A stretch of 44,866 nt of DNA from Octopus bimaculoides (lineage: Eukaryota). Positions 1 through 44,866 of the stretch are shown here, piece after piece. The notes beneath the pieces are model-generated. The model was given only the letters and a program-made list of their open reading frames with translations. It did no database searches and was not told the origin of the DNA. Position 1 is the first letter of the stretch. Each line of letters starts with the position of its first letter. The stretch lies in the NCBI RefSeq assembly GCF_001194135.2, contig NC_068982.1, positions 88,572,132-88,616,997 on the forward strand, in the 5' to 3' direction. The translations under genes and the position numbers were made by a program.

Positions 1-48
<48 letters not shown>
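1..48. repeat. (AC)n-(AT)n compound microsatellite
   Basis: Directly visible dinucleotide runs. Confidence 0.95.
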
Positions 49-1135
49 GTAAATTAAAAACGTAAATATAAAAACAGAACACAAAGGATTCCGCGGTACA
101 CGTGTTTCAAGCTTTATAGTCGTTGCATCATTGTATTGGTATATAATTGATAGACAGGATGGTATAAAGCTATCTTCAGCCGCAAATATATTCTTTCCCA
201 AGTATTATATCACAAAGAAGAAATCAACAAGAAAAAAGTAAAGGGCAGAGAAACATGAGAGATAAAAAGTGGGGGTCCACTTGGTATTGTCCGTTGTAAA
301 GAATTGAAACACTTAATATGCCAATCTGATTGAAATATGTACTTACTCCGAAGAAAAGGTTACAACACAAGGAGGAGACAGGAAATATAAAACAACTTGC
401 CGAATAATTATGAGAAACATCGCAATAAAATCTGAATATCATTTGAAGTTTTTCGTAAGAAATATTTGCAGGCGATGTTCATTAAGACTAAGGCACAGTT
501 CCATTTTAATGAGTATTGCATACCATCGAAATTTTTGCAAGTATTTTGTATGATATTGAACAAATGAAATACTCTTGGTTCTAATTCTTGAGGGGAAACT
601 GGATTCGGACGAAGTGTGTATCTGCTGTCAAGATCACTGCATCTGCAATTCAAAGAATTTTTTGGTAGTCTGCATCTGGTGAATGAAAGATACGAAATTC
701 CTTCTAGTCAATAGGCGTCTTATGCATTCCTGTCTAATAATGTCGAATAACATTTATTGATCTGTTTAATATGCACTTCGCGTTGTGAGTTAATTTATCT
801 ATTCTGTCCACGTTTAAAATTTTGTATATATAGAAACGTCAGTGTTATGTAAATCAGATTGATAATTCCGAATTTCGTCATAATAAAGGATAAAAGCAAT
901 TGTTAAAAGCTATGAACATTTTGAACGTAGAAGCTATCATTCTGATATTCAGTTATGCAATTTTGAAGTTCATATCCCACGGAAGTCGATATGCCCACAG
1001 CTGATAATTTTAGAAAAGGCTATGTACTGAACTACATATCATTCAGCAATATAGTCGTATAAGATGTATGATTTTGTGTTTATATTAAAAATTATTATGA
1101 TTACTGTAATTTTGCTGTTATTACCAGCGTTGTGC

Positions 1136-1340
1136 AACGCGACGAGCTGGCAGAATCGTTACCATGCCAGGCGAACAGCTTAGCGGAATTTCTCCCATTG
1201 CTACGTTTCTAGTTCAAGGTCGACTTTACCTTTCATCCTTTTGGGGTCGATAAATTAACTACCATGAAATTCTGGGGTCGATGTAATCGAGTAGCCTCCT
1301 TCCCCAAAACTTTAGGCCTTATGCCTATAATAGAAAATAA
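1136..1340 (+). mobile_element. tRNA-derived SINE, octopus short family (family A)
   Basis: Head GAGCTGGCAGAATCGTTA, then GTCGACTTTACCTTTCATCCTTTTGGGGTCGATAAATTAA and CTGGGGTCGATGTAATCGA; the same motifs recur >10 times in this window. Confidence 0.85.
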
Positions 1341-2470
1341 CAACCAGCGTTGTTATTTCTGTCCACACATCAGTGTAATATGTCGAAGAGCGATAATTTC
1401 CGGTTTTCGTCATGCTATGCAGATGGAATGCAAAGGTTATCCACTTTTAAACAGACGACCAGATTATTAAAGTTATCTTCAAATCAAGACAGAACTGAAT
1501 ACAGTAAGACTAACCAATCAACCTCATTCTGAATTCACGCTGCTGCCAGATTATATTAGTCGTGAATTACACCACATTTTAATGTGCAAGTAGTTATACA
1601 AGCATAACTACATTCAGATTAACCTTGTTATCTGTTTCTCTTGGCTATATAAATAGTATAACATCTGTGAAAGGATTAAATTTTCTGTTCAAAGGAATGA
1701 TTAGAAAAAAGAACCGGGCATACAACCTCTCTCCCGCAGAAAAATAAACGAAATTATTGTACACAAAGAAAACATTCCAGATTTACGGTGGGGGATTTTT
1801 GAGTTTCATACCCTTTTTAAGATATTAAGGGATTCTGGGAATGGAAACACTAACCGGGAAAAGTATGACTGCACAGGAACAAATGACATATAGTCTGTTA
1901 TTGACTTCCAGATGATGCTTACATCAATGAAAAATAAAAAGTAATAGGCTAGATTCCAATACCTGGCCCATACGATGCAATTTTGTGCGACTGCTCAACC
2001 AAAGAAGTTCAAAGATATTCCGGAAGTAGTTGGAGTTTAAAGGGAATTGCATGGACGCATTGTATCATTTCTCTCTTTAAGATGACATTGAGGTATATAT
2101 AGCTTCTATTTCTAGAAGTTCAAGTGATCATGAAGAGTCGCTTATTACTATTGCGCTCGCTAATCGAAACATCGCTTCTATAGCTAAGAGAACTAAGGGT
2201 GGTTTTCACCGAGGAATCGAACGTATCGTCTTCGAGAAAAAGTAACAACACACTGAACAAAATAGTCTGAGTTTAAGTCCAAAGACACTTGTCGCTAACG
2301 CTAGGAGCCACATCTTTTTTAGATATAAACCCAGATCATTGTTCCAAAAGAAGAAATATAAATTAGTGAAGATATTGGTCATGTCATAAGCTGTCGATAA
2401 ACGAAGTTACGAAGTTGAATTTACATAGTGGATATAGTCATGTTAAAATTTCAATACTTTAGTACTGTGT

Positions 2471-2497
2471 ATGCGCGCGTGAGTGTGTGTGTGTGGG

Positions 2498-2531
<34 letters not shown>
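2471..2531. repeat. (GT)n microsatellite
   Basis: Directly visible. Confidence 0.95.
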
Positions 2532-2533
<2 letters not shown>

Positions 2534-2830
2534 CAAGGGCTGGACAAAATAATAGAAACACCTAGCATCACAGCATCATAATTTTGAAATATCTATAAAA
2601 CCGTCAAAAGCTTGTTTATTTTTATGTTTTTTTAAATTTATTATTAGTGTTACTTAATATGTTTTGCTAAAATTGCGGTTGGCGCTGCGTCTAACACGAC
2701 CCATTGTATGGTTGACACCCGAATGAATATAGGTGTAAGGGACATATTGTATGTAAATAAAAGGGGCTGCAATGGGAGATGGCAACGGGAAAGCGAATTG
2801 TTCAAATGTTGCAGAGGGCGAAGGTCTGAC
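2534..2830 (+). mobile_element. Tc1/mariner-like left-end fragment
   Basis: TA followed by CAAGGGCTGGACAAAATAATAGAAACACC, a Tc1-type TIR start, at the end of a (GT)n/TA run. No matching right TIR found. Confidence 0.55.
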
Positions 2831-2899
2831 ATAGAATTGCTAGTATGGCTGTAGAATAAGTAACATAAACTGAGCCTATGCAGTCACATAAGAATATAT

Positions 2900-3078
2900 A
2901 GTAATGAATGACTGGAAAAAATAAGACGTAATGGCTTACCGTGTGGTCGATTGGGGTAATTGGGAGAAACTGCTTTGTTGATGCAGTCTTCGGGTTTGTT
3001 GTTATTATACCGAAATGGTACCCATCATCACCATTTACAAAGTGCCGTGGATACTGGAGCGCATTGCAGGATGTAGTG
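2900..3078 (-). mobile_element. Helitron RepHel fragment (pre-Rep linker region)
   Basis: Minus-strand translation (LHP)..CNALQYPRHFVNGDDGYHFGIITTNPKT resembles the Helitron motif H.SYDALQYPLLF..GEDGYH. Confidence 0.7.
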
Positions 3079-3082
3079 ATAC

Positions 3083-3850
3083 CTACAAAACCTCTTGCTT
3101 ATCAATATTTTTTGTTTTCCCTTATGGAACAAATGCAAATAGATTTTGTCTGCTTCTCTCTCTAGAGCAGCCAACAGTTAATTGCTCGTGTGAGAAGCAT
3201 GGTCCTACCAAGTGAAGTTCTACCACAGAACATTTTTGACCCTGGGATTTATTGATAGACATTGCAAAGCTGATACGAATAGGAAATTGCACTCTTTTGA
3301 ATGGAAAAGTAATTTCTGCTTCCAATGGAATGAGAGGAATTCTGGGTATGAAAATATCCTCTCCTTTTCCACATCCAGAGAGAATGCTAATAACATGAGG
3401 CATCATCTTCTTTACCACCAGGCATGTCCTATTACAGAGTGTTAATGGATCGAAATTCCTCATTACTGGAGTTTCCACTTTAAGTTGCAATTTGTGGGGA
3501 GGTAGTCCTGGAGTCTCTAATGAATTGAGAAACTCTGCTGGATAATTTACCACCTCTTCTGGAGCTGGGTTTGTGAGGACTTCCAGGAAGGTACTGAAGC
3601 AGCAGCTCATTAATTTTACCTACAGTGCTGTTTTCTGTAGCCAGTATTGCTCTTTCACACAGCCATTTGGAATTGTGAAAATTTTTTGACCAATGGATGT
3701 AAGGGAGACAATCAGTTTCTGAAAGTTACTTCGCCAAGAGATACCTTCCTTCTCCACATAACCCAGGAAATGGTGTTTTCTGCTCCTAGAGGGCCTGCTA
3801 CGCGTTATGTCAAACATTTTAAGAGGCCAAAACCAAATCTGGAACATAAG
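3083..3850 (-). pseudogene. Helitron PIF1-like helicase C-terminal remnant
   Basis: ORF 3122-3610 contains YPAEFLNSLETPGLPPHKLQLKV, LCNRT.LVVKKM, GKGEDIFIPRIPLIP, FKRVQFPIRISFAMSINKSQGQ and CFSHEQL.VGCSR. A frameshifted tail KTKNIDKQEVL* ends at 3083; the upstream piece ..QYWLQKTAL matches the 'WL.ERAIL' region. Confidence 0.95.
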
Positions 3851-3914
3851 TAATGTATGTTTGCAGGTTGGAGAAAATCAGTTGTGAACTTCAGAAGTTA
3901 TGCTGAATTACACG

Positions 3915-3916
<2 letters not shown>

Positions 3917-3957
<41 letters not shown>

Positions 3958-3967
3958 NNNNNNNNNN

Positions 3968-4005
<38 letters not shown>
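3917..4005. repeat. (AC)n microsatellite with 10-N gap
   Basis: Directly visible; Ns at 3958-3967. Confidence 0.95.
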
Positions 4006-4007
<2 letters not shown>

Positions 4008-5700
4008 ATTAATCAATCTATTTGCTCGTGTGGATATCACTATATCCTTGTATGCACTTCACCATTTCTACTGGCCGGTGTTTTCTGAACTTCAGTTTGT
4101 AAGATCCGAACGCTGTTTGTTTCACAGATGCTAAGACAGGATTATTTCTTAGCTCATCTTGGTATTATACCATGTCTGAGATTTAAAAAAATCTTTTCGT
4201 ATGAAATTGTTTTACGTTAATGGAAGTAAATTGTTCTTTTGGTTACATTTTATGATTTATGTGTTTAGTAACTTCAAGTCAGTATGTTTTGTTGACTTTT
4301 AATTATGTTTTCTAGTTCTTTAGGTGGTAATGTCTGTTTTGATTCTCATTTAATCTAATTACTTGATAGGTTTTTTACAGCTGTAGGTCTGTCACGGTTT
4401 ATTTAATTTGATTTATTTTGGTGCCACGTGGGATGATTTATGTTGTTTACGCTGAAAGATTAATTTTTCGGAATGGTGGTATGTTATATTCTGGTCATAT
4501 TTTCCATATTTAAGAGTAGTATATTTGGTAACTTGTTTAATTCTTTCATAAGTTTATTAATTTGAGTTTGCTACATTTATTTTGTTTCCGCTTAATAGTT
4601 CATTAGGTGTCAATGTCCGTTTTGGCATACCTTTATTTTACTTCATTTATGTTTAATAGAGACATTGACGTTACGGTCTATTCGTTTTGATTCTGTTATC
4701 GTTCATTAAGTAGCAATGTCACCCGCACACCCAACGTTGTTTGCTTAGTAAGCTTAAGCAGGTGTCAAAACAGGAAACATATTGAGCTTATGCTTGGCCT
4801 CTCAAGCAACATTTATACTTTTGGTGCTGTTGACACTATCATATTGAATGGTATTGTGCACATATCGAAACTATAATGATTTCCGATAAACTGCTGATGA
4901 TGAAATGTCTAAAATTTTTTCGTGTTTTACTTTTTTTTGTTATTGTACATGTGTTTCTTTGTAATCTTCATGTACCTTATATCCTCATCGTTTCAATGTC
5001 GTCCTTTTTAGTGATATTGGTTCTTGTCGGGTTCTTCTGTTGTTTTAGGCGGAACTGATACAAGATCTTAGTTTAGTCCGGAAGTTAATTAATTACAGAG
5101 TACTACTAACAATCATCCTTTGTCGATTATGCATTGCTTGTAATGTCTTAATATGCCTTAATTTGTGGAGATTTCAAAAAGTGCTTTTAAGGTTAGTGAT
5201 TGTATGCATTCACGTACTTACATGCATGCGCACGTTTTAACATTTACAATATGTATGTCGTGTTTGTTTTCGGGAATTAATCTATTGGATTGTAAAGCTT
5301 TAATTAAGCAATGTAATTAAAGAATGATCTCATAATGTCACTCTATGCAACACTAAATTTGATCCTAGTCTGTAACAGTGTTTTCGAAAGATGTTTTCTA
5401 AGATAGTACACTGTTAATTTTTTAAAAGACTAAGAAAAAGAGGAAATTTAAATCACATATCTCTGCATCTGAACCAGAGACCTCCAGATAAAACTAATAA
5501 CTGAGAAATCTCTTCTAAAGACAAGCAGCGTCAGTTTGGGGTCTCAAACCAGGGGTTATATTATGTCACTCCTGTTTCGTTTTCAGCGTACGTAAAACTT
5601 AAGCCGTCTTAGAAATAATTGTTTTTAACTTTTTCCTATAGATAATAATTTCTAACAGGGTGTTAGAATGGAAATTTAAAGAAGAGAGAACAATAAACTG

Positions 5701-5790
5701 AAACGACTTTTTCAGTCTCAAAGGATGAAGGGTAAAGTTGACCTCGGCGGGATTCGAAATCAGAACGTAATGAGCCGGAATAAATACTGG
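5701..5790 (-). mobile_element. SINE family A, partial
   Basis: AAGGATGAAGGGTAAAGTTGACCTCGGCGGGATTCGAAATCAGAACGTAA is the reverse complement of the family core. Confidence 0.75.
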
Positions 5791-6474
5791 ATTTTATTTT
5801 TCAAGCTGCAATGAGAACCCTTCTCATTAGAAAATACAAGTGTATGTCAAAGTTACAACTGAAGATGAAGAGAGTAGAGAAGAAATCTATAGTCAACGCA
5901 TATCCCGTAAATGATATGTCGTAACAAAGAATGAGTTTATTTAATTTATACCCAGCAATTCAGCTAAGCTACTTCCTTGATTTTGTTACTTATAATGATT
6001 TGATATAAAAACAATAAATTTAATTTAGATATTAAATTCAATTAAGTATAGCCTGATGTTATTCAAGACTTCTACTATTCTTCTGTTTTCGTACAACACA
6101 CAAATGATATAATAAAGGAAAATTCCATATACCTAGTAAATACGAATAATTTTGAGCTATTTACATAAACACTGAAGAGGACTGAAAAACAATATATTGA
6201 TAAAAATTAATTATATTTGCAATATGTATTATGATAAACAATGGAGATTAAGTAACGGCAATTTGAAATACAGTCTCAGATAAAAAAAAAAAACAAACGC
6301 ACCACGGCATTACAGCAAATGTGGTTTATTATATAATATGACATTATGTTTCAGAATGATAATAGCCGGTATGTTTGTGGTTTCGAGGAAGGACCTTCTT
6401 CAAACAATGCATGAATGTATTTGAAGACTGCAATTATCGGAGAGAGTGAAAAAAAAAACAAAAAAAAAACAATA

Positions 6475-6673
6475 GGTTTAAAACTTGGCACAAGTGCAGC
6501 AATTTTAAAGGGGAGATACAAGCGATGAGATCGTCCCCGGTGCTCAACTGGTACTTTGTCAATCTGAAAAGGATGAAGGAAAACGTTCTCGGCGATATTC
6601 AATCTCAGAACGTAAAGAGACGGAAGAGATGACGCTAAGCATTTTGTCTGGCGCTCTAACGATTCAACCAGCT
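6475..6673 (-). mobile_element. SINE family A
   Basis: CCCCGGTGCTCAACTGGTACT...AAGGATGAAGG...CTCAGAACGTAAAG...CTAAGCATTTTGTCTGGCGCTCTAACGATTCAACCAGCT. Confidence 0.8.
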
Positions 6674-6869
6674 TAGTAATAGTAGTAGTGGTAGTTGTGG
6701 TGGTAATAGTAGTAGTAGCAGTAGTTCCTTTTATTAGCCACAGAGGCCTAGATGAGGGGAATATCACAAAAACAAACAACAATTTGTGTTGGGATTTACA
6801 TATAAGTTGGCGAGTAAGAAATAGAAAAGAGGGTAAAATGCGATAATATATATATATATATATATAATG

Positions 6870-7530
6870 AATGTGAAATCATGGATGATACAGCCCTCCT
6901 TATACAGGAAAAAATACTGTTAGAGCTAAGCAAGGGGCCTCACAGATCCAGGATTACCCTGACCACCAAAGACACGAGCCCTCTTCCAATTGTTACTCTT
7001 TAGACTATAGGCTCTTGTTTAAAGTGGGGCCATTCACTCTAACCGTTCTTCTCACAGTTGGCCATCTTTTCACAAGTTCAATGGAAAGTAACACTTTTCT
7101 CTCCACTTTCACTTTCCCTTCTATGAAGAACGTAAGATATGCGGATGAGAACTTAAGCGAAGAGGAAAGTGTCTTTCCACAATCCTCTCAGCCTTGTTCA
7201 CCACACAACCTCTTTCGCCATGGTCAGTAGATAATGGAACACCGGTGTTTGGGTAATCCTCACTATAGATTCTACTGACACATGGATTCATCCAATACGC
7301 GATAACAGCTGTTCGACATTATTCCGCAAGTCAGAAAATACTGGGACAGTGTACGAATGCATGTAAAAAGGTTCGCGCTCTGCGCAAATCTCGGTTAGTC
7401 CCTCCTGACAGCGCTTCCATATCTGCCCACCAGAAACTACCAAGTAAGCATTCTTAGAAAAGGTACTGATCCTGTCGTCCGCTTTAATGACGCAACTAGA
7501 AAAGCAATTGACCACCTCATCTCTGAATGC
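6870..7530 (-). mobile_element. L1/Tx1-like LINE, ORF2 C-terminus and 3' UTR (degenerate)
   Basis: Frameshifted minus-strand translation RYGSAVRRD*PR..., VEQLLSRIG*IHVSVESIVRI, MAKEVVW*TRLRGL, KVERKVL...KRW...VNGPTLNKSL* (stop at 7005-7007). Homologous to the two fragments at 21.2-22.8 kb. Confidence 0.75.
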
Positions 7531-7544
7531 ATCATGTTAAGCTC

Positions 7545-8095
7545 AAATGAGCCTACTAATCACCACTGTCGACTTGGTCAGAATTTGCAATGGATCATAT
7601 ACTGTGGGATTGGTCTCCTTTTTTATAAGAACCGATGGGAACATAAATCTGCTAAGTTAAAAGAAAACAAAGATATCACCATTGTTTGGGACTTTACAAC
7701 TGAAACTAATCGAGCTACTCAGGTCAATAGACCTGGTATTGTGGTAAAAATGATGTTGACAAACATGCCTGCTCACAGATATGTAAATTTAAACAAGCAG
7801 CAACACATCTTTAAAATACATTTGAATAGTTAAGTAAATACAAAGATCTTGAAATAGAAGTTTCAAAAAGCTATTATCTAAGAACAAAAACTCTGTCAGT
7901 GATCATTAGGAGCAATCTTAAACCCTATGGCCAAATATCAAAATATCAAAGTATCAGAATATCAGAACTACAAAAAAATGTTCTCCTGGGTCTCCTTTCC
8001 CTACAATATGTTATTGCTTATAAATAAAACTCAGTAAAACATCGAAATTGCTGTTATCTGAGGTCTCTGAGGTGAGACTTGGAATAGCTTATATA
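7545..8095 (+). mobile_element. R4/Dong-like LINE 3' end (restriction-like endonuclease region)
   Basis: HHCRLGQNLQW, WEHKS..KENKDITIVWDF, NRPGIVVK, TCLLTDM, SKYKDLEIEVSK across frames. Confidence 0.8.
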
Positions 8096-8100
8096 AAACA

Positions 8101-8265
8101 AAGGGTAATTATATCGATTCCTGTGCTCAACTGATATTTATTTTATCGACCCCGAGAGGATGTAAGATAGAGCCGACCTCAGCGGTATTTGATCTCAGAA
8201 CGTAAAGTCGGTCGAAATGTTGCTAAGCATTTTGTCCGGCACCGTAATGACTCTGCCAGCTTACC
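8101..8265 (-). mobile_element. SINE family A
   Basis: TTTTATCGACCCCGAGAGGATG...CTCAGAACGTAAAG...CTAAGCATTTTGTCCGGC...CTCTGCCAGCT. Confidence 0.85.
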
Positions 8266-8275
8266 GATTTAGAAC

Positions 8276-8279
8276 CACC

Positions 8280-8330
<51 letters not shown>
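8276..8330. repeat. (CCA)n-(CAA)n microsatellite
   Basis: Directly visible. Confidence 0.95.
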
Positions 8331-8331
<1 letters not shown>

Positions 8332-8540
8332 TCCTTTCTACTCTAGGAATAAGGCTTCAAAATTTTTTTGAGTAGAAGGCTTGTCGATTATATTGATCCC
8401 ACTAATCAAGTGATATTCATTTAATCAACCTCAAAATGACGAGAGTCGTCTTCGTCAAAATTTGAACTCAAAATATAAAGTCGGAAGAAATACCGCTTAT
8501 CGTTTTATCCGAAGAGGTAATGACTCTGCCATCTCGTCGG
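8331..8540 (-). mobile_element. SINE family A, diverged
   Basis: GTCGATTATATTGATCCC...AAAATTTGAACTCAAAA...CTCTGCCATCTCGTCGG. Confidence 0.7.
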
Positions 8541-8772
8541 CTTAATAATAATGATGATAATAATAAAAATAAGCTAGAAATAAATAGTAAAGCACAGGAA
8601 ATCAACAACACACATAGACAACAAAAATGCTCTGTGGATAAATAGGGAAAAGAAAAGGAAGTACAAAACAGCACTACAAATATGGCCCACCATCACAGGC
8701 CAAGAAATCACTGACACACTGTGGAGTACCAGCATGTGGAGAACTCCAGGGATAAACAAGGTCCCCAACTTC

Positions 8773-9945
8773 GGGTCTTTACCTTTTGAACAGCACATCG
8801 AGAAATTATTTTTTTGCAATTAAACACTTTCAAACTTCGGACACTGGTAGAATGTGTCATATAAAACGTCATTTACTCTAAGTGCTGTTAAGAAAAGTTT
8901 GTATTTCCAAAGTTATTTCGTGTTAAAGTTGTCGTATTTCGGTAATTTCAACCGACCAATGACGTGTATTCAGCTGAATAAAATTACTGCTGTTGTTTGT
9001 CAACAACAACTTCTGGTGGTGTATATTTCGTTTGTAACTGTTATTTATGACGTATTTAATCTCACTTACATTTGTATGAATAAACGAGTGTATCTGAAGC
9101 ATGTTTACTTCATGACACCACCACAATCGTTCGTGCATTTCCACTGGTTTTAGTTTTTTTTTCCTGTTTTTCAGCTACTATTTTCGGAAAGACATTTTTG
9201 CCCCCTTGCCCCTACCAATCCAATTTCTTCATTTTTCACATTTTTTCGTAACTCTAACCCTAAAATCCCAATCCTAACCCTAACCCTAAAACCCCAACCC
9301 TAACCCTAACGCTAACCCTAAAACCTTAACCTTAAGCCTAACCCTAAAACCCCAACCCTAACTCTAACTCTAAAACCCTGACCCTAATCCTAAAACCCTA
9401 ACCCTAACCCTAAAACCCTAACCCTAACCCTAACTCTAACCCTAACTCTAAAACCCTATCCCTAACCCAAAAACCCTAACCCTGACCCTAAAACGCTAAC
9501 ATTAACCCTAACCCTAAAACCGTAACCCTAACTCTAAAACCCTATCCCTAACCCTAAAACCTAACCCTGACCCTAAAACCCTAAGCCTAACCCTGACTCT
9601 GAAACCCGAACCCCTACCATAACCCTGAAACCCTAAAGCTAAAACCAGTACAAACGCACGAACGATGTCCTAAATAACAGTGACAAACGAAATATACACC
9701 GCCGATAGTTGTTGTTGATAAACAACAGCAGTAATTTTATTCAGCTGAATACATGTCATTGATTGGTCGAAATTACCGAAATACGACAACTTTAACACTA
9801 AATAACTTTGAAAATATAAACTTTTCTCAACAGCACTAAGACTAAAAGATGTTTTATATGACACATTCTACTAGTGTACGAAGTTTGAAAGTGTTTAGTT
9901 ACAAAAAATTAATCTCTCGATGTGCCATTCAAAGGGAAAAGATCC
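8773..9945. mobile_element. Non-autonomous TIR DNA transposon (Merlin-like MITE) carrying a telomeric-type repeat array
   Basis: Inverted arms of ~280 bp (8773-~9052 vs ~9665-9945), termini GGGTC/GATCC, flanked by 8-bp TSD CCAACTTC (8765-8772)/CCAGCTTC (9946-9953), 7/8 match. No transposase ORF. Confidence 0.85.
9250..9646 (-). repeat. Interstitial telomeric-like array, degenerate (TTAGGG)n with TTTTAGGG variants
   Basis: Plus strand reads CCCTAA/CCCTAAAA repeats; 20-bp units at 9371, 9391 and 9411. Confidence 0.95.
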
Positions 9946-10487
9946 CCAGCTTCTGTCTGAAACACATCAACTGTACCCACACCCATATAGCGGCAGCATT
10001 TAATTTATTAATAAGCCAACCAGAATCAACACCAAACTAGATGCTGAAAGGACAAAGCACACTAATTCCCCAAAATAAATTCACCTTGCAACTACAAAAT
10101 TATAGGCCAATAACATGTCTATCAACCCTCACATCAGTCATCTATAATACCTGACTCAACATAACACGTTATATTTTCTATCGGTAATTAAAAGAGCAGA
10201 GTAAAGCAGTTCTCTTCAAAACCTACCATCACTCTCATTAACCATAGTAGCAGTAACTCGCCCTGCTCTAATTACATATTCACTCCATTCAACTGGGCCG
10301 TAAATGAGTGACCTTGCAACGGACTTGTGCCGGTTCTGTTAGAATGTGATCTCGTTCGCTTACATGTCATGGAAATTGGGGAACCTAGGACTCAAGATAA
10401 TAATTCTTAGGTGATGATAACGAAGATAATGTGGATGTTTAACATGTTTATGCATTTTTGGCTCAATTTTTAATATTGAAGTAACGT

Positions 10488-10712
10488 AAGTCGGCGAGCT
10501 GGCAGAATCATTAACACATAGGCAAAATGCATCGTGGCATTTCGTCCGGCTTTACGTTCTGAGTTCAAATTCCGCCAAGGTCGTCTTTGCCTTTTATTCT
10601 TTCGGGGTCGATAAAATAAGTACTACTTTGAGTGTCGATGACGTAAATAGCAGCTCAGCACTCGGGTTGGTGTAATCGACTTACCGTCACTCCCGAAATA
10701 GCTGGAATTTAA
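10488..10712 (+). mobile_element. SINE family A with a short internal insertion
   Basis: GGCGAGCTGGCAGAATCATTA...CGTTCTGAGTTCAAATTCCGCCAAGGTCG...CGGGGTCGATAAAATAAGTAC...GTAATCGACTT. Confidence 0.9.
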
Positions 10713-12277
10713 AATCAATATCTTGTTTTCTTATGCTGAGACTGATAAGAATCCGTATCCTCTTAACCATTTGTATGATTTATTAAGTTCTAATCTTCTT
10801 GTTTTAGTATCTGGAACCAATTAAGTTTCTCAGTCATTTTATTCTTAGTAGTAGTATTGTTATTGTTTGCTATCACTGCACACTTAAATGCAGCTCTATA
10901 TCTCTTGGATATAAATCATTTTCGTAGTCGTTTGCGTTGTCATATTGAATGTAATCCATGCAATGTTTGATGCAGTTCTAGTTCGTAGTTCCTGTATGGT
11001 GCATCTTTAAGTTTTAATCTTTTAGGTATGTATTTCTCTGCACTCATCTATTGTTATGATAGCCTATTCTGTTTTCAGTACTTACTGAGTATGTATAATT
11101 CCAAGATTTTTATAATATTAATCATCACAAAATTTCAAAGACTTTTATGCAGTTTTCTACAGTAATACTCAAATGCAACTATGTTCCTAGTTTGTGTATA
11201 TAGAATACCGTAGATAGTTTAGAATTGTCTTCGTATATGATAATAAATTTCATTTGTTCAAGGGTTTCTTTATTATTTCTAGCATTCTTTTCTTTTACCA
11301 CCTGTTATGTAGCCTACGTGCTGTATGAATTGTGTTATATTGGTCGTTGGCTTGCATTTGTGTTTTGTATTTACTTTGAAAATGATGATATGATACTGTG
11401 GAGCGTTAATTATGTCGTGTATGTGGTAAGCTATGGTATACTGATGGGTTGCAACTATGGATGTGAAATATGCCAGATGTTTTTAGAGCATTCCATATAG
11501 ATTAAAACTAGATTAGAGTGATAAAACTCTTTATTTTCAAGTGATTTATATGAAATGAATTATGTTGAGTTTGAATAAGTTATGTTATTTTACCATCATT
11601 ACTACTATTTGTTACTTTACCATATTCAATAATATATTATTTGATAGAGTAAGCATATGTAGTATCTTATTTTTTCATTGAGTTATTCATTTTTCTTTTT
11701 TCGGCGTATATGTTTATCTATATTTTTTGGTTAGAGTATGAGAAGCAAATCCTGTAAAATAATATTGATGCTTCATTATATATATAGTAAATATTGAACT
11801 TGAAAATAGACAATATATGTATATGTACATAAACATATCGATGATATTACGGTATCAAACTCAGTGATAAAGGTAACACATAAGTCTCTCATATAGATTG
11901 TAACTACTGATAGATAACTGCATTTAAAAAGATCAAAATATTATTCCACAAGTAAACAATTGGTTGAGAGAAGGGGAGAAGTGAGAGGAAATGGAGAGAG
12001 AGAGAATTTATTTTTCTTTCATAATTCAAATTTTCATATTAAGAATCAATAACATTTGCACATGAAACACACTATCTCTCCGTAAGATATCTAGGAGGCA
12101 CGGATACGATTCCCCGAATGTGGTAAACTACTTCCGGTGAGAAATTGCCGGGCCCATGGAACCAGGGCGGTCAAACCAACACTTTCCATAGAAGAAACGC
12201 TAAACATGCAACAGCTTGTATATCACTCACTAGCAGTCTAAAAGGTCTGCTAGTTATTTGTCATTAACCGATACAAT

Positions 12278-12405
12278 ATTTTATCGATCTCGAAATGTTG
12301 GATAGGAAATTCAGTGGACTTGATTTCTGAATGCAGTGAAACGGGACAAATACCACAGAGGATTCTAACGACCCTATACTCACTCTGACATTCTGCCGTC
12401 TAGAA
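12278..12405 (-). mobile_element. SINE family A, old diverged copy
   Basis: TTTTATCGATCTCGAAA...ACAAATACCAC...CATTCTGCC partial match to family motifs. Confidence 0.45.
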
Positions 12406-13855
12406 CGGTGTATTTACAATATGTCTCATAATGCAATACTTCTATAATTTAATTATCTTGTTTAACATAATATTCTGAGTAAATTTTTGCGTTGTGTATT
12501 TAATGCAGTAATTATCTGTCCCGTTCTCTTAAATAGATTGATCGATTCCCCTAAAATTCCTTTGAGAATATTATAATTGTATTAACTGGAATATCCTCGG
12601 TTTTAACAACTCATTAACAATTGATTTCAGTTTTAATATTAAATTAGTGTCTTTGTAATATTATTTCCTAAACTTTGCTTTCATTTCTGTGAGTTTTACT
12701 CATTTTGCTACATTAATGTTTAAATAATGGTGTATTTTTAGTTTAATTCTCTTATGTGTGATTATTTAACTCTTATGTTAATGACTCTCATAAAATATTT
12801 TCCTCTTTCAAAATACGCAAATTAACTTTGTCAAAGTTGTTTTGAGTATTTTGTCTTATACATTTCGTCCCAACTTCTAAACTGAATCTATCAAATGTGT
12901 GCAAAAACTGGCTTTCCAGTTAACATCCTAGTTTTCATTTGTGGTGTACTGCTGAAATCGCACATAAATAAATACATAAAGAAATAGTTAAGATCATGCT
13001 GTAATTATCTGTAGTATATATCCAGCCTGAGTTAGTATGCTGGGTGACAGTATTTGTCTTAGACAAACAGTCGAGAGATGTTAAGTTCTTAGAACTCCTA
13101 TTTTTGCTAGGATTTATAAAATAGTTTACCGAATGTAAAACTGTTATTGGCGGTACTGTATACATTGCCAGTAAATTCTAGAATTTATAAATGAGATTCA
13201 ATATTGAAAGCCTTCTGGCAAACAATCCTTCATATGGAGTCCTATTATACTATTTCATTACGGCTTTGTTCAAAGATATCTTGCTTTTAGTATTTTCCCG
13301 ATAGCAATCCATTCACAGTCTGCAATTTGCTCCCATAAGCTTATGATTTATCTTCCTGTTGGCGCTTTAGTGCTTCTTAATTTTAAAAATAAACTGGAGA
13401 AGGAGATCGTTAGTTTGTATTGTTTATAGAAGTGTCGGGAATTTTTGTTATGATGGATTCTTTGCTATTTAAGATTACATGCTCTAGGAGTTTTTGTTGA
13501 TTTGTTTCTATATTATTTGCTCCACATAAAGTTTTTGTTTTATTTGTGTACTTTAGCTGTCAAAATCATTAAAGAATACGAGACTGTTCTCTGTATGATT
13601 ATGCTTCTCTGTATGATTATTTTCCAGTGTGTTATCTTAGGTCCAGCTATTATCGCATAAGAGCTGTTGTTGATAAGGTACCATCTTTTCTTAACCGTTG
13701 CAAGTGCTACAAGGTAAATTTGAATTAAAGTACTACATAATTTAAACTAAAATTAAATTTAAATTAAAGAACTACATAACAATATTTATCATAGATATTT
13801 CAGTCTTAGCTTTTGTCATGTTCCATGCCATCTGTATTTTCATTAGTGTATTTCT

Positions 13856-14280
13856 GGTTCGAGGCTAACAGACCAGATATAGTTATCAGAAATCACCAAC
13901 AAAAAACATGCCTTCTAATCGATGGATCAATAGCAACAGAAGACGTATCTCTAAAAGAAACGGAGAAACTCTCAAAATACAAAGATCTGGCGATAAAGGT
14001 AACACGAATGTAGGGGCCTAAAAACAGACAAAGCCCCCATAGCAATAGGTGCATAATGAATTGATTAAAAAACTTTCAGACGAATACATCACTAAAACAC
14101 CAAGACGTACGAATATATAACATACAGAAAATAGCACTACTAGGCATCGCACACTTCTTACATAAAGCACTTTCAATATAGTGAAAATACGAGGACCATA
14201 CAAGCCACAAACACATGCTCAAAGGCCCACAGACATGCGCTCATTAGTTCAGTGAAAAGACATGTTAAAAATAAGACTAT

Positions 14281-14359
<79 letters not shown>
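13856..14359 (+). mobile_element. R4/Dong-like LINE 3' end with (AAT)n tail
   Basis: EANRPDIVIRNHQQKTCLLIDGSIATEDVSLKETEKLSKYKDL, ..IQKIALLGIAHFLHKALSI*, then 3' UTR and (AAT)n at 14283-14359. Confidence 0.9.
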
Positions 14360-14362
<3 letters not shown>

Positions 14363-14364
14363 CC

Positions 14365-14465
14365 AACATCAACTTCTAACTTGTCTCTTGAGGTCTCTTG
14401 GTAAAACTTGGAGCCAATTTGTACAAGTGCAAAGCAAAAGTCAAACAAAATAATAATAATAATAA
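14365..14465 (+). mobile_element. R4/Dong-like 3' UTR stub with (AAT)n tail
   Basis: GAGGTCTCTTGGTAAAACTTGGAGCC resembles the UTR of the 7545-8095 copy (GAGGTCTCTGAGGTGAGACTTGGAA) and ends in AAT repeats. Confidence 0.5.
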
Positions 14466-14479
14466 ATACCCTGATGCAG

Positions 14480-15860
14480 TACCAGGCAGTGGCTCTCATA
14501 GCTTCTGATCTTAACTTATTGGAATTGTTATCATGTATATTGTTTTGTCTTGGTATAAATGATGGGCTACAGCAAATATTCTGCTCAATATCAGATTTGC
14601 TTCTCAGCTGTTTCACCTTAATCAGTTGAGCATGTCCCTTAGTTACTGACGATATGTGCATCTCTGATCACGAGCAGAAGTTTCAATTTGCTTAATCAAG
14701 TCTCTAGTCGATAATGCGATCCCTGCTAGGGACTATATCTTGTCTCTCTTTAGGTAGATTATTTGGCACTTCTTGAGTCCAAATTCCATTCTAATATCAA
14801 TTCTAAAACAATGGACCGTGTTCACCAAGGAACTCACTTGGGTCTCTTCTTTGCCACATAGTTTCAAATTATCCATGAAGAGGAGGTAGTTGATCGTTAG
14901 GGATTTTTCCTTCAGTTGGTACCCCAGGTTCATTTTCCTGAGTACCAAGGTCAGGGGTATCACGCAGAGAACGGAAAGCAACAGAGATAGGCTGTCATCC
15001 TGGACAATCCCTCTTCTGATAACCAGGGTGCCCAAGCTTTTTCCGTAAGATGTCAGTTCAGCTTTCCATCCCACCATACTTCTCTTCAGGAAATGCGTTG
15101 CATTCCTCGCAATTTCAAACAGATCTAAGCACTCAATGATCCGCGAATGTGGAATCATATCATAAGCGATAGTCAATCCAGGTCATTTCTACATTTGTTC
15201 TCCTTCGTTTACAATTTTGTCTATGAATAATTGATCTTTCGTGCATCTCCTAGAACCTTTTTGGTCCGTCGGTATTATATCGTTCTCATCACAAAATTTA
15301 TACAGTTCATCTGCAGTTCCTCCTGACAGTAACTTCCACATTAACAGGAGGTAAGGAACTTGTCTGTAAGTGTCAGTAGCATTTACCGTTGATGCAACCT
15401 TCAAGCACAATACCATTCGTCTTTTTGTCAATCAGCCCGGGATATCCATTAGATTTCCATTAAATTGCTCTGCAATCAATTTATAGCAACTAGTGAATTT
15501 TTTATCCAAAATCTCTGCATACCATCAGGTCCTGCTGCTGTCCAATTGCTTGTCTTTTTACTCATATTTCTGATACTGTCTTCTGTGAAGTCCTCTTGCT
15601 GGGGGTAAGAAGTTGTTTGCTTCAGGCTGCAGAGCCTTTCAGCTGTAGTATTATGTTGTAATTGCTTACTCCATATCTTACCCCAGAAAAGTCGACTTTC
15701 ATCAGCATCAGGGACCAAACGTTCGCGTTTGTTATCTTCATTAATCTTTTTTGGTTGGTTCTTAACAATTTGTTTTAGTGGTTTTGCTTAATCCGTTGTT
15801 CAAACTTTAGGTCTACACCATTTTTCATCACATTTACTTGATAGTTCCGGGTCAGTCAGA
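14480..15860 (-). mobile_element. R4/Dong-like LINE, RT-containing fragment
   Basis: PDADESRLFWGKIW, SNWTAAGPDGMQRFWIK, TDQKGSRRCTKDQLFIDK, AYDMIPHS, IRRGIVQDDSLS, LLFMDNLKL, MEFGLKKC. Confidence 0.9.
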
Positions 15861-17340
15861 TCTAATCTTGGGCAGCAAAGATAAAGCCTTCACTCTCTGC
15901 CTTTAGCTCTGAGCTCCGTAGTCACTGATGGGTGTGTTTCTGATCTACATCAACCTGTTTGCTAGGGGACACATATTTGCCATGTCCTCAGCTATCAGTC
16001 AATTTTTCAAACGCATTTTGCTTTGCTATTGATTTCATATTCTCTGCAACTGCAGTTGCTGCATTTCCATCATGCTGTTCAACCTGGGTATTAAGCATAA
16101 TCTCACTTGAAACTATTTTGTTCTCTTTCATAACAGAAAGTAGCTTCTTACGACTTGCATTGTTTTCAACGGGCATTCAGTCGTTAGATGTTACAAAATA
16201 TTTTGCCAGTTCAAGTGTAATGGTTTTGTAGGAGATTTCAGATAGGATCAATCCTCGACATCCTTGATGTCTGAGTAGGTAAAGACGATCTGCATTTGCC
16301 TTTGGGTGGTGCATCTTATTGCAAGTCGGCAGCTTACTGATTTTTGTGTCAATCTTCCTTATTTGGCTCATATTCCAGTTCAACACGTTGAAACTGTAAA
16401 TAACAACTGCAAATGCTACGACATTTATAGCTAACACCTTGTTACGTGCATTTAACTCGGATTTCGGACTGCTCGAACTTTCCTTTAAAACTCTTTCCTA
16501 GTCTTCTCTTTCATACTTGCATGCTGAATACCAGAGTCCCCATCTATTCCAAAGTATTTGTAAGTTTGTTCCTGCTCGAGCTCTTTTATGACTGTGTCGA
16601 CATCCAACTCCACTGAATGTGAGGTCTTCAGTTTCCCTTTCTGGAAAGTGACCTTGGCACATTTATCAAGACCAAATTCCATCCCGATGTCATCACTGAA
16701 TGCTTTCACAGTACGTAGTAGTCCTTCAAGCCCATTATCGTGTTTGCCATAGAGTTTTAAGTCATCCATATAAAATAGGTGACTTATTTTCTTGTCGCCA
16801 ATTTTATATCCATACCCTGTTCTGTTAAGTTCACTTGTAAGGGGTATTAGGGCTATGTAGAAAATTAAAGGTGAAAGTGAGTCACCGTGGAAAATGCCTC
16901 AGTTGATATCAATATTTTTGTGGTCAGTACTCCATTAGTGTGGTATAGCTGAAGATTCGTATTCGACATTGGTATGTGCTCAAGGAAGTTTGATATCGCA
17001 GGAGAAAATTTGAATATATCCAGCGGTATGCTGTCGAAAGCCTTTTTATAATCAATCCATGCAGAACAGATTTCTGGATTTGTTATAACAGTTCTCAAGG
17101 ATCATGTGATTGATAAAGAGTTGGTCTTTGCATCTATATGAGCCTCGCTGGCACCCCTTTTTTTCAATGGGAAAAATATCGTTCTGTTCTATAATTTTGT
17201 ATGTTTTTTCCACGAGGATGGACATTGCAAATTTATACGTGGTAGATAGACCTGTTATGGGTCTATAGTTTTGTGGAAGTTAGGTTTCATTATTCTTCGG
17301 GAGTAGGTAATACCCCTTAGTAACCAATCAGGTGGTATGA
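15861..17340 (-). mobile_element. R4/Dong-like LINE, second RT-containing fragment
   Basis: PDWLLRGITY..QNYRPITGLST, SAWIDYKKAFDSIP, MDDLKLYGK, DDIGMEFGLDKCAK, MHHPKANADRLYL, VDQKHTHQ*LRSSELKAESEGFIFAAQD. Confidence 0.9.
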
Positions 17341-17354
17341 TAGATTCTCTATAT

Positions 17355-18375
17355 TTTTATTATTATTATTATAATTATTATTATTATTATAATTATTATT
17401 ATTATTATTATAATTATTATTCTTGTTGTTGTTGTTGTTGTTGTTGCTATTTTTATTATTATTATTGTTTTTCAGTAGTCTTATTTGTATCACTTGCTTT
17501 CACTGCACTACCGAGCGCAGATCCCTGTGCCTGAGGTATGTGCAGTTGTTTGCTGTGATGCTCTTATGGTTACTGTATTGAAAGTATTTTACGTAGGATG
17601 TGTGCGGTGCCTAGTAGTGCTATTTTCTGTACGTTATATACTATTGTTAGTCCTGGTGTTTTTGCTATGTATTTGTCTGAATATTTTTTTTATAATACCT
17701 AATGCACCTACTATGATAGGAATTGTTTCTGTTTTTAGACTCCACGTTCGAGTTACCTCTATTTCCACGTCTTTGTGCTTTGAAAGTTTCTCCATTTCTT
17801 TCCGGTACTGATAAATCGATTAGAAGGCATTTCTTTCTTGATGATCTCTGAGAACTATATATGACATATTGGCCTTAATTTCTTTCTCTCTGTGTATTGG
17901 CATATCCTATAATGTGGTTGCTTTTTCCCTTTCTGTTACCTTTACTGGCATGTGCCTATACGATCTTTTTTCTGTTGTTATTCCATAGTGTTGGCATAGC
18001 TTCCAGCGTATATAGACCCCAACACTGTCTTGTTTGAATATATTCCTTCTTAGTCAGGATTGAGCAGCCAGAAACAACATGATTTATTGTTTCTTGTCCA
18101 TCAACACATAGTCTGCAGTTACGTGTCTTTCTTTTCGTTATATGAATTCGATAATTTCTGCTGAGTCGGCTTTAGTTTTGTGCTGCAATTAAAATTCCTT
18201 CAGTCTCCGCTGTGAGTCTTGAGCTTTTCAGCTATTGTTGGAATTTTCCTTTCTATTTCTTTTGTGTTTGGTCTAACCCAGTATTTACCATAAAAGGGCT
18301 TTTCTTGGCATCGTTTTATCATTATATAGTTCCAGTTTTAGCCTGGCTTTCAGTTGTTTTATAACTTTTTGTTGT
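17355..18375 (-). mobile_element. R4/Dong-like LINE 3' portion (CCHC knuckle and REL) with (TAA)n tail
   Basis: AETEGILIAAQ, CRLCVDGQETINHVVSGCSIL, KEMEKLSKHKDVEIEVTRTWSLKTETIPIIVGALG, KIALLGTAHILRK; tail is (ATT)n/(GTT)n at 17355-17467. Confidence 0.9.
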
Positions 18376-18376
18376 T

Positions 18377-18476
18377 TCTTCTTCTTCTTCTTCTTCTTCT
18401 TCTTCTTCTTCTTCTTCTTCTTCTTCTTCTTCTTCTTCTTCTTCTTCTTCTTCTTCTTCTTCTTCTTCTTCTTCTT
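18377..18476. repeat. (TTC)n microsatellite
   Basis: Directly visible, running into the gap. Confidence 0.95.
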
Positions 18477-18621
18477 NNNNNNNNNNNNNNNNNNNNNNNN
18501 NNNNNNNNNNNNNNNNNNNNNNNNNNNNNNNNNNNNNNNNNNNNNNNNNNNNNNNNNNNNNNNNNNNNNNNNNNNNNNNNNNNNNNNNNNNNNNNNNNNN
18601 NNNNNNNNNNNNNNNNNNNNN
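18477..18621. other. Assembly gap (N)
   Basis: Run of N. Confidence 1.
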
Positions 18622-18622
18622 N

Positions 18623-18671
<49 letters not shown>

Positions 18672-19075
18672 TAATAATAATAATAATAATAATTATTATT
18701 ATTATGTTGTTTTTTTCTTCTTTCTTCAAATTTTCTTCCATTTCTCACCGAGTGTTTTCCGTACACCTAGGGCAGAGAAGCTCATTGTATGCATTCCCAG
18801 TTTACACACGCAAATTCACAGGTAACATAAGTATTTTAATAAATAAATAAATAAATAAATTCATGAATGAATGTTGTTTTCACAGCGATAATGCTCTTCT
18901 CAGTAAATGAGTCGTTCCAGTTAACACGATTTTTTGCACTTCCTGTAGGGATGGTAAGACTGGTATCATTTTCAAATAGGTTTCAGTACCTTTTTCTTAT
19001 CATTCCTAGAGATCCTACAATCACTTGTACAGTAGTCGCCTTGAGATACCACATTTTTTTCAATTTCTATTAGCA
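18622..19075 (-). mobile_element. R4/Dong-like LINE 3' end (different subfamily) with TAA-type tail
   Basis: IEKMWYLKATTVQVIVGSLGMI..MIPVLPSLQEVQKIVLTGTTHLLRRALSL*; microsatellite at 18622-18703. Confidence 0.8.
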
Positions 19076-19182
19076 AGTCTTTTTATTGACTGATCTTGTC
19101 TTAATTTTTCCTCTACTATCTCACTGACATCCTGCCTTTACATTTCTTTATACTAAACAGAGGGGATTAAAACAGCATAAAT

Positions 19183-19400
19183 ACTGATTTCAAATTTTAA
19201 CACCAGGCCAGCAATTTCGTTGGAGGTAGTAAGTCGATTACATCAACTCCAGTGCTCAACTGATACTTACTTCATCGATCTCAAAAGGCTGAAAAAGCAA
19301 AGTTAATCTCAGTGGAATTTGAACTCAAACCGTAAAGACGGACAAAACGCTTCTAGGCATTTTGCCCAGCCTGCTAACGATTCTGCAAACTCGCTACCTT
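19183..19400 (-). mobile_element. SINE family A
   Basis: AAGTCGATTACATC..CCAGTGCTCAACTG..GGAATTTGAACTCA..GCTAACGATTCTGC. Confidence 0.85.
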
Positions 19401-19504
19401 AGGCATATCGCAAATATTAAAGGGGATAATTAGTTTCCTAAGAAAATTCCTCTCTTGATATTGACTTTCCCTAAGGATATATCAGCTGAATTAACGATCT
19501 ACCT

Positions 19505-20265
19505 TTCATTTCTTCACGCTATAGCTAATTAATTCTCTTATGCTGTCTGCCATACTGAATATACTTAAACATGCACTTATCCATGAGTGTGGAATCATGT
19601 CATATGCTTTCTTATAAGCTATCCATGTTATTGTTAATTTTTCTTTTTTAGGTTTCACTTCATTTAGAACTGCTTGTCTATGCATAATACCTCATGCGTT
19701 CATCTAGCCTTCTTCCAGCAACCTTTCTTTTCTTGAGGTAAATTACCGCTGTCAAGATGCTTCAGAAATACTTTCTGAGAGCATTCCTCTTAACAGCTTC
19801 CAAAGTAAAGTCAAGCAAGTCATTGGTCTATAATCAGTAGCTATATTGCCCTTGCTTTTGTTTTTTAATATATAGTACTTTTCTCCCTCTAGTCATTCAA
19901 CTAGTCATCTATACCTCAGTATCCCATGTAATTTTCTAAATTTCTGTAGTCAATACTGATGAACTAAATCTGGTTTTGGGCCCTTCCAATTCGGTATTCT
20001 TCCTAACACTTTGCAATAAGTTTTAGATCTGGCTGCTTCTCACAAACTACTTCTTTCTACACTTTCTTTAACTATGCTGCATCCCAAATATCTCAAACAT
20101 TACTCCAGAAATTTCTAGCTGCTTTTCCATTTGGTTTATCTTCAGTACTTTCTACACAATTTATATATCGATAAAATCTTCTCTGCTCTGTTTCAAACAA
20201 TCTGTGCTGTTAATACTGGTCTATACTTTTCTTATATCTGGAAAGCTCATTTGCTATTGCTATGA
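19505..20265 (-). mobile_element. R4/Dong-like LINE fragment (pre-RT and RT N-terminal)
   Basis: LFETEQRRFY, RNFWS, IPNWKGP, DYRPMTCLTLLWKLL, WIAYKKAYDMIPHSWI. Confidence 0.85.
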
Positions 20266-20319
20266 TACGCTGTTTCAGGTCTTCCATGAGTGCTCCAGAT
20301 CCTCGCTCCTCGAGGAAGC

Positions 20320-20465
20320 ATGCCGAACGTAGTGCTTAGCGGCATTTTTTCCGGTTCTTTACTTGGAGTTCATATTCTGCCGAAGCCTTCTTTCGTTTTC
20401 ATCATTTGGAGGTCGATAAAATAACTACCAGTCAGAGCACTGGGGTCAATATAATCTTGCCCCGT
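20320..20465 (+). mobile_element. SINE family A, 5'-eroded
   Basis: TGCTTAGCGGCATTT...GGAGGTCGATAAAATAACTACCAGT..GCACTGGGGTCAAT. Confidence 0.75.
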
Positions 20466-20939
20466 CAACATGACGTTGGTGGCAGTGTTTCCAAAATATG
20501 AAACCTTTATTATTGTTGTTCTTGTCAGTGTGTACAAATATGTTTCTTCTCGCTCATGTCACTGTTTGGAATGTAGGTCGTTCCAGGATTTTTCCGGCTA
20601 ATTTTTTTATGTAATGTTTTATGTTTTTTAGAATGTTTTCACAAAACAGGTTTTATTTCATTGGTTTTGGCAAATGAATAAACAAGTAAACAAATAAATA
20701 AACACCTGTTTTGGACATTTGTTTGGCTTCGTTAAACTACATTTGCAATAGCTTCGAGCAAAAGTGTAACGCCAAATAAAATGAAAATATTGATTTTGAA
20801 TATTTGGAAGCACTAAAATTTCAAGCGTGATCTACCAGATTCTCCCTAATTATATAAATGGAAATTTATGCCTTTTCACAGAGAAGGAATAATTTCTCTG
20901 TGGCATTCTTCGGGACGACATAAATAACAACTGCATGGA

Positions 20940-21003
20940 CACACACGCAAACACACACACACACCCTATGCACACACTCTAACACACGTACGCACGCGTG
21001 CAC

Positions 21004-21034
<31 letters not shown>

Positions 21035-21080
21035 TACGCACACACACACACACACACATACACACACACACACGCACACG
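20940..21080. repeat. Imperfect (CA)n microsatellite
   Basis: Directly visible. Confidence 0.9.
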
Positions 21081-21199
21081 TCTAAGAAATGTCAATGCAT
21101 GAAGTTATATCTGGCCAAGTCTCTCAGTATTGCAATACTTGATATGACAGATGAAGAGAGCAATACAGGGCGTGGAAAAATTGCATTGACAAGAACTTA

Positions 21200-22228
21200 A
21201 TCATCACTTTACCCGAGGGATGTGCGGCGATATCAACGTGAAATAGTGGACACAAAACACAAAAAGGGGCACGACATCGCTCTAAGAAATTACGAGGCAG
21301 TGATAGAAGCGTAACTCAACCACGAAGAGTCAGTGGGCACCCGACTCGGCATGTGGAGATGCAGGTCAGTGGAGTGAAACAATTTCATGGAATACTCTAT
21401 GGTCGGATTCTGAGATTGCTGGGAGTAAGTTTGGTTCAGGTAGAGAATGAATGGAAGGTTGGGAGAAGCAGGGTGACCAGTCTCATTTGGAAATAGGCCA
21501 AGGAAAAGCTATCCCTGAAAGGTCGGGCACAAATAGTCAAAGTCTATATTGCTTCCGTCATTTATTATCGCATAACTTTCATGCTTTGCTTCAATCCATC
21601 TAGTTCATGTCTGGATATTTTGGAGCGCCTGCTATTCCGCCTCTTGTGAAAGAGATGCACTTCAGTCGTCAGATATTCCGCTTGTTGTCAAAAGCCGCTG
21701 CATTGCCGTGTGGACATACCGTAGATGATGGTACGTTCATAGGCTGAAGCACATCCAGTAATTCTTTGAACTTCAACAGTTTGCCTCACCTTTTGTCTAA
21801 GAGCTTTCCCATTGTTCGTCGCTCTGTCAGCACTGCAGTTATGTGGCATTAAAAGACCTACATAAGGTGCCTCACAACTGGAATATCAAACTCTGGCAAA
21901 TTTCTACCACTGGGACAATGTGGAAATTCTATGATGGCCTTCTTAAGAAGTTTAGTTACGGTAAAAGCGACGACCTTCTCGGGGAAATTCTGGAGATCGA
22001 TGAGGCTCAACTGACTGGTCTATTTTGTGGAGGACTTTAGAGCCGTAAAATATGGAGTGTTTCCACAAATCTCCAACCCGGCAGTGCTAACACGAGACAT
22101 TGTCATTTGGGGACAAACTATACAGTCATGGTGGTATCGTCAGACGAGCATATCTAAGGTGCATGTAGAGTGACGAAAACGTTCTGTACTCATTCGTCGT
22201 GTGCTCGAGCATGGTTCATTTCTGGAGA
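21200..22228 (+). mobile_element. L1/Tx1-like LINE ORF2 fragment (RT end to zinc-finger region)
   Basis: Decayed YADDI remnant near 21221, KLSLKGRAQIVKVYIASVIYYR, LERLLFRLL*K, FYDGL..SDDLLGEILEIDEAQLTGLF, DKLYSHG..RAYLRC. Confidence 0.8.
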
Positions 22229-22800
22229 CGCTACATTCATCCATCTTTTACGGATATACTGGTAGGTGGGGAAGTAAAATACCCTCTCCCATCAATTTCC
22301 TTTCCAGGTGGAACTTGAAAAGTCGATGAAGCATCGGGTGTAAAGTATGTGTCTATCTTGAGTCCGTTCAGTCGCTTCCACACAAAACCTCTTTTGCCAT
22401 GGCCGCCGGACAGAGGAGAATTGCGCCCACTTTCGGACAAAGGAACGCAGCGAAGCTGTCTTCAGGATGGAGACACCTGATTACCTGATTCGAACTACAG
22501 GTGATAGAAGTTGTTCGAGATAATTTTGCAAGAGTTAGCAATGATCAGGAACTGTACGAATGTGTGCAGGAAGGTTTTGTCCTTCTGGGCACATCTTGAG
22601 CAGGCACGGCTGACGATACTGTCGTGCATGTGAAACTTATCCTGAATGAGCAATGTTCCTCGCTAGCAGTCCTGGCTTCAGTATTTTTGGAAATTGTCCA
22701 TAGGCACCGACCCGAAATTCCTCCGGAAATGACCATCCATTTGTGTTTGATCGATCTACAGATTTTCCCTGAGAACGCCATCGCTCATATACACCACGAA
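22229..22800 (-). mobile_element. L1/Tx1-like LINE ORF2 C-terminal fragment
   Basis: PMDNFQK..RGTL..DKF..HDSIVSRACSRCAQKD..LH, AMAKE, VWKRLNGLK, KRWMNVA. Confidence 0.8.
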
Positions 22801-24649
22801 TTATTTATAGAAATCTTTCGCGTTTTGGTTTATCTTGTGTTTGGTTTCGTACTATGCTCGACTTTAATGCTCTCAATCTTTATTGTTTTTCATGCTTCCA
22901 TTTTCATTGTTTGTATTTTTAATATGTGTTTTGTCTTCGTTCTCATTTGTATTTACGTATTCTCTCTTTTCTTTCTTTTGTAATGACGTAAAAATAAAGG
23001 AAGAAAAAAATCCGTAAAAAGATTGCGTGTCGACTTCAACAAAAACTGGACCACTGTCATTTGTCAACATCAAACAATAGACCGAAAAGAAAAAGACTAG
23101 CAACGGCAGATGTCAGCTGATGTTTTCATCTAGTGGCGAATTGACAAAGAATGGCGACAACAATTACAACAACAACAACAACGTTCTTCCTTTGAATAAC
23201 GTTGTGTCTACGTCTGATATCCTTCCATTAAGCTTGCTATTTTAAACATGCAAATTAATTTCAGTTCCAGGTATCGGTAAATGCATATATTACTTGTTGA
23301 CTTGTTTTAGTCATATTTTCATACAACCCAATGAAGTAACCTAATGTAATCAAAGTTAGACTGAGACATTGATGTTAATTGTATAAAAGCTATTAACTAT
23401 ATTCATTCTCTCACAACCGATTTCCTGCGTATTTTCAAGCTATCAACTCGTGACTAATTCTGGCTTTTTCAGTGCTTGGCTAACGTTATTGTACCGCCTT
23501 GTTCTCATTCGCATTGTACTGATAAGAATAGATATTAACATTGCTCCTCTGGTTAGTTATTGTTTTATGCTTTTCAGTTTTATTCTGTTCCCATGCATTT
23601 TGAGCCTATAAGTTGTACATAGCTCTTAAATTATGTATAGAAAAGAATATTCTGTTCATGATCTCCAAATAAATTTGCAAAAGGCAAACTTTATTTTCTA
23701 CTATGTACTTCTCTTTAGTCATATCAGTAAGTATTTGATATTTCTCTACTTCTATGAACTTTCAACCACCTTTGGCACGTTGTAATGTTTCTATTATTTT
23801 GCATTACAGTAAGAGGGTTTATTCTAAATATCGTTAAGAGTTTAGTTTCATTGGTCGTAACCCCTTATTCCACGCTCGTTTTATTTCCAGATTATTAAGA
23901 TTGTAATTACTTGAGTACTTAACTAGAATTTTTGTATTAATACTATTATTTCTAATTTAGTATTTCATTTAATGCTAATCTCATTCAAGTATAACATTTG
24001 CTTTTAACCTATTTGAATTCGTGCGTGCTTTGAGTTGCTTTATTCGTTTTATCCTAATTTCTATTACGAAGTATATTTCTCCATAGATATCTCTCATTTT
24101 GACATTTTGTTACGTTTTCCCTACTGAAAGTGGCCATCGCATGCAGAGGCGCTGTCATGAATAAGTGGAGGACCTCTTCACCCCTATCATATCTGTTATT
24201 TATTTTGGTGGAGCAAAACAAAACTTTTTCTTCAGCAAAGTTGACATCCCTTTTTTACCACTGTTTGAATATTTTTCAAGTCTTTTAGGTGCACCTCTAG
24301 TTAATTTATTTACAACTTCTAGAAGGTTATACTCTAAAATAATCGATTTAAAGTCAGTTGCTCACAAAAATGAACTTATTATATAGTCATTTATATCTTT
24401 TTTCGTTAAGATAGCGTTGTAATTCATATCTTCTGTTTTTTCGAGGTGAACATACAATGTTTTGTATTGGCACCAATTTGATGTATTTGGGTTTGTTGAC
24501 ATATCAAGAGGTTTTGGGCGTCATGGAAATCTGGTAATGTATTTCCATAACATTCTTAATATACTTCATTCACCTGTTGCATTTTATTGCTTTATTGGTG
24601 AAAGGCTATTACATATCCTTTCTACTAAAGCTATAAGGCCAGAAAATTT

Positions 24650-24828
24650 ACGAGAGGGAGTAGTCAATTACATGGATCCCACTGCTCGATTTGTAATTAT
24701 TTCATCGATCTCGAAGGATGGAAGGCAAAGTCGACCGCGGCGAAATCTGAACACAGGAGGTAAAGACGGATGGAATGCTGCTAAGCATTTATCCCCGGTG
24801 TGGTAAAGACTTTGCCGCTCGCCACCTC
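24650..24828 (-). mobile_element. SINE family A
   Basis: TTCATCGATCTCGAAGGATGGAAGGCAAAGTCGACCGCGGCG...CTAAGCATTT...CGCTCGCCACC. Confidence 0.8.
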
Positions 24829-24854
24829 AGAGAAGCTGCTACATATGTTCTTGT

Positions 24855-25220
24855 AATTTGTTCCTTGCTTCAGTCATTGGATTGCAGCTCTGTTGACAGC
24901 ACCTTGTAGGGTTAGTCGAACAAATTGACCTCAGCAGTTAATTATTTTTATTCTTGTAAATCTGATTTATTCTATCAGCCTATTCCTTCTATCAGCCTCT
25001 TCCTTACGTACTGGAAACAAACCAACACCGATTGTCACGTCGTGTAAGAAGTAGCACTACACAAAAACATGAACACATACACAACAAGCTTCCACATGGA
25101 TTCTGTCTACCAAATTCATTCATAAGGCATTGGTTCGTTGGTCTAGGGCTACAGTAGAGAACAACTGGTTAAGGTACCCTCCATTGGGGCAGAATCCGAA
25201 ATCCTGCGGGTGCGAAGTGA
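24855..25220 (-). mobile_element. CORE-type SINE (octopus OR2-like, family B)
   Basis: Reverse complement of the 44105-44500 family: CTTCAGTCATT..GCAGC..AGCACC, TATTCTATCAG, TCTACCAAATTCA, GGGCTACAGTAGA. Confidence 0.7.
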
Positions 25221-25221
25221 A

Positions 25222-26234
25222 TACAACTATCCCTGCATCTCCCAAGTTAAGTAAAAACTTTTTAAAGCGTTTATTCATCAAAATATATTCCAACATATTC
25301 TATTATTTGTTGATACCGTTGTGCCAGAAGCTCAAATCCACGCTTATATCATTTGGATGGTTTTGAAACAAAACCCCTTGCACACGTCTTCAACCTCAAC
25401 CAAGTTCGGAACAAATGGTAATCTGATGGTGCAAGATGAATGGTGGAAGAGCGGTTTTTTTTAATTATTAGATACATGCGCACTTGTAGCCTATAAAGGC
25501 TAGCGTTCACAGCATAAACATTTGCTACATAACCAAAGTGCAACACACTCGAAATTTCATCAAGCATACATGACGTTCTGTTCAAACCGCGCTTACATAC
25601 AACAGGATCTTCTGTTCAATTCGCGCTTGTTTGACAAGAGATTCTGAAGTCTAGTCACGTATTTATTTCTCTTATTAAGATTAAGAAAATAATCACATTT
25701 TAGTCCCCAGTTACAAATCATGGCCAAAAAATGTGCATCTCGAGGAATTGCCAGCCTTTCGTTGGTCATTGATCAATTAATGAGGAACTTCTCGACGCCA
25801 CCTGTTCAAAACGCCGATCTTACAGGTGTGTCGATTGATAGTACTACTTTGTGAAGAACCACGTTCTGCCGACAGTGTACGAGTGTTTGTACTTGGGTGA
25901 TGTTCAAAAACTTCAAGCAATGCCTCATCTTCCACAGCAGAAGGTCCCTCTGACTTTGCTTATCTTCGTGGTTAGTGTCACCTTTCTTTAAATATCTGAA
26001 CCAGTTTTGTGACACACGTTCGTAGACATTTCCTGGGCCTTCCACATCATTAATGTTTTTGGCCGCTACACTACCACTCGGTCCTTTACTCATCAGATAG
26101 CATAACAAGGCTCTCATTGTAATTTTTTCACCACTCATTATCAAAGTAGTAAAGTAAATAATAAACAATTAACATTTATATGTTATATGTGAAAGTAAAT
26201 AATAAAGAATTCAGCAACGGTTGGACAAGTTGTA
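25222..26234 (-). mobile_element. Decayed mariner (DD34D-type) transposon
   Basis: ORF 25806-26168 gives an HTH region (AAKNINDVEGPGNVYERVSQNWF..KKGDTNHED); VTGD remnant; HLAPSDYHLFR at the 3' end. The ends share only a weak TACAACT..TCC inverted match, so boundaries are approximate. Confidence 0.85.
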
Positions 26235-26413
26235 TCAAATTAATGATATAATCTGGAGATACAATCATCATTGAACATTCGAAAAAAGTTTTGGCTCAAC
26301 CTGGTGTCTTCATAAGCCTTCGTAAACCATCAATTTCGCTCCTCCTGTAGTAATTTATATACTATTGGCAAACATGCGATAGTTAGATATTTTAAAATGA
26401 ATATTAAGTAATC

Positions 26414-26445
<32 letters not shown>

Positions 26446-26731
26446 NNNNNNNNNNNNNNNNNNNNNNNNNNNNNNNNNNNNNNNNNNNNNNNNNNNNNNN
26501 NNNNNNNNNNNNNNNNNNNNNNNNNNNNNNNNNNNNNNNNNNNNNNNNNNNNNNNNNNNNNNNNNNNNNNNNNNNNNNNNNNNNNNNNNNNNNNNNNNNN
26601 NNNNNNNNNNNNNNNNNNNNNNNNNNNNNNNNNNNNNNNNNNNNNNNNNNNNNNNNNNNNNNNNNNNNNNNNNNNNNNNNNNNNNNNNNNNNNNNNNNNN
26701 NNNNNNNNNNNNNNNNNNNNNNNNNNNNNNN
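26446..26731. other. Assembly gap (N) after (AC)n
   Basis: Run of N preceded by (AC)n at 26418-26445. Confidence 1.
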
Positions 26732-26872
26732 TAAATTGCTGGACCACTGCAATAAGTTGGTGAATCCGAGAGTGGAATATGTTGAATAAAATTATAGTTA
26801 ACTGACTCTCCTGCATTTTCTTTTACCAAAAGCCAGGAACTTTACAGCAACCTCTCGTATATATGCATATAT

Positions 26873-27018
26873 ATAGAAATATTCATATTTCTAAGTTGCT
26901 CTAAAGGAGACTACGGCAGCGGTACTGGATATTAGTAGTTATCGGCGATAACTATCAATATCCAGTACCGCTGCCGTATGTCTCCTTTAGGGAGACTTAG
27001 AAATATGAATATTTCTAT
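26873..27018. repeat. 146-bp imperfect palindrome (hairpin)
   Basis: Arms ATAGAAATATTCATATTTCTAAG...TACGGCAGCGGTACTGGATATT..TAGTTATC and the reverse complement; about 5 mismatches and 1 indel; loop about GGC at 26944-26946. Confidence 0.95.
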
Positions 27019-27316
27019 TTTTGAAAACCAGTGGATGTATTCCACTGAATTTAGATAAATAATCCTTCGTACAGACGGTCAGTAGCGACGCCTGCTAGGT
27101 TGCGGCTTCTCTACATTGATAAGAGGCAATACCTCGAAACTAGTCTGTACATACCAGACGAGCAAGGGGAAGCGGCTGACCTCCCCTGTTCGAAGGTAAT
27201 AATGGGAACAGTTTTGTGTGTCACATAGCTAGCTAGAGGCGATAGCCTCTTGGAACTAATCAACATCAGCATTTGTCCTATTTTTTAGACTGCCATGTTG
27301 GCTTGGCGATAACTAT
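26936..27316. mobile_element. Unclassified non-autonomous element bounded by TAGTTATCG / GGCGATAACTA, ending in (TA)n
   Basis: 12-bp GGCGATAACTAT at 26944-26955 and 27305-27316; inverse TAGTTATCG at 26936; internal stems at 27029-27047 and 27235-27250. Confidence 0.45.
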
Positions 27317-27732
27317 ATATATATATATATATATATATAGGGGGTGAGAGTCGGGCGTTCTAATAAATTTGGAAGTATTTACAAATGTAGGTGGTTGAAA
27401 ATATCTGGCAAAAATCAAGTAAACTATTTCAGCGAAGTATTTAGCACTTTGAGTTCATTCATGGCAATATCGCTTCTTACTAAAACACATTTCTTCAATG
27501 CTGTTCTAGAGTCCTCTGAAATTGGTCGACTTGCTACGTCGCTGACACCATCCTTCCATCTGTTCTCCCAATACGTCACTAAATGCTTGGTGATTCAATA
27601 ATCTGTTTCACTTTTTTTTTATAGTATTATTTTTAAATTGTTTTCAAAACTGTTCACAATATTTAATGAGCATTTGGATTTTTTCAATTAGCATAGTGTG
27701 TTCTCTTGGCTGAACAATTTTGTTTTTATTTT

Positions 27733-27875
<143 letters not shown>

Positions 27876-28429
27876 GTTAGCTTGATGTCTTATTTCCTGA
27901 TTTGCAATGTTTTCGAATTTAATATTTGTTATGTGTTCCTATTTAACTCTTTCATACAATATTGAAAAACCATTTGTTTATTTATCATTTCTTAAACATC
28001 CTCCACTTTTCTATACACTTGTTTGCAGTGGGGAAGCGCGTCATTTGTAGTCTTAAAAGTAAATCCGCTTTCAATTGATATTTCGATACAAATTAAGTCA
28101 ATTGATTTAATATCTCAACACTGGCGTAGCCTTCTCTCCATTCCCTGTTGCAATGGACAATGTTTTCCACAATTATTCTACATATGCTTAGTCTTGCTAC
28201 AAGTATTTTCTGCTCGTTGTTGTTGCATTATTTCCTCTCTAATCTCAGCTCCCAATATTTTATAAACATTAATATGAATAATGTCCTATCCAGGATTACA
28301 GATTCATTTTAAGAGATCCTTGTGTTGTCTGCATTAGACCGGAATTATTTTTTCCATTAGATATAAACACTACTACTACTACTACTACTACTGCAAAAAA
28401 GAATTGCTTCTGCATTAATCAATATGAAT

Positions 28430-28630
28430 TCTGCTTGCCAGACACCGTACTTCGGTCTACGCTTGATCAAGAACTGCATCTCTGACAAGGAAATGAGCAG
28501 TAGAAAATTGAGTCTGACAAACGTCGACCTCAGCACATGTATACACATCATTAGTCACGGATTGCTTAGTCATCGATACAACGGCTGCCGACAACAAGTG
28601 AAGCGTATGGCCATCAGAACCCGACCCCTC
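28430..28630 (+). pseudogene. Highly degenerate non-LTR reverse transcriptase fragment (clade uncertain)
   Basis: Across frames RSTLDQELHL*Q (cf. RST.DQVL.LTQ) and VDLSTCIHIISHGLL (cf. VDLS.AYDTV.H..LL). Confidence 0.4.
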
Positions 28631-29528
28631 TACAGGACACACATACACACATATGCATATATAAATTTACATACATTCATAGATAGAATTGTGCGTGCGT
28701 GTGCGTTTGTGTGTCCAACTTTACAGGGGTATGGCTTGAAATTTCAGTTGTCTCCCGTTGTGATTACAAAGATGTTCTGCTTAACCTTTCACATGGCGAT
28801 TGTTGCGTATGATGATAATGCTTTCAAGTCTATGTAAGAGTTTCCAGATCACCACTCATATCGTATCATTTTCAAATTTATTGAGCTATTTTTATGAGTT
28901 TTAGTTTATGTATGAACAGCTCTGATACTGATAAGGGAGACAATAACGATTAATACTCTGTCTTTTGCTGCTGCCTATGTTCGTTGTTATAATTGCTAGT
29001 GTTAGCGCTGTCGTTTAGACGAACGATTTTAGTTCGATCAGCCTTGAATACGTGACCAATTCCCATTTATGGCAAATCACTCCTGCGTGGTGTATATTGG
29101 CTCTTATCATTAACGTTCCCTCAATCTCGAGATCTCAAAACTATACTTAAATGACCGTACAATCAATTTGTCTTGGACAACATAAATACAGACTTCCTAT
29201 CCCTGCTCGAGGAAATTTCTTCGACCATATCTTCTCTGTGCCTGAATAACATGCTATTAGAACATTTAAAGATTAAAAGTTACTATCAATACTAAACATT
29301 ACAATGTTTGATGGTCTACAATGATCATTTATACAAAGCAATGATTAACTAAGCTTTCTATTTAGAGTCAGAAAAAACCTCATCTCTCTATTATTGCTTA
29401 TGCAAAGACCAGCTATAAGCTAGAAATGAATCAATTGTTGAAGTAATCGTTCGGTAAATCAATCAATCAGTTAGGTTTGTCAGTCTTTGCATGTAAAGTA
29501 CTGGAAACATGTAAAGTACTGGAAACCT

Positions 29529-31114
29529 CAAAAGGGGGAAATAAATATTCGTACATGTCAAAATTCATTATTTATTTAATTTCTAATGAACATAAATGGA
29601 ATATACCAATACTATATTTGCATAGACATGCATAAACCAAGAATATGCCAAAGAAACTAATAAATTATAGTAACTAATGAATTTATATACAATTACAAAT
29701 ATTTAGGGGTAAAAAAAGTATTCGTACAGAATAAATTTATGAGTTTCTATGTCACAAAATACTGTTAAAATAATTCTTTTTTACTAGAACTTTGTCGTTT
29801 GTTCCAATAATGGAACAGTGGTCATATTTAAGTGTCAAAACGCTAGCTTCTTCATTCAGCACTGAGACAGCATAAAGTAGTGTCGTAATAATGGCGAAAA
29901 GTAAAGAACTCACAAATTCAGTGAAAAACTTAATTATTGAAGTGGAAAGCAGGTAAACGTCACAGGAAAATATCAGAGACCCTTTGTATTCCATTTTCTA
30001 CCATATCTTTATTTATTCAAAGATATAAAAAATCTGGAACTGTTGAAAACAGAATAAGATCCAGTGTACCACGCAAGATTTCCTCTAGATCTTTAAGAAA
30101 AATAAAGTGAAGTATCCAAAAAAACGCAATGATCACCAGAAAGGAGTTGCAAGAAGATTTGTTAGCTTCAAGGACTAGTGTTACACTATGAACAATCAGC
30201 AATAAACTTCATAGGAATGAACTGAAGTCATGCTATCCTAGAAAAAACTCCACAGTTGACTAAAAGGCATAGAGATGCCCGTTTAAAATGTGTTTATTAA
30301 CATAAAGATAAATTCTGGGAAATTGTTCTTTGAACAGACGAGTCGAAAATTGAATTGCTTGGACGAAATTCGCGTAGCCATATTTGGAGGGAAGATGGTA
30401 CCACCTATTCGCCGAAAAACACAATTCCTACAGTTAAGTTTGCAGGTGCCAACATCATTGTGTAGGGGTGTTTCTCTACAAATGGCACCTGAAATTTACA
30501 TGTGATAGATGGTAGAATGAATGCACAGATGTACCAAAATATTTTGAACAATAATTTATGGGACTGTAGAAAAGCTCCAGCTTTGTGAAGGGTGGGTTTT
30601 ACAATAGGATAATGACCCTAAGCACACAGCAAAGTCTACCAAAAATCGATTGTCAATCACAATATAAAATTATTAGAATGGCCAAACCAGTCACCTGACT
30701 TGAACCCCATTGAGAATTTGTGGCGTTATTTGAAAATTAAGATTCATTCAAGAGCCCCAATGTACATTCTAGATTTGAAGAAAATTTGTCAAGAAGAATG
30801 GGAAAAAATTCCTAAAGAAACATGCGAGTCATTGATTAAGAACTACAAGAAGAGATTGGTTGAAGTGGAACTGAATAATGGTTGTGCTACGAAGTATTAA
30901 ATCAGAATTAATTATTTATGTTCTGTACGAATACTTTTTTTTACCTCTAAATATTTATATTTGTATATAAATTCATTAGTTACTATAATTTATTAGTTTC
31001 TTATGCATTTTCTGAGTTTATGTATGTGTATGCAAATATAGTATTGGTATATCCCATTTATGTTCATTAGAAATTAAATAAATAAAGAATTTTGACATGT
31101 ACGAATATTTATTT
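29529..31114 (+). mobile_element. Full-length Tc1-like transposon, IR/DR type
   Basis: TIRs of ~210 bp (29529-~29740 and ~30905-31114), right end CCCCCCACTG|TA. Each TIR has outer and inner direct repeats (AAATAAATATTCGTACA / AAAAAGTATTCGTACA). Confidence 0.92.
29891..30900 (+). pseudogene. Tc1 (DD34E-type) transposase pseudogene
   Basis: Starts MAKSKELTNSVKNLII; contains DNDPKHTAKST, LEWPNQSPDLNPIENLWRYLKIKIH, EEWEKIP and ends GCATKY* at 30900; multiple frameshifts and stops. Confidence 0.9.
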
Positions 31115-31141
31115 CCCCCCACTGTATATATATATATATAT

Positions 31142-31979
31142 NNNNNNNNNNNNNNNNNNNNNNNNNNNNNNNNNNNNNNNNNNNNNNNNNNNNNNNNNNN
31201 NNNNNNNNNNNNNNNNNNNNNNNNNNNNNNNNNNNNNNNNNNNNNNNNNNNNNNNNNNNNNNNNNNNNNNNNNNNNNNNNNNNNNNNNNNNNNNNNNNNN
31301 NNNNNNNNNNNNNNNNNNNNNNNNNNNNNNNNNNNNNNNNNNNNNNNNNNNNNNNNNNNNNNNNNNNNNNNNNNNNNNNNNNNNNNNNNNNNNNNNNNNN
31401 NNNNNNNNNNNNNNNNNNNNNNNNNNNNNNNNNNNNNNNNNNNNNNNNNNNNNNNNNNNNNNNNNNNNNNNNNNNNNNNNNNNNNNNNNNNNNNNNNNNN
31501 NNNNNNNNNNNNNNNNNNNNNNNNNNNNNNNNNNNNNNNNNNNNNNNNNNNNNNNNNNNNNNNNNNNNNNNNNNNNNNNNNNNNNNNNNNNNNNNNNNNN
31601 NNNNNNNNNNNNNNNNNNNNNNNNNNNNNNNNNNNNNNNNNNNNNNNNNNNNNNNNNNNNNNNNNNNNNNNNNNNNNNNNNNNNNNNNNNNNNNNNNNNN
31701 NNNNNNNNNNNNNNNNNNNNNNNNNNNNNNNNNNNNNNNNNNNNNNNNNNNNNNNNNNNNNNNNNNNNNNNNNNNNNNNNNNNNNNNNNNNNNNNNNNNN
31801 NNNNNNNNNNNNNNNNNNNNNNNNNNNNNNNNNNNNNNNNNNNNNNNNNNNNNNNNNNNNNNNNNNNNNNNNNNNNNNNNNNNNNNNNNNNNNNNNNNNN
31901 NNNNNNNNNNNNNNNNNNNNNNNNNNNNNNNNNNNNNNNNNNNNNNNNNNNNNNNNNNNNNNNNNNNNNNNNNNNNNNN
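31142..31979. other. Assembly gap (N)
   Basis: Run of N; probably hides the GIY-YIG end of the Penelope-like element. Confidence 1.
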
Positions 31980-33250
31980 GCATCGGCTATCATTGCATTT
32001 GGATACAGTGAATGCTTGATTTTTGTTGCTGAGGTCAAACCTTGCCTTTGTTAATAGTTTTTTCAAGTTTTTAGGTTGTCTCTTACTGAGAGTTATATTT
32101 TGATCTGTAATGATATTTCTCAATTCCTTACTTTGTGCGAGGATCGGTAAGTTCGCTTTGGTGATATTAAAGATGTTCTGGTGGCATGGATTTTGTGTCA
32201 CTATAAATGGAATGATCTTTTCCTGTTTGTCTCTTCTTTGTGGTGTCCTCAGTTGTTGTATGGGTATTTTCGAAGCCCGCTGAATACCATTTTCTATGAG
32301 TAGTGATGGGTATTTTTGTTTTAGCAGAAATTCTTTCAGTTCCATCAGGCGCTGATTTCTGGTTTCTATATCCTCTACAATAGTACATATTCTCCTGGCT
32401 AGGCAGTATGGAATGTTGCGTTTTGTATGGGGTGGATGGCACGATTTAAAGTTCAAGTATTGGTGTGTGTCTGTGGGCTTGTAATATATATCTGTGGTAA
32501 TGACGGTGTCCCTTTTAGCTACCATTATATCTAGAAATGGTAATTTGCTACTGCTCATCTCCTTTGTAAATTGGATGGATGGGTGTAGGTTGTTCAGGAG
32601 GGTGTTGAATTCTTCCACAGTGCTTTGAGGTTTGGTCCAGATTATAAAGCAATCGTCCAGGTATCTCTTCCATGCTTTTTCTATAAGCTTCCTAAATTCG
32701 GTGTTATATCTCTCTTCTATTTCCTGGTAGAGTCTTTGTTCAAAGTAACCCATCACCAAGTTCGCATAAACTGGAGCAAACCTCGTTCCCATAGCCGTGC
32801 CTTTAATTTGGATATAGTTCTTTCCATTGAAGAAGAAAGTATTATTTTCCAGGATAAGTCTCACTGATTCTAGTATAAATGTCACCGTGAATCTGTTGGG
32901 AATTGCTTCCCTGTGTTTGTCTACCCAGTATTCCACCACCTTTATTCCTAAATCATGTGGGATATTTGTGTATAGGCTTACTACATCAAAGCTCAGTAGG
33001 ATTGAATTTGTTTCAGTGGTTTTGGGAAGATGGGATAAAAAATTGATGTCATCCCGAATGAAGCTGGGTATGTATGTACATAGTGGCTTTAAAAGAATGT
33101 CGATGAAATTGCTTAGACGGTGAGTAGGGCATACTGGGCCAGCTATAATTGGTATAAGTTTTAAATCTTTTGGATGTAGCACTTTTATGTATTCACTTCC
33201 TTGTTCTTTTACTGCCTGTTGAATATCTTCTGACTTATGTATTTTGGGTG
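31980..33250 (-). mobile_element. Penelope-like retroelement, RT ORF (5'-truncated, 3' end in gap)
   Basis: Uninterrupted frame of ~420 codons: PKIHK, PIIAGPVCPTHRLS, SFDVVSLYTNIPH, GTAMGTRFAPVYANL, WKRYLDDCF, LPFLDIMV, IYYKPTDTHQYL, HPPHTKRNIPY, ending ..CNDSRC at the gap. Confidence 0.95.
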
Positions 33251-34199
33251 TGTTTATTTTGGCATAATCACCCTCTCGATAAACAACAAAGCTTTCAACA
33301 AATATTCTTCGGTATTTTATTCAATGTACGCTACTCACTCTGCATATTATTTACAACCGATCACTTCTGCGCACCCTTTTATGGACATTATATGAACATT
33401 GTTAATCTGAAATGTAATGGTCCATATATTCTCGTTGCTCTTCAGCTCTAAGCTATCCTATGATATATTCTATTTAATGATTTCTCTACTATGCGCAAAA
33501 GATTATATGATAGCGTATTGATGGCACATTATATCCACTTTAATTGAGAATCAACTGATCAGCATGGCCACCTAAATATTAATATCTGGTATATTATTCT
33601 TTCATCTTGTTTAAACCCTGTCGTAAGAAATTCTTACTTCTCTGTACTTACTTTGTGGCGTTCTTATCCACAAACTGCATCTTATTTCTTTTTGACGACG
33701 TTAATGCCTCTTCGGTCCAAATTTTACAACCTGTTTACAGAAATATGCCTGTTTGATCCTAATTCCGTGCAATCAGTTCTGCATTTTCCATAAATAGTAA
33801 AATATTGATTTTATTATTTTTTCCTTTCCTAACATATCCATCTTTCCTGTAAGCAATATTCATGTTAATGATATCATACACAAAATATTAATAATGATAT
33901 TATATATATATATATTGATTTTAATAATGCTTACATCTTCAAATTTTTGTTATTTCCTTTTCACTCGATTCATAATTTTTCGTAACGTATTCACGTATTT
34001 AAGCTTACAGTATTGGCATAATCATTCTGTAACAAATTTTCAAATAAATTACACGTTGAACATGAAGCTATTGATTGTCACTCTTTGTACTTTTATGTAT
34101 TTTGTGAATAACATTTGAACTGATGCTATTAATCCTAGTATTTTTATGTATTCATATATAACTGTTTGTGTTTTTATATTTGCTTGTGCAAAGGTATGG

Positions 34200-34640
34200 T
34201 CTACAATCATCGTTGGCCTAGATTGTGATACTAATAATATTCCATTTAAAATGTTGCAAGTGGATACATGCAGGAAAACAGGAGTTCGAACGAGTTGCAG
34301 AGGGATGATGTTATAGGAAGGAAGGGGTGTGTATATTAGCAAATGCAGCACCTGGATGAATTGAATAACGGAAGGATAAACGGAAAGGATAAATTGAATA
34401 ACGGAAAGATAAATGAATAACGGAAGGATAAGCGAGACGGTAGTGTCTGAGTGGAGATGGCACAAAAACATCCAGCTCAAAGAGGAACAGGGTATTGTTG
34501 CTGCAGTAGAAGAACGAGAGAGGAGACAGCAAGTCTCCTACCATTCGCTAGACCGGCCTTCCTTTCGATGTGGTCTAAGACGTCAAAGTATTCAGGAACA
34601 ATACTGTTCTAGGTGCGGGTACAACGCCCTATTGTAAGTA
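34200..34640 (+). mobile_element. Possible RTE-clade LINE 3' remnant
   Basis: IPFKMLQ.. and KEEQGIVAAVEERERRQQ..PSFRCG..CSRCG loosely resemble the RTE C-terminus; interrupted by a minisatellite. Confidence 0.4.
34352..34430. repeat. Short minisatellite, unit about TGAATAACGGAA(A)GGATAAA
   Basis: 3-4 imperfect copies visible. Confidence 0.8.
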
Positions 34641-34754
34641 TTGCTCCCGCATCTTTGATTTGTAGAGGCTCAGTAAATATCACGGATAATTTTAGCTATT
34701 ATACGGAAACCTAAGATTTGGAATGACCATGCGAGTTCTAAATTGCATATAACT

Positions 34755-34757
<3 letters not shown>

Positions 34758-34843
<86 letters not shown>

Positions 34844-34850
34844 GTGTGTG
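34758..34850. repeat. (GT)n microsatellite
   Basis: Directly visible. Confidence 0.95.
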
Positions 34851-35032
34851 TACGTTTGTGTTTGCCTGTGTATGTTTACTGCTGAAAAAGACAAGATTCG
34901 TCAAGGACCATTGGAGGTTGATTTTGGAGGTCTCTCTTCATGAAGTCGGTGCATACTTTGTGTGTGATCTAGAATATATTTGGATGTTCTACTTCTCCTT
35001 GTTCTTATTTTTTTCATTTTTTTCATTTTTTG

Positions 35033-35197
<165 letters not shown>

Positions 35198-36889
35198 TCA
35201 TACTCTTAGCACCGATTATTAAAAAAAGTCTTCGATTTATTTACGTTTTACTTATTTGCCTCTTCATAATTATTTCGACTTAGTGAAAAATGCTTTGTAT
35301 GGGCATATATTTCTGCTTATATGATTATATTATCTATGCGTCTCAAGTTCATTTCTTTGTCAATCTCAACATGTCCTGGAGCATCGTAGCCCACATTATT
35401 ACGTACCAAATAACTTATTTATTTACTAAACAGTTATGTATTGATGATTCAGTATATTATGCAGTGAACAGAGCTCCTTAGCTACTCATACAAAAACTAG
35501 TATTCAGTTTCTCTAGGGTTATATTAATTGGTTATTTGATGGCGTCCATAATATATTTGAACTGAACCTCTTAGAAAATCAATTTAGTTTTCTACTTGCT
35601 TGTAGATTTGATTGACCCCTCTGTTCCGAATGCAAAATTATAAATTGTCTTTGGGGGCAAAGGAAGTTGTATTCGTTTTAAGCAGAGAGTTATGTATCGT
35701 TTGTGAATCCAGTTAATCTAAAAGTTGTGTTTTTCTCGAATTTGTTTTAGAATCAAGTATATCAAGTGGTTATGAATTGGAAATAAAGAGGCAAGTAATG
35801 TAAAGTCAAAGCAAGCAATGTTACAATTCCATTTCAAGATATTACGTTCACAAAAACAATATTGTGAACTGGTAAACTGTAAGAATGAGAGTGAATAAAA
35901 GAATATGTGATAGACTACATTACTATAAACATGTTAGTTAAAATAAATGAAGAGTCAAACGCTTAGCACAATGAATAGTAAAAAAGAGCGCTTCGGAAAT
36001 ATACATGTAAAACCTCCTTGAGAGTTTTGTTGTATCTCATGAGGGCCATTACACCAATAATAAGCACACGTACTGGTTCGATATGACTTCTTTATTATAT
36101 CATTTGTCGACTAGTTAACTATGTAACCAATTAACAGATCGATTGTTTGATTTACTTTTGGTTTGAATGTTTCATTAACCATCTGATTAATCAATTAATC
36201 ATTAATAACGGCTAAAGTCCTTTTGTCGTAATTTGAAACTTCATCAATGACATACCATCTCTACTCCAAGCCAGGTCCAAGTCTGTCTACCTTTTAAAAA
36301 GTAGTATATAATTTAATGGATATCACAATTTGTTAATTGTAACATTATGGGGAACAGGCTCATCTGTGATGGCAGAGGCAACATGAATGATGAGAGCAAC
36401 AGCAGCAGCAGAAAAGATACTTATTCGATGTCGAAGCAGAAATGGAAGCGAAAAATGAACAGCTTCTAAAATTGGATGCGAATTCTACAAATTAAAAACA
36501 ATACACTGTAATATATATTTATCGACTTATGCTAGAAAACGACAAGATGTTCTAAACACTAGCGTTAGTCTCACGTTATCACCGTCAATAAAATTTGAAA
36601 CCTTACATATTATCGGTGGATGCGAAATGATATTAAACAATACATTATTATACGCAAGTAGAACCTCTGACAAACTATACGCAAAAGTACATACGCAATA
36701 AATCTTAATAAAAGAGTATGCACACAGGAATATCATATATCATGCACACATATATACTCTCCCACCACAATATAATTATGTATATATTATATTTATTCAA
36801 ACATGTACACATACATACACTCTCAAACACATACGCGCACACACGTATATGCATGTATATATGTACGTGCGTATGTATGTATGCGTGCA

Positions 36890-38800
36890 TGGCTTTCTTT
36901 TAGGTTTATTTAAGTTCTCAAGAGAGTTCACGAGGGTCTCAAACAGGGCGACAAGACGTTCTGAGTTAAGACAATTCCCGGTGTTTTTGAATATGTGATT
37001 GATTTGGTGGGTTGGCTGAGCTGTGACACTAATACATTGGATTTGGAGAAAATGTGTCAATTTTGACTTTTGGAGCTTTCTCTGAAAAACCTAGTATCTC
37101 TAGGTTTTTGTGTAAATATGTTGGTGATGTCTTCAACATAGCAGAGCCGACATTTTCTATCAGAACGTTGGTGTTTGGCAGTATCTTTGTCCCTATTTTT
37201 AATCACGTATTTAGTCGCTATCTCTTGTTCTTGGATAGTGAATTGTAGCCTGTGATAGGAGATGCTACTTTTCCTCTTAATGCTGTTATTCTCTAGCTTA
37301 CGAGATAGGCACCCATGCATCGCTTTTTGCTAGCAGGATGCATGCTTCTCCTCGAAGCTTCTGTTCAAGTAGGCCAGTCAAGTCTCCTTGGTATCACATG
37401 AGATAATTATATACTCAGAGTACCTGCACAGTAATTCTTCTCCAACAGTGAAGATGTTGCTGCTCTAACTTTTGAGTATGCATTAGGTGTACTTACTTCT
37501 TTCTTTACTGTTCAGTAGGCGTAATGTGAGTGGTACAATGTGATATTCAAAAGCTGTTTGGACTGACCAGATTCCTTTGCTGCCATCACTTCGTCTTACA
37601 TAGATCTTAATGGTGTCGCTGTAATGTGGAAGTTGCCTGTAGTGGTCAGTACCGTTCTAGTTTTGATATCCAGGCTACAGATTTCGTGAAATGCCCAGTC
37701 CGATATTCCACGTGTTGATACTAGCTCTGCTACTGCAAAATCATTCTGAGATATGGTCTTGCTAAATGCAGACAATTCTGATTTCCATAGTTTCCAGAGT
37801 GTACAGAAATACTCGTTTTATTGTGGCTTTACTCATAACACCAACGTATGCAATGTTCTCATCGATTCCGAGATACATGTAGATTTTATTAGAAATAGGG
37901 AAGAGAGACAAGCCATTGATGAACATATTGTCTCTCTGGTGGACAATCTTTCCTCGGTTGACTATCATGTACGAGCATTTATCTCCTCCAAACTCCATTT
38001 CTATGTCTCGTGAGAACGTTGCGTTGTGACTATTTCTAATTGTCTCTCGATTTTAATCATGTTATCAGAATAAAACATTAGGTCATCAAGAAATATATGT
38101 GAGTGACATTAATTTTATTCCTTTTTGCATATCATGTTGCATTTGCATTTTTTTAACAGGGCTGACCAGGGGTTCACTGACACTACAAACAACATGACAT
38201 ATAAAGTATGATCCTGGAATATGCCAGTTGACAGTTTAATTCTGTTTGTAACAATAGTTAGGGTTTTATTAGTTGTCAGTGATAGCAGTTGGAACCATAT
38301 TGCAGTCTGCCTTTCAATGGCATTCACTATAGCAGCTGATAATTAGGCAAGGTGTAGTGCTACTATCATCCATAAATGAGGAACAGAATCGACATCTTGT
38401 AGTCTAGCCATAATGTTAAGAGATTACGATATTGTTCTTCTTTAAGGACAACTTTATTGAAAAACCGTTCAGTGCAGCCCCAAAATACTTTCCTACCTCC
38501 TGTCTGTTCATCATTTATCACACCATTTGTCTTACAGTAGTCTTTGAGAAGAATATTTAGACAACCTGTGTAAAGTCTGTACATAATATCCAAACATACT
38601 ATACGTTTGAACCACCTAAGTCCCTTTATTCTTGGAGATAAGAGTAGTTCGTGCAACTATCAGTCAATCTGGTATATCTAGCTCAGCATTCATTGTTTTT
38701 GAAGAAGGATCGTAAGAATTTCCCCTGTAGAACGTAAGCATTTTTTGCTGGTAATCTACTATCAAATCTCTCCTAGGTGATTTTTTTATTCGGTAGATTC
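36890..38800 (-). mobile_element. R4/Dong-like LINE, degenerate (second lineage)
   Basis: PD*LIVARTTLISK, DEQTGGRK..WGCTE, LWLDYK, GIFQD, THIYFLDDLMFY, MEFGGDKCSY, IQEQEIATKY..KCRLC.VEDI. Confidence 0.85.
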
Positions 38801-38838
38801 ATAGGACCCGTCAGGAATGGAATTGTCCTGACGGTTAT

Positions 38839-38889
38839 TGTATGTATGTATGTATGTATGTATGTATGTATGTATGTATGAATGTATGC

Positions 38890-38926
<37 letters not shown>

Positions 38927-38927
38927 T
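38839..38927. repeat. (TATG)n-(TA)n microsatellite
   Basis: Directly visible. Confidence 0.95.
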
Positions 38928-39403
38928 NNNNNNNNNNNNNNNNNNNNNNNNNNNNNNNNNNNNNNNNNNNNNNNNNNNNNNNNNNNNNNNNNNNNNNNNN
39001 NNNNNNNNNNNNNNNNNNNNNNNNNNNNNNNNNNNNNNNNNNNNNNNNNNNNNNNNNNNNNNNNNNNNNNNNNNNNNNNNNNNNNNNNNNNNNNNNNNNN
39101 NNNNNNNNNNNNNNNNNNNNNNNNNNNNNNNNNNNNNNNNNNNNNNNNNNNNNNNNNNNNNNNNNNNNNNNNNNNNNNNNNNNNNNNNNNNNNNNNNNNN
39201 NNNNNNNNNNNNNNNNNNNNNNNNNNNNNNNNNNNNNNNNNNNNNNNNNNNNNNNNNNNNNNNNNNNNNNNNNNNNNNNNNNNNNNNNNNNNNNNNNNNN
39301 NNNNNNNNNNNNNNNNNNNNNNNNNNNNNNNNNNNNNNNNNNNNNNNNNNNNNNNNNNNNNNNNNNNNNNNNNNNNNNNNNNNNNNNNNNNNNNNNNNNN
39401 NNN
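38928..39403. other. Assembly gap (N)
   Basis: Run of N. Confidence 1.
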
Positions 39404-39409
39404 ATATAT

Positions 39410-41178
39410 ATTTATGCCTCCTCTAGTTTCTAATTATTATAAATCTTCCACTGAGCCGGTTTCCAACAAAGATACAAGATTCCATTTTGGGATGTAGTTA
39501 ACACATTCAAATGTATACTTGGAACTTGAGAAGAGTCTTGCATATGTTTGCTGTACCACTCACAGATTGCACTTGTAATGTACGAATTAGCCGGTCGATT
39601 TCTCTTTCTGAAAATATCTGTTGATCCAGAATCTCCTTTAAGCATTTACTAACAAACCCTAGTGCCCCAATTATCGTTGGTATGAATATGAATTCATAGT
39701 CTGAAAATAGAAGCTGAAGCTTTCGAAACAGTTGTCCAGAGATATCCTCCTTTTCTTTAATTTTCAAAGAGATGTTTATATCTGCAGGGCAGCTGACCTC
39801 TATGATGGCACATACGTTTGCCCTTCTGTCCCAGACAACAATATCTGGCCTATTATGTTTACATTTAAGAGATGATTTGATGGAAATATTCCACCAGTAT
39901 TCCTTGAGCTGATGTTTATGAATGCATTCCATTATAGAGGGATTTTCTAAGTTTATTTCAGGACAGTCTTTTTTGCGGATGGCATTATAACTTGTTTTAG
40001 CAATAACATCGTGTTGCGTAGGGAGGTAGCACCGTGACATTTTAGGACAGCTGCTAGTTACATGCGGAATGTCTTCCACAGAAACACGATATAGCCTACG
40101 CATGTGGTTGCCCCTTGAGATTAGAGGAGTGTCACTATCTCTCTTGGTCACCAGGTACTTTGTGGCAAGCTTCTGTCCCTGGATTGCAAATGCATAGCCT
40201 TCAAAGTGTGATGTGATGTAGTGGTCTTTTGTCAAAGAGAGGCAGCGCTTCGTGTCAATTCTACTGTCTTCTAGCTTCTGAGCAACATACCCATGCACAA
40301 TGATGTTTTTGCATGCTGAGTACTTTCCATCCAGGCCTTTTCTGAGGTAAAAAAAAGCCCAGCTGTTTTGAGGCTGTATAGGAGATCATCAGAAAAGAGT
40401 GCTTCTTGAGGAGCTTACTGTCATCTAGTACAATGTTGCCATCTTCACTTTTCCGCACTGCATTTATATATTTATTTCTGCAGCTATTGCTTAGCAGGTG
40501 CTGCCTGAATGATACCATACGGTTATTCGAAAGCCGTCTGCACTGACCTCAGACCTCAGACCTCTACCACTTTCATTTCTTCTAAATTACAGCTTGTCAG
40601 CATCATTGTTTCTGTGGAAGTTCTCAGTTGTTGTCGGGATTTTGCGGGTTTTTATATCTATGGAGTGGATTTCTTCTACAGAGCAATCAAATATCCCAAA
40701 TGTTGGGATCAAAACTGGTATTGCAAATGCATTGTGAGATATTGTTGTATTGTAAGAGTATAGTTCCGACTGCCATATGTTCCTAAGTCTGGTGTAATAT
40801 TCTCGGGTCACTCTATCTTTATTCACAGTGCCCTCATATGATACATTTTCGTCTATGTAACATTCTTTGTGTGGAATGGGAGAGATAAAGAAACCATTAA
40901 TGCAAAGGTTTTGAGTTTGGGTGAGTGACGTCCCTCGTACTATAACCAAATATGAACATTTCTTTTGGCCAAATTCCATGCCTGCATCAACTGAAAATGT
41001 TATTAATTCGAGTTGTTTTTTGGCATTGTTAACACTTTTAGCATACATCTTCAGGTCGTCTACAAAGAAATTATGAGTTACATTGATATTTCTAGCAGTT
41101 GAACACTCTAGCATGTAACCATTTGTTTTCTGCAGTAGGAACGATAATGGATTCAGTGCCAAAATGAAAAGATGCATG
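39410..41178 (-). mobile_element. R4/Dong-like LINE, 5'-truncated (RT end, knuckle, REL endonuclease)
   Basis: ORF 40587-41177 has LFILALNPLS, THNFFVDDLKMY and MEFGQKKC. ORF 39507-40298 has HFEGYAFAIQGQ, EDIPHVTSSCP, KHNRPDIVVWD, IIEVSCPAD and PTIIGALG. Confidence 0.92.
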
Positions 41179-41179
41179 C

Positions 41180-41228
41180 ATGCAAATATGTATGTATGTG
41201 TGTATATGTATGTGTGTGTATATGTATG

Positions 41229-41262
<34 letters not shown>

Positions 41263-41290
41263 CATATATGTGTGTATGTATGTGCATATC
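41180..41290. repeat. (TATG)/(TG)n microsatellite
   Basis: Directly visible. Confidence 0.9.
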
Positions 41291-41294
41291 AGTT

Positions 41295-41345
41295 TCTTTT
41301 ATCTTTTGTCTTTTACTTGGACTGCGGTCATACAGGGTCACCGCC
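41295..41345 (-). mobile_element. SINE family B 3' tail stub
   Basis: TTTTACTTGGACTGCGGTCATACAGGGTCACCGCC resembles the reverse of the tail at 44450-44490. Confidence 0.5.
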
Positions 41346-41832
41346 ATGAATGCATCTTTCTCTGTATTTCCATATAAGTTTCGGAAGTGTTTTGTTTCTG
41401 AAATAGTGTGTTGAATAAGATATTTCCGTATTTTCGAAGAATGATATTTGCTAATAATACGAAGCCAAACCTATCGTTGTTTATTTCCATCTTCATTAAT
41501 TGATCTATTTCCTATAACATTTTCATTGACCTTAGTTCTGTTTAATATTGAAACAGCAAACATTTCATATCTGCTGACTTATCCAATTTTAATTTTGTTA
41601 ACTTTTGTGGTGCGCGTGCATGTGTGTGTGAGCGTGTGTGTGTGAGCGTGTGTGTGTGTATGTATGTGCCCTTCCGTGCGCGCGCGTGAGTATGCGTGTC
41701 TGTGTGAATGTGTGTGCACGTACGTGCCCGCGTGTATGAATGTGTGACATTATCTTGAGAGGATCGATCGAACGTGATTCTATTTGACTGGGGTATTTTA
41801 TTTTCATTTTATTTTTATTACTTAATGAGGTA

Positions 41833-42560
41833 AAGGCAACTAAATGGGATCTATTTTAAAACGGGGGCCACATTTTTCATTAATGTTTTACGTAGTGTTT
41901 TTGGTACGGAAAGACTTTCAAACTTCGTATACTTATCTATTTTGTGTTATAGAACAGAAAAATATTTTTGTATTCGAATTTATTTCATGTAAAAAATTGT
42001 CTTATTTCGATAATTTCAACCAATCACTGACAAGTATTCAGTTGTTTACATTTACTCCTTTGGCTGATTAAGCGATGTAAAGCGTATTTAATCTCCATAC
42101 CTTCGTTTTATTTGCTTTTTTCATTTTAAATTTGCTTTAACCCTAACCCTAACCCTAGGGTTAGGGTTAATTGTTTCAGAATCGTTTGTTTATGTAGTCG
42201 GCACTTAATGTATATCGGCTGATTGTTTGAAATTACAGAAATACGACAACTTTAACATGGAATAACTTATGGATTTCTTTTTTTTTTAAGAAGACTAAGA
42301 GAAAAAAATGTTTTATATGACACATTCTACCAGTGTTCCAAGTTTCAAAGTGTTTCGTTAATGAAAAATGTGGCCCCCGTTTTAAAAAAGATCCACTAAA
42401 TGCCAGAATAGTAAGCCCACCTGACAAAAATGCTTAGCGGCATTTGGTCCAGCTCTATGTTTTGAACTCAAACATAGTCAACTTTGCCGAATTCTTGATT
42501 GTTGAAATCGACTTACAATCTCGTCACAAAATTTCAGGCCTTGTGTACTATAAAAGAAAA
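41833..42560 (+). mobile_element. SINE family A split by the Merlin-like element (pieces 41833-41846 and 42395-42560)
   Basis: Removing 41847-42394 and one TSD gives AAGGCAACTAAATGCCAGAATAGTAAGC..AAAATGCTTAGCGGCATTT, matching the family head AAGGCGGCGAGCTGGCAGAATCGTTAGC..AAATGCTTAGCGG. Confidence 0.7.
41847..42394. mobile_element. Non-autonomous TIR DNA transposon (Merlin-like MITE) with an internal telomeric palindrome
   Basis: 37-bp terminal IR GGATCT(A/T)TTTTAAAACGGGGGCCACATTTTTCATTAA with 1 mismatch, plus longer degenerate arms; perfect 8-bp TSD ACTAAATG (41839-41846, 42395-42402); TAACCC x3-TA-GGGTTA x2 at 42138-42169. Confidence 0.9.
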
Positions 42561-42728
42561 CTTACTTAACCGAGAAGGGCAGCGCTATAACAGATTTTGG
42601 AGACTAGACATCATTGTACAAGGTAGTACACAATGACAAGGTGGTAAGCTTAAACGGATCAATTGTATCACTCGTAGAGGCCACGGCAGAATTTAAACTG
42701 AGAACGGAAAAAGCCAGATTATATCTTG

Positions 42729-42942
42729 GTTTCAAATTTTGACTCAAGGCTAGCAAGTTTAGGCGATGGGACAAGTCGATTACATCGACCCCAGAACTCG
42801 ACTGTTACTTATTTCATCGACCTCCGAGAGTCTGAAATGCAAAGTCGACTTCGGCAAAATTTAAACTCAGAACGTGGAGACAGACGAAATGCCACTAACT
42901 ATTTAGTTCCGCTCGCTAACATTTCTGTTAACTTGCCGGCTT
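42729..42942 (-). mobile_element. SINE family A
   Basis: AAGTCGATTACATCGACCCCAG..TTTCATCGACC..GCAAAGTCGACTTCGGC..AACTCAGAACGT..GCTAACATTTCTG. Confidence 0.85.
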
Positions 42943-43946
42943 AGCCAGATTAAATATTGCAAGGCATAACGTCCGATATTCTAACAATTCAGACGAAGTC
43001 ATGGCTACATTCACAATCATATATTCATCGATTCAGTCTCACTGCGTGACACCTTAAGCACGTAGTAACATTGGGCTGTGTATGCTGTGTGCCTTTGTGA
43101 TTTAGCTTCTTCCCCACCTCTGAACGTTTTCGTAAGCTAACGGTTTAGCAACAGACGCCAATATGATGACCACAAGTGATACTGTACTGGTTGCTTTACT
43201 CGATTAAATCTTTCCACTTGGTGCCACATCATGACAGCATTCCAATAAATGAAATAATTAAAAGAATATAACAGAAGAAAGAAGATTCTACTTGTCTGAA
43301 GAATTACATTAGTTATTGACTCATGAGATTTGAACTCAGTTGGATATAATTTGGGAGAGCTTTGGCTGCTATTTCTAGTATATTGAACAACTATATAGAG
43401 ATTCCCCTCTTAATTATTCATATACTACTTTAATCCTGATGGAGAAAACCCATTATCAAAGTCGTTACAGCCTTGACAATTCAGCACTTGTTCCACAGAC
43501 ACACAGCCTGCATTTTACTAATGTGTACTTTCTTCTTTAAAAAAGCTCTAAGGAAGAAACTGAAGAAGACCTAGCTGTAGTTTCTTTAAGTTCTCTCGTT
43601 GGATCGTATTTACATTGTGATATGGGTTGATGAGTATTAATTTGAGTATTACTTTTTCTTCTTTTAAATTTGATTTATATTTATTACTGCTTGATTGTTT
43701 TGAATATGACCAGGACATATGTTTGCTGTTTGAAAGACATCACAAATGGCGATACGGAATGAAGTATAACTGTCCAACGATCATAACTTGACAAATGGTA
43801 TCTAAGGTATCGGAAATCAATCCTTATGCATTGTCACTCAATGGTTTCTTCTTATGTTTGTTTTACTTCACTTCTATAACGTTTCTTTACTTTTCATTTT
43901 TCGCTTGTTTGTTTAGTTTTATATAACGTCAGTGTAATTTATCTAA

Positions 43947-43973
43947 CACACACACACACACACACACGCACAC

Positions 43974-44033
<60 letters not shown>
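43947..44033. repeat. (AC)n-(AT)n microsatellite
   Basis: Directly visible. Confidence 0.95.
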
Positions 44034-44104
44034 TTCCTTGTCTTCATAATTTTTTTTTTTATAACATTTCTTTCTTAACTTACAATAGTTACTATATGCT
44101 TCGT

Positions 44105-44500
44105 CATGAGTAAGAAGTTCGCTTGCAATTATGCAGTTCCAGCTTCAGTTCCACTGCGTGTCACCTTGGGTAAATGTCTTCTGCTATAGCCTCGGGCCGG
44201 AATTCCAAATACATATAAGTGGATTTGGTAGATAGGAATTGAAAGAAAACCGTCGTATATGTATATATAAACCCGTGTGCGTGTGTCTATATTTGTGCCC
44301 GCGTCTGCCCCACCATTATCGCTTGACAACCGGTTTTGATTTGTTTACGTTCCCATAATCTGGCAGTTCGACCAAAGAGACCGATAGAATAAGTAATAGC
44401 TTTAAACAATAAGTCCTGGGTTCACTTCGTTCGACTAAAATCCTTCGAGGTGATCCAGCATGGCCGCAGTCAAATGACTGAAGCAAATAAAAAGAATAAT
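44105..44500 (+). mobile_element. CORE-type SINE (octopus OR2-like, family B)
   Basis: CCACTGCGTGTCACCTTGGGTAAATGTCTTCTGCTATAGCCTCGGGCCG (CORE-like), GTGGATTTGGTAGA, GAGACCGATAGAATAAGTA, CCAGCATGGCCGCAGTCAAATGACTGAA. Confidence 0.85.
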
Positions 44501-44501
44501 A

Positions 44502-44540
44502 GGCGCAGGAGTGGCTGTGTGGCAAGTAGTATTGCTTACC
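44502..44540 (+). mobile_element. Head of a second family B SINE (tRNA-like A-box), truncated
   Basis: GGCGCAGGAGTGGCTGTGTGGCAAGTAG..TTGCTTACC. Confidence 0.7.
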
Positions 44541-44647
44541 GGGAGGACGTATTTTTTGTCGCTTCTTTTGTCACGTCGCTGAATGCCAGCGTCGTGAATT
44601 TTTGACGTACAACTACAGGTAAGACTTTTGTGTTTTTGGGGATTTAT

Positions 44648-44705
44648 GTTTCTTTATTACCCACTAGGGGCCAAACAAAGAAAGGGACAAAACATCTGAT
44701 TGGGG
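44648..44705 (-). mobile_element. SINE 3' tail stub
   Basis: TTTCTTTATTACCCACTAGGGGCCAAACA..GGGACAAA is the reverse of a tail seen in this SINE family (recalled consensus). Confidence 0.55.
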
Positions 44706-44866
44706 TCAGATAAAACGTATGGGGTTACAAAAATATGAAACAATTAAAAATATAATAAAATCGTAAATCGAATGTTTACAACAAACAACACACAAAACAA
44801 TATAGACAGATGAAGTGGGGGACTAGGTTACGCTCCAACCCCACAAGCCCCATCCCACCACTGACA

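Follow-up and report, generated by a model that had tools for sequence, protein, structure and literature searches.

A probable long-TIR transposon family with an internal telomere-type tract, represented by two insertions in an animal genome

Two elements in a 44.9-kb stretch of DNA (44,866 nucleotides, referred to here as the window) are probably separate insertions of one non-autonomous cut-and-paste transposon family, which has long terminal inverted repeats (TIRs) and carries a telomere-type tract at a fixed internal position. The evidence for the family comes from these two copies (n=2), both from the window. Copy 1 (8773-9945) is hairpin-shaped, with long TIRs and a telomere-type core; copy 2 (41847-42394), with ends GGATC...GATCC, is a diverged second member. 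Their parts, with the flanking target site duplications (TSDs) and the host sequence of copy 1, are the following.

8650-10150, + strand: decayed LINE reverse-transcriptase fragment, host of copy 1 and split by it (the joined flanks give a continuous frame)
8765-8772, no strand: copy 1 left TSD, CCAACTTC (7 of 8 positions agree with 9946-9953)
8773-9051, + strand: copy 1 left TIR, beginning GGGTCTTTACC (inverted repeat I1, 279 nt, 89%; nhmmer E=1.8e-65)
9052-9125, + strand: copy 1 left-internal segment, missing in the right arm; the opening GACGTATTTAATCTC... recurs in the left-internal segment of copy 2 (alignment A1, columns 310-330)
9126-9157, + strand: copy 1 left arm, inner continuation, partner 9635-9666 (I2, 32 nt, 88%)
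9158-9248, + strand: copy 1 T-rich spacer passing into very degenerate CCCTAA-like units (the D1 repeat family extends back to 9192)
9249-9636, + strand: copy 1 telomere-type array, with CCCTAA (the C-strand) on the + strand (~65-75 units; periods 6, 20 and 26)
9637-9666, - strand: copy 1 right arm, inner continuation (I2)
9667-9945, - strand: copy 1 right TIR, reverse complement beginning GGATCTTTTCC (inverted repeat; nhmmer E=8.7e-65)
9946-9953, no strand: copy 1 right TSD, CCAGCTTC (flank comparison)
41839-41846, no strand: copy 2 left TSD, ACTAAATG (8/8; chance 1.5e-5)
41847-42070, + strand: copy 2 left arm, beginning GGATCTATTTTAAAACGGGGGCCACA (97% complementarity over the terminal 37 nt; nhmmer E=2.2e-46)
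42071-42136, + strand: copy 2 left-internal segment, holding GCGTATTTAATCTCC in common with copy 1 (alignment of the copies)
42137-42170, no strand: copy 2 telomeric core, TTAACCCTAACCCTAACCCTAGGGTTAGGGTTAA, in which three C-strand units precede two G-strand units and a 26-nt stretch is a perfect palindrome (inverted repeat I3)
42171-42200, no strand: copy 2 right-internal spacer, short (alignment of the copies)
42201-42394, - strand: copy 2 right arm, reverse complement beginning GGATCTTTTTTAAAACGGGGGCCACA (inverted repeat; nhmmer E=4.5e-52)
42395-42402, no strand: copy 2 right TSD, ACTAAATG (flank comparison)

The sequence-only reading had described copy 1 as a pair of ~280-bp inverted arms with GG-type termini and an 8-bp TSD, enclosing a CCCTAA-type array of ~400 bp and lacking a transposase, and this anatomy stands. 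The arms are 279 nt each, 89% complementary and 90.3% identical in global alignment, and their pairing continues past a 74-bp segment on the left side (9126-9157 with 9635-9666). The left end reads GGGTC... and the right end ...GATCC (reverse complement GGATC). The flanking CCAACTTC and CCAGCTTC agree at 7 of 8 positions (chance probability 3.8e-4). No ORF of copy 1 contains a Pfam domain; the element has no coding capacity, and a search of it for an Rfam family or hammerhead ribozyme found none. Its hairpin potential is predicted to be strong (z=-10.7).

The array measures 388 bp and is degenerate. It has a basic period of 6 (consensus TAACCC, 59.5 copies, 70% matches) and further periods of 20 and 26; perfect TTAGGG makes up ~27 of ~75 units. 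Read on the G strand, the 20/26-bp higher-order unit is TTTTAGGG-TTAGGG-TTAGGG(-TTAGGG). The TTTTAGGG variant occurs 8-9 times and GGG runs number 42; blocks of 124 nt recur (block duplications). Because of this higher-order periodicity and these recurring variant blocks, the array is to be regarded as satellite-like and grown in situ; it is neither a fresh telomerase product nor a clean (TTAGGG)n. Its length is provisional, since the scaffold that makes up the window was assembled from short reads and contains five N-gaps.

Copy 1 interrupts a recognizable host sequence. Removal of the element together with one TSD joins the flanks into a restored LINE reverse-transcriptase (RT) frame, ...WRTPGINKVPNF/CLKH...GQSTLIPQNK...NYRPITCL (the slash marks the join). 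The 44.9-kb window holds no paralogous empty site.

Copy 2 is bounded by a perfect TSD (ACTAAATG on both sides) that cannot be extended beyond its 8 bp. Its arms are ~195-225 nt long and retain near-complete complementarity in the terminal 37 nt. The core, a 26-nt perfect palindrome of the form (CCCTAA)n/(TTAGGG)n, occupies the internal position equivalent to that of the copy 1 array and is predicted to fold as a stem of its own at the apex of the hairpin.

What joins the copies into a family is homology of 77-85% over the whole arm length (arms within copies are 10-18% diverged), together with ends of the GGATCTTTT... type, reading GGGTC or GGATC at all four. An arm motif, TTGTCKTATTTCNRTAATTTC, is conserved in 4/4 arms. 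A scan of the 44.9-kb window for GG[AG]TC...GA[TC]CC pairs flanked by an 8-bp duplication (at most 1 mismatch allowed) returns exactly 2, copies 1 and 2, where shuffles lead one to expect 0.07; CCCTAA/TTAGGG tandem dimers outside the two copies are absent from the same window. In both copies the telomeric tract follows the common left-internal segment and lies against the right arm, off the geometric centre. The presence of a telomeric palindrome at the equivalent internal position of copy 2 makes the telomeric core a family property and not a one-off, and this strengthens the earlier proposal of a transposon-borne interstitial telomeric sequence (ITS); TSD length is likewise consistent, at 8 bp in both copies. 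The inner spacers of copies 1 and 2 resemble each other over 9-10 nt (AATCGTT...), a likeness dismissed as probably due to chance.

Searches beyond the window returned no further member. The TTGTCKTATTTCNRTAATTTC motif has 31 matches in metagenome contigs, 11 in GTDB genome contigs and 6 in viral contigs, all of them chance, since the match never goes beyond the seed; a second 21-mer has 0 matches in viral contigs. A spurious arm ORF used as a protein query against mechanically called ORFs yielded no candidate copies, and a 22-kb Mytilus edulis locus contains no copy of the element. At the DNA level, the fetched eukaryotic loci have nothing in common with the transposable element families of the window except ~68% identity over a Penelope-like element (PLE), which is present in the window along with copies 1 and 2.

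The telomeric repeats might instead be no part of the family's cargo, each copy having gained them independently after insertion, through telomerase repair of a broken palindromic centre. Long inverted repeats form hairpins and cruciforms and are break-prone, and telomerase repair of breaks is the accepted origin of short ITSs in vertebrates; moreover, the two tracts differ greatly in length and structure, and the copy 1 array runs in a single orientation, as one-ended addition would allow. We nevertheless consider independent gain unlikely. Two-ended healing must yield L-(TTAGGG)n(CCCTAA)m-R, which is invariant to inversion, whereas copy 2 has the opposite order, L-(CCCTAA)3(TTAGGG)2-R. The site of the tract is alike in both copies and is not the geometric centre, the copy 1 array with its TTTTAGGG variants and duplicated blocks is not what telomerase makes, and two such events befalling the window's only two family members, with no telomeric repeats elsewhere in it, would be an improbable coincidence. 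Short ITSs inserted by telomerase at double-strand breaks do place telomere-type repeats far from chromosome ends (PMC6410037, which reviews the origins of ITSs). The classical ones are near-perfect, unidirectional and set directly in unique DNA, without TIR or TSD; here, the degenerate higher-order array of copy 1 and the C-then-G palindrome of copy 2 lie inside a transposon, within TIRs and TSDs.

Two further readings are far less probable than independent gain. A retroelement origin, with two short head-to-head elements bearing 3' reverse-complement telomeric repeats (an Athena/Coprina-type PLE), or a retrozyme, mimicking a TIR transposon, is very improbable. Endonuclease-deficient PLEs of the Athena/Coprina type, as PMC4522978 describes them in citing Gladyshev and Arkhipova, are retroelements with RT that carry short host telomeric repeats, occupy chromosome ends, are primed by the G-overhang and have neither TIRs nor a fixed TSD. 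Their polarity in that account, element-(C-strand repeat), is likewise that of both halves of copy 2, which reads as element-(CCCTAA)n inward from either terminus, and the Penelope-like element in the window is a point on the same side. The two copies, however, have exact TIRs with GG ends and precise 8-bp duplications at two unrelated interstitial sites (copy 1 within a LINE), with no RT or other ORF domain, and neither a hammerhead ribozyme nor any other Rfam family was found in them; moreover, the repeats of copy 1 run in one orientation only. Least probable of all is an immobile structure, either the relic of a chromosome fusion or rearrangement or a chimeric palindrome created in assembly. 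The gapped short-read scaffold leaves some room for the latter, and ITSs can mark fusions (PMC6410037); yet two separate loci have homologous arms and different 8-bp duplications, the arms are diverged where artefactual palindromes are perfect, a telomere-telomere fusion would give the reverse of the telomeric orientation found in copy 2, and the two flanks of copy 1 together make up a single uninterrupted LINE ORF. The preferred reading remains that of two insertions of one family.

The sequence-only reading also placed the element in the Merlin superfamily, and this part of it stands less securely. Merlins are characterized by 5'-GG termini, TSDs of 8-9 bp, TIRs of 24-462 bp (reaching ~1 kb in Repbase entries) and, in many families, internal tandem repeats (PMC8101967). 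All four ends of copies 1 and 2 begin with GG, both TSDs are 8 bp, and the TIRs of both copies lie within the 24-462 bp range. For comparison, a profile built from four mollusc Merlin transposases (PMC8101967 supplement) yielded 4246 relatives, of which 12 loci were fetched (L046-L057). Among the autonomous mollusc-type Merlins that served as controls, L052 has TIR GGCAATCT... and TSD CCAATCTC/CCAACCTC, and in L053, L055 and L056 the TIR is GGAACTTC... and the three TSDs are perfect at 8 bp; TSD length is thus 8 bp in 4/4, and the controls L052 and L053-L056 likewise begin with GG. No arm similarity and no telomeric hexamers were found in the 12 loci; the hexamer of loci L047/L048, which are related to Merlin-1_Aplcal, is TAGATC, not TTAGGG. 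A search of the 74 ORFs of the window for DDE_Tnp_IS1595 found none. Neither a transposase partner in the window nor a sequence match to any Merlin examined was found, so that membership is about an even chance; Merlin is still the likeliest type for the transposase that would mobilize the family.

GG termini with an 8-bp TSD make a weak classifier, one that some MULEs also satisfy. It is possible, if less likely than Merlin, that this is the same transposon, with its telomeric core carried alike, in another superfamily: MULE most plausibly, and an atypical hAT, P, Zisupton or Novosib less so. MULEs have long TIRs (~200-300 bp is classic for them), G-rich termini and TSDs usually of 9-11 bp, sometimes 8. 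The long arms and GG/GGG ends are compatible with this (the left end of copy 1 is GGG), but TSDs of exactly 8 bp, not extendable, in both copies sit at the short extreme, and no MULE transposase was found in the ORFs of the window. hAT elements make 8-bp TSDs, often nTnnnnAn, and have YARNG termini; P elements have CA... ends. TSD length fits hAT, but GGATC/GGGTC termini fit neither YARNG nor CA..., and in each TSD position 2 is C and position 7 is T, out of keeping with nTnnnnAn. Relative abundance favours a non-Merlin assignment, Merlin being among the rarest DDE superfamilies in bivalves, with 3 curated families against 39 for the commoner MULE and 133 for hAT (PMC10294476), as does the failure to find Merlin transposase in the window ORFs or Merlin TIR similarity in the 12 loci; against it, every real Merlin examined here has exactly GG and 8 bp.

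A search of the available literature found no described TIR-transposon or MITE family that carries telomeric repeats. A close structural parallel is to non-autonomous Merlins of the Repbase Merlin-N and MERLINx_CB type, which, in the summary of Feschotte 2004 given by PMC8101967, likewise have 5'-GG, an 8-bp TSD, TIRs ranging from tens to hundreds of bp and no ORF; internal tandem repeats are common among the Merlin families entered in S1 Table of that paper. The element has no sequence similarity to the Merlins examined here, and its internal repeat is the host telomeric hexamer, which is reported for no family in that survey (PMC8101967). For Merlin-1_Aplcal (Repbase; from the mollusc Aplysia californica) the same table lists a period-6 array of 39.5 copies, which also has longer, higher-order periods and lies downstream of the site of the transposase domain (PMC8101967 S1 Table). 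The likeness is to the copy 1 array, which has periods of 6, 20 and 26 and abuts the right arm, with the qualification that the Merlin-1_Aplcal hexamer may not be telomeric; Merlin-1_Aplcal is autonomous, unlike the element, and the related gastropod-type Merlin loci that were fetched carry either (TAGATC)n or no hexamer array at all.

Ciliate telomere-bearing transposons (Oxytricha TBE1, Tetrahymena Tel-1) are also of cut-and-paste type and tied to the host telomeric repeat, and give rise to internal telomeric sequences in germline chromosomes. Their telomeric repeats are at the element termini and are linked to programmed DNA elimination, whereas the element described here has its repeats in the centre, ordinary TIR ends and a metazoan host. 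The Athena/Coprina PLEs are set apart by the TIRs, 8-bp TSDs, interstitial sites and absence of RT already described. Similar in architecture are the tandem-repeat MITE-like or foldback elements, such as those linked to the HindIII and BIV160 satellites of bivalves and Tetris of Drosophila virilis, in which inverted ends enclose an internal array whose copy number varies and from which satellites can be seeded (PMC6947457, PMC4079207). They too are short and non-autonomous with an internal array, a recurring theme in bivalves, but what they hold are element-specific satellites, tens to hundreds of bp in size, and not the telomeric hexamer. Many bivalve elements of the HindIII/BIV160 type are now regarded as Helentron-related, without the combination of TIR and TSD.

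In the mechanism that the structure supports for the preferred reading, a DDE transposase encoded elsewhere recognizes the GGATC... ends and excises the element, and reinsertion at target cuts staggered by 8 bp generates the 8-bp duplications. With a telomere-type tract at a fixed internal position, each transposition would therefore plant an interstitial telomeric sequence. The tract would behave as an internal microsatellite or satellite, short, palindromic and of five units in copy 2, and in copy 1 would have grown, through slippage and the duplication of blocks, to ~70 degenerate units, with the 20/26-bp higher-order unit as the outcome. It could descend from a hexamer array that lay beside the 3' TIR in an autonomous parent, or could mark the turn-around point of snap-back (fold-back) synthesis that made a two-armed element from one transposon end. 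That the tract is more than passive cargo, an obligatory and conserved part of the family that acts as the snap-back turn-around or recruits telomere-binding proteins or telomerase, and that disperses functional telomere-protein and G-quadruplex sites or latent neo-telomere seeds, is doubtful. The earlier suggestion that the element could bind telomere proteins, form G-quadruplexes or seed telomeres is speculation. Were the tract obligatory, the family would account for the scattered interstitial signals that telomere FISH shows in mussels lacking long ITS arrays (PMC12818792).

To judge from its structure, the family would carry telomere-like DNA into chromosome interiors. ITSs are often found in the vicinity of transposons, which is indirect support for such a route (PMC6410037); a tract inside a transposon with intact ends and TSDs at two independent sites is direct structural evidence for it in an animal. 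The family also offers a testable connection of telomeric DNA with a rare superfamily, Merlin. Should the family prove abundant, its existence would bear on how repeats internal to transposons seed satellites, automated calling of telomeres and ITSs in mollusc assemblies would be affected, and interstitial telomere-FISH signals in bivalves may be transposon-borne rather than relics of chromosome fusion.

The element at 8773-9945 (copy 1), of hairpin type with long terminal inverted repeats (TIRs), has all the parts that the sequence-only reading had placed there: inverted arms, GG-type ends, flanking 8-mers and a CCCTAA-type array. The arms (8773-9051 and 9667-9945, 279 nt each) are 89% complementary, 90.3% in global alignment, and an inner pairing of 9126-9157 with 9635-9666 restarts beyond a 74-bp segment present on the left side only. 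The left end reads GGGTCTTTACC... and the right end, in reverse complement, GGATCTTTTCC...; the flanking 8-mers are CCAACTTC and CCAGCTTC. The element had also been described as having no transposase, and none of its short ORFs holds a Pfam domain. Its insertion site lies within a decayed LINE. Joining the flanks minus one duplication restores an unbroken reverse-transcriptase frame, ...WRTPGINKVPNF/CLKH...GQSTLIPQNK...NYRPITCL, the outcome expected of an exact cut-and-paste insertion. By its structure the element is non-autonomous, is moved in trans and duplicates 8 bp of its target.

With the arms as BLAST queries, the window yields a diverged relative, copy 2, at 41847-42394. The outermost 37 nt of its two ends are 97% complementary, with GGATCT as first bases; the 8-bp duplication around it, ACTAAATG, is perfect and not extendable on either side. 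Its core, TTAACCCTAACCCTAACCCTAGGGTTAGGGTTAA, comprises three telomeric units of the C strand and then two of the G strand, and includes a 26-nt perfect palindrome; copy 2 folds as one long hairpin (z=-10.7), with the telomeric palindrome as a separate stem at the apex. Telomeric cargo would have looked accidental had other copies lacked it; the sole other copy available has it. A profile of the four arms matches only those arms in the window, and tandem CCCTAA/TTAGGG dimers are confined to the two copies. When the window was scanned blind for GG[AG]TC...GA[TC]CC pairs flanked by an 8-bp duplication with no more than one mismatch, copies 1 and 2 were the only two matches, against 0.07 expected in shuffled sequence. 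Arm identity is 82-90% within a copy and 77-85% between copies, which makes them two subfamilies of one family. Both share the order left arm, short left-internal segment (opening G(A/C)GTATTTAATCTC), telomeric tract, right arm, with the tract off-centre at an equal position.

The copy 1 tract is a far longer affair. Tandem Repeats Finder reports 59.5 copies of period 6 (TAACCC; 70% matches) at 9249-9636, and also periods of 20 and 26. On the G strand there are ~75 units, of which 27 are perfect TTAGGG and 8-9 are TTTTAGGG; the remainder are mostly single-substitution variants (TCAGGG, ATAGGG, TTGGGG, TTAGAG). The two longer periods are explained by a higher-order unit, [TTTTAGGG-TTAGGG-TTAGGG] with or without one more TTAGGG. 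Longer variant strings also repeat within the array, appearing as a 124-nt repeat family. The array is a case of satellite-type evolution, by slippage and unequal exchange among already-degenerate units, and is unlike a telomerase product. Its 42 GGG runs make G-quadruplex formation possible in principle.

The surrounding window (34% GC) is transposon-rich and interrupted by gaps:

3125-3619, minus strand: Pif1 helicase 2B domain in an ORF (E=1.2e-9), probably part of the helicase of a Helitron/Helentron
14736-15182 and 16488-16898, minus strand: two RVT_1 fragments, probably one decayed retroelement
25809-26168, minus strand: mariner-type HTH_48 domain (E=7e-5)
31980-33320, minus strand: intact-looking piece of a Penelope-like retroelement ORF (RVT_1), adjoining the N-gap 31142-31979
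3958-3967, 18477-18622, 26446-26731, 31142-31979 and 38928-39403: five N runs

The closest named relatives of the Penelope-like element are all bivalve (Mytilus edulis, Pinctada, Saccostrea; 55-72% identity); its database relatives carry GIY-YIG and are almost all bivalve, which led the analysis to infer a bivalve mollusc as the probable host. A DDE_3 match (E=2.5e-8) is also found somewhere among the window ORFs. In each of the six frames, mechanical ORF lists run through the N-gaps and generate long ORFs that are spurious. Microsatellites flank every N run, among them (CA)n, (TTC)n/(ATA)n, (AC)n and (TA)n; the sequence is therefore a short-read scaffold, and the length of the copy 1 array is provisional. 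That the arms differ by 10-18% speaks against an artefactual palindrome. Trinucleotide microsatellites of unusual length, perfect or nearly so and in several cases side by side, occupy 14283-14359 ((AAT)25), 18376-18476 ((TTC)33), 27726-27868 ((TTA)35+(TAG)13) and 35033-35195 ((TCT)27+(TTA)27).

The termini of hAT elements are YARNG; the ends here are of GG type, and hAT identity is disfavoured for that reason. Merlin elements are defined by TIRs of 24-462 bp, a conserved 5'-GG and TSDs of 8 or 9 bp, and many Merlin families contain internal tandem repeats (PMC8101967). The element has all three structural features. A profile built from the four mollusc Merlin transposases in the supplement of PMC8101967 yielded 4246 relatives, from which twelve genomic loci were fetched; two clean autonomous elements among them served as positive controls:

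L052, 1615-7884 (ENA ERZ25084522): autonomous Merlin with a 440-aa transposase, 40-nt TIRs opening GGCAATCT, TSD CCAATCTC/CCAACCTC
L053, 3341-5879 (ENA ERZ26052287): autonomous, multi-copy Merlin of ~2.5 kb, same family in L054, L055 and L056

The TIRs of the L053-type element (~120 bp) open GGAACTTC / GGAACTTCTTCGC, and perfect 8-bp duplications flank it at three loci (L053, L055, L056); this is a young family, and the 97-99% identity of its copies suggests recent activity in that genome. GG ends and 8-bp TSDs are thus reproduced on real Merlins. None of the twelve loci has similarity to the arms or contains telomeric hexamers, and the window encodes no DDE_Tnp_IS1595 domain. The Merlin assignment of the sequence-only reading accordingly stands on ends, TSD size and TIR length and lacks a transposase or a matching relative: plausible, unproven, and about an even bet. 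The element may instead be a MULE; in bivalves Merlin is among the rarest DDE superfamilies, and hAT and MULE are common (PMC10294476). In Merlin-1_Aplcal (from the mollusc Aplysia, Repbase), 39.5 copies of a period-6 unit, overlaid by longer higher-order periods, lie downstream of the transposase-domain position; in position and periodicity they mirror the copy 1 array.

Two further resemblances may be recorded. The L052 duplication resembles that of copy 1, a possible sign of target preference or else a coincidence. A (TAGATC)6-7 array (L047, 5935-5974; L048, 5929-5974) immediately adjoins, on the 5' side, the transposase ORF of a gastropod-type Merlin; its unit contains GATCTA, letters with which the copy 2 TIR also opens (GGATCTA...), probably by coincidence.

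How the tract was acquired is a matter for speculation. In snap-back synthesis, a strand with a CCCTAA tract at its end, beside a single transposon end, might fold over and serve as its own template; this would leave a C-then-G palindrome such as that of copy 2 and, at one stroke, give the element two arms and the ability to transpose. Equally speculatively, an autonomous parent may have had a hexamer array next to its 3' TIR, and the tract would descend from that array. It is unlikely that telomerase healed a broken palindrome centre in each copy independently: healing of two ends requires arm-(TTAGGG)n(CCCTAA)m-arm, an order unaffected by inversion and opposite to that of copy 2, and independent events sit poorly with a tract placed equally off-centre in both. 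Searches for further relatives gave only chance seed matches for the arm motifs in metagenome, prokaryotic-genome and viral contig collections, no match for the arm ORF as a protein-level query, and no family copy in one Mytilus edulis locus.

In the ciliate elements TBE1 and Tel-1, telomeric repeats stand at the termini. Endonuclease-deficient Penelope-like retroelements lie at chromosome ends and have the repeats 3'-terminally (PMC4522978). The present elements differ from both in carrying them in the core, and no report of a telomeric core in a TIR element was found in the literature searched. Internal tandem repeats as such are known from Merlin (PMC8101967), from foldback elements (PMC4079207) and from MITE-like elements of bivalves that are linked to satellites (PMC6947457). 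The mussel Limnoperna fortunei has scattered interstitial telomere-FISH signals unexplained by any long assembled ITS array (PMC12818792). Telomere-protein binding, G-quadruplexes and the seeding of telomeres by the element, which the sequence-only reading had proposed, would be speculative extrapolations from its repeats. That this is a mobile element bearing telomeric repeats is well supported; the internal tract travels with the element, and the family therefore plants interstitial telomeric sequences by transposition.
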